A stretch of 64,000 nt of DNA from an uncultured Methanomassiliicoccales archaeon (GCA_963695345.1 OY968769.1:1504001-1568000); one strand, 5' to 3'. Positions 1 through 64,000 are shown, counted from the first letter of the stretch. Numbers and translations: made by a program. The notes: generated by a model not told the origin, from the sequence alone.

Positions 1-63
1 CCTTGGGGTCTTCCTTAGGATGTTCCTGCCCCTTCGCCTCAGTCCGTGTGACGGTCTAACCAT
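1..63 (-). CDS. rpl21e: 50S ribosomal protein L21e, N-terminal part (runs off window edge)
   Basis: Reverse strand from ATG at 63 reads MVRPSHGLRRRGRNILRKTPR, typical of the L21e N-terminus; pus10-rpl21e adjacency is a conserved archaeal arrangement. Confidence 0.85.
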   Translation of the reverse strand, partial: MVRPSHGLRRRGRNILRKTPR

Positions 64-66
64 GTA

Positions 67-1311
67 TTACACCTCAGTGATATCGATTATTTCAACCACA
101 TCGAGCGCGGTAACCTGGCAGGGTACTCCGAGTTCCTCCGCGAGGTTCGGTTTGGTCCTGCCCCCATCTCCGGAGACCAGTTCTTTCACGTAGGTCCCGG
201 ATTGAGTTCGCAGACGGAGCACCAGGACGTCGTCGTCGAAGGATTCGACGGAGGCATCGATGATCTCCCTTTCCCGGTCGAGGTCCGCTCTTCTGTGGAC
301 CACCCGAACGGGAGTCTGCTGGCTAATACGCCTGTGTTTGAACGTGTGAACAACCTCATTTACTTTTTCCTTATTAACTTTGCCGTGGACGGTGACGTGG
401 GCGAGATACACCTTCTCTGGGTCGTCCATCTTTACCCGGCGCACCTCCGCCTTGGTCGAGAAACGCAGATCGAACGCATCGGCCAGTCCCGCTCCTGATT
501 CTGAGATCAGCTTCTGCATCTTTTCCAGGTCGATGTCCCTGATCTTCGGCTCGGCTATCTCCAGGACGAAGGGGCGTCCGGACCCGAGCATCCGGGCATC
601 GATATCCTCACGGCCCATGCCATGGAAGAAATGCTCCCGTCCCTCGGCCTCCTTCAGGATCGGGTCGCCGATGACCTCCTGCACGGATATCTGGTACATC
701 TTGCCGGTGCCTTTGCAGCGGGGGCAGCCCTTGCCCCGGCACTCCCGGCATGGCCACTTGGTCTGCGGGATCTCCCGGGAATACTTGTGATAGCGGCCGT
801 ATATGAAAAGCGGAGCGATGCTCAGCTCCACATGGCAGAAACGGGTGTCGATCAATGCCACTACCTCCGGGGTCTCAAAACAGACCTCTTTCTTGGTCTT
901 GGCCTGGATCAGTTTTCCGATCTCCTGATTGAGCTCTGCCTTGATCGGCTCGGCCTTATCCTGACCGACCTCTGACCAGACCCTCTCCTCGCGTTCCTGG
1001 ATGGTAGGGTCGACACGGCATCCGATGAGGAAGTTGTGGTACTCGACCCGGGACATGGCGTCGATGGCCGCATCCGCGAAACGCTCCACGTTATCGAATA
1101 CATCCTCGCACACCCAGCATTTCTGGTGTTCCAGCTTGACCTTGCCGTCCAGGATGCGCTGGAAGTTAAGGGTCATGCGGACGGACCGGCCCCGGTCCTG
1201 GTTGGACAGGCCAGTATCGACGTGTGCGAATATCCTTCCCAAGCAATGGTCGCAAAGGTCATGCTCCAGTGCCTTCTCGGCTTGCTCTAGAATTTGAGGC
1301 ACTTGTTTCAA
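67..1311 (-). CDS. pus10: tRNA pseudouridine(54/55) synthase Pus10
   Basis: N-terminal CxxC...CxxC zinc site, GRYxKxSRxIPQTxW, HGMGREDID catalytic Asp motif, GTYVKE. Confidence 0.95.
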   Translation of the reverse strand: MKQVPQILEQAEKALEHDLCDHCLGRIFAHVDTGLSNQDRGRSVRMTLNFQRILDGKVKLEHQKCWVCEDVFDNVERFADAAIDAMSRVEYHNFLIGCRVDPTIQEREERVWSEVGQDKAEPIKAELNQEIGKLIQAKTKKEVCFETPEVVALIDTRFCHVELSIAPLFIYGRYHKYSREIPQTKWPCRECRGKGCPRCKGTGKMYQISVQEVIGDPILKEAEGREHFFHGMGREDIDARMLGSGRPFVLEIAEPKIRDIDLEKMQKLISESGAGLADAFDLRFSTKAEVRRVKMDDPEKVYLAHVTVHGKVNKEKVNEVVHTFKHRRISQQTPVRVVHRRADLDREREIIDASVESFDDDVLVLRLRTQSGTYVKELVSGDGGRTKPNLAEELGVPCQVTALDVVEIIDITEV

Positions 1312-1316
1312 CCCCG

Positions 1317-1856
1317 TTACTGGAAACCCATCTCCATGATCTTCAAGGTGGCCCGCTTGCGTTCCAGGTAGCGGTACACGGTAGCGTGCTCGCTTCCCGA
1401 TAGGACCATGTCCACCGCGGTACGCCCGATGGGCAGCTGAATGGAATTCCCGATGATGGCTACGGTGTCGCCGTAGACCGACAGATCGACGCCGCTCATG
1501 TCCTCGATTATCCGGCGAGTCTTTCCGCCGGTACCGATGACCCGGGCCCTCATTCGCTGTAACTGGTCATGGCCTTTGCCGACGTAATCGTCAATGTCCA
1601 TGATCTCCAGGTACTCATCCTCGCCCATCAGCCTCAGCGCCCGTTCAGGCGAGAATCCCCGGCCGATGGCCTTGATGATGTCGACAGCCTTCAGGGACAT
1701 GACCGGGTCCTTGGCACCCTCGTCCTCGATGAACACCTCTCCCTCGGTGTCGACCCTGACGGTCATCTGCATCCTTTCCTGGAGCATTCTCTTGCTGGCT
1801 CCGTCTTTGCCGATAAGGGCCCCCACTCTCTCTTTCGGGATGCGCACTGCCTTCAT
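1317..1856 (-). CDS. KH-domain rRNA-processing protein (Dim2/Pno1/Krr1-like)
   Basis: Two KH GxxG loops (LIGKDG, VIGTGG), AIGRGFSPE motif; adjacent to RIO1. Confidence 0.92.
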   Translation of the reverse strand: MKAVRIPKERVGALIGKDGASKRMLQERMQMTVRVDTEGEVFIEDEGAKDPVMSLKAVDIIKAIGRGFSPERALRLMGEDEYLEIMDIDDYVGKGHDQLQRMRARVIGTGGKTRRIIEDMSGVDLSVYGDTVAIIGNSIQLPIGRTAVDMVLSGSEHATVYRYLERKRATLKIMEMGFQ

Positions 1857-2644
1857 TTTGTCTTGGCCCCCTGTATTAATTTGAGAACTTCCGCGTCGGT
1901 CTTGGTCTTGATGTCCAACGACCTGAAATAGTGATTTATATTGGTGATGTCCCGTTTCAGGAACTCCAGCGAGTTCACATGATCGACCAGCATCGCCTGC
2001 CCGACGTCGATGATGACCGGCTCGCCGTTCTCCATGAGGATGTTGTACTCGCTGAGGTCTCCGTGGACCAGCTCCGCCTTCTGATACATGATCTTCATGT
2101 ACTTCAGGATCGTCTTGTATATCTGATCCGGGTCCTCCAGGTGCGAGTTCTTGAGGCTCGGGGCTGGCTGTTCCTCGGTGCCGATGTATTCCATGAACAG
2201 GATGTTCTTGTGGAACCGTACTGGTTCTGGGACCCGGACCTTAGCCTCGGTCATGCGGCAGAGGTTCTTGAACTCCTTGGCCGACCAGGCAAAGACGATC
2301 TTGCGGTGGGATCCCTGCAGGCCCTTGAACCGGGGATCTCCCTCGATATACTTGGCGATGTTGTGGAAGGTCGAGTTGGAGGTGCGGTAGACCTTCATCG
2401 CCAGTATCTCGTTCTCGGGCGTGGTGACACGAAAAACGTTGCCCTCCTTGCCGGTGGAGATAGGGAAATCGACCGTCTCCAGCACGCCCATCTTCATGAG
2501 CTTGTCGAGGGCGTACATGGTCTGCCGGTCGAAGACCTCGTCCAGCGTCTTGCGGGCGTCATCCTGGGCATTCTCGGAACGCCTCAGGCGGAGGCTCTCC
2601 ACCTTGCGATCAAGATCAGAAAAAGTATTGTCGTTCTTGGGCAT
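1853..2644 (-). CDS. rio1: RIO1 family serine kinase/ATPase
   Basis: ISTGKEGNVF P-loop, VHGDLSEYNIL catalytic loop, IIDVGQA; overlaps the KH gene by 4 nt. Confidence 0.95.
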   Translation of the reverse strand: MPKNDNTFSDLDRKVESLRLRRSENAQDDARKTLDEVFDRQTMYALDKLMKMGVLETVDFPISTGKEGNVFRVTTPENEILAMKVYRTSNSTFHNIAKYIEGDPRFKGLQGSHRKIVFAWSAKEFKNLCRMTEAKVRVPEPVRFHKNILFMEYIGTEEQPAPSLKNSHLEDPDQIYKTILKYMKIMYQKAELVHGDLSEYNILMENGEPVIIDVGQAMLVDHVNSLEFLKRDITNINHYFRSLDIKTKTDAEVLKLIQGAKTK

Positions 2645-2658
2645 TGCGATGCCCTCCC

Positions 2659-2985
2659 TTAAAAGACATCCAGGTTCTTCGGCAATACCTTCTTGCGGCT
2701 CATATAGGTAGCCTGGGTCTTGGTGTAACGGTAAAGGATGTCCGCTTTGTCGTCCTGGAATTCCCAGGGACGGAGGATGAGCAGGTCCCCCTCACGGATC
2801 CACATGCGCTTGCGGATCTTGCCCGGTATACGGCCCATGCGGGACTTTCCGTCCGCGCACATGATCTTGATTCTCGAGGCTCCGAGAAGCTGGTCGGCTA
2901 TGCCGAACATTTCTCCCTCCTTCCTGTTTGGATAGGGGCAGCGCAGAATCTCATCGCTCTGCTCCACATCAACCTGATTATTCAA
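2659..2985 (-). CDS. eif1a: Translation initiation factor aIF-1A
   Basis: RIPGKIRKRMWIREGD and W-x-FQ-x-x-KADI signature; aIF1A-rio1-KH synteny. Confidence 0.95.
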   Translation of the reverse strand: MNNQVDVEQSDEILRCPYPNRKEGEMFGIADQLLGASRIKIMCADGKSRMGRIPGKIRKRMWIREGDLLILRPWEFQDDKADILYRYTKTQATYMSRKKVLPKNLDVF

Positions 2986-3108
2986 TCAAAGCCTCCGATT
3001 AGTGCGTCTCTCATAAACTAAACTAGTATATAACGTTGTTTCAGGGAATGACCGCTAAACCAGCCAATGGCCATTCAGAGTCTGTTATGTCCATCGTCTA
3101 GCAGCCAA

Positions 3109-3945
3109 TCATCGGAATAGCTCGTCCGCGAGCCAGTGATCGCGGTCCATGCGGGCCTGCTCGTCGAGGGCATGGCCAGAATCGTACCATTTCACAACCT
3201 TCGGGTCGCTCGCCGCGTCCGCCAGGGATTGCATCCTGTCGTGCCCGAAATACTCTTCCCTGGTCCCCATTTGAAGCATGACGCTCGCCGGTGCCGCATG
3301 GGGAACGAACCGGACAGGGTCGATGTCCTCCACCTTCCCACGGTATCTCGCCACCTCTTCCTTGGTAATGTTCGGTATGCTCGCTGTCGCCACGTCGGCG
3401 AAGCTTACGGTCCCCGACATTAGAACATACGCCCTGGCCCTCCGATCGATGCTGGTGATCAGGGCACCGCACAAGGCTCCCAGGCTGTGCCCGACATATC
3501 CGAGTCGCTCCCCGTCCACCATCGGCTCGGACATCAGAACGTCGATCGCCCTCCTGAGGTCCTTGACAGAGTCGATGAACTCCGCCCGGTCGTGGTCTGG
3601 ATTTCCCATGTCCTTCGCCCATTCCATGCCCGCTGACCATGCCGCGTCCACCATAAGTGAGCAGATCCGCAGGTCAGCCAGTTTCAACGCCTCGTCCAGG
3701 AAGGTCTTTCTGGAACCGGGCAGAGGATGGACGAACAGAATAGCGGGGAATCCCTTTCCGACCGTAGGGGTCACCATGTAGGCGTTGATCGTTCGGCCGC
3801 TGGCCCCTCGATAGCTGATGTCATGCACGACCTTCCCGTCGAATACCTCCTCTCCAACCTCATGAATGTCCAGGTCTGCTTCGGTATTGTAATCGAAACG
3901 GGGGTCGCTCTTCAGGTTCAGTGTTATGCTGGGTGATGAGATCAT
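3109..3945 (-). CDS. Alpha/beta hydrolase (acetylxylan esterase/dienelactone hydrolase-like)
   Basis: GHSLG nucleophile elbow, C-terminal SGH catalytic His; start chosen at ATG 3945 (ORF open to 4005). Confidence 0.8.
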   Translation of the reverse strand: MISSPSITLNLKSDPRFDYNTEADLDIHEVGEEVFDGKVVHDISYRGASGRTINAYMVTPTVGKGFPAILFVHPLPGSRKTFLDEALKLADLRICSLMVDAAWSAGMEWAKDMGNPDHDRAEFIDSVKDLRRAIDVLMSEPMVDGERLGYVGHSLGALCGALITSIDRRARAYVLMSGTVSFADVATASIPNITKEEVARYRGKVEDIDPVRFVPHAAPASVMLQMGTREEYFGHDRMQSLADAASDPKVVKWYDSGHALDEQARMDRDHWLADELFR

Positions 3946-4129
3946 TTGAATCATTACTTGGTTTGGTAGTATCAGATATAAGATGATTGGCGGGCGGATC
4001 GGCAACCAATTCGGACCGTCTTTGTTGGCGCAGTGCCAAGGATAAGGAGGAATGGGGTTGGGGGGTGTCCATGGTGATTAGTGGTGTTGATCGCTTCAAT
4101 AACCGTTACGATCTGCACCTTACCTAAGG

Positions 4130-4137
4130 TTTAAGTA
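4130..4137 (+). promoter_or_regulatory. TATA box of tRNA-Glu
   Basis: TTTAAGTA ending 27 nt upstream of the tRNA 5' end. Confidence 0.6.
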
Positions 4138-4164
4138 TGGTTTCCAATATGAACGCATAAATCC

Positions 4165-4268
4165 GCTCCCGTAGTGTAGTCCGGTCAATCATGTTGGCCT
4201 TTCGTCGCGGGGAATTGCTTCGCGGAAGCAAGTCAACGACTCGGGTTCAAATCCCGGCGGGAGCACCA
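4165..4268 (+). tRNA. tRNA-Glu(UUC) with 26-nt intron at 37/38 (intron 4205-4230), encoded CCA
   Basis: Acceptor stem GCTCCCG/CGGGAGC, anticodon stem TTGGC/GTCAA, anticodon TTC 4201-4203, T-loop GGTTCAAATCC, CCA 4266-4268; bulge-helix-bulge forms at the exon-intron junctions. Confidence 0.93.
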
Positions 4269-4532
4269 CTTCTATCCAAAAGATAAATTTCTGCTCAGGC
4301 ATTTTCGATATCATGGTCGGACCTAATAAGTTCAACACGATCAAATATTGGTGCCGCCAAAGCCATGGATTGCATATGGGGCGAATATCTTGGTCCTGTT
4401 CCCGGGTCGGCCTTCCCGATACGGGCATGATATGGGTTTTGATCCTGCGATGGTATGCTAACCTAGCATCGCCTCCCCAGTCATTTTCCTCTTCCCATGT
4501 CGCAAAATTGAAATAAAAACCTTGTTGATTGG

Positions 4533-5609
4533 TTGAAGGGTGTTCACATAGCGAACTTGCCGGACCTGACCAGATCCGAACTTGATTCTCATTTCGTCCA
4601 ACTGCAGAAGAAATGTCCCCATCTTCAGGCCTTCGTCAAAGCTCCCCGGTCTGACCTTACCTATGTTTATCCCGAGGGCGCCGATTCCCAATCATTCCAT
4701 GGTGCAAGCATCGGCAAGCTGTTCACCACTACGCTCGTTCATCAATTAGTGATGGAGGGCAGGTTGTCGTTATCGACGCCCTTATACAAACTGGTTCCCG
4801 AGTACACATTGAAAAGGCTCTTCGTCTACCGTGGACTGGACTACCGTCATCTTGTGACCGTGGACCACCTGCTCACCCATACCTCGGGGATGGCCGATAA
4901 CTTCGGTGACAAAGGGAAAAAGGCTACGCAGTTCATGGACCTCGTCCTCTCAGAGCCAGAACGACTATGGGACCCGGATTCGATCCTGGAGTTCTGCCGG
5001 GAGAACCTCGATGCGGTTGATGTCCCTGGGGCCCGGTATCACTACTCCGACCCCGGTTTCGTCCTGCTCGGGAAGATCATCGAGGCGGTGACTGGGAAGA
5101 AGTTCCATCAAAATCTGCAGGAACGGATTTTCGATCCACTGGGGATGACCAATTCCTACTTCCTATTCACTCCTCAGAGATCAGCCCGTGGGCCGATCAA
5201 CAAGATCGAGCTGCACGGTTCCGATGTGTCAGGATACAATAGTCTCAGCTGCGATCAGGCAGGTGGTGGCGTTGTTTCGACCCCGAAGGACCTGGATGTT
5301 TTCATCAGGGCTTTGTTCCAAGGGCGTTTGATAGAAAGAGGACTCTTGCAGGGCATGATGGACTTTCCCTACAAATTTCGAAACGGGATCTACTACGGGA
5401 GGGGGACGATGGAACTGCGGATGGAAGGCCTTTTCTTCTTACTAAGAGGATATCCCCGATTTAGGGGCCATATCGGGATCCTGTCCACTCACCTATGGTA
5501 CGACGAGGTAAATGACATCAGCTATGTACTGAACTTCGGCTCCGACCGGCATATGAAGCTCAGCTTCCAGGCCTTGATAAGGTTGGTCAATGCATATGGA
5601 CGACGTTAG
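4533..5609 (+). CDS. Serine hydrolase, beta-lactamase/D-Ala-D-Ala carboxypeptidase family
   Basis: SxxK (ASIGK), LLTHTSG, YSD (YxN-like), GHIG motifs. Confidence 0.85.
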   Translation: MKGVHIANLPDLTRSELDSHFVQLQKKCPHLQAFVKAPRSDLTYVYPEGADSQSFHGASIGKLFTTTLVHQLVMEGRLSLSTPLYKLVPEYTLKRLFVYRGLDYRHLVTVDHLLTHTSGMADNFGDKGKKATQFMDLVLSEPERLWDPDSILEFCRENLDAVDVPGARYHYSDPGFVLLGKIIEAVTGKKFHQNLQERIFDPLGMTNSYFLFTPQRSARGPINKIELHGSDVSGYNSLSCDQAGGGVVSTPKDLDVFIRALFQGRLIERGLLQGMMDFPYKFRNGIYYGRGTMELRMEGLFFLLRGYPRFRGHIGILSTHLWYDEVNDISYVLNFGSDRHMKLSFQALIRLVNAYGRR

Positions 5610-6061
5610 GAATTGCGTCGAAGCCGCAATTAACATTGGACTTTAATGGCATATGCTTGTAGCACGTCCCATTGGAACAACATTCCCTATTCTGGAAGAG
5701 GGGCGGGGAAGTTCCGATACACATATTCGACCGGTCCAGATAGTAGCCCTAGGCTAGGGCCAATATTCAGTGCCTATAGACCACCGCGACTGGACCGTTC
5801 TGGTTCGGCCATCGGCTGATGAAACTGCCGAACTGGTCCTTGAATAATAGTATGCGATCGATGGTGAACACACAATATGCCTGACCGTTTTCAATTCAGT
5901 TTCGGCCAGGGCATGTCGTGATTCTTTTAGTTGGCCAGGTCGGACGTTAATGTGAGGACCTTTCGAGGCCAGTGGAGATGGTCGTCGTTCTTCTGGTGGG
6001 CATCGTTGCGATCACAGGGGATGGGACCGATCCGGGAATGGTGGCTGGGTTCGAGATCTGT

Positions 6062-6844
6062 TTATCTCTTCAGCCTCTTGCGCATGATGTTCACGAAACG
6101 CGTGTTGCTGATCGGGTGGTCGGCGATCAGCTCACCGTCGTGGACGATGCAGAACACACCGAATGGGCAGGGAGAAGCCTGGGCCTCATCCGAGCCTTCG
6201 ATCTCGATCAATTTCGTCCTCAGTCCGAACTCGTCCTTGGCACTCGCCATGATGGCGTTCACGTTCTTCACGGAATAGGGGCACTGTGGAGAGCGTAGGA
6301 TGGTGACTCCCTCGCCATACCGTTTCAGGCCGTCCATCATGTCCTTCTTGAAACAGGGGTCCTCTGCCGAATCTCCGAACCTAAGGGCCAAGAGCTCGAA
6401 GTCCGGCGGTGCACTGTCTACCGCCACGAACCCCTTCTTCTGGAAGATATCCCTGTCCGCCATGAACGAACCCTTTCGGGTGACCACCGCAACTCCGTCC
6501 AATCCCTGTTCTTTAGACTCCCTGATGCACTCCTCTAGAAGTGCCGAGGCAAGCCCCCTCCCTTTGTACTCCTTCCTGAAGCCGACAAAGATGCAATGGA
6601 TGAACATGTACCTGTCCGCATCGACCGGCCGATGCGCATACTTACCGGGAATGTATTCCAGCATTCCCTGGTAACCGCCGCTCTCCATGATGACTGCCTT
6701 GATCCTGAGGCCCAGGGGGTGGTATCTCCTGAACCACTCAATCTTCCGCTGAAGCTCGACCTGCTTACCGACGTCCTTGTACCCGCACACACCGTAGTCG
6801 GCGATGTTTCCCGGCGTTAGGTCGACGATCTCAAATTTTTCCAT
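6062..6844 (-). CDS. GNAT acetyltransferase with C-terminal YoaP domain
   Basis: GMLEYIPG, IHCIFV, YKGRGLA acetyl-CoA motif, QCPY and SPCPFGVF YoaP-like tail. Confidence 0.8.
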   Translation of the reverse strand: MEKFEIVDLTPGNIADYGVCGYKDVGKQVELQRKIEWFRRYHPLGLRIKAVIMESGGYQGMLEYIPGKYAHRPVDADRYMFIHCIFVGFRKEYKGRGLASALLEECIRESKEQGLDGVAVVTRKGSFMADRDIFQKKGFVAVDSAPPDFELLALRFGDSAEDPCFKKDMMDGLKRYGEGVTILRSPQCPYSVKNVNAIMASAKDEFGLRTKLIEIEGSDEAQASPCPFGVFCIVHDGELIADHPISNTRFVNIMRKRLKR

Positions 6845-6999
6845 CCATACCATCAATTGGCATGGCTGGTTTTAAATCTAGTCATATTGTTCCGACCACC
6901 CAACGCTATTGGTATGGGATATCAGAACTGGCGCTCATGTTAGGGTTGACCTACTCTGAATCCGGGATTGGAAGAGAAGGGCTCAAACAAAACCAATTT

Positions 7000-7635
7000 T
7001 TACGGTCTATCTCCGTTCAGTATGCTCTGGGCATTAGTATCTTTTAGAGTATAGGTCACGCTCAACCCCGGGTCGATGGTTACTGTCGTGTAAACCACCT
7101 TGGTATCAACACCGATGTAGGTATCGGACGGTGGGATTGATCCGCCGTCCCCCAGCGATTTCTCAGGGCAATGGTAGTGGTACACCCTCTTCTCTCCGAA
7201 CGCCGTCTGGACCGTCTCGATCGTTGGTGTCGCATTGTTGTTGCTGGTGTCACTGAGGGCATAACCGATGTGAGGCCAGTAAGAGTAGTCACGGGACTCG
7301 TTGTGGTACACTACTGTGCCATTGTAGTAGATATCATAGTTATGCATCGTGAAGGAGCGATAGCTCGACCCGGTGATGTTCCAGACGATAGTGGTATGCA
7401 TCACGGACTCCGAGTTGTACGCTACCGCCTGGTCCCAGATCAGGTAGTCGCCGGCCTCAAGGTTCGCGTGTGGCCCCCCGAATGGCAGCCCGGCGAGGAC
7501 CATCAGGAACGGTGAGGTGAATACGGCCACGATCAATAGGGAGAGGAGGATCAATTTTAGCCGGAAGCGTGGTCTCTTGGCGGGTGGACCGACCGTTACG
7601 ATCTGTTGTTGATCGACCTCGAATTGAGCATCCAT
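7000..7635 (-). CDS. Hypothetical membrane-anchored surface protein
   Basis: One N-terminal TM helix after a basic patch, then a beta-rich domain with several N-x-S/T sequons. Confidence 0.65.
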   Translation of the reverse strand: MDAQFEVDQQQIVTVGPPAKRPRFRLKLILLSLLIVAVFTSPFLMVLAGLPFGGPHANLEAGDYLIWDQAVAYNSESVMHTTIVWNITGSSYRSFTMHNYDIYYNGTVVYHNESRDYSYWPHIGYALSDTSNNNATPTIETVQTAFGEKRVYHYHCPEKSLGDGGSIPPSDTYIGVDTKVVYTTVTIDPGLSVTYTLKDTNAQSILNGDRP

Positions 7636-8022
7636 GACTTTCCCGTCTGTAATGATCTGTAGACTGAATTATTCCAGCCACTTTAATAATTGATGTCCTA
7701 CCCGAAATCAAAGGAGCCGATCCATTTATGTAGCCCCCTCGAAACGAGGCTGCCCGATACCGGAGGTCTCTCGCCAGATGATCTGGTCCCTTTGGGAAAT
7801 GTTTCGGAGAAAACCTTCACCATCCCATGACGATGTGGTTCCAGTGAGTTCGAGAACTCCTTACGGTACCTGACGATTCTTCAGATTTCATTCGTAGGCG
7901 ATTTTAACAATTTGTTAAGGGTCCAGGATCGCCCCGAGCCTGTCCTTTCCGTCTTCCAGATTTCCGTGGGTAAAGAGGCGCCTTGCTTTCCATTCATTCC
8001 AATATGTAGAAATTTTCATAAA

Positions 8023-8030
8023 TTTATATA
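8023..8030 (+). promoter_or_regulatory. TATA box of the putative RiPP operon
   Basis: TTTATATA in an AT-rich segment about 30-40 nt upstream of ATG 8062/8068. Confidence 0.6.
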
Positions 8031-8061
8031 TAGAAAGTATAGACAATATATACTGGAGATC

Positions 8062-8361
8062 ATGCACATGATCCAAAAAGAACCTACCATGGATATGGAG
8101 TCATTCATCGCCAAATTGAACAGCGACACGGCCTTCCGAAACAAGTTCCTTGATTATCCTGTGGATACTTTAAGAGAATCTGGATTTTCCTTAGGACAGG
8201 ATGTAGAGGAGAAAATCGAGGCAGCAATGGGTTATCTTAAGGAAGATATCAGGCACATTTTCGAAATCCCGTCAGGATCTAGTGATTTCCTGGAGATGAT
8301 CGGGTTCGGATTAACGATGCCGCCGGAGATCGAGGTCGAACCAGATATCAAAATCACATAA
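8062..8361 (+). CDS. NHLP-clan (nitrile hydratase leader/Os1348-like) putative RiPP precursor, about 99 aa
   Basis: FIAKLNSDTAFRNKFLDYPVDTLRESGFSL fits the NHLP leader pattern (D-x-x-FR-x-x-h-h-x-x-P-x-x-x-L-x-E-x-G); stop is 2 nt before the next ATG; start could be 8062, 8068 or 8089. Confidence 0.65.
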   Translation: MHMIQKEPTMDMESFIAKLNSDTAFRNKFLDYPVDTLRESGFSLGQDVEEKIEAAMGYLKEDIRHIFEIPSGSSDFLEMIGFGLTMPPEIEVEPDIKIT

Positions 8362-8363
8362 CA

Positions 8364-18448: not shown

Positions 18449-19555
18449 TCAGAATTGCTCGATCACTCCTTCATCCAGCACATATCTCAGCCGAGGACCT
18501 ACCAGATAGATGGGAGAGTATCCGAACAGGTCCTGCCTGATGACATCGTAAATCGCGATGGAGTAGTATTTCTTTTTCAAAGCCTTCAGTCCGGCATCCC
18601 TATCGACGCTCACCGGCGAGGCCTCCAGCTGGTCCAATCTGTCAAGGACGTCGGCTTTCAAGTTCTCCACCCGGGTCCTGAGCAGGTTTACGGCCATCCA
18701 TCTGCTCATGATGCCTTGGAAATGCCTCATTATTACCAGCTGACTTATGAAAACAAGGGCGGCCAATGCGAGATCGATGTTGGGAAACATGTCGATGTCC
18801 GCGAAAAAGGAGGGGAGTATCAAGCCCGGGAGAAGGACGGCTCCGATCACCAGCACTCCTGCGACGGTGACTATCCCGATCATGGTCAGTATGATGATGA
18901 AGTACGCTTTCTTGCCCTTTGAACGGGCGGAGTCGAACTTCTGTTTGTATCTGATCGCGATCTTGGTGATGCCTTGGGCTTGCGGCTCGATCAGGAGCAT
19001 GAGAATGTAGAAGAGGATGATGAAAGAGATCTGCACCACTATCAGGAGCACTGCCTGGCCGGCGATGACATGGACCAAGAATCCAAAGTAGACCGCGAAG
19101 AACATTGCCAATCCGAATATGATGGAGAAGCTGAGGGAGAGCGGAACCATCCCTCCCAGCAGAACCGTCAACCCGATCTCTATGGCCAATTTCCTCTTCT
19201 TCATCAGCAGGCGCAGGGCCAGCCATTTTCGTTCCTTGTCGATCACAGGGGCCAGATCCCTGTCGTCCGATCTGATTCGTTCCGTTGTGGTGGGAATGAG
19301 CATGATCACGAAATTGTATGAGTAGAGCAGGATCGCGACTATGAGCCAAAGCAAGAAGACGGAGTTCTCGAGGAAAATGAAGGCGATGACCAAAGAAGTG
19401 AGGGCAAAGGATGCCATGTGCCCATATTTATCATGGGACCTGGGTTCCTGAAGCTTCTGGAGCATCTCTTCCTCGCAGGCAACCTCCGCGGCCACCTCTT
19501 GACGGAACGCGGCCAATCCTTCTCCATAGTTCGCCGTGTCGCCGCACATTCTCAT
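18449..19555 (-). CDS. Hypothetical polytopic membrane protein
   Basis: About 6 TM segments; GGGAGG RBS upstream. Confidence 0.7.
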   Translation of the reverse strand: MRMCGDTANYGEGLAAFRQEVAAEVACEEEMLQKLQEPRSHDKYGHMASFALTSLVIAFIFLENSVFLLWLIVAILLYSYNFVIMLIPTTTERIRSDDRDLAPVIDKERKWLALRLLMKKRKLAIEIGLTVLLGGMVPLSLSFSIIFGLAMFFAVYFGFLVHVIAGQAVLLIVVQISFIILFYILMLLIEPQAQGITKIAIRYKQKFDSARSKGKKAYFIIILTMIGIVTVAGVLVIGAVLLPGLILPSFFADIDMFPNIDLALAALVFISQLVIMRHFQGIMSRWMAVNLLRTRVENLKADVLDRLDQLEASPVSVDRDAGLKALKKKYYSIAIYDVIRQDLFGYSPIYLVGPRLRYVLDEGVIEQF

Positions 19556-19874
19556 TTTCAGAGACCTCCCTTGCCTATGGTTGCAGCTTCAAGTATACGA
19601 ATGGTTTGATGGCTGTCCTCGTAAAAAAGTGAGGACCGCGTTCCTTTGACGTCCGGATGCGTTCATGTGGTCTCCGCGATGATGATGCCCTGCATTTACT
19701 AGTGAACCGCGGCGGAGGGCGCCCAAGATCGGGAAGCTCATTCTGACCTTCCTGCTTTGGTCAGGCCATGAGTAGGAGTATTGATTTCCCGATCTCGATG
19801 AGTTCCTGGAACACCATCGGATCGATGGGTTGTCCAGTGATTAAAATGCAAAAGGATATTAGACGGCGGCTCGA

Positions 19875-20093
19875 ATGGAAAAACGGTCACAACTGATGGA
19901 CAAGAGAGACAAGATGGCGTCGGTCCTGCACCTGGTTGGAGGGAAGCCAGAAAATGTGGAGAAGATTGTCGATGAGATTGATCAGTTCATGAACACGCTG
20001 AACGCGGAGCTGGAAGATTGGAAGGTGTCGATGGAGGAATTCCAGGACGGGACCCGGATCTTTGCCCGGTTCCAGATCCTGGTAAAGAAGTAG
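19875..20093 (+). CDS. Small hypothetical protein (paralog of 21803-21976)
   Basis: 72 aa; LEDWKVSMEEFQDGTRI similar to LEQWKFSIEDTKEGTRV of the convergent small ORF. Confidence 0.7.
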   Translation: MEKRSQLMDKRDKMASVLHLVGGKPENVEKIVDEIDQFMNTLNAELEDWKVSMEEFQDGTRIFARFQILVKK

Positions 20094-20102
20094 GTGCTTC
20101 CC

Positions 20103-20924
20103 GTGACCGACCGCAAAGAGAAAAGGCAGGAGGCGAACCAGGGACCGGATGGAGAGGTCTGCCGCGATCTGATCTGCCCCGAGGAGTGGAAGGATCCCGA
20201 GGGCAGAAAGGTCATCACCGAATTCCACAAGGAAGGATTGCGCAAGGACTTGGTGGGTGTTGATGCGGATCTGGAGGGATTTGAGCAATACTGGAACAGG
20301 AGGGGAGGCACGGTCAAGGTCAACGGAGAGTATCACAAGACGGGGGCGCCCTTCCTTGACCTAGAATCCGGTCGGGGACCGGCAAAGGGGCCGGAGGAAG
20401 ACCGATCGGTTGATGCCGCTTCGTCATTGCATGGACGAAAAGATGCTCCCACGGAGGATTTGCTGGTCGAGAAGACCTCCCAATTGGAACGAGCCGCAGG
20501 GCCAGAGGCTTCGGAAGGTACGCACATCCAAGGCAAGATCAAACGACCGATCGATCTTGGCCTGATAGAGGTGGTGAGCTATGCGTTGTTCCGGGTGGCG
20601 TTCAGCAAAGGACTGAGCATCCCAATTAAGCGTGATGGCATGGTCGACATGGATGTTACCGTGAAAGGGAAGGAGATAACCATAAACACCAACCAGATCT
20701 TCTTCTCCGTACCTGAGCTGAACGTGTGGCATGTGGTGTACCAGCACAAGGGTAGACCGGTCATCGAGCTCGGACGGGGGGTAAAGAACGGCATGGTGGT
20801 CCACCGCCTTCAGGCCCTACGGCTGGCATTGGAGATGTGGACCGGTTCAAGGAGAATAAACAAGCTGAAGGTCCAGCAGATGAAGGAGGCGGACAAGAAA
20901 TCCCACAACGAGGCCGCAAAATGA
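20103..20924 (+). CDS. Hypothetical protein (disordered middle, beta-rich C-terminal domain)
   Basis: Long ORF; AGGTG RBS overlapping the upstream TAG precedes GTG 20103; ATGA overlap with the kinase. Confidence 0.7.
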   Translation: MTDRKEKRQEANQGPDGEVCRDLICPEEWKDPEGRKVITEFHKEGLRKDLVGVDADLEGFEQYWNRRGGTVKVNGEYHKTGAPFLDLESGRGPAKGPEEDRSVDAASSLHGRKDAPTEDLLVEKTSQLERAAGPEASEGTHIQGKIKRPIDLGLIEVVSYALFRVAFSKGLSIPIKRDGMVDMDVTVKGKEITINTNQIFFSVPELNVWHVVYQHKGRPVIELGRGVKNGMVVHRLQALRLALEMWTGSRRINKLKVQQMKEADKKSHNEAAK

Positions 20925-21796
20925 ACGAGGTTTCCGAGGTCGAGCGGCATAGGACCCATCGCGAGTTCTTCCGGGACATCCTTCAGGACATACACGGGAT
21001 AATGGAGACCGAGTTCCACCTGACCGATGTCTCCATCAAACCGGTGGGCGCGGAGGTAGCCAGGCTGTCGATCCCCATCAAGATCGAAGGGACGGACAGG
21101 AATGGCAGACGGGTGCGTTTTTTCGGCAAGATCATGGGAGGGACCGACAATATGACCGCCAGGGCCATCCAGCTTTTCAAGAACCTATACCTCACCATGA
21201 ACTCCATGGCTCCGATGTTCCGGGTCACCGATTCACCCGAAGAGTTGGCCAGACACCAATATGAAATGATGAACGCGATCAGCGAGCTAGACATCCCGAC
21301 AGCCACTCCCAGAGGGATCTATCCATTGAGGGCCAAGCTATGGTTGCTGGTGGCTGACTTCCTGGATGCCAGGACGATCGATGACGTGCCGCATTTGACC
21401 GATGAGCATTTGGATACGGTGTTCGGCTACCTTCGGAAGATGCATGACAACGGGATATTCCACGGGGACGTCAAGCCGGACAATCTGATGTTCGGAGACA
21501 GGGTCTACATCGTCGATGTCGGAAACTTCATGGACGAAGCCCCTCCGTCTCAGAAGCTGGCCTATGATCTTGCCTCCCAGATCACCTCATTCTTGGAATA
21601 CAGGCCAGCGGGAAAGATCGTGGAAATCGCCAGGAGATACTACCCGTGCAAGGAGATGATGGCTGCCGCCAGGTACCTAGACCTGATCCAAAGGCGCCCG
21701 GACATCGTACTCTCGAACGAGAACAAGGAAGAGCTGGGGCGCCTCATGAACACGAAAATAAGGCGCAGGATATTCGGCCGGTCGAGAAGGATATGA
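20921..21796 (+). CDS. Atypical protein-kinase-like enzyme (RIO/Bud32/Kdo-kinase superfamily)
   Basis: FFGK Lys, HGDVKPDN catalytic loop, DVG, YDLAS; start ATG 20921 coupled to the upstream stop. Confidence 0.8.
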   Translation: MNEVSEVERHRTHREFFRDILQDIHGIMETEFHLTDVSIKPVGAEVARLSIPIKIEGTDRNGRRVRFFGKIMGGTDNMTARAIQLFKNLYLTMNSMAPMFRVTDSPEELARHQYEMMNAISELDIPTATPRGIYPLRAKLWLLVADFLDARTIDDVPHLTDEHLDTVFGYLRKMHDNGIFHGDVKPDNLMFGDRVYIVDVGNFMDEAPPSQKLAYDLASQITSFLEYRPAGKIVEIARRYYPCKEMMAAARYLDLIQRRPDIVLSNENKEELGRLMNTKIRRRIFGRSRRI

Positions 21797-21802
21797 GAGA
21801 GC

Positions 21803-21976
21803 TCACTCCTTCTTGTGCTTTATCAGGGCGGTGGCGTGGATCTCCACTCTGGTGCCCTCCTTGGTATCCTCAATGGAGAACTTCCATTGCTCAAGCGTCG
21901 CGGACATGTCCTTGAACATCTTCTTGATCTCCAAGCTTTTCTCCGTAATCGCGTCCTTTATGTCAGTTTCTGCCAT
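21803..21976 (-). CDS. Small hypothetical protein, 57 aa, absent from ORF track
   Basis: MAETDIKDAITEKSLEIKKMFKDMSATLEQWKFSIEDTKEGTRVEIHATALIKHKKE; AAGGTGA RBS; paralogous to 19875-20093. Confidence 0.75.
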   Translation of the reverse strand: MAETDIKDAITEKSLEIKKMFKDMSATLEQWKFSIEDTKEGTRVEIHATALIKHKKE

Positions 21977-22154
21977 GGTATCACCTTCACTGCGATTCGA
22001 TTGAGAGCAGGCATTATAAAAAAGTGGCCATCGGACGGACAGTTCTCCTTAGCCGCGCGGCCGCTTCATCCCTCAGGGTTTTCCTTTTACAGTGCGGAAC
22101 GATCAGGTGGTTCGTCGCGGGCCCGAAATCAAGATAGCATTGCACATCGTTCTG

Positions 22155-23099
22155 ATGGCAATGTCATACTCTTCGTCCCTGGAGGATTCCATCGTCCTTT
22201 ACCAGGAAGGGAGATACAAAGAGGCATACGACCTCATCACTCGGGAGGGGGCATCCCCCGACGCTATACCGGCCCTAGTGCTCTATCTCCGTTTCTCTTT
22301 CGCCTGCAGGGCGGGCATGCATGATCTGGCAATGGATCTCCTTCGCGAGGCAATCATTGACCGCGGATACTGGTATTCATCCGATTATCTGGGCGATGAT
22401 GACCTGGAACCGTTGAGGGAGCGAGAGGAGTTCAAGGCGTTGACAGAGCAATGCAAGGAACGGCAGACAGCGGCCGAGGGCAATTCAAGATCGGAGATCG
22501 AACTGGTTCCTCCGATCATGGCCGAAGACAGCCCGAAGGCGATTGTCGTCGCCTTGCATGGGAATCAGCTCAATATCCGCTCCACCCGGATCGAATGGTG
22601 CGGAGAGGTACTGGCAGACTGTCTGGTGGTTTTGCCTCAATCATCCCATGCCGTATGTTCCGGCGCTTATTCCTGGGTCGATCCGGAGGCCGGATCTTCT
22701 GAGGTAGCGGCCCATCTGGACACAATCTTCACGAATGACCCAGGGGGACGAGACCAGGTGATCGTGGGAGGGTTCTCCGCCGGGGGAAGGGTGGCGTTGC
22801 ATCTCTTGCTCAAAGGCATGATCAAGGCAAAAGGAGCCATACTCTTAGGACCCTGGCTTCCAGATATCGTCTCCTCAGAGCCTTTGATCACCAGGCTGCG
22901 TGAGGCCAAGGTGAAGGTATACCTGATATGCGGTGACAAGGACAAGGATTGCTTTGCCTCCACAAACCGGCTGGCCGAACTTTTGGAGCGGAACGGGGTA
23001 TCCTTCCGATATCGGATCGTGGAAGGGATGGGGCACAGCTTCCCCCCGGACTTCCAATCCGACCTGGCAAATGCCCTTTCCTTCTTCTTAGAAGAATGA
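22155..23099 (+). CDS. Alpha/beta hydrolase (phospholipase/carboxylesterase-like) with N-terminal helical repeat domain
   Basis: ALHG, GFSAG nucleophile, CGDKD, GMGH. Confidence 0.8.
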   Translation: MAMSYSSSLEDSIVLYQEGRYKEAYDLITREGASPDAIPALVLYLRFSFACRAGMHDLAMDLLREAIIDRGYWYSSDYLGDDDLEPLREREEFKALTEQCKERQTAAEGNSRSEIELVPPIMAEDSPKAIVVALHGNQLNIRSTRIEWCGEVLADCLVVLPQSSHAVCSGAYSWVDPEAGSSEVAAHLDTIFTNDPGGRDQVIVGGFSAGGRVALHLLLKGMIKAKGAILLGPWLPDIVSSEPLITRLREAKVKVYLICGDKDKDCFASTNRLAELLERNGVSFRYRIVEGMGHSFPPDFQSDLANALSFFLEE

Positions 23100-23219
23100 A
23101 ACCTGGGAGAACGTCGGCTGGAACCTGCATAGTCTGGGATCGGGGCCACGCCTTTGGCACATCCGACCTGAACTGGACAATGCGAACGATTATTACTCAT
23201 CGGGTTCACTGGAACACCC

Positions 23220-23906
23220 ATGACCGAAATGACTCCGAGGATCGTTGTGATCACTGGTTCAAGCGAAGGCATCGGACGCGAGACGGCCTTCCGGTTCTCT
23301 CGGGGAGGGTGGGGCGTGGTCCTGACCTATCACAAGGACGAAGAGGAGGGGATCGAGGCGAAGGCCAGATGTGATGAGTTGGGAGCGAGATCCACCTTGC
23401 TTCTGCAACTCGACGTGTCCGATCCCCACAGCGTAAGGAATGCAGTGAACGAGATCAAGCGGGTCTTCGGCAAGGTCACCGTGTTGATCAACAACGCAGG
23501 GATAGACGTATGGAAACCCTTGAGAGACCAGACGGCGGAGGAGGTCTCCCGCCAGGTGCGCACCAATCTGGAGGGCCTGATCATAATGACCTTGGAGATG
23601 CTTCCGTTGGTTGAGGGAATGGTGCTCAATGTCGGCAGTCGGACCGGTATCCATGGCTATTCCGGGGTCACCGTGTACGGGGCCACCAAGGCCGGGGTAA
23701 GGGGGTTCACCCGCTCTCTGGCCCAAGAAGAGAAAGACCTCAAGGTGTACACCATATATCCTCGCTTCACGGCCACCCACATGACCGGTTTCCGCGGAGG
23801 TCCGCCCGAAGAGGTTGCCGACCTGATGTTCGACACGGCCGAAGGGCGGTACGACCTCCCTACTGGTTCCGATATACCGGTATGGGATCCGTTGGGGGGC
23901 GTCTGA
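23220..23906 (+). CDS. SDR family oxidoreductase
   Basis: TGSSEGIG, NNAG, YGATK. Confidence 0.92.
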   Translation: MTEMTPRIVVITGSSEGIGRETAFRFSRGGWGVVLTYHKDEEEGIEAKARCDELGARSTLLLQLDVSDPHSVRNAVNEIKRVFGKVTVLINNAGIDVWKPLRDQTAEEVSRQVRTNLEGLIIMTLEMLPLVEGMVLNVGSRTGIHGYSGVTVYGATKAGVRGFTRSLAQEEKDLKVYTIYPRFTATHMTGFRGGPPEEVADLMFDTAEGRYDLPTGSDIPVWDPLGGV

Positions 23907-24164
23907 CTCCTGGACTATGACTGATGTCGGAACTCCATCTCGGGATGCCGAATCGATCACCATACCGATATTCAAAGACCGATCGGAAAAGTGCATAGTT
24001 CGGTGATCAGAAAGAACGTCAGAGGAATCGACGAATAACCATCATGATGCGAAAGTTCGGACGGTCCTCAACATCAGGTCGTCATGGCCGTTGTCCGGTG
24101 ATTAAGTACTAGTAAGCGGTGCCATTAATTTGTAGGACATCATTCGGACATCGGGGTGGCGGGA

Positions 24165-25448
24165 ATGATTGGAAAAGTGAAGGAGAGGTGGCTGAGGCGT
24201 TTCATTGCCATATGGGCTGGCCAATCTTCCTCCCTGGTGGGCAGTCAATTGGTGCAGTTCGCCCTAGTCTGGTATCTGACCATCCAGACCGGTTCCGCCA
24301 CGATCCTGGCCATTGCTAGCGTGGCGGCTATCGTACCCCAGATATTCCTTTCTCCGATAGCCGGCGCCTATGTTGACAGATGGAAAAGGCGTCACGTAAT
24401 GATCGCCTCTGACGCCTTGATAGCGGCCAGCACATTCGTTCTTATCATGCTGTTCGCCCTCGGCTATGCTGAGATATGGCACATATTCGTCATTCTATTC
24501 GTCCGTTCCTGCTTCGCCGCGTTCCACTGGCCATCTAGCCAGGCGGCAACGACGATGCTCGTTCCAGAACAGCATTTGACCAGGGTGGCCGGCATGAACC
24601 AGTCGATGCTGGGATTATCGAGCATACTGGCCCCTCCATTGGCCGCCATACTCATCGCCTTTCTGCCGATAGAGCAGGTGCTAGCGTTCGATATCCTTAC
24701 GGCAGCATTGGCGATCGTCCCGCTCCTGGTAATCCGGTTCCCTGAGCCGGCCCCCAAGACCGGGCCGCATCAGAAGATCCTGGCCGATATGAAGGAAGCA
24801 TTCGCTTATTTCCGAGGTTGGCGGGGGGCGTTGACCTTGATGTTCATGTTCACGTTCGTCAACATGCTTATTACTCCCGCTTTCAGTCTGTTGCCCATCC
24901 TGGTGGTCAACGTTTTCAACGGCGGGGCAATCGATTATGCCACCCTGGAAGCGGTTGCCGGCATCGGGATGATATCTGGAGGCCTAGCGCTAGGCATCTG
25001 GGGAGGGACTCGAAGGAAAATGGTCACGGTCATGTCCTGCACGGTCCTGGCGGGAGTGGGGATAAGCTTGATGGCCTTGGTTCCAAAGGACGGATTCCTG
25101 ATCATCCTCGGGCTGGTTCTCTTCATCGGCGTGATGATGCCGTTGCTGAACGGTTCTCTGACCTCACTATTGCAGACCTGCGTACCCAACGGAATGCAGG
25201 GGAGGGTCTTCGCCCTCGTAGGCTCCATGTCCATTGCGGCCGCCCCGATAGGGATGGCTTTTGCAGGCCCGATCGCTGACAGCGTCGGTATCCAGACATG
25301 GTTCCTGATCGCCGGAGTCCCCACCGCCCTGATCGGCGTGATGGCTTTCCTGATGCCAAGCGTCATGCAGATCGAGGATCCTGGGAGCCAGCCTCTGTAC
25401 GCTCAGGAACCGGTTGTGGTCTCGGCCTCCAAAGAGACCGATGGCTGA
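24165..25448 (+). CDS. MFS transporter (Mef/DHA3-like efflux family)
   Basis: F-x-x-IW-x-GQ-x-x-SLVGS, GAYVDRWKRR, MQGRVF motifs; about 12 TM. Confidence 0.88.
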   Translation: MIGKVKERWLRRFIAIWAGQSSSLVGSQLVQFALVWYLTIQTGSATILAIASVAAIVPQIFLSPIAGAYVDRWKRRHVMIASDALIAASTFVLIMLFALGYAEIWHIFVILFVRSCFAAFHWPSSQAATTMLVPEQHLTRVAGMNQSMLGLSSILAPPLAAILIAFLPIEQVLAFDILTAALAIVPLLVIRFPEPAPKTGPHQKILADMKEAFAYFRGWRGALTLMFMFTFVNMLITPAFSLLPILVVNVFNGGAIDYATLEAVAGIGMISGGLALGIWGGTRRKMVTVMSCTVLAGVGISLMALVPKDGFLIILGLVLFIGVMMPLLNGSLTSLLQTCVPNGMQGRVFALVGSMSIAAAPIGMAFAGPIADSVGIQTWFLIAGVPTALIGVMAFLMPSVMQIEDPGSQPLYAQEPVVVSASKETDG

Positions 25449-25473
25449 GGACCCCGAACAACAAGTCAAGGAC

Positions 25474-26670
25474 CTATTTGATCAGCTTCAGCTCCTTTCC
25501 GATGGACGAGAACCTCTCAATGGCAAAATCAAGGTCCTCTATGGTCAATGCCGCATTCATTATCGTCCTGATCCGGGCCTTGTCCTTGGCCACCATCGGG
25601 AAGACGATCGGTAAGGCGAACACCTTTTCCTCGAACAGTCGTCGGCTCAGGTCCTTGGCCACTGCCGTATCTCCCACCATGACCGGGGTTATCGGGGTCT
25701 CGCTCCGTCCCAGATCGAATCCCAGCTGGGCCATTGCCTTCTTGAAATACCTGGTGTTCTCCCATAGCGATAGGACATGCCCCGGTTCCTGCTCCAGCAC
25801 GTCAATGGCGGCGGTACAGGCGGCGGCCACCGCGGGTGGATGTGAGCCGCTCAATAGCCAGGTGCGGCTCTTGTTGAGGGCGAACTTGATCAGGTCCTCG
25901 GAGCCGGATATATGCCCTCCCACCACCCCGTAGGCTTTGGAGAACGTTCCCATTTCCACTTGCACCTTCTCGTGAGAGAGGTGATAGTGGGATACGATGC
26001 CGCGACCGCCCTCGCCCAGGACCCCCTCGCCATGGGCATCGTCCACATACAACATCGCCCCGTGCCGGTCGGCGAGCTCGGATATCCGGTCCAGCGGGGC
26101 GATGTCCCCGTCCATGGAGAACACCCCATCAGTGATCACCAGAATTCGTCGGTAGGCCGGGGCGTGTCTCTCAATTTCGTCCAGTTTCCTTTCCAGGTCA
26201 TCGGCGTCCCCGTGCCGGTAGACCTGCCTGTCGGCGTATGAGAGCCTGACCCCGTCGATTATACTGCCATGGTTCAGTTCATCGCTGATGATGATGTCTC
26301 CCTTCCCTGCCAATTGCGGGATCAGGCCGGCATTGGTGGCGAAACCGGTCTGGTAGACCAGTGAGGCAGGCGTCCCCTTGAAGCGGGCCAGGCGTCTTTC
26401 CAGCTCAAGATGGATGTCGAACGTACCGGCGATCGGCCTGACCGAGCCCGAACCTGCCCCGTGGGTCTGCACTGCCCTGATCGCAGCCTCTTTGAGCCGC
26501 GGGTGATTGCTTAGGCCCAGATAGTTGTTTGAACAGAACATGAGCACCTTCTTTCCATCCACCATGCACCATGCGGTGCTCGGCCCTTCCAATTCTCTTA
26601 TCCTCCAGTCCAGGTCATTCCTGACCAGTTCCGCGTATTCCGCTTTCATGAACGATATCGGGTTGCGCAA
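25474..26670 (-). CDS. kbl: Glycine C-acetyltransferase (2-amino-3-ketobutyrate CoA ligase)/AONS family PLP enzyme
   Basis: CSNNYLGL, NHGSIIDG, DGVFSMDG, DDAHG, TFSKA PLP Lys; downstream of SDR-type tdh. Confidence 0.8.
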   Translation of the reverse strand: MRNPISFMKAEYAELVRNDLDWRIRELEGPSTAWCMVDGKKVLMFCSNNYLGLSNHPRLKEAAIRAVQTHGAGSGSVRPIAGTFDIHLELERRLARFKGTPASLVYQTGFATNAGLIPQLAGKGDIIISDELNHGSIIDGVRLSYADRQVYRHGDADDLERKLDEIERHAPAYRRILVITDGVFSMDGDIAPLDRISELADRHGAMLYVDDAHGEGVLGEGGRGIVSHYHLSHEKVQVEMGTFSKAYGVVGGHISGSEDLIKFALNKSRTWLLSGSHPPAVAAACTAAIDVLEQEPGHVLSLWENTRYFKKAMAQLGFDLGRSETPITPVMVGDTAVAKDLSRRLFEEKVFALPIVFPMVAKDKARIRTIMNAALTIEDLDFAIERFSSIGKELKLIK

Positions 26671-26686
26671 CTTTCATCCCTCCAGA

Positions 26687-27682
26687 TTAAGCTCCTAGGA
26701 CCGATTCGCCCTTCAGTTTCCGTTCGATCTTGAAGAGCATATCATCGACCATTCTTTCCCTGTCATAGTCTGGACTCCAGCCCCAGTCCCTCCTCGCCTC
26801 GGAGTCATCCAAGGACATGGGCCAGGAGTCCGCGATCTGCTGTCGGTTGTCTGGACGATAGTCTATCGAAAAACCCGGCATGCGTCGTTGTATCGATCCC
26901 GCCAGTTCTCCGGCGGAGAAGCTCATCCCGGCCAGGTTGTACGAGTCATGTCGGCGGACCCGGTCCAACGGTACATCCATGAGGCCCACGGCAGCATTGA
27001 TGCAGTCGGGCATGTAGAGCATCGGGAGGACAGTGTCCGCTCTGACAAAGCATTGGTAATGTCCCTTCAGTATCGCCTCATAGAAAATCGCCACCGCATA
27101 GTCTGTGGTCCCTCCCCCTGGAGGGGTGACCGAACTGATGATCCCGGGGTACCTCACGCTCCGGGTGTCCAAACCGTATTTCAGAAAATAGTAGTTGCAT
27201 AGCAGCTCTCCCGCAACCTTGGTTATCCCATACATCGATGTCGGCCTTAGGACGGTGTCCTGGGGCGTGTCACTACGGGGTGATGTTGGTCCGAAAGCCG
27301 CGATGGAGCTGGGCCAGAATACGCGTTCGACCTGGGAGGAATGACTGGCATCGAGAACGTTCTTGAGCGAGGTCATGTTGACGTTCCACGCCTCCTGCGG
27401 CCTCTCCTCGCCCACCGCTGAAAGCATAGCCGCCAAATGGTACACCCGGCCGATCTCTTCCTGCCTCAGCGTATCTGACACCATCTTCAGGTCCATCAGG
27501 TCGACCGTGATGAAGGGGCCGGAATCCTCCATCTCCCGGGTAGGTCGTCTCAAATGCCCCGCCGCCACCACATTGTCCCGGCCATAGCGTTTGCGGAGCT
27601 CCGGTACCAGTTCAGACCCTATCTGACCGGTCGCCCCGGTGACCATGATTCTTCCCGAAGGACCAGGTTCCGATGATAACAT
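26687..27682 (-). CDS. tdh: L-threonine 3-dehydrogenase, extended-SDR type
   Basis: GATGQIG, PSSIAAFG, YGITK, PGGGTTDYAV, RQQIADSWP signature. Confidence 0.85.
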   Translation of the reverse strand: MLSSEPGPSGRIMVTGATGQIGSELVPELRKRYGRDNVVAAGHLRRPTREMEDSGPFITVDLMDLKMVSDTLRQEEIGRVYHLAAMLSAVGEERPQEAWNVNMTSLKNVLDASHSSQVERVFWPSSIAAFGPTSPRSDTPQDTVLRPTSMYGITKVAGELLCNYYFLKYGLDTRSVRYPGIISSVTPPGGGTTDYAVAIFYEAILKGHYQCFVRADTVLPMLYMPDCINAAVGLMDVPLDRVRRHDSYNLAGMSFSAGELAGSIQRRMPGFSIDYRPDNRQQIADSWPMSLDDSEARRDWGWSPDYDRERMVDDMLFKIERKLKGESVLGA

Positions 27683-27755
27683 CGCTTCCGTGTCTGTGTT
27701 CTGACCATATAACCGTTACGTCAAATCCACTCATGGTCCAGGGTCCTTTCGTGAA

Positions 27756-28634
27756 TCACGCCCTCCAATTGCCAGCGGCGACCTCTTGGACCTTTCCCCC
27801 AACCATCACGACAATTTCATCATCCTGCATTTCCGCCTTCAAGTACAGGGTCGATGGTCTGCCGATCTGATAGCCCTGCCCTACCTTCGCCTCCATGCGA
27901 TGCGGGCCGGCATAACCGTTCTTCACCAGATAGGCGGCCAGACAACCATTGCCGCTACCGGTGGCCGGGTCCTCAGAGATCCCCTCGAGGATCGGGAAGA
28001 CCCTCACGCTGAGACTTTGGCCTGGTTCCTGCCCTTCCGGAGTGAAGGCCAGAGGGATAGAATTGGGTCCTCCCGCGACAAGGGAACGGAGCGAGCTCTC
28101 ACTCGTCTTTATCCGCTTCAGTGCATCTAGCGAACGAATCGGGATAATGATAAAAGGCAAACCCGTGGATACCTCTTCTGACGGCCATCGTTCGTCGATG
28201 TCCTTCTCTTCCAGTCCCAATACCTTTGCCGCATCCTTGGGCTTGAATTGTCGTCCGAACTCGGGAGCCCGTTGCCTCATCCATGCCATCCCCGTCCCCT
28301 TAGGGAATGTGACCGGGATCTGACCCACCTTCAGGTTAAGGACGACCTTTTCCACATTCCTTCTAATGAGCTTCTCTCGGATGATATGGGCTGTGCCCAG
28401 AGTAGGATGCCCGGCGAATGGGATCTCCTCGGCCGGAGTGAAGATGCGAACGTCGTAACCCCCGCGATCCTCTTTCTTCGATGTCACGAATGTCGTCTCG
28501 GAGAAATTTGTCTCCCTGGCTATCTTTTGCATCTGGTCGCCGTCCAGCCTTCCGAAATCGAAGAATGTCGCCAGTTGATTGCCTTCCAGAGGCCTCTCTG
28601 AGAAAACGTCGGTAATGTGGAATCGGATGTTCAT
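27756..28634 (-). CDS. PhzF family isomerase
   Basis: DVF...GN, FSETTF, RIFTP-x-x-EIPFAGHPTLG, EDPATGS. Confidence 0.93.
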   Translation of the reverse strand: MNIRFHITDVFSERPLEGNQLATFFDFGRLDGDQMQKIARETNFSETTFVTSKKEDRGGYDVRIFTPAEEIPFAGHPTLGTAHIIREKLIRRNVEKVVLNLKVGQIPVTFPKGTGMAWMRQRAPEFGRQFKPKDAAKVLGLEEKDIDERWPSEEVSTGLPFIIIPIRSLDALKRIKTSESSLRSLVAGGPNSIPLAFTPEGQEPGQSLSVRVFPILEGISEDPATGSGNGCLAAYLVKNGYAGPHRMEAKVGQGYQIGRPSTLYLKAEMQDDEIVVMVGGKVQEVAAGNWRA

Positions 28635-28909
28635 TGATTGACCTGGCCTTAATTGTATATTCTTGATGATATATTGTGAGTTCGGTGACCGAGGTTTGAG
28701 GCGTCACACCACCGTTCCTGCATGTTTTTTTAGGCGGCTACTATCAAAGCGCTGTTGACACAGAATGTCGAATGAAGTGAGCTGCTTGGACATTTGTGAC
28801 CCTGAAACTATTGATATATTTATTACAGTCAGATTCGAATTATTTACGATATTTCATAGTGGATGATGTTATATATTATAGCCTGCATCGAATCTTTAAG
28901 GTGAATCGA

Positions 28910-30206
28910 ATGACAATGTACTGTAACCAATGCCAGCAGACCGCCAAGGGTGTGGCCTGCACGGTCAAAGGGGTATGCGGGAAGGACGAGGACATGGAGA
29001 GCCTCCAGGAGCTGCTTATCTATGGATTGAAGGGGATAGCAGCCTATGCCTACCACTGCCGGATCCTCGGATACAAGGACGAGGAGGTCGACGCCTTCAT
29101 GCACGAAGCCCTCTTCAAGACCCTCACCAATGTCGATTTCTCGCTTGAGGACATGTGGAACACGGTGCTCAAGGCGGGTATGATGAACTTCAGGATCATG
29201 CAGTTGCTGGACAAGGCGAACACAGACCATTTCGGCCTCCCCACACCAGTGACCGTCAAGCACCGGAACCGTGAAAGGCCCGGGTATCCTGGTCACCGGA
29301 CACGACCTTCTCGACCTGGAAGAGCTCCTTGAACAGACCCAGGGTACGGGAGTGAACGTCTACACCCACGGCGAGATGCTGCCGGCGCACGGGTATCCAG
29401 CTCTCCGCAAATACACGAACCTGATCGGCAACTATGGATCGGCCTGGCAGAAACAGAAGACGGAATTCGCCGAGTTCGGCGGCCCCATACTGACCACCAC
29501 CAACTGCGTCCTGATCCCTCCAGAGTCGTACAAGGACCGGCTCTACACGACCGGGATCACCGCGGTGGAGGGAGTGAAGCACATCGCCGACCGGAAGGAT
29601 TTCTCTCAGATCATCGAGCACGCCAAGAGGATCGGGGACCTTCCAGAACGCCCGGGAACGACCCTCTCGACCGGATTCCACCACAAGGCGGTGCTAGGAC
29701 TGGCCCCACAGATCGTGGACGCGGTAAAGGCAGGTAAGATCAAGCACTTCTTCCTGATCGGTGGATGCGACGGAGCGACCCCGGGCAGGAACTACTACTC
29801 GGAGATGGCGGACAAGGTGCCACAGGACAGCGTCATCATGACGCTCGCCTGCGGCAAGTACCGTTTCAACGACCGGAAGTTCGGTGCGATCGACGGCATC
29901 CCCCGTTACCTGGATATCGGGCAGTGCAACGACACCTACTCGGCGGTGGTGTTGGCCGTCGAACTGTCGAAGGCGTTCAACGTGTCCGTGAACGAGCTGC
30001 CGCTGAGCATCGTCCTCTCATGGTTCGAGCAGAAGGCGGTGGCCATCGTCCTGACCTTGCTGGCACTGGGCATCAAGAACGTGCGGGTCGGTCCGACCCT
30101 GCCGGCCTTCGTCTCCCCCAACAACTGGAAGATGATCCAGGAGAAGTATGGGTGGAAGGCGATCGGGGATGTCGACGAGGACCTGAAGGACATGTTGTCC
30201 GGGTGA
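28910..30206 (+). pseudogene. hcp: Hybrid cluster protein (short class III form) with a +1 frameshift at about 29258 (possibly a sequencing error)
   Basis: CxxCx8Cx5C N-terminus, GHDL, THGEMLPAH, TTNC, GGCDG, CGKYRF, GQCND, SWFEQKA; deleting one A at 29258-59 yields a 431-aa intact ORF. Confidence 0.85.
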
Positions 30207-30327
30207 ACGTCCATCCGTAACCACAGGGCGGCTCCTCCCGCCGCCACCAAAACCCCTTAACTATTCTTATCAAATTTGGCAACTTGGGTTCGTGGTTTTT
30301 TATATCCTGGAGCATTGAATACAATGG

Positions 30328-32022
30328 ATGGTCGACATACTGCCCCTGGCAATGCTCGTTCTTGGTCTGACCATCATCGATGCCACATTGGCCTGTGCCG
30401 CCTTCATGAGGAGCCGGAGGCACTACCGGTATTCCTTCGTAGCCCTAATGGCCATGGAGATCGTCATGGCCTGGGGATATCTTCTGGACGTCAACGCTTC
30501 CGATATTTCAGAGAAGCTGTTCTGGAACAATCTGGAGTACATCGGGTTCCTTGGAGCTGTCCCAGTCTCGCTCATATTCTCGCTTCGCTTCATCGGGAGC
30601 AGATGGATGACACCGAAGAGGACCATGGTGCTCTTGATCGTCCCCCTCGCATTCTTGATCTCATTGGTCACGAACCAGTTCCACCATTTGTGGTACGTCG
30701 ATGTCACGATCTCAAACAACCATTTCATATCGTTCTCGGCCCACTACGGCCCCATCTTCTTTGCCTATGTGGCATTCACCCTGGCGGTGGTCAGCGCGGC
30801 GGTCGTCATACTAATGCGTCGCTACTGCCACACGGTAGGGCAGCACCGAAAACATGTGGGGACTGTGATGCTGGCGACCATGATCCCCCTGGCGGCCACC
30901 ATCCTCAACTTCGTAGAGGTCACGCACATACCCGGTCCATTCCTGGTTCTGGCCGGTCTTTTCGTCAGTGGGATCCTCCTATATGTTGGCGCGTTCGGGT
31001 TCGAGATGTTCGAGATCGTGCCCTTCGCCTTCGACAAGGTTGTGGGGACCATCAATGACAGCGTGTTCGTGCTCGATGAGGGCGATGCGATTCTGTTCAT
31101 GAACAACAGCGCCGTTGCACTGATCGGGAAAAGGAACGAGGAAGCGTTTCACTGTAGAATAGGCGACGTCCTCCCGGGAGGGGAACCCATCTCGACGGCT
31201 ATCACCAAAGGCGAATCGGACTGCTGTTTCGAAATGGTTCCAGGACAATTCTATCATGCCTCAGTTACCGAGATCAAGGATCCGGGACAGAGGGCGGTGG
31301 GCAAGCTTGTAGTCCTTCATGATATTACCAAGGAAAAAAGGGCCAGCGATCTGGTAAAAGAGGCAGAGGACAAGACCGATCTGCTAAACTCCATCACCAG
31401 ACACGATATCAATAACCAGCTGCTGGTAATCGAAGGCAACGCAGAACTGTTGCGCCTCAGATCGAGTGACGAGTCAATCAAGAAGAACCTTGCCTTGATC
31501 GTTTCCGCCTCCAAGAACATCTCCCAACAGTTGGCCTTCCTCAGGGACTACCAGGCCATCGGCGTCAAGGACCCCTCATGGCAGAACATAGGATCAATGG
31601 CCCTGCAGGTGCCTCTTCCGCTTTCCGAGCGGGGAGTGGTAATGGAAACCGATGTCCGGAACGCTGAGATACTGGCAGATCCTCAGTTGGAAAAGGTGTT
31701 TTACAACCTGGTGGACAACTCCCTGACCCACGGCGAGGGCGTTACCCATATCAAGATATCGCTAAAAGAAATGACCGATTTCGCAGAACTGGTCTATCAG
31801 GATGACGGTCCAGGCATCTCTCCAGATGCCAGAAAGCATCTATTCGAGATGAGCGAGGACGGAGAACATGGGGCCGGGCTATTCCTTTCCAAGAAGATCC
31901 TGGCCATTACTGGCATGACCATAACCGAGGAAGGCGAACCCGGCAAGGGCGTGAGGTTTGTGATCCGGGTCAGCCGGAACAAGGTGCGATTTGTGCAGCA
32001 TGGGGCCAGCGTCGTTCATTGA
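30328..32022 (+). CDS. Sensor histidine kinase with N-terminal 7TM domain and PAS-like domain
   Basis: TN-x-x-HHLW 7TM motif, RHDINNQL H-box, NLVDNS N-box, DDGPGI, GAGLFL. Confidence 0.9.
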   Translation: MVDILPLAMLVLGLTIIDATLACAAFMRSRRHYRYSFVALMAMEIVMAWGYLLDVNASDISEKLFWNNLEYIGFLGAVPVSLIFSLRFIGSRWMTPKRTMVLLIVPLAFLISLVTNQFHHLWYVDVTISNNHFISFSAHYGPIFFAYVAFTLAVVSAAVVILMRRYCHTVGQHRKHVGTVMLATMIPLAATILNFVEVTHIPGPFLVLAGLFVSGILLYVGAFGFEMFEIVPFAFDKVVGTINDSVFVLDEGDAILFMNNSAVALIGKRNEEAFHCRIGDVLPGGEPISTAITKGESDCCFEMVPGQFYHASVTEIKDPGQRAVGKLVVLHDITKEKRASDLVKEAEDKTDLLNSITRHDINNQLLVIEGNAELLRLRSSDESIKKNLALIVSASKNISQQLAFLRDYQAIGVKDPSWQNIGSMALQVPLPLSERGVVMETDVRNAEILADPQLEKVFYNLVDNSLTHGEGVTHIKISLKEMTDFAELVYQDDGPGISPDARKHLFEMSEDGEHGAGLFLSKKILAITGMTITEEGEPGKGVRFVIRVSRNKVRFVQHGASVVH

Positions 32023-32513
32023 CCCGTCTTATTTCGGCGTTGCAGGAACCTGCTGAAGTCCTCCTCTTTGAGCCGGACCACCCGCCACTCCTGCAATATC
32101 CGGGCCCCGGTGCTCTCATAGAAGCTGATGGCATCAGAGTTCCAATCCAGGACGTTCCACTCCATCCTGCCGCATCCTCTTCTTTCCGCCTCGGCCACGC
32201 AGAACTCGAGCAGTGCGCTGCCTACTCCGTGCCTGCGATAACTGTCGATGACAAATATGTCCTCCAGGAACAGCGTAGGTCTTGCCAGGAATGTGGAATA
32301 GGTGAAATAGTAGCAGGCATAGCCTGCCGGAACCCCCTCCATCATGGCGATATGGGCCACCAGATAAGGGTGTTCAGAGCCAATGTCCTGTTTCAATCTG
32401 GAGATCGCTTCATCTGTAGGAGGCTCCAGGTGCTCATATCTAGCCAGTTCCTTGATCAGGTCCGCGAGCGTGTCGGCATTCTGTGCATCCACTCTTACAA
32501 TAGAGATTTCCAT
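32016..32513 (-). CDS. GNAT acetyltransferase (diamine/SSAT-like)
   Basis: ELARYE, YSTF...LFLEDIFV, YRRHGVG, MEWNVLDWN-x-x-AI-x-FY. Confidence 0.9.
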   Translation of the reverse strand: MEISIVRVDAQNADTLADLIKELARYEHLEPPTDEAISRLKQDIGSEHPYLVAHIAMMEGVPAGYACYYFTYSTFLARPTLFLEDIFVIDSYRRHGVGSALLEFCVAEAERRGCGRMEWNVLDWNSDAISFYESTGARILQEWRVVRLKEEDFSRFLQRRNKTGQ

Positions 32514-32607
32514 TCTGAAGCCCCGGTCTTGGTGACCGAATCAAATCGAAATATTAAAAACAGGAAGTAACAAGGCATGCTCACGATGGGCAGGCCTTGA
32601 TAAGATG

Positions 32608-32645
32608 TTTCCTGAATCAACAGACTATTCTGATTAATCAGAATA
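32608..32645. promoter_or_regulatory. Candidate operator of the hgc operon: perfect 20-bp palindrome plus degenerate adjacent copy
   Basis: TATTCTGATTAATCAGAATA at 32626-32645; TTTCCTGAATCAACAGACTA at 32608-32627 (14/20 identical). Confidence 0.65.
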
Positions 32646-32681
32646 AACAAATACTTGGATCCCTTCTGATGTTCGACGAAC

Positions 32682-32945
32682 ATGAAAGCGAGACCAGGTT
32701 CCTGCAAGCCAGATTCAGCATGTGAGGAATACCACGTGGAGTCCATCGTCAGTATCGATGAAAGAGGTCAGATGGTCCTGCCCAAGGACATCAGGGAAAA
32801 GGCCGGGATCAAGGCAGGGGACAAGCTGGCACTGGTCACTCTGGAGAAGAACGGCAAGATCTGCTGTATCCATATCATGAAGGCGAACGAACTGGCCGCA
32901 AAGGCCAAAGAAGTGGCTACCGAAAACACCGCGCATCTGAGATGA
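32682..32945 (+). CDS. hgcC: AbrB/MazE/SpoVT-family DNA-binding protein, HgcAB-associated (HgcC-like)
   Basis: SIDERGQMVLPKDIREKAGIKAGDKL AbrB signature, Cys residues including a CC pair; 4 nt upstream of hgcA. Confidence 0.75.
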   Translation: MKARPGSCKPDSACEEYHVESIVSIDERGQMVLPKDIREKAGIKAGDKLALVTLEKNGKICCIHIMKANELAAKAKEVATENTAHLR

Positions 32946-32949
32946 TCAA

Positions 32950-33930
32950 ATGACCGATATCATGCTCACGGACTACAGCTTGAACAAGAAGGACAAGAGA
33001 GACCATTTGGCTGCGAGGTTGGGCTATCGTCGTTCCTCCCATTTGGTAAAGCCAGGACTATACGCCATTGGCAGTCCGGGTCCTGGATCCCCGGTGTTCG
33101 TCACCGCCAATTACACCCTCAGCTTCGATGCCCTCCGAACGTCGATCAGAGGCATCGATGGCTATATCCTGGTACTGGACACCAAAGGGATCAACGTCTG
33201 GTGTGCGGCCGGAAAAGGCACTTTCGGCACTGCCGAGGTCATCAGACGGGTCCAGGAAACGGAACTGGAAAAGGTGGTCACCCACCGGAGGCTGATCTTG
33301 CCCCAGTTGGGCGCCCCCGGCGTTTCAGCGCATGAGGTGCAGAAGCAGACGGGCTTCAAGGTGGACTATGGGCCAGTGCGCGCCTCAGACCTTCCCCGTT
33401 ATCTGGAAAAAGGACCGGACGCGGAGATGCGCAAGGTGAAGTTCCCATTGAAGGACCGGATCGTCCTTATCCCGGTGGAGATAGTTCATTCGATGATCAT
33501 CATGGCGGTCGCCGCTCTGGTGCTGTACTTGATGGGGGGGCTGATACCTGCCTTAATGGCCATAACCGTGGTACTATCCGGAACGGTCCTTTTCCCGATA
33601 CTCCTTCCTTTGATACCGACCAGGGACTTCAGTTCGAAGGGGATAGTGCTGGGAGTGTTGGTGTCGCTGCCGTTCATCGCCAACACGATCCTGAACCGAG
33701 GTTCGGACCCTTATTGGATCACCGCCCTGTTCGTGGCGGCCGATGCGTTGCTGATATCGCCTGGGGTCGGCTACCTGGCGCTGAACTTCACCGGTTCATC
33801 GACCTTCGCGTCGCGGACCGGGGTCAAGCGGGAGATATTCCGCTACATACCGATAATGGTGGCAATGTTCATTATCGGAGGAGCACTATTCGCTGTTGCT
33901 GCCTTATCGTCCTTTGCGGGGTGGAATTGA
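32950..33930 (+). CDS. hgcA: Mercury methylation corrinoid protein HgcA
   Basis: Cap-helix motif GINVWCAAGKGTFG, VTANY, ILPQLGAPGV, C-terminal TM domain. Confidence 0.96.
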   Translation: MTDIMLTDYSLNKKDKRDHLAARLGYRRSSHLVKPGLYAIGSPGPGSPVFVTANYTLSFDALRTSIRGIDGYILVLDTKGINVWCAAGKGTFGTAEVIRRVQETELEKVVTHRRLILPQLGAPGVSAHEVQKQTGFKVDYGPVRASDLPRYLEKGPDAEMRKVKFPLKDRIVLIPVEIVHSMIIMAVAALVLYLMGGLIPALMAITVVLSGTVLFPILLPLIPTRDFSSKGIVLGVLVSLPFIANTILNRGSDPYWITALFVAADALLISPGVGYLALNFTGSSTFASRTGVKREIFRYIPIMVAMFIIGGALFAVAALSSFAGWN

Positions 33931-34247
33931 TGGAAGGAAACCTGTTGGTCCAAACCAATAACCAGATAGATGTGAGGAAGGCCCGTAACACGTTGATGCT
34001 CATGCCCCATCGCTGTTCCGGATGCGGAAGGTGCGTCGAGGTCTGCCCGCACGGAGTCTTCGAGATCCAGAACCGGAAGGCCAAAATGGTCAATGCCGAT
34101 GACTGCATGGAGTGTGGTGCCTGCCAGGTCAACTGCGCAAGCGGGGCCATTAAGGTTGAGAGCGGTGTTGGCTGCGCCAAGGCGATGATACAGGCGGCTC
34201 TCACCGGAAAGGAGGTCTCGTGCGGCGGACCCGGTGGCTGTTGCTGA
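33930..34247 (+). CDS. hgcB: Mercury methylation ferredoxin HgcB
   Basis: Two CxxCxxCxxxC motifs including CMECGAC, GVGCA, C-terminal CC; TGATG overlap with hgcA. Confidence 0.95.
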   Translation: MEGNLLVQTNNQIDVRKARNTLMLMPHRCSGCGRCVEVCPHGVFEIQNRKAKMVNADDCMECGACQVNCASGAIKVESGVGCAKAMIQAALTGKEVSCGGPGGCC

Positions 34248-34343
34248 GGTCTACCTATCTCGTTTTCGTATCGACACTAGTTACACGTCGACCCGGTGGG
34301 ACAGCGAAAGGATTATGCCATTTGGCTTCGTGCCGGTATGTGC

Positions 34344-35633
34344 ATGGATGAAGTCAGGAGAGCGGCAGAGAGGGCCAATCTGGCATCGCTTCGGCTGCAA
34401 AGCATGTCGACTCAGGTGCGGAATTCGGCCCTGGAAGAAGTGGCGGAAGCCCTCAAACGCAACGAGACGGCCATCGTGGACGCCAATCGCACCGACCTGC
34501 GGAACGCAGAGAAGTCCAATCTTCCCATGCCATTGCTGAAGCGTCTCAATTATGATCATCACAAGATCGAGGAATCCATAGCTCAGATAAGATCATTGAT
34601 CCGGCAGGAAGACCCGATCGGAAGGTCCATCTCAAAGATGGAGCTTGACGACGGTCTGATGCTGGACAAGGTCACAACTCCGATCGGTGTTGTCGCGGTG
34701 ATATTCGAATCACGGCCAGATGCACTGGTGCAGATATCGACCCTGTGCCTGAAATCCGGCAACGCGGTCATCCTGAAGGGCGGCTCCGAGGCCAAGGAGA
34801 CCAACTCCGCGCTGGCCAAAGCCATCGAGGAGGGGATAATGCGCGCGGACCAAGGGTTCTTGGACGCGGTCCAGCTCCTGTCGACCAGGGAAGAGGTCAA
34901 GGAGCTTCTGGACCAGGACGACCTGGTGGACCTGATCATCCCGCGCGGATCGAACCAACTGGTCCGTTCTATCCAGGATTCCACCAGGATCCCGGTGCTG
35001 GGACATGCCGCCGGTGTCTGCCATACCTATGTGGACGAGGACGCGGACGTGGACATGGCGGTCAAGGTCGCTTTCGACGCAAAATGCCAGTATCCGGCCG
35101 TCTGCAACGCCATGGAGACCATGCTGGTCCATGAGAAGATAGCCTCTAGGTTCCTACCGATGATGGCCAAGAAGTACTCGGAGGCCAACGTCGAGATCAG
35201 GGGCGACGACAAGACCCGTCAGATTATCGATGCGAACAAAGCCACCGAGGAGGACTGGAATTCGGAGTATAACGATCTCATCCTCTCGGTCAAGGTAGTC
35301 AGATCGATGGATGAGGCGGTCGAGCACATCAACAGATATGGATCGCACCACACCGACGCGATCATAACCCAGGACGAGGTGAAGGCCCAGCGGTTCATGG
35401 ACTCTGTAGATTCAGCCTCAGTCCTCTGGAACTGCTCCACCCGATTCGCGGATGGCTTCCGCTATGGGCTAGGCGCGGAGGTGGGGATAAGCACCAACAA
35501 GACCCATGCCCGCGGACCGGTCGGGCTGGAGGGGCTGGTCATATACAAGTATCGATTATCCGGGAAAGGACATGTCGTTGCCGACTACGCCGGTGACGAT
35601 GCAAAACAGTTCACGCACAGGAAGATCAAATGA
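34344..35633 (+). CDS. proA: Gamma-glutamyl phosphate reductase
   Basis: PIGVVAVIFESRP, LKGGSEA, IIPRG, VCNAMET, HINRYGSHHTDAI, EVGIST-x-K-x-HARGP. Confidence 0.96.
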   Translation: MDEVRRAAERANLASLRLQSMSTQVRNSALEEVAEALKRNETAIVDANRTDLRNAEKSNLPMPLLKRLNYDHHKIEESIAQIRSLIRQEDPIGRSISKMELDDGLMLDKVTTPIGVVAVIFESRPDALVQISTLCLKSGNAVILKGGSEAKETNSALAKAIEEGIMRADQGFLDAVQLLSTREEVKELLDQDDLVDLIIPRGSNQLVRSIQDSTRIPVLGHAAGVCHTYVDEDADVDMAVKVAFDAKCQYPAVCNAMETMLVHEKIASRFLPMMAKKYSEANVEIRGDDKTRQIIDANKATEEDWNSEYNDLILSVKVVRSMDEAVEHINRYGSHHTDAIITQDEVKAQRFMDSVDSASVLWNCSTRFADGFRYGLGAEVGISTNKTHARGPVGLEGLVIYKYRLSGKGHVVADYAGDDAKQFTHRKIK

Positions 35634-36727
35634 GGACCTTGGAAGCGAAGCGAGTCGTCATCAAGATCGGCACCAATACCATCTGCAAGACCGACGGCAC
35701 GGTGGACATCTCATACCTTGAGGATGTTGCCAGGCAGGTAGTGCTTCTGGAAAAGAAAGGTGTCCAATGCATCATCGTGACATCGGGTGCCATCGGCTCT
35801 GGGGCGGCCGAGCTCGGGCTCGAGGACGCACGCAAGGACGTGGCCCGAAAGCAGGCCTGCGCGGCCGTAGGCCAGGCCATCCTCATGATGACCTGGAGGG
35901 ACGCCTTCAAGAAGTATGGCAAGAGCGTGGGCCAGGTCCTCCTGACCTACGGGGCGTTCTCCGACCGCAAGCGCTACCTCAACCTGAGGGCATCGATAGA
36001 CGAGCTGTTCCGTCTTGGGGCCATCCCGGTGGTCAACGAGAACGATGTCATCTCCACCGACGAGATCGAGGAGATATTCGGCGACAACGACAAACTTTCG
36101 GCACTGGTGGCGAGCAAGATCGACGCTGACCTGCTGATCCTGCTCACTGACGTCGACGGTCTCTACGACCGGAATCCGGACGCTGACCCGGACGCCAAGC
36201 TGATCCACACGGTGGACGAGATCACCAAGGACATCGAGCGCATGGCCGGATCCCACCGCAACGAACGCAGCGTGGGGGGCATGAAGACCAAGATCAACGC
36301 GGCCAAGATATCCATGGAATCCGGCTGCAACATGGTCATCGCCAACGGACGGGCGAAGAACATCATCGTGCGGGTGGTCGAGGGCGAGGATGTCGGCACG
36401 TTGTTCTCCTCCAAGGCGAAGTACAGCAACAAGGAACGCTGGATCCTGTTCGCCTGCCCCCGGGGCAAGATCAATGTCGATGCCGGCGCGCAGAAGGCGC
36501 TCCGTGATGGGGCCAGCCTGCTGCCCTGTGGCATCACGTCAGTGGAGGGTGAGTTCAGGGACGGCGATGTCGTACGGATTGGCGATTTTGCCAAGGGGAC
36601 GGCGAACTATGCGTCCGAAGCTATGTCCGAGCTGATCCAGCAGTGCAAGGCGGAGGACGGTGCCCGCCACAAGGTCGGCAACAGCAAGGTGGCAGTCGAC
36701 AGCCGTAACATCGTGGTATTCGACTGA
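35630..36727 (+). CDS. proB: Glutamate 5-kinase with PUA domain
   Basis: VIKIGT, VTSGAI, NEND, FGDND-x-LSA, GGMKTK. Confidence 0.96.
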   Translation: MRTLEAKRVVIKIGTNTICKTDGTVDISYLEDVARQVVLLEKKGVQCIIVTSGAIGSGAAELGLEDARKDVARKQACAAVGQAILMMTWRDAFKKYGKSVGQVLLTYGAFSDRKRYLNLRASIDELFRLGAIPVVNENDVISTDEIEEIFGDNDKLSALVASKIDADLLILLTDVDGLYDRNPDADPDAKLIHTVDEITKDIERMAGSHRNERSVGGMKTKINAAKISMESGCNMVIANGRAKNIIVRVVEGEDVGTLFSSKAKYSNKERWILFACPRGKINVDAGAQKALRDGASLLPCGITSVEGEFRDGDVVRIGDFAKGTANYASEAMSELIQQCKAEDGARHKVGNSKVAVDSRNIVVFD

Positions 36728-36763
36728 GGGTGCAATTCCAGATATCATGATTGGATAGGCAAG

Positions 36764-37069
36764 GTGGATTGGATGGACTTGAGCACATACTTCCTGATCG
36801 CGTTGGCGGTGTTCGTCACGATCAATATCCTGTCCTTCGGCGTCTACCGGAACGACAAGATGAAGGCGAGGCGCAACCAGTGGAGGACCTCGGAGGCGGC
36901 GTTGCTGGTTTGGGCTCTGTTCGGTCCTTACGGGGCCTATCTGGCGATGAAGCGTTACCGCCACAAGACCAGGCAGGCCAAGTTCCTTCTGGTCCCGATA
37001 TTCCTGATAGTGGAGACCGGGGCCATCACGTTCTTGGCCCTTCGCTATTTCTCCATACCCTTCCTCTGA
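36764..37069 (+). CDS. DUF1294 family membrane protein
   Basis: DK-x-x-A-x-x-x-x-WR-x-SE-x-x-L and RHKT motifs. Confidence 0.85.
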   Translation: MDWMDLSTYFLIALAVFVTINILSFGVYRNDKMKARRNQWRTSEAALLVWALFGPYGAYLAMKRYRHKTRQAKFLLVPIFLIVETGAITFLALRYFSIPFL

Positions 37070-37073
37070 AAGG

Positions 37074-37382
37074 TCATTTCGTGTCGAACCCTTCCACGGC
37101 GGCAGGCAGGCTTTCCAGTACCGCGGCCAATCCCGACAGGTGAAGGTTCATTGCCACCGCACCGAGCACCTCTTTCCGGGTCGCCCCGGCATTCTTGGCC
37201 ATCATTGCGTGGAACATGACGCCCCGGGGATTGCGATTGGCCGTCTGAATGGCTATGTTGATCAATTGTTTCGTTTTCTGGTCGAGCCCCTCCAGCTGCC
37301 TTTGGGCGTCAACGAGCTGGTCGAATCTCTGGGCCAGGTCCGGGAATTCTTCCTTGAAAAGTTGCATCGGGTTCTTGTCCAT
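37074..37382 (-). CDS. Carboxymuconolactone decarboxylase (CMD/AhpD-like) family protein
   Basis: LDQKTKQLINIA, H-x-x-x-A-x-x-AGAT-x-x-EV; no CxxC. Confidence 0.8.
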   Translation of the reverse strand: MDKNPMQLFKEEFPDLAQRFDQLVDAQRQLEGLDQKTKQLINIAIQTANRNPRGVMFHAMMAKNAGATRKEVLGAVAMNLHLSGLAAVLESLPAAVEGFDTK

Positions 37383-37428
37383 GGTCGGCGAACGTTGTTC
37401 AGGCGGATAACATCATTGATTGTGCCTT

Positions 37429-38586
37429 TCAAATCCGGCTGTTGCTGAGCGCCTGCCGCAGGTCCTCCCTCAGATCATCCTCGTGCTCGATGCCTACGGA
37501 AAGCCTGATCAGATTATCCCCGATGCCAGCTCTGAGCCGTTCTTCCTTTGGTATCATACGATGGGTCATTGAGGCGGGGTGCTCGACGAGGGATTCTACG
37601 CCTCCGAGGCTCTCGGCAAGAGAGAAGATATGGGTTGATTCCGAGAATCTCAGTGCCGACGCATTCTCCGCGAGCTCGAACGAGACCATCCCCGAATAAC
37701 CCCTCATCTGCCGCTTTGCCAATTCGTGGTCGGGGTGGGTGTCCAGGCCCGGGAACAGGACCCTCTCCACGAGTTCGTGCGAAGATAGGAAATCGGCCAC
37801 TGCCTTGGCGTTCTCCTCATGTCTCTGCATGCGCAGCGCCAGCGTTCTGATGCCTCTCAGCGCCAAGAACGAGTCGAAGGGTCCAGGGATGGGCCCTAGC
37901 GCTCTCTGGTAATTGCGCAGCCTCTCCAGGATGTTCGCGTCCTTTGCCACCAGTGCGCCGCCGATCAGGTCGCTGTGCCCGGATATGTACTTCGTGGTCG
38001 AATGGACCACGACATCCGCCCCCAGGTCAAGGGGGTTCTGAAAATAGGGGCTGGCGAAGGTATTGTCCACGACGACGATGGTGTTCGGGTCCAGGCGATG
38101 GGCCAAATCGGAAAGATACGATATGTCGTATACGCTCAAGGTCGGGTTCGTGGGGGTCTCGAGCCAAACCATGGCCGCACCGGCACGCAACTCCCTCTCG
38201 ACGGAAACGAGGTCATGAAAATCGATGAACGTCGACCTAATCCCGAACTGGGCAAAACATTCATGGAACATCCTGTAGGTGCCGCCGTAGAGGTCGTTGC
38301 AGGCCAGCACGCGGTCCCCCGCCTTGAGAAGGAATAGCGCGACCGTCTCAGCCGCCATGCCCGAACTGAACGCAAGCCCTCCGATACCATTTTCCAGTGC
38401 CGCCAGGCGTTCCTCCAATACCGCACGTGTCGGATTGCCTGCCCGGGAGTAATGATAGCCATTGGGAAGATTCTCCATCTTGCTGCGGGCAAAGGTACTG
38501 GATAGGTGGATAGGAACGACCACATCGCCGTTCTGGAACTTGTCTCGCTCCTCTCCGACATGTACCGCCTTGGTCTCGAAACGCAT
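37429..38586 (-). CDS. Cystathionine gamma-synthase/lyase family PLP enzyme
   Basis: YSRAGNPT, LYGGT, ETPTNP, DNTF, HSTTKYISGHSD, AESLGGVESL. Confidence 0.93.
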   Translation of the reverse strand: MRFETKAVHVGEERDKFQNGDVVVPIHLSSTFARSKMENLPNGYHYSRAGNPTRAVLEERLAALENGIGGLAFSSGMAAETVALFLLKAGDRVLACNDLYGGTYRMFHECFAQFGIRSTFIDFHDLVSVERELRAGAAMVWLETPTNPTLSVYDISYLSDLAHRLDPNTIVVVDNTFASPYFQNPLDLGADVVVHSTTKYISGHSDLIGGALVAKDANILERLRNYQRALGPIPGPFDSFLALRGIRTLALRMQRHEENAKAVADFLSSHELVERVLFPGLDTHPDHELAKRQMRGYSGMVSFELAENASALRFSESTHIFSLAESLGGVESLVEHPASMTHRMIPKEERLRAGIGDNLIRLSVGIEHEDDLREDLRQALSNSRI

Positions 38587-38867
38587 GATACATCACTTTG
38601 TGATGAACAACCGATTCGAGTTGTTAATGTACTTTTCATATGGAGAGTCCATGTGAATTTCTTGCCGTCCGATCAGACCATTGCAGTGAAAGGAACGGAT
38701 AATCGGTCATCCGGCCGGTTGGGGGCATGATGGCGAGGGTCTTCGTTGCCAGGTTGGATCTACCGAGTGTATTTTTCGAGTTGTGACCGTTGTTCAATGA
38801 TGGGCGTGGACCAGGCCCCCTTAGGAAAGATATTAAGTGGGTCGGTGAATGACATCGACCGATTGCG

Positions 38868-39443
38868 ATGAATGTCCTCATCCTAGACGGGTCGCGGCAA
38901 GCTGTCCCTGCACTTGAAAATGTGAAAGCGGAGCTGAAACAACGGATCGAAGGTAAGGGCCACCAATTGGAGGAGGTCAATCTTCGGGATGGGGACATGA
39001 AGAGATGCACCGGCTGTTTCGGATGCTGGGTGAAGCGACCCGGCCTATGCGTCTTCGACGACGACGGCCAGAAGGTGGCCAGCTGCATCGCCAACGCACA
39101 GTTCCTGGTCATGCTCTCGCCGATCACGTTCGGGGGATACAGCAGTTTGCTGAAGGCCGCCCTCGACCGGCAGATGCCAGTGCTCCTGCCTTTCTTCGAG
39201 AAGGTGGAAGGGGAAGTGCACCACGCCCTCAGGTATGAATCCTATCCGACGATGCTGGTGGTCGGTTCGATCGAGAAGGAGGATAAGCTGCATGAGAACG
39301 TGTTCGCCCGCCTTGCGAAGCGCAACTCCATCAATGGCCATTCTCCCAAGTCAAATTCAATGGTGGTATACGAAAGGGATACGAGGGAGGACGTGGCGCG
39401 CAAACTTGACCATATCCTTGATGGCATGGGGGTGCTGCAATGA
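38868..39443 (+). CDS. Flavodoxin-family protein (iron-sulfur flavoprotein-like)
   Basis: CTGCFGCW...GLC Cys cluster, SPITFGGYS-x-x-LK-x-x-LDR. Confidence 0.8.
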   Translation: MNVLILDGSRQAVPALENVKAELKQRIEGKGHQLEEVNLRDGDMKRCTGCFGCWVKRPGLCVFDDDGQKVASCIANAQFLVMLSPITFGGYSSLLKAALDRQMPVLLPFFEKVEGEVHHALRYESYPTMLVVGSIEKEDKLHENVFARLAKRNSINGHSPKSNSMVVYERDTREDVARKLDHILDGMGVLQ

Positions 39444-40114
39444 CCCTCAAGAGCGCCTTGCTACTGATCGGCAGCCCGAAGACCAACGGAGGGACATCCA
39501 TGGTCATGGCTGAACACCTAGCATCCAGGCTGAGGGATCTCAACGTGGAGACAGAGATCAGGCACATCCATCAGGCCATCGATGGTGGAAAGGAGGACGA
39601 TCTCTTCGACGCCATCGGTCGGGCGGACGCATTGGTACTGATCTCCCCGCTCTACGTGGACAGCCTCCCTTCCGGAGTGATCCGTTTCTTCGAACTGTTC
39701 CTGGAGCGCAAGGGAAAGAACGGCGGGAACGAGAAACCGTTCTACGCGATAATCAATTCCGGATTCCCCGAGTCACTCCAGAGCACCGTTGCTCTGGAAA
39801 TATGCGTTCTGTTCGCGCGGGACACCGGATTTACCTGGAACGGCGGGGGAGCGATAGGAGCCGGTCCCTTGCTGGAGGGCAAGACGCTTGAGGAGTCAGG
39901 GGGTCGCACCAAGAACCTCAGGGCGGGGCTGGCCCTTCTGGCGGTATCGATGTCGATGGGCGGCGGGCTCTCGAAGCAGGCGAGGGACCTGATCGGAAGG
40001 CCGCTGGTCCCCAAGTTCCTCTACGTCTACTTCAGCAACAAGCTGTGGCGCAAGGCGGCTGAGGCGCAAGGGGCGGGCCAGAAGATGTACGATAAACCGC
40101 TGGCAAGGAAGTGA
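39440..40114 (+). CDS. NAD(P)H-dependent FMN reductase/flavodoxin-like protein
   Basis: GSPK-x-x-x-GTS, PLYVDSLP, NSGFPE; ATGA overlap with the previous gene. Confidence 0.8.
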   Translation: MTLKSALLLIGSPKTNGGTSMVMAEHLASRLRDLNVETEIRHIHQAIDGGKEDDLFDAIGRADALVLISPLYVDSLPSGVIRFFELFLERKGKNGGNEKPFYAIINSGFPESLQSTVALEICVLFARDTGFTWNGGGAIGAGPLLEGKTLEESGGRTKNLRAGLALLAVSMSMGGGLSKQARDLIGRPLVPKFLYVYFSNKLWRKAAEAQGAGQKMYDKPLARK

Positions 40115-40210
40115 TCACCTACGATACCTTCAAAAAGGCCTTGACATATTCTAACACGCTCCGTCACCGCCCGTGAAGGGCACTGGACGGGTATTGATCG
40201 AGGCATCAAA

Positions 40211-41140
40211 ATGGCAAACAAACCGATGGTCTGGATGGACGGCAAGATGGTCGAACAGGACAAGGCGTACGTGCCGCTCATGTCACACGCACTGCACTAT
40301 GGCAGCGGCGTCTTCGAAGGCATCCGTCTCTATGACACGAAGAAGGGACGGGCCATCTTCCGGCTGCAGGACCATATAGTCCGTCTTTTCAATTCCTCCA
40401 AGATACTGGACATGAAGATCCCCTACACCGTCGAGGAGATCTGCGAAGCGACCAGGGAGGTCGTCAGGAAGACCAAGACGGACATCGACTACATACGTCC
40501 CATAGCGTACTACGGGCTGGGAGAACCGGGAAAGATCGTCCTGAACCCGGCCAAGTTCAAGGTCAACGTTGCCGTCGCCACCGCGAAGATGGGGACCTAC
40601 ATGGGAGAGGAGCAGCTTCAGAAAGGCGCCAGCATAATGACGTCCTCATGGGAGAAGCCGTCGAACAAGTCGACGTCGCTTCAGGCGAAGATCTGCGGTA
40701 ACTATGTGAACTCGGTCATCGCCAAGATCGAGTCCAACCAGCACGGGGCCGATGAGGCGCTCATGCTGAATTCCAACGGGACCGTCGCCGAGGGGCCAGG
40801 AGAGAACATGTTCATTGTCAGGGGCGGCAAGCTGATCACCCCGCCGATATCCGCCGGTGTGCTCGAAGGCATCACCAAGGACTCGATCCTGACCATCGCC
40901 AGCGACCTGAAGATCGAGGTCATCGAGCGCGACATCACCAGGGGAGAGATATTTGTCGCCGACGAGTTCTTCATGACCGGCACGGCGGCCGAGGTAACGC
41001 CGTGCAGCTACCTTGACGGCCGGATGATAGGTGATGGCAAGGCCGGGCCGATCACCAAGAAACTGCAGACCGCCTTCTTCAAGGCCGCCCGGGGACAGGA
41101 CAAGAAGTATGACAAGTGGCTCGACTACGTCGACCAGTGA
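40211..41140 (+). CDS. ilvE: Branched-chain amino acid aminotransferase
   Basis: LHYGSGVFEGIR, YIRP, AK-x-x-GNY, EGPGEN, LEGIT, GTAAEVTP. Confidence 0.95.
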   Translation: MANKPMVWMDGKMVEQDKAYVPLMSHALHYGSGVFEGIRLYDTKKGRAIFRLQDHIVRLFNSSKILDMKIPYTVEEICEATREVVRKTKTDIDYIRPIAYYGLGEPGKIVLNPAKFKVNVAVATAKMGTYMGEEQLQKGASIMTSSWEKPSNKSTSLQAKICGNYVNSVIAKIESNQHGADEALMLNSNGTVAEGPGENMFIVRGGKLITPPISAGVLEGITKDSILTIASDLKIEVIERDITRGEIFVADEFFMTGTAAEVTPCSYLDGRMIGDGKAGPITKKLQTAFFKAARGQDKKYDKWLDYVDQ

Positions 41141-41147
41141 GGAAAAC

Positions 41148-41177
41148 AAGGCGTCGGGGATCGCCCCGGACGGCCTT
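41148..41177. terminator. Hairpin between convergent ilvE and RibD-family genes
   Basis: AAGGCGTCGGGG-ATCG-CCCCGGACGGCCTT imperfect stem-loop. Confidence 0.45.
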
Positions 41178-41195
41178 CAAACGTCTTCTCGCTTT

Positions 41196-41876
41196 CTACC
41201 GATCCAGCTCCTCAGCATAATTGCGGACCTTATATCTCAGATACAACCGGCCACCATCGAACTTCCTGGTGCCGATCAATTCCAGGTCAGTCACCTTTCC
41301 TCCTTCTCCCAGATCGGGAGCGATGAACATGGAACGGTTGCTGGTCCCGCCCACCAGGAAAGGATGGACCAGGAGATGCACCTCGGAGACCAGGTTCTGC
41401 CTCAGAAGGATCCCGTTCAGCGTACCACCGCTGTCAACCCTGATGCGTTTGGCACCAAACTCCGTACCGACCCATTCCAGGGCCTTCGCCATGTCGACGT
41501 GTTCCTTTCCGAAGATCGCAAACCTGACATTCTTGACCTTAAGGTATTCCAGATAGTCTTTGGGCGTTGATTCGGAGACCAGCGCGACCATATCCCTCCA
41601 GTATGGTTGGTTCCTGAGCTTGTTCCAGCATCGGACTCTTCCCCTGCCGTCGACTATGGCGACGATGGGGCGTTTGTCCTTCGGGTCTTCGTTCGGGACA
41701 TAGGTATCTTCCTCAGTGTCCTCCAATCCCGATGAGACGACCGTTTCGCTCCCGAAGACGATGGCCTCGGCCTTCATCTTGGCGGCAAGTCCATAATACA
41801 GTTCCAGATCGAACTCGCCATGGTCCATCCTCCCATCGACGCTGACCGCGTTATAGATAATGACTATAGGTTTCAT
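41196..41876 (-). CDS. RibD C-terminal/DHFR-like reductase family protein
   Basis: AVSVDGR, VDGRGR, VDSGGTLN-x-x-LL-x-x-x-LV-x-E. Confidence 0.85.
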   Translation of the reverse strand: MKPIVIIYNAVSVDGRMDHGEFDLELYYGLAAKMKAEAIVFGSETVVSSGLEDTEEDTYVPNEDPKDKRPIVAIVDGRGRVRCWNKLRNQPYWRDMVALVSESTPKDYLEYLKVKNVRFAIFGKEHVDMAKALEWVGTEFGAKRIRVDSGGTLNGILLRQNLVSEVHLLVHPFLVGGTSNRSMFIAPDLGEGGKVTDLELIGTRKFDGGRLYLRYKVRNYAEELDR

Positions 41877-42037
41877 GAGATCTTCAAATAATACAGATCC
41901 CAAATTCAAATCCATTTCCCCCGCATGAGTGAAAGTACCGATCCGTTGGTCACAGGACATGTGTCATCGCTCTGATATGACCACCACGGTTTGGCGATAT
42001 TCAAGGCAAAAATGAATACTCCCCGTGCCATGCTCCC

Positions 42038-42724
42038 TTGGAAGTTGATGGTTTGGATGAGAATGAGATTTCCCCACTGTTCGATGGGGACGGTTTCGAC
42101 AATGTCAAGCTGGTGGTCCGACATGCCGAACGGCCGTTGTTCAAAGGTCTCAAAGCCCCGCACGATGTGAGCATCACAGAGAATGGGATGAGGCAGGCCG
42201 AGAGGCTGGGCAGGTCATTGGGGGAAAGAGGGCTCAAGATCAAGGGATGTTCCACCAGTCCGGTCCGCAGATGCATCCAGACGGCTGAGCTCATAGGGGC
42301 GGGGAACGGATATGAGGGCGATGTGGAGACATACCCTTCCCTGGGCGGGTCCGGTCTGTTCATGGATGACGGCGAAGCGCTGGACCACACATTCGATACC
42401 TACACCCTGGAGAGGATAATCGGTGATCAGCTCCAAGGCCGGAAGGTTCCCGGTATGAGGCCTTTGGAAGTTGGTCTGAGAATATTCATGGGACAGATAA
42501 TGTCCCGCCGGTCCATGGGTTTCGAGGTCTTCGTCAGCCACGACCTGTTCGTCTGCCCTGCCGCCCATTATCTTACCCAGACCGCCTATTCCGCGGCAGG
42601 CAACACTGGATTCCTGGAGGGTTTCTTCTTCGCGGAACGTGACGGACGGACCTGGATCCTATGGAGGTCCAGGGCCTATGACGTCACCGTTCGGCTCAGA
42701 ACGCTCTTTGAAAGGAATGATTGA
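42038..42724 (+). CDS. Histidine phosphatase family protein
   Basis: RHAE, IT-x-x-G-x-x-QA, SP-x-x-RC-x-QTA, VSHD. Confidence 0.85.
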   Translation: MEVDGLDENEISPLFDGDGFDNVKLVVRHAERPLFKGLKAPHDVSITENGMRQAERLGRSLGERGLKIKGCSTSPVRRCIQTAELIGAGNGYEGDVETYPSLGGSGLFMDDGEALDHTFDTYTLERIIGDQLQGRKVPGMRPLEVGLRIFMGQIMSRRSMGFEVFVSHDLFVCPAAHYLTQTAYSAAGNTGFLEGFFFAERDGRTWILWRSRAYDVTVRLRTLFERND

Positions 42725-42728
42725 GGCC

Positions 42729-44342
42729 TCAGGCGGCCTCGGTCTTCGCCCCATCCTCTTTCTTCCATTTGTTCCGGTCATAGAGCCAACCGATGGCCAG
42801 TGCCGCTATCGAGACCGGCATGGCGATGACCAGCGAGTCGATGACCTGCCAGGGCAGTCCGAGCAATGCGTCCGTGCCGGTCAGGGCCTTGCAGATCCCC
42901 AGGACGGCCGATTCCTTCTTGTGGACGAAAGCGGTCCAGAAGAACCAGGTGCTGGCTCCCATTATGAGGCTGGCCTTGGCACCGGATATCGACGGGCGCT
43001 TGGTGAACAACCCGTGGGTGAACATGGGCAGGAACGCCACCGCGCACAATCCCATGAACATCGCGGTGGCCCGGGCGATGATGTTGTCCGGCATAATGAA
43101 AGCCAACAGGATGCTTACCACTATCATTATCCCGGTCCCGGCCTTGGTGGCGTTCAGGGACGATTTGACCTGCGAGACCTTGTCGTAATTGTCCTTGACC
43201 TTGCGGTTCTTCAGATGGATCCATATGTCATGACCGGCCGCCGAACCCATGGTGTGGAATATCGAACTTAGAGTGGACATGGCCGCTGCCAGCAACGTCA
43301 GCATGAAGAGCACTACCACCAGTTCTGGCATGGCCGAATTGATGTAGAGCGGTATCACCGTGTCGAAGTTGCCGTTCGTTGCCACCTGCTGGGCTATCTT
43401 TCCCTGGGTGGTATTGAAGTAAACGTTGGTCAGGGATCCAACGGTGAATGCGACACCGGTCATCATCAGGATGAAGACGGCTCCGATGGGAACGGCGCGG
43501 TTGAGCGCCCTTCCGTCCTTGGCGGTCATGAACCGAACGACCAATTGCGGTTGGGCGAGCACCCCTATACCCACTCCCATGATGATCGTGGTCACCATGG
43601 TGTACCATATGGGCGACCCCAGGCTAGGCATGGAGGTCCACCCGGTCATTCCTTGGGACACCAGTCCTGCGGGGACCAGGCTGGACATGTTGGTGAGGGC
43701 GGTGTGCGCATGGGTTATCCCGCCCAGAGTGGCATAGGTGATTATCAGGACCGCCGACATGCCGAGCATCATCAGGAGCCCTTGGAAGGCATCGGTGTAC
43801 ATGACGCCCAGCAGACCGCCGAAGACCACGTATAGGGCGGTGATGGCGGCGAAACCGATGAGGGCCCAAGCGTAAGGTATACCAAGCGTCTGCTGTATGA
43901 ACAGAGCACCGCCGATCATGACCGCCGACGAATAAAGCGGCATGGCGATCAGGATAATGACACTGGTAGAGTATTGCAGGAACGGTGACCGGAACCTTTT
44001 CCCCAATAGGTCCGGGAAGGTGAACGCGTTCAGCCTCTTTCCGAGCCGCCTGGTCGGTTTTCCGTAGACCACGAAGGCGATCAGGACGCCGACGGCAACG
44101 GTGAGGAACGTGAGCCACATCAGGCCCATTCCGAGTTGCGCCGCCACTCCACCGAACCCGACTATGGCGGATGTGCTGATGAATGTCGCCCCGTAGGAAA
44201 GTCCGATTATCCAGGGACTGACCTCTCTGCCCGCCAGGAGGAAATGGTCCCCGCTCTTGGTCTTCTTATAGGCAAGATAGGCAAGGAACAGAGTTATTCC
44301 GATGTAGACCGCAGTGACCAGCCAGAAGACCAGTGTGTCCAT
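42729..44342 (-). CDS. Sodium:solute symporter (copy 1)
   Basis: SYGATFISTSAIVGFGG, YTDAFQG, QPQLVVRFM, AAAMSTLSS; about 13 TM. Confidence 0.93.
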   Translation of the reverse strand: MDTLVFWLVTAVYIGITLFLAYLAYKKTKSGDHFLLAGREVSPWIIGLSYGATFISTSAIVGFGGVAAQLGMGLMWLTFLTVAVGVLIAFVVYGKPTRRLGKRLNAFTFPDLLGKRFRSPFLQYSTSVIILIAMPLYSSAVMIGGALFIQQTLGIPYAWALIGFAAITALYVVFGGLLGVMYTDAFQGLLMMLGMSAVLIITYATLGGITHAHTALTNMSSLVPAGLVSQGMTGWTSMPSLGSPIWYTMVTTIIMGVGIGVLAQPQLVVRFMTAKDGRALNRAVPIGAVFILMMTGVAFTVGSLTNVYFNTTQGKIAQQVATNGNFDTVIPLYINSAMPELVVVLFMLTLLAAAMSTLSSIFHTMGSAAGHDIWIHLKNRKVKDNYDKVSQVKSSLNATKAGTGIMIVVSILLAFIMPDNIIARATAMFMGLCAVAFLPMFTHGLFTKRPSISGAKASLIMGASTWFFWTAFVHKKESAVLGICKALTGTDALLGLPWQVIDSLVIAMPVSIAALAIGWLYDRNKWKKEDGAKTEAA

Positions 44343-44450
44343 TTAGTCCACCTCATTCCATTTTGCCACACCGTATGCCACGCACAGCAATGTCGCCCCG
44401 ATCGCCAGAGCATATGCGAGCTGAATCTGAACGTCTTCTATTCCGAACAC
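44343..44450 (-). CDS. Symporter small accessory protein (35 aa), absent from ORF track
   Basis: (M)FGIEDVQIQLAYALAIGATLLCVAYGVAKWNEVD; GTG start with GGGGGA RBS; TAA abuts the symporter ATG. Confidence 0.85.
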   Translation of the reverse strand: MFGIEDVQIQLAYALAIGATLLCVAYGVAKWNEVD

Positions 44451-44550
44451 TGAAATTCCCCCCATGAGCTGGATGGCATGGACACCAAGCCACCCCTCTC
44501 AATCCTCCTTAAGGCGCGCGTTACGCCCCTCAAACTCAATTGATTGAGAT

Positions 44551-44574
44551 TATTTAAATGTTACATGCTAGAAC
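44551..44574 (-). promoter_or_regulatory. TATA box plus conserved 17-bp motif (site 1)
   Basis: Minus-strand TTTAAATA abutting ATGTTACATGCTAGAAC (44558-44574, plus strand). Confidence 0.6.
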
Positions 44575-44600
44575 GGAACATGATACTCCTTAGCAGGCGT

Positions 44601-44630
44601 AAAAATAAGACGGCCGCCCCTTTCGGGGCG
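44601..44630 (-). terminator. Hairpin + T-tract after symporter copy 2
   Basis: Minus strand CGCCCC-GAAA-GGGGCG followed by GCCGTCTTATTTTT. Confidence 0.6.
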
Positions 44631-44637
44631 AAATGGT

Positions 44638-46273
44638 TTATGCCAGTTCCGGCAGCAGATTGTTCCTTCTCTTATCGATGTACCATCCTATGAACAGCGC
44701 CAAGATCGACAGTGGTATGGCGATGACCAGGGAATCGACTACGGTCCATGGGGTGCCGACCAGGAGGGAGTCCTTGCCGAACAATGCCTTGCAGATCCCC
44801 AACGGCTGCGATTCCTTTGTGTGGACGAACGCGGTCCACGCGAACCAGGTGACCGCACCGACCAGCAAGCTCGACTTGGCCGCCAGCAGAGACACCTTCT
44901 TGGAGAACAATGCGTGGGTGAACAGCGGCAGGAACGCCGCGGCGCACAGACCCATGAACATTGCCGTTGCCCTGGCGATAATGCTTGGTGGCATAAGGAA
45001 CGCAAGACCTACGCTGGCCAAGATCATTATGCCCGCCCCGATCTTATTGGCTCTCAGGGATGAACACTTCTCTAGCTCGCAGCGCTGGCCCTTTGGCATC
45101 AGACGTGAGGTCTTGAAGTGCCTCCAGACATCGTGACCGGCCGCCGAGCCCATGGTGTGGAATATCGAGCTGAGGGTGGACATGGCCGCTGCCAGCAAGG
45201 TCAACATGAACAGAATGATGACTATGTCCGGCATGGCCTGGTTGATGTACAGCGGCATGATCTTGTCCGTGTTCAAAGCCCCGCCGTACGCGGCCACCTC
45301 TGCCGCCGTGGCGGTCGTTCCGTTTTGGTTCCAGAAGTAAACGTTGGTCAAGGCTCCTACCGTGTAAGCGACGCCGGTCGTGAGCAGGATGAAGACCGCC
45401 CCGATTGGAATTGCCCGGTTCAGCGCCTTAGAGTCCTTGGCCGTCATGAAGCGGACGATCAGCTGTGGTTGTGCCAGCACTCCCACTCCGACACCCATTA
45501 TGATGGTGGTGACCATGGTCAGCCAAATGGTCGAACCCAGGTCCGGCATGGCGGTCCATCCCGCCCATCCTCCGCCTCCCGGCGGAAGACCCAGCGGTGA
45601 GGCTGAATCCTTGAGGTTCGTCAATGCCGCAAACGAGCTGTCCACGCCCCCAAGCAGTGTGAAGGTGATGATCAGGATGAGGGACATGCCCACGATCATG
45701 ACTCCACCCTGGAATGCATCGGTGTACATGACCGCCAGCAGACCTCCGACCACCACGTACAATGCTGTGATCAGGGCGAATCCAAATAACGCCACATTAT
45801 AGTCGACGTTCAGCGTGACATTGATGAACTGTGAACCGCCGATCAGGACCGCCGACGAGTACAGCGGCATCGATACCAGGATCAGCACTCCCGTGGCATA
45901 TTGCATGAAATTCGAATTGTAGCGCTTTCCGATGAGGTCCGGGAACGTCATAGCCCTTAAGCTTCTGACCGAGCTTCCTGGTCGGTTTTCCGAACACCAC
46001 GAATGCTATGAGTATGCCCAAGGCAATGTTCAGGAAGACCAGCCACATCAATCCCATGCCCAATTGGGCTGCCACGCCGCCGAACCCGACGATCGCGGAC
46101 GTGGAAATGAATGTAGAACCATAGGACAAACCGATGATCCAGGGGCTGACGTTCTTGCCTGCCAGAAGGAAATCCTCAGAGCTCTTGGTCTTCTTCCAGC
46201 CATAGTAGGCAAGGAATAAGGTAATGGCCACATAGCCTGCGGTGAACACCCAGAATGTTGCGGTGTCTACCAT
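44638..46273 (-). pseudogene. Sodium:solute symporter (copy 2) with a +1 frameshift at about 45955 (possibly a sequencing error)
   Basis: Two overlapping ORFs collinear with copy 1; deleting one base of CCC 45954-56 gives KLKAMTFP (copy 1: RLNAFTFP) and a 544-aa protein. Confidence 0.85.
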
Positions 46274-46274
46274 A

Positions 46275-46388
46275 CTAATCCACTTCCTTATTCCAATTCA
46301 ACCATCCATATACGACGCAAACTATCGTCACTCCGATCGCTAGCACATAAGCTAGGATTATCTGTGGGTCCTCTATCCCGAACACCAT
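46275..46388 (-). CDS. Symporter small accessory protein (37 aa), absent from ORF track
   Basis: MVFGIEDPQIILAYVLAIGVTIVCVVYGWLNWNKEVD, paralog of 44343-44450; GGGGGGA RBS. Confidence 0.85.
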   Translation of the reverse strand: MVFGIEDPQIILAYVLAIGVTIVCVVYGWLNWNKEVD

Positions 46389-46495
46389 CGAAATCCCCCC
46401 GTTCACACTCATTCAAGGCCGTTTCCTCCGGCGGCCGAGGACCCGCGGCCGCAAGGCCGGAGTCAAACTGAGTTCTATAGGAATTGGAGTGGACG

Positions 46496-46519
46496 TATAT
46501 TAATGTTACATGTTGTCTC
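46496..46519 (-). promoter_or_regulatory. TATA box plus conserved 17-bp motif (site 2)
   Basis: Minus-strand TTAATATA abutting ATGTTACATGTTGTCTC (46503-46519, plus strand). Confidence 0.55.
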
Positions 46520-46556
46520 GGTGCATGTTAGCACGTGACATTGATAACGTCCGGCA

Positions 46557-47858
46557 TCAATATTTGCGGTTGTCGATGACGCGCTTTGCCTTCCCTTCGA
46601 ACCGGGGCAGCGATCCAGGCTCGACCAGTTCGATGCAGGCGTTGACCATGAGGGTGGTCCTCAACTTGGAGGCGATCTTGTCCCGCAGGACCTCGATCTT
46701 GGCCATGTCGTCTACGAAGCCTTCCGGCCTCAGTTCCACTTTCACGGTCATCTCGTCCAAGGCGCCGGTCCTTTCCACGATAATCTGGAATTCATTCCCC
46801 AATTGCGGCATCGACAGGAGCACGTACTCGATCTGCGAAGGGAAGACGTTGATGCCCCTGATGATCAGCATATCATCGGACCTGCCGCTGATCCTTCCGA
46901 TCCTCGGGTGCGTCCGTCCGCATGCGCAGGGCGTCTCGTCCATGGTGGTGATGTCACCGGTGCGGTAGCGGATGATGGGCAGCGCTTCCTTCTGGAGCAT
47001 GGTGATGACCAGCTCGCCCTTCTCTCCCGGGCTGACCTTCTTGCCGGTCTTCGGGTCGAGGATCTCCACCAATGCCATGTCGGCCCATACGTGCATACCG
47101 TTCTGCTGCTCGCATTCGCACCAGAGCGGACCGGACAGCTCACTGGTGCCATAGATGTTGATGCCCTTGACCCCGAGCGAGTCGTATATGCGGTCCCTCA
47201 TACCGTCGGACCATGGTTCCGCTCCGAGCACTCCGATCCTCAGATTGGTGTCCTTCCTGATGTCGATGCCCATCCTTGCCGCCACCTCGCCCAGATGCAT
47301 CAGGTAGGACGGGGTGCAGGCGATGGCCTTGACATTCAGGGTCTTTATGAGGTCCAACTGGCGTTCGGAATTGCCGGTGCTGCTCGGGACCACCGTCGCC
47401 CCCATGCGCTCGGCGCCATAATGCAGGCCCAGCCCGCCGGTGAAAAGGCCGTAAGTATAGGCGACTTGGACCGTGTCTTCCTGAGTGATGCCGCAGGACA
47501 TCAGCCCCCGGGCGATCGACTCGGACCAGTTGTCCACGTCATGTTTGGTGTATCCGACGATGGTCGGTTTCCCGGTCGTTCCCGACGAGGCGTGGTATCG
47601 GACCAGTTCCCGATTTGAAGCGGTGAACAGCTTCTCCATCGGTATGTCCCTGAGGTCTCCCTTGACCATGAAGGGCAGCTTTTCCACGTCGTCGAGGGTC
47701 TTGATGTCATCGGGAGAGACATGGGCCGCGTCCATCCTCTCTCGGTAGAACGGCGAAAAACTGTACAGCCTGTAGACCAGTGACTTCAGGAGCTTCAGCT
47801 GCAGGCCGTGAAGCTCGTCTCCCGGCATCATTTCGACCCTTGGGTTCCAGCACGTCAT
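46557..47858 (-). CDS. paaK: Phenylacetate-CoA ligase family (copy 2)
   Basis: HASSGTTGKPT, YGLFTGGLG, GAEPWS, YGTSE, RYRTGD, RGINVFPSQIE. Confidence 0.9.
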   Translation of the reverse strand: MTCWNPRVEMMPGDELHGLQLKLLKSLVYRLYSFSPFYRERMDAAHVSPDDIKTLDDVEKLPFMVKGDLRDIPMEKLFTASNRELVRYHASSGTTGKPTIVGYTKHDVDNWSESIARGLMSCGITQEDTVQVAYTYGLFTGGLGLHYGAERMGATVVPSSTGNSERQLDLIKTLNVKAIACTPSYLMHLGEVAARMGIDIRKDTNLRIGVLGAEPWSDGMRDRIYDSLGVKGINIYGTSELSGPLWCECEQQNGMHVWADMALVEILDPKTGKKVSPGEKGELVITMLQKEALPIIRYRTGDITTMDETPCACGRTHPRIGRISGRSDDMLIIRGINVFPSQIEYVLLSMPQLGNEFQIIVERTGALDEMTVKVELRPEGFVDDMAKIEVLRDKIASKLRTTLMVNACIELVEPGSLPRFEGKAKRVIDNRKY

Positions 47859-47967
47859 ACCGATTCCTCTCCGCACACACCGAAATCAGGTCCGTTGGGC
47901 ACGCTTCCGCCCGTCGGCCGGCATAACCAGCACAGCCTCCGCCTGACCTCGGATAGGACAGTGTCAG

Positions 47968-47984
47968 GTGATATCATGTAGCAT
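47968..47984 (-). promoter_or_regulatory. Conserved 17-bp motif (site 3)
   Basis: Minus strand ATGCTACATGATATCAC adjoining an ATATAT TATA-like element. Confidence 0.6.
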
Positions 47985-48034
47985 ATATGATTCTTTCAGG
48001 GAAGTAACGAAAAGAATGGAAATGATGTCGTCCT

Positions 48035-48475
48035 TCATTTGAAGGACGATGCATCCAGCAGCTTGGCGCCGCTCGCTTTTATGGTGCTGATCGCCCGGTC
48101 GATGTCCTCGACCCGGATGACCAGGATCGCTCCCGGCTCGTTGCGGTAGGCGTAGGCGTATTCGATGTTTATGCCTGCCTCCTTGAGCACCTTGGTAAGT
48201 TCGAACAGGCCTCCAGGTTTGTCCGCCATGTGGATCGCGATGACGTCGGTGTAACGTACTACGAAACCGTGCTCCTGCAGTCTTCTCAGCGCTTTCTCCG
48301 GGTCGGAGACGAATGCCCGGATAACGCCGTAACCGGCACCCTCGGCGATGCTGAACGCCAAGATGTTGATGTTCTCCTCGCCCATCGCCTTGCTGAAGTC
48401 CATGAGCCGGCCTGGCCTGTTCTCAGAGAATATCGAGAGCTGTTTGATCTTGTACATGTCCAAATCGTCCGCCAT
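48035..48475 (-). CDS. ACT-domain protein (PaaK-associated)
   Basis: QLSIFSENRPGRL, DKPGGL, INIEYAYA tandem ACT repeats. Confidence 0.9.
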   Translation of the reverse strand: MADDLDMYKIKQLSIFSENRPGRLMDFSKAMGEENINILAFSIAEGAGYGVIRAFVSDPEKALRRLQEHGFVVRYTDVIAIHMADKPGGLFELTKVLKEAGINIEYAYAYRNEPGAILVIRVEDIDRAISTIKASGAKLLDASSFK

Positions 48476-49776
48476 CAGATCTCCCTCCTGTCAATGACCC
48501 TTTTCGCTTTGCCTTCGAACCGGGGCAGGGTCCCTGGCCCCACAAGTTCGATCACCGGGTTGACGTTCAGAAGCGACCGCAGCTTGTGAGCGATGCGCTC
48601 CCGGATGCAGTTCAGTTCCAGGATATTGTCGGTGAATGCCTCCGGTTTCAACTCCACCCGGACCATCATCGTGTCCAGGGCGCCCTTGCGCTCGACCACG
48701 ATCTGGAACTCGTTCCCTACCTCCGGGTTAGTGTTGAGCGAATATTCGACCTGGGATGGGAACACATTGATTCCCCGGATAATGAGCATATCGTCCACCC
48801 GGCCGGTTATGCGGGTGATCCGGGGGTGCACGCGGCCGCAGGCGCAGACCTCGTCATCCATGACCGTCAGGTCGCCGATGCGGTACCGGATCAGGGGGAA
48901 GGCCTCCTTCTGCAGCATGGTCAGGACCATCTCCCCTCTCTCCCCGGCGCCTACCGGTTCGCCGGTCTTCGGGTCGACTATCTCCAGAAGGGCCATATCT
49001 CCCCAGAAGTGGATGCCCTGCTGATGCTCGCACTCGCTGAAAAGCGGTCCTGAGAGCTCGCTCGCGCCGAAGCAGTTGATGCCCTTGACCCCCAATGAAT
49101 CGTAGATCTTGTCCCTCATCTTGTCCGACCAGGGCTCAGCACCAAGCAGACCGTACCGCAGCTTGGTGTCGTTCTTCAGGCTGACCCCCATCTTGTCCGC
49201 GACCTCGCCGACATGGATCATGTAGGAGGGAGTGCAGGCCATCGCGGTGACGCCTAAATCCTGTATGAGCTCAACCTGTCTCTCGGTGTTGCCGGTACTG
49301 GCCGGAACGACCGCCGCTCCGATGCGCTCGGCGGCGTAATGAAATCCCAGCCCTCCGGTGAAAAGGCCGTAGGTATTGGCCACCTGGACCACGTCGTGCT
49401 TTCCCAGTCCGGCAGAGGTGATCGACCGAGCCAGCGATTCCGACCAATTATCGATGTCGTTGCGGGTGTAGCCGACCACGGTCGGCTTTCCGGTCGTTCC
49501 TGAAGATGCGTGATAGCGGACGATATCCTCCTTCGGGGCGATGAATATCTTGTCCGGGTAGTTCTCGCGGTAGTCCTTCTTGGACATGAATGGGAGCTTG
49601 GCAGCGTCCTCCAGCGACCTGATGTCGTCGGGCGTCACACCCTGACTCTCCATCCGGGTGCGGTAGAAACGGGACTGGTCGTAGAGCTTGTTCACCAGGT
49701 TCTTGAGAAGCTTGTACTGCAGGCTTTTCAATTCGCCTTTTGGCATCATCTCGATCTTAGGGTTCCAACATCCCAC
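48475..49776 (-). CDS. paaK: Phenylacetate-CoA ligase family (copy 1)
   Basis: Same motifs as copy 2; GTG start at 49776 inferred from GGGAGG RBS and alignment to copy 2 (xxCWNP). Confidence 0.9.
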   Translation of the reverse strand: MGCWNPKIEMMPKGELKSLQYKLLKNLVNKLYDQSRFYRTRMESQGVTPDDIRSLEDAAKLPFMSKKDYRENYPDKIFIAPKEDIVRYHASSGTTGKPTVVGYTRNDIDNWSESLARSITSAGLGKHDVVQVANTYGLFTGGLGFHYAAERIGAAVVPASTGNTERQVELIQDLGVTAMACTPSYMIHVGEVADKMGVSLKNDTKLRYGLLGAEPWSDKMRDKIYDSLGVKGINCFGASELSGPLFSECEHQQGIHFWGDMALLEIVDPKTGEPVGAGERGEMVLTMLQKEAFPLIRYRIGDLTVMDDEVCACGRVHPRITRITGRVDDMLIIRGINVFPSQVEYSLNTNPEVGNEFQIVVERKGALDTMMVRVELKPEAFTDNILELNCIRERIAHKLRSLLNVNPVIELVGPGTLPRFEGKAKRVIDRREI

Positions 49777-49899
49777 GAAACCATCCTCCCGGTTCCCATT
49801 ACGTGAGCACGTGAGGAATCGCATCGCCAGGATGCCTCCCACCCAGGGTCAATCCGTCATAATGACAAACATGAGGGCTGACCCGACTCACTATGCAGG

Positions 49900-49916
49900 G
49901 TGATAGCATGTAGCAT
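49900..49916 (-). promoter_or_regulatory. Conserved 17-bp motif (site 4)
   Basis: Minus strand ATGCTACATGCTATCAC adjoining an ATATAT TATA-like element. Confidence 0.6.
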
Positions 49917-49999
49917 ATATCATTTTTCTGAGATTGTCCAATGGTGACCGTTCCTGCAATACCAGACGCTAAATATTGCTTAACATCCATCCTGCGTTG

Positions 50000-50782
50000 A
50001 TGCCCGAGCTGCCTGAGGTTGAGCACGCGAGGCGATATTTGGAGGCGAACGTCCTTAACCGCCGCATCGGGGCGGTCGAGATATTGGATGACAAGGTTCT
50101 CCGGGGCATCGATGCCGCTAGGTTCGGGCAGAGCGTCATCGGCCGGACGATCACCACTGCCGGGCGACGGGGGAAGCAGATGTTCATCGGTCTCGATGAC
50201 GCTTCTTTTCTGACCATCCATCTGGGCATGACCGGGAGCTTGGAGGTCAACGAACTAGGTGTGCCTCCCGACTATGCCAGGATCGCTTTTCACCTTGACG
50301 GTGGGATGCACCTCTATTACTCCGACCAGCGTAAGTTCGGGGCGCTGGGGATCGTTGGTTCGGTCGACAGTTTCGTGACCGAGCACCGGTTGGGGCCGGA
50401 CGCTCTCTGCCTAGGACTTTCTGATTTCATCGAACGGGTCTCCACGCACAAGAAGTCAATAAAATCTGTCCTGCTGGACCAAAGCGTGATCTCGGGCATC
50501 GGAAACCTGTATGCCGATGAGGTGCTGTTCCAGGCTCGCCTGCATCCTTCGACGAGGGCGGATTCGATCTCGCGCCGCAAGTTGGGCGAGTTGCATCGCC
50601 ATATCGGGACCGTACTCAGGCAATCAATCGCTGTCTCCACCGATTTCTCCGCACTTCCAGACCGGTACATGCTGAAGGTTCGGGCGGAAGGTGTTGTCTG
50701 CCCCAGGGGCAACGGTCGGATGGCGATGATCAAGGTTGGAGGGCGTACCACAATCTTCTGCCCCGCCTGCCAAAGGCTGTGA
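50000..50782 (+). CDS. mutM: Fpg/Nei family DNA glycosylase
   Basis: MPELPEVE N-terminus, RRGK, HLGMTG, D-x-RKFG, LLDQ-x-x-ISGIGNLYADE H2TH, GRTT-x-FCP-x-CQ. Confidence 0.92.
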   Translation: MPELPEVEHARRYLEANVLNRRIGAVEILDDKVLRGIDAARFGQSVIGRTITTAGRRGKQMFIGLDDASFLTIHLGMTGSLEVNELGVPPDYARIAFHLDGGMHLYYSDQRKFGALGIVGSVDSFVTEHRLGPDALCLGLSDFIERVSTHKKSIKSVLLDQSVISGIGNLYADEVLFQARLHPSTRADSISRRKLGELHRHIGTVLRQSIAVSTDFSALPDRYMLKVRAEGVVCPRGNGRMAMIKVGGRTTIFCPACQRL

Positions 50783-50909
50783 TGGATGCCAAAGGCCGCG
50801 GTCGTGATCTCAACCTCTTTCGACCTTGTCCCTGATGTTCTCTAAATCAACAAGAGTTCAACAGATACGGATTTATCGAAAGTTGCCGTTGCATCGTTGG
50901 CGAGGTCAG

Positions 50910-51473
50910 ATGCAGCTCGACAAGAAGGACCGGATCATTGTCTCCATGTATGCCAAGGACCCGGGCGTGTCCCAGGAACAGATAGCCAAGGAGGTGGACC
51001 TTTCCCAACCCTCGGTGGCGGTGCGGATCAGGAAGCTCAAGGAGAATGGAGCCATTCAAACCATGACCGGCATCAACCCACTGAAGATGGGGTTGTATAT
51101 GGCCAAGGTGGACATCGCCTCCAACAATCCCAACGTGATCCTGGACATGTTCCGGAACTGTCCCTACTTCGCCAACGGTTTCACGATATCTGGCCGCAAC
51201 AATCTGATGCTGATGTTCGTCAGTGAGAACATCGCCACGCTGGAGTCGATCGTCAACGGACACCTGCGATCCAGCAAGTTCGTCAAGGAGCTCGACTTCA
51301 ATATCATCATCAGCGCCGAGCGCGACCTGGTGTTGCCGACGGTACTGACGCCAGAACATTCCAAGACCCCTCCCTGTGGTGTCGATATCCAATGCAGGGA
51401 CTGTCGGTCCTTCACCGAGAGGAAATGCATGGGCTGCCCCATCACCGGACAATACCAAGGCTGGTTCTATTGA
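50910..51473 (+). CDS. Lrp/AsnC family regulator with Cys-rich C-terminal extension
   Basis: LD-x-x-D-x-x-I...SQ-x-x-IA-x-x-V-x-LSQPSV-x-x-RI-x-KL HTH; tail C-x5-C-x2-C-x7-C-x2-C. Confidence 0.88.
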   Translation: MQLDKKDRIIVSMYAKDPGVSQEQIAKEVDLSQPSVAVRIRKLKENGAIQTMTGINPLKMGLYMAKVDIASNNPNVILDMFRNCPYFANGFTISGRNNLMLMFVSENIATLESIVNGHLRSSKFVKELDFNIIISAERDLVLPTVLTPEHSKTPPCGVDIQCRDCRSFTERKCMGCPITGQYQGWFY

Positions 51474-51877
51474 TCGTTAGTCATTGGTCAGCCATATCTT
51501 GTCTAACTTTCATCCGTCAGGTTTCTGTAAAGCCACGGCTCCCTTAAAGTGGGCGAACATCATTAGAATTGTTTGATCGCAATGTGCCTGCGATTCCAAA
51601 GCATTCCTTTGTTGTAACCGATCAATGCCCAAGTTTAATGGGACAACGAATCAATGATGCTGTGGGTCAGAAAAACCTAGGCAAGAACGCTGAGATCCGG
51701 GTCCTTATGGTGACACAATCGGGCGTCTGTCGGTAATGAAGAAGGCGAGCCATTCCCCGCTACATGCATAATATCAAGTTCCAGTCTGTAAGGGCGCCTT
51801 TTTATGTCGATCCCTAGGTGAAATTCGCTCGATTCAATGAATTCGACGTACTGGCTGTTACGATCATTCTCACATTT

Positions 51878-53443
51878 TCATCCAGCTCTGTATCTTAGGA
51901 GCTCCCTCCAGAAAACTGGCGTGAGAATGACAAACACGGCGATGAACTCGAGCCTGCCTGCCCACATCGTTATCGTAAGGGTTATCTTGCCGAGGTCAGG
52001 AACGCCTGCAAAGGAGCCCATGGGGCCCATTGCCCCCATGCCCGGACCCACGTTCGACAGGGTAGTGATGGCGGCCGACATGGAAGTAGTCGGATCGATA
52101 CCCAATATTACCAGCACGATCGTGCATGCAAGTGCTGATATCAAGTAGCAGATCAGAACAGCCATCAACGATGATAGCACATTCTGGCTCATCGGCTTTC
52201 CATCCATCTTCGTGGTATAGACAGACCTGGGATGTACGGTCTTGTACAGGCTGGAATAGACGAACTCTCGGGTCAGCATTAGCCTGGCCACCTTGAGCCC
52301 TCCTGCCGTCGATCCCGTGCATCCGCCAATGACCATCAATCCAAAGAGAATGAACAAGGCTGCTTTTCCCCACAGTGCGAAGTCCAAGGTGGCAAACCCG
52401 GTCGATGTCATGGATGAAGCGACCTGGAACATCGATGTTCGGATCCAGTACTCAACGTTTCCGAGCGTCCCGTCCCATAGAAGAAGAAAGATCATGGCCG
52501 AAGCGATTATCATGAGACCCAGGTAGGTGCAGAACTCGGAGCTTCTGAAATATGTGCGGATCCGCCGTGACGATATGGCCGTGTGGTGCAGGTAGAAATT
52601 TACGCCTGAGATAAACATGAACACGATGACAGTCCATTCGGTGACCGGATTACCGTAGTAGGCTATGCTTTCCGAGTGCGGGGAGAATCCCCCAGTGGAA
52701 ACGGTGGAGAACATGACCACCAACGAATCGTAGATTCCGATCCCACTAAGTAACAGAAGAAGCAGAAGTGCCGCAGACAGACCAAGATATATGTCCGTGA
52801 ATTTTCTGGCTTCATCCTTTATGCGGAGCGAGATGCTGCCCTGACCGCTGTTGCTTCCGGGTGATTCGTTTCGAGTCAGGTATCGCCCCCCAACGCCAAG
52901 CATGGGGAGGACCGCAACGAATAGCAGGATGATTCCCGCCCCTCCCAACCACTGGGTGAGGCTGCGCCAGAACAGGAGGCTCTCTGGCCACGATTCGATT
53001 TTGGTCATGATTGAGGCACCGGTGGTCGTGAACCCGCTCATGGTTTCAAAAACGGCATCGATAGGCCCCATGCCATACATTATGTAAGGTAGCGCACCGA
53101 CCACCGATGCCATGAGCCACACCATGGCCACGATGAACATCGCCTCCGTTGACCTCAGTCTGCCAGACGATTTGCACCGGGACAGAACCAATACCCCGAT
53201 TATTCCAGAGAGTAAGATGGGAAATAACCAAGGCCTGACATCCTCCCCGTAGATAACGGCAACGGAAAGCGGGAGCAGCATTGAGAGGGCGAGATACAAA
53301 GACAGCAGCCCGAACATATGTGGAACGGGCCTTTCCTTACGTGCCAGACCTTCCTTGATAAGATAGAGGTTGATGCCCTTGACCTTCAGGGTCCGCTTGA
53401 TCTCCCTCTTGAGGTGTTTGAGGTTCTTTCCCGTTTCCATCAC
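51878..53443 (-). CDS. trkH: TrkH potassium uptake membrane subunit
   Basis: FETMSGFTTTGAS, QWLGG, STGGFS, STGF, GSTAGGLK, SNVGPG, GRLE. Confidence 0.93.
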   Translation of the reverse strand: MMETGKNLKHLKREIKRTLKVKGINLYLIKEGLARKERPVPHMFGLLSLYLALSMLLPLSVAVIYGEDVRPWLFPILLSGIIGVLVLSRCKSSGRLRSTEAMFIVAMVWLMASVVGALPYIMYGMGPIDAVFETMSGFTTTGASIMTKIESWPESLLFWRSLTQWLGGAGIILLFVAVLPMLGVGGRYLTRNESPGSNSGQGSISLRIKDEARKFTDIYLGLSAALLLLLLLSGIGIYDSLVVMFSTVSTGGFSPHSESIAYYGNPVTEWTVIVFMFISGVNFYLHHTAISSRRIRTYFRSSEFCTYLGLMIIASAMIFLLLWDGTLGNVEYWIRTSMFQVASSMTSTGFATLDFALWGKAALFILFGLMVIGGCTGSTAGGLKVARLMLTREFVYSSLYKTVHPRSVYTTKMDGKPMSQNVLSSLMAVLICYLISALACTIVLVILGIDPTTSMSAAITTLSNVGPGMGAMGPMGSFAGVPDLGKITLTITMWAGRLEFIAVFVILTPVFWRELLRYRAG

Positions 53444-53447
53444 CCCG

Positions 53448-54812
53448 TCATGGATTAACTGGAATCTGGATATTAAGAATCCGTTCCAGGGCCGGTATGT
53501 CCGCCCTCACAGTGTAGAACAACACCGTATCGCCCTTCTCCAGGACCACTCCAAGATAGGGAACCTGGGCCCTGCCGTTCCTCAGGATCATTGCTATCGT
53601 CGTCCTATCTGGAAGTTCGATCTGTTCAATTGTAAGCCCTTTGAACCCGCTTCCTTCGTCCACATCGAGGCTGAACAGCATTTCGGAGAACGTCTCTAGA
53701 AAGAGCAATGCCTTGAAACCGGGGTAAATTATCCTGATGATCTCGTTCGCGACAACATGGTAATAGCCAATGTCCGCATCGATCTCGGACATGCTGAACG
53801 CGTCCTCATAGTCGCGTTTTGAATAGGAGGCGATAACCTTGGGGATGCCCAACTGTTTGGCGATAAGAGAGGTGATGAGGTTCTTATCCTCGTTCTCAGT
53901 CACCGCGAACAGTACATCAGCCATGCCTACATTCTCAGCTTTGAGGATGGAAGGATCGGAGCCATTGCCAATAACCACTACGGTCCTTTTCGACCTCTTG
54001 GAAAGGAAATTGCACCTCTTCTCATCCTCCTCGATGACCTTGATGGAGGAGCCTTTTGTTTCAAGCATATTTACCAGATGCTCTCCGAGTATCCCACCCC
54101 CAACGATGACAAAATCATTCATCCTCATCTTCCTGCCCAGATACTGGTCGAAGCTGGAGAGGCAATCGCTCCTACCGATCACGGTGACCTCGTCGCCTGC
54201 CACGAGCCTGTAGTTCTCATCAGGAATGATGGAGGTTCGTTCACGGTGGATGGCGAGAATCTTGCATCCCTCTGGGATAGGGAGCTGCATTGCACAGGAG
54301 CAGAAAACATGACTGAACAATCCAGATATCTGGAACTTACCCATGCTGACATCTATGCCAGGCAATTCCTCCCAATCGACTAGGTTTTCCATTTCGGCGA
54401 GTTTGATCATTTTTTCGGCGACTATGCGCTCAGGGGAGATGATGAAATCGACATTCATCATCTTAGAGACAGCTGTATTCCCCTCATACTCTGGATTTCT
54501 GACCCTGGCAACGGTAATGATATCCGCCTTTACCTGTTTGGCCACGGCGCAGGCGAACATGTTCACCTCATCCCTCTCGGTGACCGCTATCACAAGTTTG
54601 GTCTGTTCATCGATGATTTCACGCAGTACCTTTGGGCTGGCCCCGTTGGCGTTCATCGCTGCGACATCTAGATAATCCAGGATGTAGCCGAACTTGTCCT
54701 CATCCCCTTCGATAAGCATGATCGAGTGTTTCTTAGATAGTGTTCTGGCAATGGTATAGCCAATATTTCCTGCCCCGATGATGACAATCTCCGATGGCAA
54801 TGTCCATCCCAA
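53448..54812 (-). CDS. trkA: TrkA potassium transporter NAD-binding subunit
   Basis: Two RCK units with GAGNIG and GGGILG Rossmann motifs. Confidence 0.9.
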   Translation of the reverse strand: MGWTLPSEIVIIGAGNIGYTIARTLSKKHSIMLIEGDEDKFGYILDYLDVAAMNANGASPKVLREIIDEQTKLVIAVTERDEVNMFACAVAKQVKADIITVARVRNPEYEGNTAVSKMMNVDFIISPERIVAEKMIKLAEMENLVDWEELPGIDVSMGKFQISGLFSHVFCSCAMQLPIPEGCKILAIHRERTSIIPDENYRLVAGDEVTVIGRSDCLSSFDQYLGRKMRMNDFVIVGGGILGEHLVNMLETKGSSIKVIEEDEKRCNFLSKRSKRTVVVIGNGSDPSILKAENVGMADVLFAVTENEDKNLITSLIAKQLGIPKVIASYSKRDYEDAFSMSEIDADIGYYHVVANEIIRIIYPGFKALLFLETFSEMLFSLDVDEGSGFKGLTIEQIELPDRTTIAMILRNGRAQVPYLGVVLEKGDTVLFYTVRADIPALERILNIQIPVNP

Positions 54813-55216
54813 CCCACCTATGAAATATCGACAGGCTTGAAATAATTTTGCAGGATATTTAAAAAACTGACCACATCAGAATACTCTGAGGCACGAATCA
54901 ATGGATCAACAATCTGACAGTTGTCGTTAATCGCTTCTACTCAGTAATTTGATTTTCAAAAAATATGCTTGATATAAACCGACTCCTTTTCTAAAACCTC
55001 TTTCTGATGAGCAGCACCCGGCCGGCACCATTAGAACGGCGACATGCCTCAAACCATCAGAACAGGTGTATTGCCAGGTATGACAAAGAATATGCAGGAT
55101 CGGGATAAGAATGAGGCAGCCCATACTTGAAACGGCTAAGTCCATTTTTCATCCCTCCACGACCGAGAGGATTCCAGCGAAGAATTATACCTTGTAGGAT
55201 ACAATGATGCACTCAC

Positions 55217-56173
55217 ATGGTTCTCCTTCCACTGCTGGTACTGTTGGCCAGCATCCCCATTATCTATCTCGGCGCTAGATGGTTAGTGGGAGGGGCTTCG
55301 GAACTAGCCGCCCATTTCCGGGTACCTCCATTGGTAATCGGCCTGACCATCGTGGCCTTCGGTACTTCAATCCCCGAGCTTATGATTGGCATCGTGTCGG
55401 GATTGGAAGGGGTCAGTTCCCTTTCGGTGGGCAATGTCATTGGCTCCAATATTTCAAACGCTACCTACATAATTGGCTCGTGTGCGATCCTTACTCCGAT
55501 CGTAGTACGATTCAACGAGATCAAGCGAGAGGCTTTGTTCATGCTGCTCGCCCTCTGTGTCGTGACGCTATTCGCTGCCGATGGTGGCGTCAATGGGATG
55601 GAAGGAGGAATATTGGTCCTCATCTTCATCGCCTACTCCGTCCTCCTGGTCAGGTCACTATATTGTTGTCGGCCAACGAAATCGGTTCAGAACGAATTCA
55701 GTGAGGCAATGCCTAAGGAGGCCCCACTCTTCAAGACATTGTTTTTCTTGGTGTTCGGAACGGCCGTCCTCATTACGGGGACCGAACTTGCGGTCAGTTC
55801 TGCTTCGGATATCGCATCCGAGCTTGGGATCAGCGCGTTCCTGATCGGTGTGACCATCGTGACCGTGGGAACGACAGTTCCGGAATTCGCCGCAAGCCTG
55901 ATCGCCGCATACGGGAAAAGACCCGATATCGCCGTCGGAAATATCATAGGCACCCTGATATTCAATTCCACGATGGTGCTCGGGAGCGGGGCGCTGATCC
56001 GCCCCCTGGCGATTACTGGAGGCCAGATGCTGCTAGGGATCCTTCCGATGCTTTTATTTGGGATTTTGTTGTCTGGAATCGCCTACCGAAGGCAGACCGT
56101 ATGGAAACGGACAGGAGTGATTTTTGTGGTCCTATACATCCTTTATCTGGGCATGATCATTTCTTTCACCTGA
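55217..56173 (+). CDS. Calcium/sodium antiporter (CaCA, YrbG-like)
   Basis: Alpha repeats GTSIPE...GNVIGSN and GTTVPE...GNIIGT. Confidence 0.92.
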   Translation: MVLLPLLVLLASIPIIYLGARWLVGGASELAAHFRVPPLVIGLTIVAFGTSIPELMIGIVSGLEGVSSLSVGNVIGSNISNATYIIGSCAILTPIVVRFNEIKREALFMLLALCVVTLFAADGGVNGMEGGILVLIFIAYSVLLVRSLYCCRPTKSVQNEFSEAMPKEAPLFKTLFFLVFGTAVLITGTELAVSSASDIASELGISAFLIGVTIVTVGTTVPEFAASLIAAYGKRPDIAVGNIIGTLIFNSTMVLGSGALIRPLAITGGQMLLGILPMLLFGILLSGIAYRRQTVWKRTGVIFVVLYILYLGMIISFT

Positions 56174-56174
56174 T

Positions 56175-57440
56175 TCATGCTTTGGGCTCGAGTCCCGGGC
56201 CGTCCTTTGATTGCATATCCACGGGGCAAATATCTCCAATCTTACGCCTGAACGCCCATGTCAGCAATGGCGGTGCAATGATCGTCGTGGCCATGGACAT
56301 GAAGACCACCACCGAGAACATGCTTTGGGATATGACCGCCATGCCGAATCCGATCGATGCGACGATTATACCGACCTCGCCCCTCGGGATCATTCCCACT
56401 CCGATGATGGTGGCCGATTTACCTCCCAGCTTCCTTGACCCCAGGCCGCAGCCGATGTACTTTGTGGCGACGGCGAGCAGTGTGACCAGAATGGCAACTA
56501 TCAGGACATCTCCGAACGAGCTTAGGTTCACCGATATGCCGACGAACAGGAAGAAGAACGGGACAAGGAACTCGTTGATTGGATGGAAGCCCTCTTCGCA
56601 AGGCCACTTGTCCTTGAACTCGGCGAATGCCATACCGGCAAGGAAGGCCCCGATGATCGCTGCCAGGCCGACGAACGATGCGGCGAATGACAATGCCAGG
56701 CAGACTATGATGGCCAACGGCAACGGTGAGATGCCGTGGCGTTTCTGTTTGACGCATTGATCCGCCCCTTTCTTGAGCCTGTTCCGGGTGGCTATCTTCT
56801 TCCTTGCATGAGGGAGAAGGATCGACCCGATGAAGATTACCATCAGCACGAATAGGATTCCCTCCACTGAGACTAGGATTATGTCCAGTGGACCCGACCC
56901 TCCAGAAGCTACTCCGACCACAATTGCCAGCACTATCATTCCGAGCACGTCGTCGATGACCGCTGCACCTATGATGATCCTCGACTCGATGGTCTGGGTC
57001 AGGTTCATGTCTTTAATGACCCGGGCGGTGATGCCGACGCTGGTAGCGACCAAGGCTGCGGCAATGAACAATGCCTCGGTCTGACCATGACCGAGGGCCA
57101 TGATGAGCGCGAATCCGCTTAGAAGCGGGACGATCACCCCGAGGACGGCGACCTGCATGGCGATCCTGCCGACCTTCCGCAACTCGCTGAACGGAGTCTC
57201 CAAGCCCACGGCGAACAACAGGAATATGACGCCCAGTTCGCTGAGGATCTCGAACAGGCTCATGTCGAGATCGAGGCTCAGCCACTGAAAGAGGATGGTG
57301 TTCCCAACCAGAACACCGGCAAAAATCTCACCGATGACCGGAGAGACCTTGACCCGCTCACAAAGAAGGCCGGCGACCTTGGCCAGCAGGAACAGCACTA
57401 GCAATTGTAACAGGACGGTCTCGATCGCAATATCATCCAT
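56175..57440 (-). CDS. Cation:proton antiporter (CPA2 family)
   Basis: FLLFAVGLE, ATSVGIT, GAAVIDDV, GAFLAG, GMIPRGEV. Confidence 0.92.
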   Translation of the reverse strand: MDDIAIETVLLQLLVLFLLAKVAGLLCERVKVSPVIGEIFAGVLVGNTILFQWLSLDLDMSLFEILSELGVIFLLFAVGLETPFSELRKVGRIAMQVAVLGVIVPLLSGFALIMALGHGQTEALFIAAALVATSVGITARVIKDMNLTQTIESRIIIGAAVIDDVLGMIVLAIVVGVASGGSGPLDIILVSVEGILFVLMVIFIGSILLPHARKKIATRNRLKKGADQCVKQKRHGISPLPLAIIVCLALSFAASFVGLAAIIGAFLAGMAFAEFKDKWPCEEGFHPINEFLVPFFFLFVGISVNLSSFGDVLIVAILVTLLAVATKYIGCGLGSRKLGGKSATIIGVGMIPRGEVGIIVASIGFGMAVISQSMFSVVVFMSMATTIIAPPLLTWAFRRKIGDICPVDMQSKDGPGLEPKA

Positions 57441-57677
57441 GGCGCGTTCCCATTCACGAATCGTAATGGATTATTTAATACGAAAGGTAGGCTGCGACCG
57501 GCACGATAATATTGTTGAATGCATCAATTCTATCCCCGGGCACGAAGCCCTCCGTCCGACGTGTCTGGTTCGGCCAAATCCAAAAACTAACCAACAGGTC
57601 GATTCTCGCCTTGGCATAATTACAATTTATTGTTAGTAGTGTATAAAGACGGTTCATACTGAATCCCACCAAGCATA

Positions 57678-58025
57678 ATGCTTATCAAGGAGCGCCTCCG
57701 TAAAAACCGTCAAGACCTGGTGAAGACTACGGATAAGTTCGATCAATACATGGAACAGATGAAGGGGTTAGGTCCAGAACAGGTACGGAACCTCATCGAG
57801 GAATACAAGAAGAAATGCATTTGCGCCTCCTGCCCCACCTACAATGAATGCGCGGCCCGCAAAAGGGAGCTTCTATACTGCCTTCTGGGCCGGAGCAAGG
57901 AATGCCAGCTTGACGAGCTGGGCTGTGTGTGCCCGGACTGCCCGGTGACCATTGATCTTAACCTAACCAATACCTATTACTGTACCCGGGGTTCAGAGCG
58001 GGAGATGCGCCGTCCGAAACAATGA
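57678..58025 (+). CDS. Cys-rich DUF2769-like protein
   Basis: CICASCPTY...C...LYC...C...CVCPDCPV...YYC (10 Cys); start uncertain. Confidence 0.75.
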   Translation: MLIKERLRKNRQDLVKTTDKFDQYMEQMKGLGPEQVRNLIEEYKKKCICASCPTYNECAARKRELLYCLLGRSKECQLDELGCVCPDCPVTIDLNLTNTYYCTRGSEREMRRPKQ

Positions 58026-58027
58026 TA

Positions 58028-58327
58028 TCAGTACTTCGTTGTCGGATCATCCAGCCGGCCAAGTTCCCTGCCATCCCCGATCCGCGGATGGTCTGAAACG
58101 CTGAGGCCAGCGTCCGTGGGGTCGTCGTTCGCCTGCGAACCTGTCGGCCCATTGTCCCGGTTCATACCGGATACCATGAGAATGAACCCCACCACACCAA
58201 GGAACACTGAGATCAGGCCGACGGGGACCAGATAGGGGGAATCAGACGAGCTGGAATAGTTCAAACAGAGCGCCATGCCCAGAAATCCGGACACGCTCAA
58301 TGTCAGCCCGCGAACGAAAAGCCCCAA
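58028..58327 (-). CDS. Small hypothetical membrane protein
   Basis: Two TM helices then an acidic tail; GAGGT RBS before TTG. Confidence 0.55.
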   Translation of the reverse strand: MGLFVRGLTLSVSGFLGMALCLNYSSSSDSPYLVPVGLISVFLGVVGFILMVSGMNRDNGPTGSQANDDPTDAGLSVSDHPRIGDGRELGRLDDPTTKY

Positions 58328-58479
58328 GATTTTACCTCATCCTTACTATTCCCGGCAACCTTAAAGTGCCTTCGCATCCGGTTATCAAACGCGAAGAAAC
58401 ATGACTATCATCCAGTTCTTTGCCAGTAATGCTCCGGTTTCTTGTCCAGAACACCGAAATCTATTAGCGATGGAGGGTT

Positions 58480-59916
58480 GTGCCTAGACACAGCATGAGA
58501 ATCTCCGGCTCGATGGCGCAGGGCGATGAAAAGCGGAAGTACATCATACTCGCCATCGTCCTGACCGGGGTGTTCATGTCGGTGCTCGACTCCGTCGTGG
58601 TCAACATCGCACTGCCCAGCATCACCAGCGATTTCCTGGTCAAGATATCCGATTCGCAATGGGTCATCACCATCTACCTGGTGGTGCAGACCAGCCTCCT
58701 GATCTTCTTCGGCCGCATCGCCGAGTACACGGGTAAGGCGAAGATGTTCATCATGGGCTTGGGCCTGTTCACCGTCTCATCACTTCTCTGCGGTGTTTCC
58801 GCCGGTCTGGAACAGCTGATCGTCTTCCGTATCATGCAGGGCATCGGCGCCTCCATGCTTTTCAGCATCGCCGCGGCCATCAATTTTCAGATCTTCTCCC
58901 ACCAGGAGCGTGGCCGGGTCATGGGCTTCCTCGGATCGACAGTGGCCGCGGCCGCCATGGTAGGTCCGGTGCTGGGCGGTTTCATCGTAGGCGCGTTGGG
59001 ATGGCGATACATATTCCTTATCAACGTCCCCATCGGCATCATCGCCTTCATCGCGGCGGTCAGGATGCTGAAGCTGGAGGAGAGGTGCGAGGAGTGCCTG
59101 AAGATAGATTACCCAGGGGCGGCCCTGTGGATCACCTCGGTGGTCACCCTGATGCTGTTCCTCGGACAGGTGGCCAGCGAGGGCGCGGTGACCGCGGTGG
59201 GCGGGACCTATGCGTTGACCTTTGCGGTCATGCTCGCTGGATTCATCCTATGGGAAAAACGCGCCGCCCTCCCGATGCTGGACATAAGCGTGTTCCGGGT
59301 TAAGGGTTTCACCTTTGCCGGGATAAGCATGATGCTGTTCTTCGCATCCTCCATCATGGTCACGGCACTGGGCCCGTTCTATTTCGAAGGTGTCCTGGGA
59401 TACTCGCCGGAACAGGTGGGTCTGCTATTCATGGTCCTGCCGGCCGTGATGGTCTTCGGGGCGCCGATCACCGGCAGGATGTATGACAGAACGCATTCCC
59501 GGTTCTACAGTCCGGCGGGGCACCTGGTCCGGGGCGTCTCCCTCTTCCTGATGGCGTACGCCTTCGTCAGCACGAGCCTCTGGCTGGTTCTGGCGGCGTT
59601 CTTCCTCATGGGCATCGGAAGCGCCTTGTTCCAGAGCCCGAACAACACCGAGGTGATGGTCGCCCTTCCGCGGGAGAAGGCAGGCATAGCCTCCAGCATG
59701 TCGGCCACGCTGAGGAATCTGGGCATGGCTCTGGGGGTTTCTCTGGGGACCATACTGCTCACTCTCCAGATGGGGGCGGTGGGCATGGGCCAGATCGACG
59801 GCGGGGCGGGGGTCTCGGTCCTGGCCAACGCGGTGAGCGTAATCATGGTGGTCAGTGGAATAATTAGCCTGGTCGGGGCGGTCCTATCTCTGAAAGGAAA
59901 CACGGTCCGGCAGTGA
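58480..59916 (+). CDS. MFS transporter, EmrB/QacA (DHA2) type
   Basis: DS-x-VVNIALP-x-I, FRIMQGIGA, GPVLGG, WRYIFLINVPIG, about 14 TM. Confidence 0.92.
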   Translation: MPRHSMRISGSMAQGDEKRKYIILAIVLTGVFMSVLDSVVVNIALPSITSDFLVKISDSQWVITIYLVVQTSLLIFFGRIAEYTGKAKMFIMGLGLFTVSSLLCGVSAGLEQLIVFRIMQGIGASMLFSIAAAINFQIFSHQERGRVMGFLGSTVAAAAMVGPVLGGFIVGALGWRYIFLINVPIGIIAFIAAVRMLKLEERCEECLKIDYPGAALWITSVVTLMLFLGQVASEGAVTAVGGTYALTFAVMLAGFILWEKRAALPMLDISVFRVKGFTFAGISMMLFFASSIMVTALGPFYFEGVLGYSPEQVGLLFMVLPAVMVFGAPITGRMYDRTHSRFYSPAGHLVRGVSLFLMAYAFVSTSLWLVLAAFFLMGIGSALFQSPNNTEVMVALPREKAGIASSMSATLRNLGMALGVSLGTILLTLQMGAVGMGQIDGGAGVSVLANAVSVIMVVSGIISLVGAVLSLKGNTVRQ

Positions 59917-59951
59917 CCGCCGCGCCATGATATCCAGGCGAGCCCTTCAGC

Positions 59952-61337
59952 TCATGGATATTTTTCCTGGGACATGCGCAGCGGGTCGAAGATCTCCTTC
60001 GCTTCCTTCCTGCCGAGCAGCTTCCTCTTCACCGCCAGCTCCGGGATCGAGATCCCGGTCTCCATCGATTCCTTGGCCAGTTCGGCCGCCCTGAGATATC
60101 CGATCCGGTCGCTGAGTAGTGTGGCCAGGATAGGATTCATGGCGATGTACGAGGAGCATTTCTCAGTGTTCGCGGCGATCCCTTCCAGGCACTTCTCTCG
60201 GAAGTCCGGGAGGTAACCGATCAGGAGGTTCAGCGATTCCAGTATGTTGTGCGTCATCACCGGCGTCATGACGTTCAGCTCGAGCTGACCGGCCTGAGCG
60301 GCCATGGCGGTGGCGCTGTCGTTTCCGACCACTTGGAAGCAGACCATATCGAGGCATTCGGCCATTACCGGGTTGACCTTCCCAGGCATCATAGAGGAGC
60401 CCGGTTGGACCGCCGGCATCGACAGCTCGGCCAGCCCGGTGGTCGGACCGGAGTTGAGGAGGCGGAGGTCATTGGCTATGCGTATCAGTTCTAGTGCCAG
60501 CTCCCGCAGCGAGGAGGAGAATGCGAGCATTTGGGAGCGGGACTGAAGCGCCTCGAAGGGGTCTCGCGCGGAGATGAACACGCGGTGGCACATCATCGAG
60601 AGGTTCTCGATCACCAGGTTCCGGTACCCGTTCCCGGTGTTCGCCCCGGTTCCCACCGCCGAACCTCCGATCGGCAGTTCCAACAGATCATCCTCCCGCT
60701 GCCCGATCCTGCCTCTTGACCTGCGCACCGCCGAGGCGTAGGCACGGAACTCGTTCCCCATCCTGATAGGTAGGGCGTCCATGAGATGGGTCCTTCCGGA
60801 CTTGGCCACTCCCATGAGTTCGTTCCCCTTGTTCTCCAAGGAGAAGGCCAACCGGTCCAGCTCCCGCTGCAGCTGGTCCGCCCGGTCAAGGATCGCGATG
60901 TGGGAAGCGGTAGGGAACGTGTCGTTGGTGCTCTGGGACATGTTCACGTGGTCATTGGGGCTGATGGCCTCGTAATCTCCCTTGGAACGGCCGGTGATCT
61001 CCAGGGCGAGATTGCATAGCACTTCGTTCACGTTCATGTTGAAGGAGGTCCCGGCTCCCGCCTGGAAGACATCGACCGGGAACTGGTCCAGGTGCCTTCC
61101 TTCAAGGACCTCGTCGCAGGCGGTCACGATGGCGATGCCGATATCCTCGTCCAGGTCGCCGGTCTCCATGTTCGCCATGGCCGCCGCCTTCTTCACCTTG
61201 ACGTAGGCATGTACCATCTCTACCCTCTCCCTTCTGCCGCTGGCCCGGAAATTGTCCATCGCCCGTTTGGTCTGGACGCCGTAGATCGCATCGTCTGGCA
61301 GCTCCATCTCCCCCAGTGAGTCCTTCTCTTTCCTCAT
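59952..61337 (-). CDS. aspA: Aspartate ammonia-lyase/class II fumarase superfamily, AspA-like
   Basis: GSSMMPGKVNPVMAE signature, QAGAGTS-x-NMN and SQSTND (AspA-type rather than FumC-type QTGSGT/SQSSND). Confidence 0.7.
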   Translation of the reverse strand: MRKEKDSLGEMELPDDAIYGVQTKRAMDNFRASGRRERVEMVHAYVKVKKAAAMANMETGDLDEDIGIAIVTACDEVLEGRHLDQFPVDVFQAGAGTSFNMNVNEVLCNLALEITGRSKGDYEAISPNDHVNMSQSTNDTFPTASHIAILDRADQLQRELDRLAFSLENKGNELMGVAKSGRTHLMDALPIRMGNEFRAYASAVRRSRGRIGQREDDLLELPIGGSAVGTGANTGNGYRNLVIENLSMMCHRVFISARDPFEALQSRSQMLAFSSSLRELALELIRIANDLRLLNSGPTTGLAELSMPAVQPGSSMMPGKVNPVMAECLDMVCFQVVGNDSATAMAAQAGQLELNVMTPVMTHNILESLNLLIGYLPDFREKCLEGIAANTEKCSSYIAMNPILATLLSDRIGYLRAAELAKESMETGISIPELAVKRKLLGRKEAKEIFDPLRMSQEKYP

Positions 61338-62101
61338 GGTCTGTCCTCCGTTCCTTTCCTGTCCTTCATCAGTTCCTGCCTGGCCCTTCCGATCGCGATG
61401 TTCGGAGGCACATCCCTGGGGCAGACCTTATTGCAGTTGGTGTAGAAACGACAGGCCCACCATCCATGCGGTTCGTCTTCCGCCATCAACCTTAGCCGGC
61501 CCTCTCTTTCCCGGGGGTCTATCGCGAAACGGAAGAGCTTCGCCAGTGCCGCCGGTCCGACATAGTCCGGATCGATGGCGTTTACCGGACAGGCACCGTA
61601 GCAGGCCGCGCACATGATGCAATTGGTGTAACGTTCCAGCTCCTTCACCGCATCGGAGCCCATCAACGATTCCCTTTCGCTGGAGCCCTTGGTCAGCAAC
61701 ATCGGCCTGACCTTCCGGTACTTGGCATAGAAGCTCTCCATGTCCACCACCAGGTCCTTGATCACTGGCATGTTCGGGAGGGGCTCTACCAATGCTTCGG
61801 TCACCGGGTCCCAGCCCGCCGTAGCGACGATCGAATCCGAATGGGTCAGTTCCATCGTCTTCTCCCCGATCAAGCCGGCCAGCTGAGTTCTGCAGGCCAA
61901 CCTCGGTATCTTGTTTATCAACATGGCGCAGCTTCCGCACACCGCCCCCCGGCATGAGTAACGGAACGAAAGTGAATCGTCCTGCCGGTCATGTATCTGG
62001 AAGAGGGCGTCAAGAACGGTCATGCCCTTCCTCTCCTCGACCTCATAGACCCGGTACACTGCCTCCTGATTCGGGGCTTTTCGGAAGATCCTAACCAGCA
62101 T
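61334..62101 (-). CDS. sdhB: Succinate dehydrogenase/fumarate reductase iron-sulfur subunit
   Basis: SCRGAVCGSC...AC [2Fe-2S], CIMCAACYGACP [4Fe-4S], C-x5-C-x3-CP [3Fe-4S]. Confidence 0.9.
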   Translation of the reverse strand: MLVRIFRKAPNQEAVYRVYEVEERKGMTVLDALFQIHDRQDDSLSFRYSCRGAVCGSCAMLINKIPRLACRTQLAGLIGEKTMELTHSDSIVATAGWDPVTEALVEPLPNMPVIKDLVVDMESFYAKYRKVRPMLLTKGSSERESLMGSDAVKELERYTNCIMCAACYGACPVNAIDPDYVGPAALAKLFRFAIDPREREGRLRLMAEDEPHGWWACRFYTNCNKVCPRDVPPNIAIGRARQELMKDRKGTEDRP

Positions 62102-63807
62102 CAGTACTCACGCCCCTTGACCTCGAAAGTGCCCAGGCGAACGGGAGAAAGGGAGACCGACAATCCGCTTTCCCTGAACGAGACCATCGAGTGGCTCAGG
62201 AAATGGGCGTCGTCCCGCTTGGGAAAATCGGTCCGGAAATGAGAGCCCCTCGATTCCCAGCGATGAAGCGCGCACAAGCCGACCGATTCGGCGATCATGG
62301 CCATTCCTTCCAGTTCGAAGCGCTCCACCAGCGCCTGGTTGAATGATTTTCCTTTGTCCTCGATCGAGACTGCCTCTATCCTGTTACGAATGTCCCTTAT
62401 CTTGGCCAACCCCTTTTCCATCTGCTCCTTCCGACGGAAGATGCCGAAGCATGTCCACATGGTATCCTTCAGATCTTCCCGCAGACTGAATTGCCGATTT
62501 CCTCCTTCATTGCTGAGGATCGAATCGATCCGCTCCGACTCTTTGGCCATCTCTCCCTGGATCGAGGCGATGTCCGGTCCGGGAACATGCGGTTCGCTTT
62601 TCGACATGGTAACTCCCGCTAGCTTCCCGAAAACGAGTGTCTCCAGCAATGAGTTGCCGCCCAGCCGGTTAGCGCCATGAACGCTAACGCAGGCGCATTC
62701 CCCGGCGGCATATAATCCTGCCAGGCCGGTGGAGCCATCGTTCGCCACGTCCACACCTCCCATCGAGTAGTGCTGTCCCGGCTGGACCGGTATCGGTGCC
62801 GTCACCGGGTCGACCCCGGCGAAGTCCATCGATATCCGACGGATGCCCGGCAGCCTGGCTGCGATTTTTTCCTCTCCCAGCTGGGTGAGGTCCAGGTCCA
62901 CGAAACCGCCCTCCCGTCCGCGTCCCTCATCGATCTCCGTCTGGATGGCCCGAGCTACGATATCCCTTGGGGCCAGCTCCATGGCCTTCGCCGCGTATCT
63001 GGCCATGAACCTTTCGCCGGATGCGTTCATCAGGGTGCCGCCCTCTCCCCTTGCCCCCTCAGTTATCAGTATGTTGCTCCCGAACAGCGTGGTCGGATGG
63101 AACTGGACGAACTCCATGTCCTTCAACGGTAACCCTGCCCGCAGAGCCATTGCCGCCCCGTCCCCGGTGTTGATATGGGCGTTCGTGGAATGCGTGTAGA
63201 TCCTTCCGTATCCTCCGGTGGCCAGGAGAAGCGACCTCGATGTAAATGCCTCGATCTCCCCGCTGGCGATGTTCAAAGCCACGCAACCAACGCACTTGCC
63301 TTGAGCCCTGACCAGCCGGGTGACGAAGAACTCGTCATAGAATCCGATCTTCCTGGAAACGCACTGCTCATACAGGGTATGGAGGAGGTTATGACCGGTC
63401 CGATCGGCGGCGTAGCAGGTACGGGGAAACCCGGCCCCTCCGAACGGGCGTTGGGCGATCCGCCCCTCCTCGTTCCGGGAGAACACAGTACCAAGGTGCT
63501 CCATTTCGATGACCGCTTCTGGTGCTTCCCGGCATAAGATCGCCACAGCATCCTGGTCAGCCAGATAGTCCGCCCCCTTGACCGTGTCCAGTGAATGTGC
63601 CTCCCAGCTGTCCTTCCCTTTGGACAGGTTGTTGCTGAGCGCCGCGTTGATGCCGCCCTGGGCGGCCACGGAATGGGACCGGAGCGGATGGACCTTGGAT
63701 ATGACCGCAACGTCCTTGCTATGGTCGGCAGCGGATATGGCGGCCATGAGGCCGGTCAGGCCGCCCCCGACTATCACGACATCATGCTTGTGGATCAGAT
63801 CCGACAT
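62101..63807 (-). CDS. sdhA: Succinate dehydrogenase/fumarate reductase flavoprotein subunit
   Basis: [16 protein letters not shown] (covalent FAD His), [30 protein letters not shown]; ORF open to 63837. Confidence 0.93.
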
Positions 63808-64000
63808 AGGAATGACCTGCGGCTCCTTCTGTTCCAATGGTCTCCCTGGTTGTATAATCCTTTGCTATGGCCGCCGTGATCAGGAATAGATTATGTTGGA
63901 CCTCAAGGCCACATATAGAGAAGTCGAAGGTTCCAATGGACCCTATAGGGTCCGGATCTGGAACATTGCATGATTCATCTCCAAGATAGTTGGCTAGGCA

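Follow-up and report, generated by a model that had tools for sequence, protein, structure and literature searches.

A conserved TCWGA pentamer array precedes hgcC at mercury- and arsenic-methylation loci of archaea and bacteria and is the likely operator of this AbrB-type protein

Results

Organization of the hgcC-hgcA-hgcB locus and of the sequence preceding it

The window analyzed here is a stretch of 64,000 nucleotides from an uncultured Methanomassiliicoccales archaeon (GCA_963695345.1, OY968769.1:1504001-1568000), with positions counted from its first letter. A previous reading of this DNA (hereafter the sequence-only reading) had drawn attention to a palindrome upstream of an AbrB-type gene and had named the two genes that follow it as hgcA and hgcB, an assignment that is confirmed by the profile scores given in the following list of genes and sequence elements.

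32016..32513, minus strand: GNAT acetyltransferase gene (PF00583), the divergent neighbor, outside the hgcC cassette
32611..32624, no strand assigned: auxiliary degenerate pair, CCTGA (32611-32615) and ACAGA (32620-32624), both in the 9-bp phase of the core and each with 4 of 5 positions matching
32626..32645, no strand assigned: candidate core operator with the pentamers TCTGA (32629-32633) and TCAGA (32638-32642), separated by a 4-nt A/T spacer
32648..32653, plus strand: CAAATA, a TATA-box-like hexamer 28 nt before the ATG, assigned from general archaeal promoter geometry
32665..32669, no strand assigned: third exact pentamer TCTGA, 27 nt (3 x 9) past TCAGA, between the TATA-like box and the start codon
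32682..32945, plus strand: hgcC, encoding an 87-aa protein of the AbrB/SpoVT swapped-hairpin type with Cys8, Cys14 and Cys61-Cys62; presumed repressor
32950..33930, plus strand: hgcA, encoding the corrinoid protein of mercury methylation (NF040863, 414.9 bits, cut-off 275)
33930..34247, plus strand: hgcB, encoding a 2x[4Fe-4S] ferredoxin with a C-terminal Cys-Cys (NF040864, 112.2 bits, cut-off 99)

The start of hgcA lies 4 nt past the stop codon of hgcC, and the ATG of hgcB overlaps the stop codon of hgcA by 1 nt. Within the 168-bp intergenic region between the divergent GNAT gene and the 87-aa AbrB-type open reading frame, the sequence TATTCTGATTAATCAGAATA at 32626-32645 forms a perfect 20-bp palindrome made of two 10-nt arms with no spacer between them. 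As the sequence-only reading had reported, the palindrome ends 36 nt before the ATG at 32682, a degenerate copy (32608-32627) matches it at 14 of 20 positions and overlaps it by 2 nt, and a TTCTGAT half-site follows at 32664-32670.

Seen as pentamers, these elements share one 9-bp register, with CCTGA at 32611, ACAGA at 32620, TCTGA at 32629, TCAGA at 32638 and TCTGA at 32665. When the flanks were shuffled 20,000 times, both upstream slots reached at least 4/5 in a fraction of 0.001, and one of the four slots downstream received an exact pentamer in a fraction of 0.024. The closest relative (L003) retains CCTGA and the other loci of the same genus lack it, so that support for the auxiliary pair is weak.

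A search of the window for a second match to the palindrome with up to 3 mismatches yielded none, as did the same search in all of 100 shuffles. In the 2.56-Mb genome, the 16-nt core has no further occurrence when up to 2 mismatches are allowed. Perfect palindromes with arms of at least 10 nt occur three times in this genome, where about 2.4 are predicted (2.56e6 x 0.25^10). In the genome-wide core scan that the sequence-only reading had proposed, TCWGA-N4-TCWGA was found 9 times against 7.1 expected from base composition, so that neither the perfect palindromy nor the bare core goes beyond chance at the genome scale. What the scan did bear out is that, among these nine pairs, the site at hgcC is the only one with an AT-rich spacer, AT-rich flanks and a promoter position; at the next-best site (G000:C1:1179553) no open reading frame of at least 90 aa starts within about 300 nt. 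Because the genome-wide frequencies are at the level of chance, the case for an operator rests wholly on comparative data, drawn from loci that are related and therefore not independent, and it would be the position and the conservation of the palindrome that give it significance.

Conservation of the site within the Methanomassiliicoccales family

A search for relatives of the window covered 40 genomes, 24 of them from the same family and 16 from other families of the order. Genes for hgcC were present in 21 of the 24 genomes of the family; in the 16 genomes from other families no comparable HgcC match was found, the single weak hit having an E-value of 1.7e-4. All 21 loci have hgcA downstream of hgcC, and all have hgcB as well except L009, where the locus ends. 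None of the three genomes of the family without hgcC encodes an HgcA scoring above the cut-off, and across 151 genomes of the class to which the window belongs, true HgcA was detected in only two, both of family f1.

The sequence-only reading had counted a lack of the motif in orthologous promoters among the observations that would speak against it. The motif was seen by eye in 19 of the 20 other loci of the family for which an upstream region was available, and these 20 usable regions are otherwise unalignable across genera. Almost all of them carry TTCTGA-N4-TCAGAATA followed by (A/T)T(A/C)(C/T)AAATA, located 22-29 nt before the start codon. The motif is also kept where the upstream gene is co-directional with hgcC (L014, L017 and L018) and in those 12 of the 20 loci that have no GNAT match, which assigns the site to the hgcC promoter and not to that of the GNAT gene. 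The latter adjoins hgcC only in genera g1 and g2 of the family, and it has a TATA-like element of its own at 32549-32560, about 66 nt from the palindrome and conserved in the genus.

Distribution of hgcC and its site in archaea and bacteria

In order to follow the gene beyond the family, a scan of species-representative genomes was made, which yielded 208 HgcC relatives, the best 80 of which were kept. These 80 loci come from Methanoregula, Methanospirillum, Methanothrix, Thermoplasmata, Syntrophales, Aminicenantes, Chloroflexota, Nitrospirota, Actinomycetota, Spirochaetota and other taxa, and they include MAG loci labeled Methanospirillum hungatei (L085) and Methanomassiliicoccus sp. (L096). 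Among these best 80 of 208 relatives, hgcA and hgcB lie downstream of hgcC in 32 loci, and a gene for an arsenite methyltransferase (arsM) lies downstream on the same strand in 40, at a distance of at most 250 nt in 38 of the 40; three arsM examples reached 346-362 bits with NF008823 (cut-off 263). The cargo is thus hgcAB or arsM in 72 of the best 80 loci, and the remaining 8 show a contig end (5 loci) or other content. As half of these close relatives precede arsM, the family name "HgcAB-associated" used by NCBIfam is too narrow and appears to understate the scope of the family. No arsM orthologue was found in the genome of the window, where the best tblastn matches were to generic methyltransferases at 29-31% identity.

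The loci retrieved with HgcC as query (L003-L023 and L026-L105) number 101, and in all of them hgcC is the first gene. A different arrangement was observed at L175, where an hgcC-like stretch lies downstream of hgcA. The comparison of upstream regions is based on 95 non-identical ones, 5 duplicates and a locus whose upstream part was too short having been set aside. In the 80 fetched loci the start codons were selected by a heuristic, which makes distances to the ATG approximate.

Of the 95 non-identical loci, 63 have an exact TCWGA-N4-TCWGA pair in the 120 nt that precede hgcC, and they include archaea as well as bacteria, whose promoters are unrelated in other respects; 200 dinucleotide shuffles of the upstream regions gave a mean of 0.135 loci with a pair and a maximum of 1. 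The rest of the same loci contains 4 exact pairs in 399,972 nt. If a three-unit CWGA pattern is accepted in addition to the exact pair, 73 of the 95 loci are positive, versus 0.16 in shuffles. Most of the 22 loci that fail both strict patterns have degenerate in-phase arrays when inspected by eye; the failures include L048, in which no array was seen, and L014, which has half a site only.

The spacing of the pentamers is strict. Start-to-start distances of 9 nt were counted 73 times, of 18 nt 43 times, of 27 nt 16 times and of 36 nt 11 times, so that 143 of 147 pairs are in register and only 4 are off it. From 73 sites in 63 loci the consensus A-W-T-W-W-TCTGA-TTWW-TCAGA-A-W-A was obtained, with A or T in 69-72 of the 73 sites at each spacer position, and the palindrome of the window is a perfect instance of this cross-domain consensus. 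In the tree of HgcC sequences 49 of 90 inner branches are open; on this poorly resolved tree parsimony counts 9 switches of cargo, only one of which is forced by well-supported branches.

The motif follows hgcC and not the cargo genes

The strict motif was found upstream of hgcC in 41 of the 48 loci where hgcAB follows and in 32 of the 47 loci with other cargo, mostly arsM. As a control, 151 Syntrophales genomes were sampled, HgcA was detected in 69 and 30 loci were fetched, 29 of which have hgcA without hgcC upstream. In none of these 29 loci do the strict patterns occur within 700 nt upstream of hgcA, from which it follows that the motif accompanies the AbrB-type gene and not hgcAB. What the Syntrophales loci without hgcC have instead is a MarR-like gene (RCCxQDxxFCE), with the exception of L163, whose gene is ArsR-like and has a CC motif; both names reflect a reading of the translations only.

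The one control locus with hgcC (L156) matches neither strict pattern, and its two exact pentamers, 18 nt apart, directly follow a TTGACA/TATAAT promoter. In one Syntrophaceae genome the two kinds of cassette, hgcC-arsM and hgcC-hgcAB, occur together; each is preceded by a TTGACA promoter and by an array of pentamers, so that the operator type is shared. Across all motif-bearing loci, hgcC is the only gene in common. The proposal of the sequence-only reading that the palindrome is the operator of an archaeal mercury-methylation operon therefore stands insofar as the site heads hgcAB, and proves too narrow in that many bacteria have it and that arsM is found behind it at least as often as hgcAB.

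Position of the array relative to predicted promoter elements

In most archaeal loci a hexamer of the type (T/C/A)AAATA is located about 10 nt past the proximal pentamer, and about 5 nt separate the end of the two proximal pentamers from this TATA-like hexamer. The window, L008, L009, L012, L017 and the Methanothrix loci have a further in-phase pentamer past the TATA-like box. The usual geometry of archaeal promoters, from which the TATA assignment in the window derives, would place the transcription start at about 32676-32678 and make the mRNA near-leaderless. Bacterial arrays are found either in the interval from TTGACA to the -10 box or immediately past the latter. With promoter elements predicted from sequence, the position of the array in both domains would correspond to the layout of a repressor that occludes the core promoter.

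A role of the palindrome at the RNA level was considered and rejected, given that in archaeal loci it is located upstream of the TATA-like box. If transcribed, it would form an 8-bp hairpin, with a z of -2.63 for a 101-nt stretch; a comparison with Rfam returned nothing relevant, its single sub-threshold match being to RNase P, inside hgcA.

HgcC is a small AbrB-type protein with an invariant pair of cysteines

The protein encoded in the window belongs to the NCBIfam family NF040962, HgcC (107.1 bits, cut-off 70, E 2.9e-31), with residues 17-78 aligned to profile positions 2-63 of 70. It also scored above the cut-offs of PF04014 (37.3 bits, cut-off 24.7) and TIGR01439 (42.1 bits, cut-off 28.3); PF04014 is the only Pfam family matched at E <= 0.01, and no match to PF01022 was obtained. 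The family is of modest extent, with 360 representatives counted at E <= 1e-10 among 1.84 billion.

A profile built from 94 members, compared with solved structures, retrieved SpoVT (2ro5, E 2.6e-5), archaeal AbrB (5itj and 2l66) and bacterial AbrB. The AF2 model has a mean pLDDT of 76.7, rising to about 90 for residues 21-70, and assigns residues 35-41 to a helix, 49-67 to a hairpin and 68-84 to a C-terminal helix, placing the Cys-Cys pair in the final strand of the domain. Foldseek ranks 1-19 consist entirely of AbrB, SpoVT, MazE, Sso7c4 or C68-like proteins, with target-normalized TM-scores of up to 0.77 and probabilities of up to 1.00; the E-values of 0.05-1 are weak because the domain is small. 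The predicted complex of two HgcC copies scored 0.41 against a mark of 0.42, a value that counts neither for nor against a dimer. The two-fold symmetry of the candidate operator is compatible with DNA binding by an HgcC homodimer.

Eleven residues are invariant in the 94 sequences, namely D26, R28, G29, Q30, P34, K35, R38, L49, A50, C61 and C62, the two cysteines being present in 94 of 94. The invariance of this pair suggests the sensing of a thiophilic metal(loid). At least two N-terminal cysteines are present in 85 of the 94 members, and a vicinal N-terminal pair occurs in 43 of the 46 members not linked to hgcAB and in 25 of the 48 that are. Members from the genus of the window have one or two N-terminal cysteines only, L004-L007 have one, and L009 and L012 have none. 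Since such cysteines are few or absent in the clade of the window, a three-cysteine As(III) site is not universal in the family.

Discussion

Our comparison indicates that the palindrome is a real site, conserved in evolution, in front of the mercury-methylation genes, and co-occurrence makes HgcC the protein that most likely binds it. The operator interpretation advanced by the sequence-only reading thus gains support from strong comparative evidence. The gene itself had been noticed before. Zhang et al. (2023; ISME Commun 3:74, PMC10349881) described a prlF/mazE/abrB-like gene upstream of hgcA as a putative regulator of archaeal hgcAB, present in 8 confirmed methylators (6 archaeal and 2 bacterial) and in 14 metagenomic contigs, and their main text frames it as a toxin-antitoxin gene; hgcC of the window occupies the same place, directly upstream of hgcA. 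In that main text the terms palindrome, promoter, operator and binding site have 0 occurrences each, and the operator, the 9-bp register, the invariant Cys-Cys pair and the linkage to arsM, which is as frequent as that to hgcAB, are not part of it. As regards this gene, the portion of PMC13362967 concerned with it only cites PMC10349881. A search of openly accessible main texts yielded no paper that describes the operator, deals with "HgcC" or reports AbrB-type control of arsM. The gene thus already has a name and a place in the literature; the cis element, its register, the invariant cysteine pair and the link to arsM do not appear to have been published.

HgcC has its domain in common with AbrB, SpoVT, MazE and Sso7c4, as judged by HMM, by sequence comparison with solved structures and by predicted fold. 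Genes for MazE and AbrB have a repeat or palindrome in their own promoter, as does hgcC. HgcC differs from these proteins in the invariant vicinal cysteine pair of the last strand, in its Cys-rich N-terminal tails and in its single C-terminal helix, and it has neither a toxin partner nor a GAF domain of the SpoVT type. AbrB sites are loosely defined, whereas the site proposed for HgcC (TCWGA with a 9-bp period) is well defined. MraZ, an AbrB-fold repressor of the dcw cluster, heads its own operon and acts on an array of regularly spaced pentamer repeats that overlaps the promoter; it consists of two fused domains, recognizes another repeat and has no cysteine motif. With 20.6 bits against the MraZ HMM, far below the cut-off of 162, HgcC is not a member of that family.

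In Pseudodesulfovibrio mercurii ND132, an ArsR-like regulator that is co-transcribed with hgcAB and controls it has been described as arsenic-responsive in the preprint by Gionfriddo et al. (bioRxiv 10.1101/2022.10.17.512643). HgcC resembles it, as far as that account goes, in being a small Cys-bearing, presumed repressor that heads hgcAB and has a link to arsenic. The ND132 protein is a winged-helix protein; HgcC, having no PF01022 match, would be an analogue and not a relative. It also shows the arrangement typical of ArsR/SmtB-like regulators, being encoded by the first gene of its operon behind an array that abuts the putative TATA box in archaea or overlaps the putative -35/-10 elements in bacteria. 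HgcC may thus work like an ArsR protein without being one.

The interpretation that we favor is that HgcC is an autorepressor acting on the TCWGA array of hgcC-hgcA-hgcB, relieved through its cysteines by a thiophilic metal(loid) or by thiol oxidation; we judge this to be probable, though well short of certain. In such a mechanism, HgcC dimers would recognize TCWGA pentamers spaced 9 bp from start to start, with the perfect pair at 32629/32638 as the primary site and the weaker in-phase pentamers at 32611, 32620 and 32665 recruiting further dimers. Once bound, HgcC would occupy the DNA on the BRE side of the TATA-like box as well as that from the box to the transcription start, TBP, TFB and RNA polymerase would be kept off, and the packed hgcC-hgcA-hgcB unit would be repressed. 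Derepression would probably follow once Cys61-Cys62 and the N-terminal cysteines are engaged by As(III) and/or Hg(II), or possibly by oxidation of the thiols. The proposed response to metal or redox state, already suggested by the sequence-only reading, is deduced solely from the cysteines, both the invariant Cys-Cys pair and those of the N-terminus, and from the cargo genes, and the effector could equally be a redox signal, an Fe-S cluster or a metabolite such as S-adenosylhomocysteine (SAH). The ligand is most likely As(III) and/or Hg(II), because the alternative cargoes are arsenic and mercury methylation systems, because other regulators encoded at hgcA also carry vicinal cysteines and because the ArsR-like regulator of hgcAB, according to the preprint, responds to arsenic (10.1101/2022.10.17.512643).

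Other explanations share part of this picture. HgcC could be an operator-binding autorepressor whose cysteines sense redox state, an Fe-S cluster, an intersubunit Zn or a metabolite such as SAH. All HgcC hosts are anaerobes, and redox sensing is common in anaerobes; moreover, both cargoes are methyltransferase systems, the Cys-Cys pair is the only cysteine feature that is invariant, with some members lacking N-terminal cysteines altogether, and the ArsR-like regulator of ND132 is described in the preprint as responding to SAH as well as to arsenic (10.1101/2022.10.17.512643). We nevertheless consider such an effector unlikely, while giving it real weight: a domain of about 50 residues plus one helix offers no obvious pocket for a small molecule, the cargo systems share, beyond methyl transfer, only a thiophilic metal(loid) substrate, and vicinal cysteines are also present in the ArsR-like and MarR-like (RCCxQDxxFCE) proteins encoded at hgcA. 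Further from our interpretation is the idea that a different factor binds the TCWGA array and that HgcC has an accessory role, for instance as a metal(loid) chaperone to HgcAB or ArsM. Cys-Cys pairs in the tail of HgcB and in the N-termini of ArsM would be compatible with thiol-to-thiol transfer of the metal. We regard this idea as improbable, given that hgcC alone is common to the motif-bearing loci, that the motif is missing from all 29 control loci without hgcC, and that the protein is folded like DNA-binding transcription factors and has invariant Arg and Lys where it aligns with SpoVT/AbrB; the idea would also need a factor common to archaea and a dozen bacterial phyla.

Two further readings start from the neighbors and the names of the genes, and both were rejected. 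A role of the site chiefly in the control of the divergent GNAT gene, or as a bidirectional operator shared between GNAT and hgcC, would suit its location inside the divergent intergenic region and the proximity of GNAT and hgcC in two genera. It is very unlikely in view of the motif being kept in the family loci without a GNAT match or with a co-directional upstream gene, and in bacteria and other archaea that have no GNAT gene there, and in view of the separate TATA-like element of the GNAT gene; the sequence-only reading had itself named exclusive control of GNAT as a possible outcome that would speak against it. The Pfam name MazE_antitoxin and the description by Zhang et al. as TA-associated prlF/mazE (PMC10349881) would fit a type II antitoxin (PrlF/MazE) with the palindrome as a toxin-antitoxin operator under conditional cooperativity. 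This reading fails because there is no toxin gene at the locus, and we attach hardly any credence to it: the gene that follows hgcC after 4 nt is hgcA, the cargo in the best 80 of the 208 relatives is nearly always hgcAB or arsM, the GNAT gene is divergent and not conserved with hgcC, and the antitoxin profiles score far below their cut-offs (TA_MazE_antitoxin_Deino, 16.1 bits vs 65; doc_partner, 18.7 vs 55.9). Lastly, the palindrome might be a chance sequence in an AT-rich archaeal promoter with no operator function, as the near-chance genomic numbers of perfect palindromes and bare cores would allow; conservation across domains, the strict 9-bp register and the linkage to hgcC make this extremely improbable.

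If HgcC is indeed an autorepressor on its own array, a broader proposal can be made, which we put forward tentatively and at somewhat less than even weight, namely that HgcC is the founding member of a structural class, as yet uncharacterized, of metal(loid)-sensing AbrB-fold repressors that bind As(III) and/or Hg(II) through an invariant vicinal cysteine pair, recognize TCWGA at a 9-bp period, work with both the archaeal and the bacterial transcription machinery and place hgcAB and arsM under a common signal. The hgcC-plus-site cassette would then be an AbrB-fold autorepressor with a cysteine sensor, in which the sensing function is well motivated by the conserved cysteines and the cargo. An AbrB-fold metalloregulator working in both domains of life would be of interest for the design of biosensors.

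The control of hgcAB expression is acknowledged, in the parts of the literature cited here, as a gap in predicting methylmercury formation (PMC10349881; 10.1101/2022.10.17.512643), and within those sources the sole hgcAB regulator tested so far is the ArsR-like protein of one bacterium. The present analysis supplies a cis element, a candidate trans factor and a consensus for archaeal and many bacterial hgcAB operons, and with these defined, hgcAB control in methanogens becomes directly testable. The occurrence of the hgcC cassette at the head of arsM is an independent line of genomic evidence for the regulatory connection that has been proposed between arsenic and the methylation of mercury. 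If the mechanism is true, exposure to arsenite or mercury would switch on methylmercury-forming capacity in many methanogens and syntrophs.

Genes and a probable promoter upstream of the hgc unit

Two genes on the forward strand precede the divergent acetyltransferase (GNAT) gene, which lies next to hgcC, the AbrB/SpoVT-fold gene that heads hgcA-hgcB:

28910-30206, forward strand: hybrid-cluster-protein-like gene, apparently split, as two overlapping ORFs (28796-29332 and 29271-30206)
30328-32022, forward strand: sensor histidine kinase of 564 aa, in which a 7TM region (PF16927) forms the N-terminal part and PAS and HATPase domains are also present

The product of the split gene, which was recognised from its translation rather than by a family search, is presumably a hybrid cluster protein. 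A one-base change of reading frame is located around 29255-29275, which suggests that the sequence contains a frameshift, that the gene is a pseudogene, or that the assembly is in error here. The sensor histidine kinase gene runs 6 nt into the 3' end of the GNAT gene, with which it converges, and no connection between the kinase and the hgc unit was seen. On the minus strand, some 35 nt before the start of the GNAT gene, the stretch CGAAATATTAAAAACAGGAAG (32547-32567) is kept across the genus (loci L003-L008) and probably represents the TATA box and promoter of this gene.

Further operator-like sites in the genome

Outside the window, TTCTGAATATTCAGATAAAG at position 1179553 of the window's own genome (G000:C1) is the sole other genomic site with the full AT-rich form of the candidate HgcC operator, and no ORF of at least 90 aa begins within about 300 nt of it. 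Within the window, TCAGAATACTCTGA (54876-54889) is a pair of TCWGA pentamers in the opposite, divergent arrangement. The AT-rich intergenic DNA that holds it separates a minus-strand ORF of 454 aa from an ORF of 318 aa for a membrane protein, and the occurrence of the pair is compatible with chance.

HgcC cassettes and other putative regulators of hgcAB

In the Syntrophales locus L175, an hgcC-like stretch with 52% identity (3192-3374) is found downstream, not upstream, of hgcA and hgcB. At the start of the contig of L094, the first 60 or so residues of a 430-aa ORF (81-1373) are HgcC-like, including the Cys-Cys pair, and the remainder appears unrelated; this ORF probably results from chimeric assembly or from fusion of genes.

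Syntrophales hgcA loci that lack hgcC usually have, in front of hgcA, a MarR-like gene of roughly 159 aa (L148:830-1309 and about 20 other loci among L149-L177), whose product contains the conserved cysteine motif RCCxQDxxFCE. In L163 this position is taken by an ArsR-like gene, whose product has a CC motif. Both names are our presumptive assignments, read off the translations and not from Pfam. Together with HgcC, putative vicinal-cysteine regulators of three unrelated folds thus head hgcAB.

One Syntrophaceae genome (G189) encodes two HgcC cassettes, hgcC-arsM (L141) and hgcC-hgcAB (L144), both preceded by TTGACA promoters with TCWGA arrays. This shared type of promoter and array makes cross-regulation of arsenic and mercury methylation possible in this organism.
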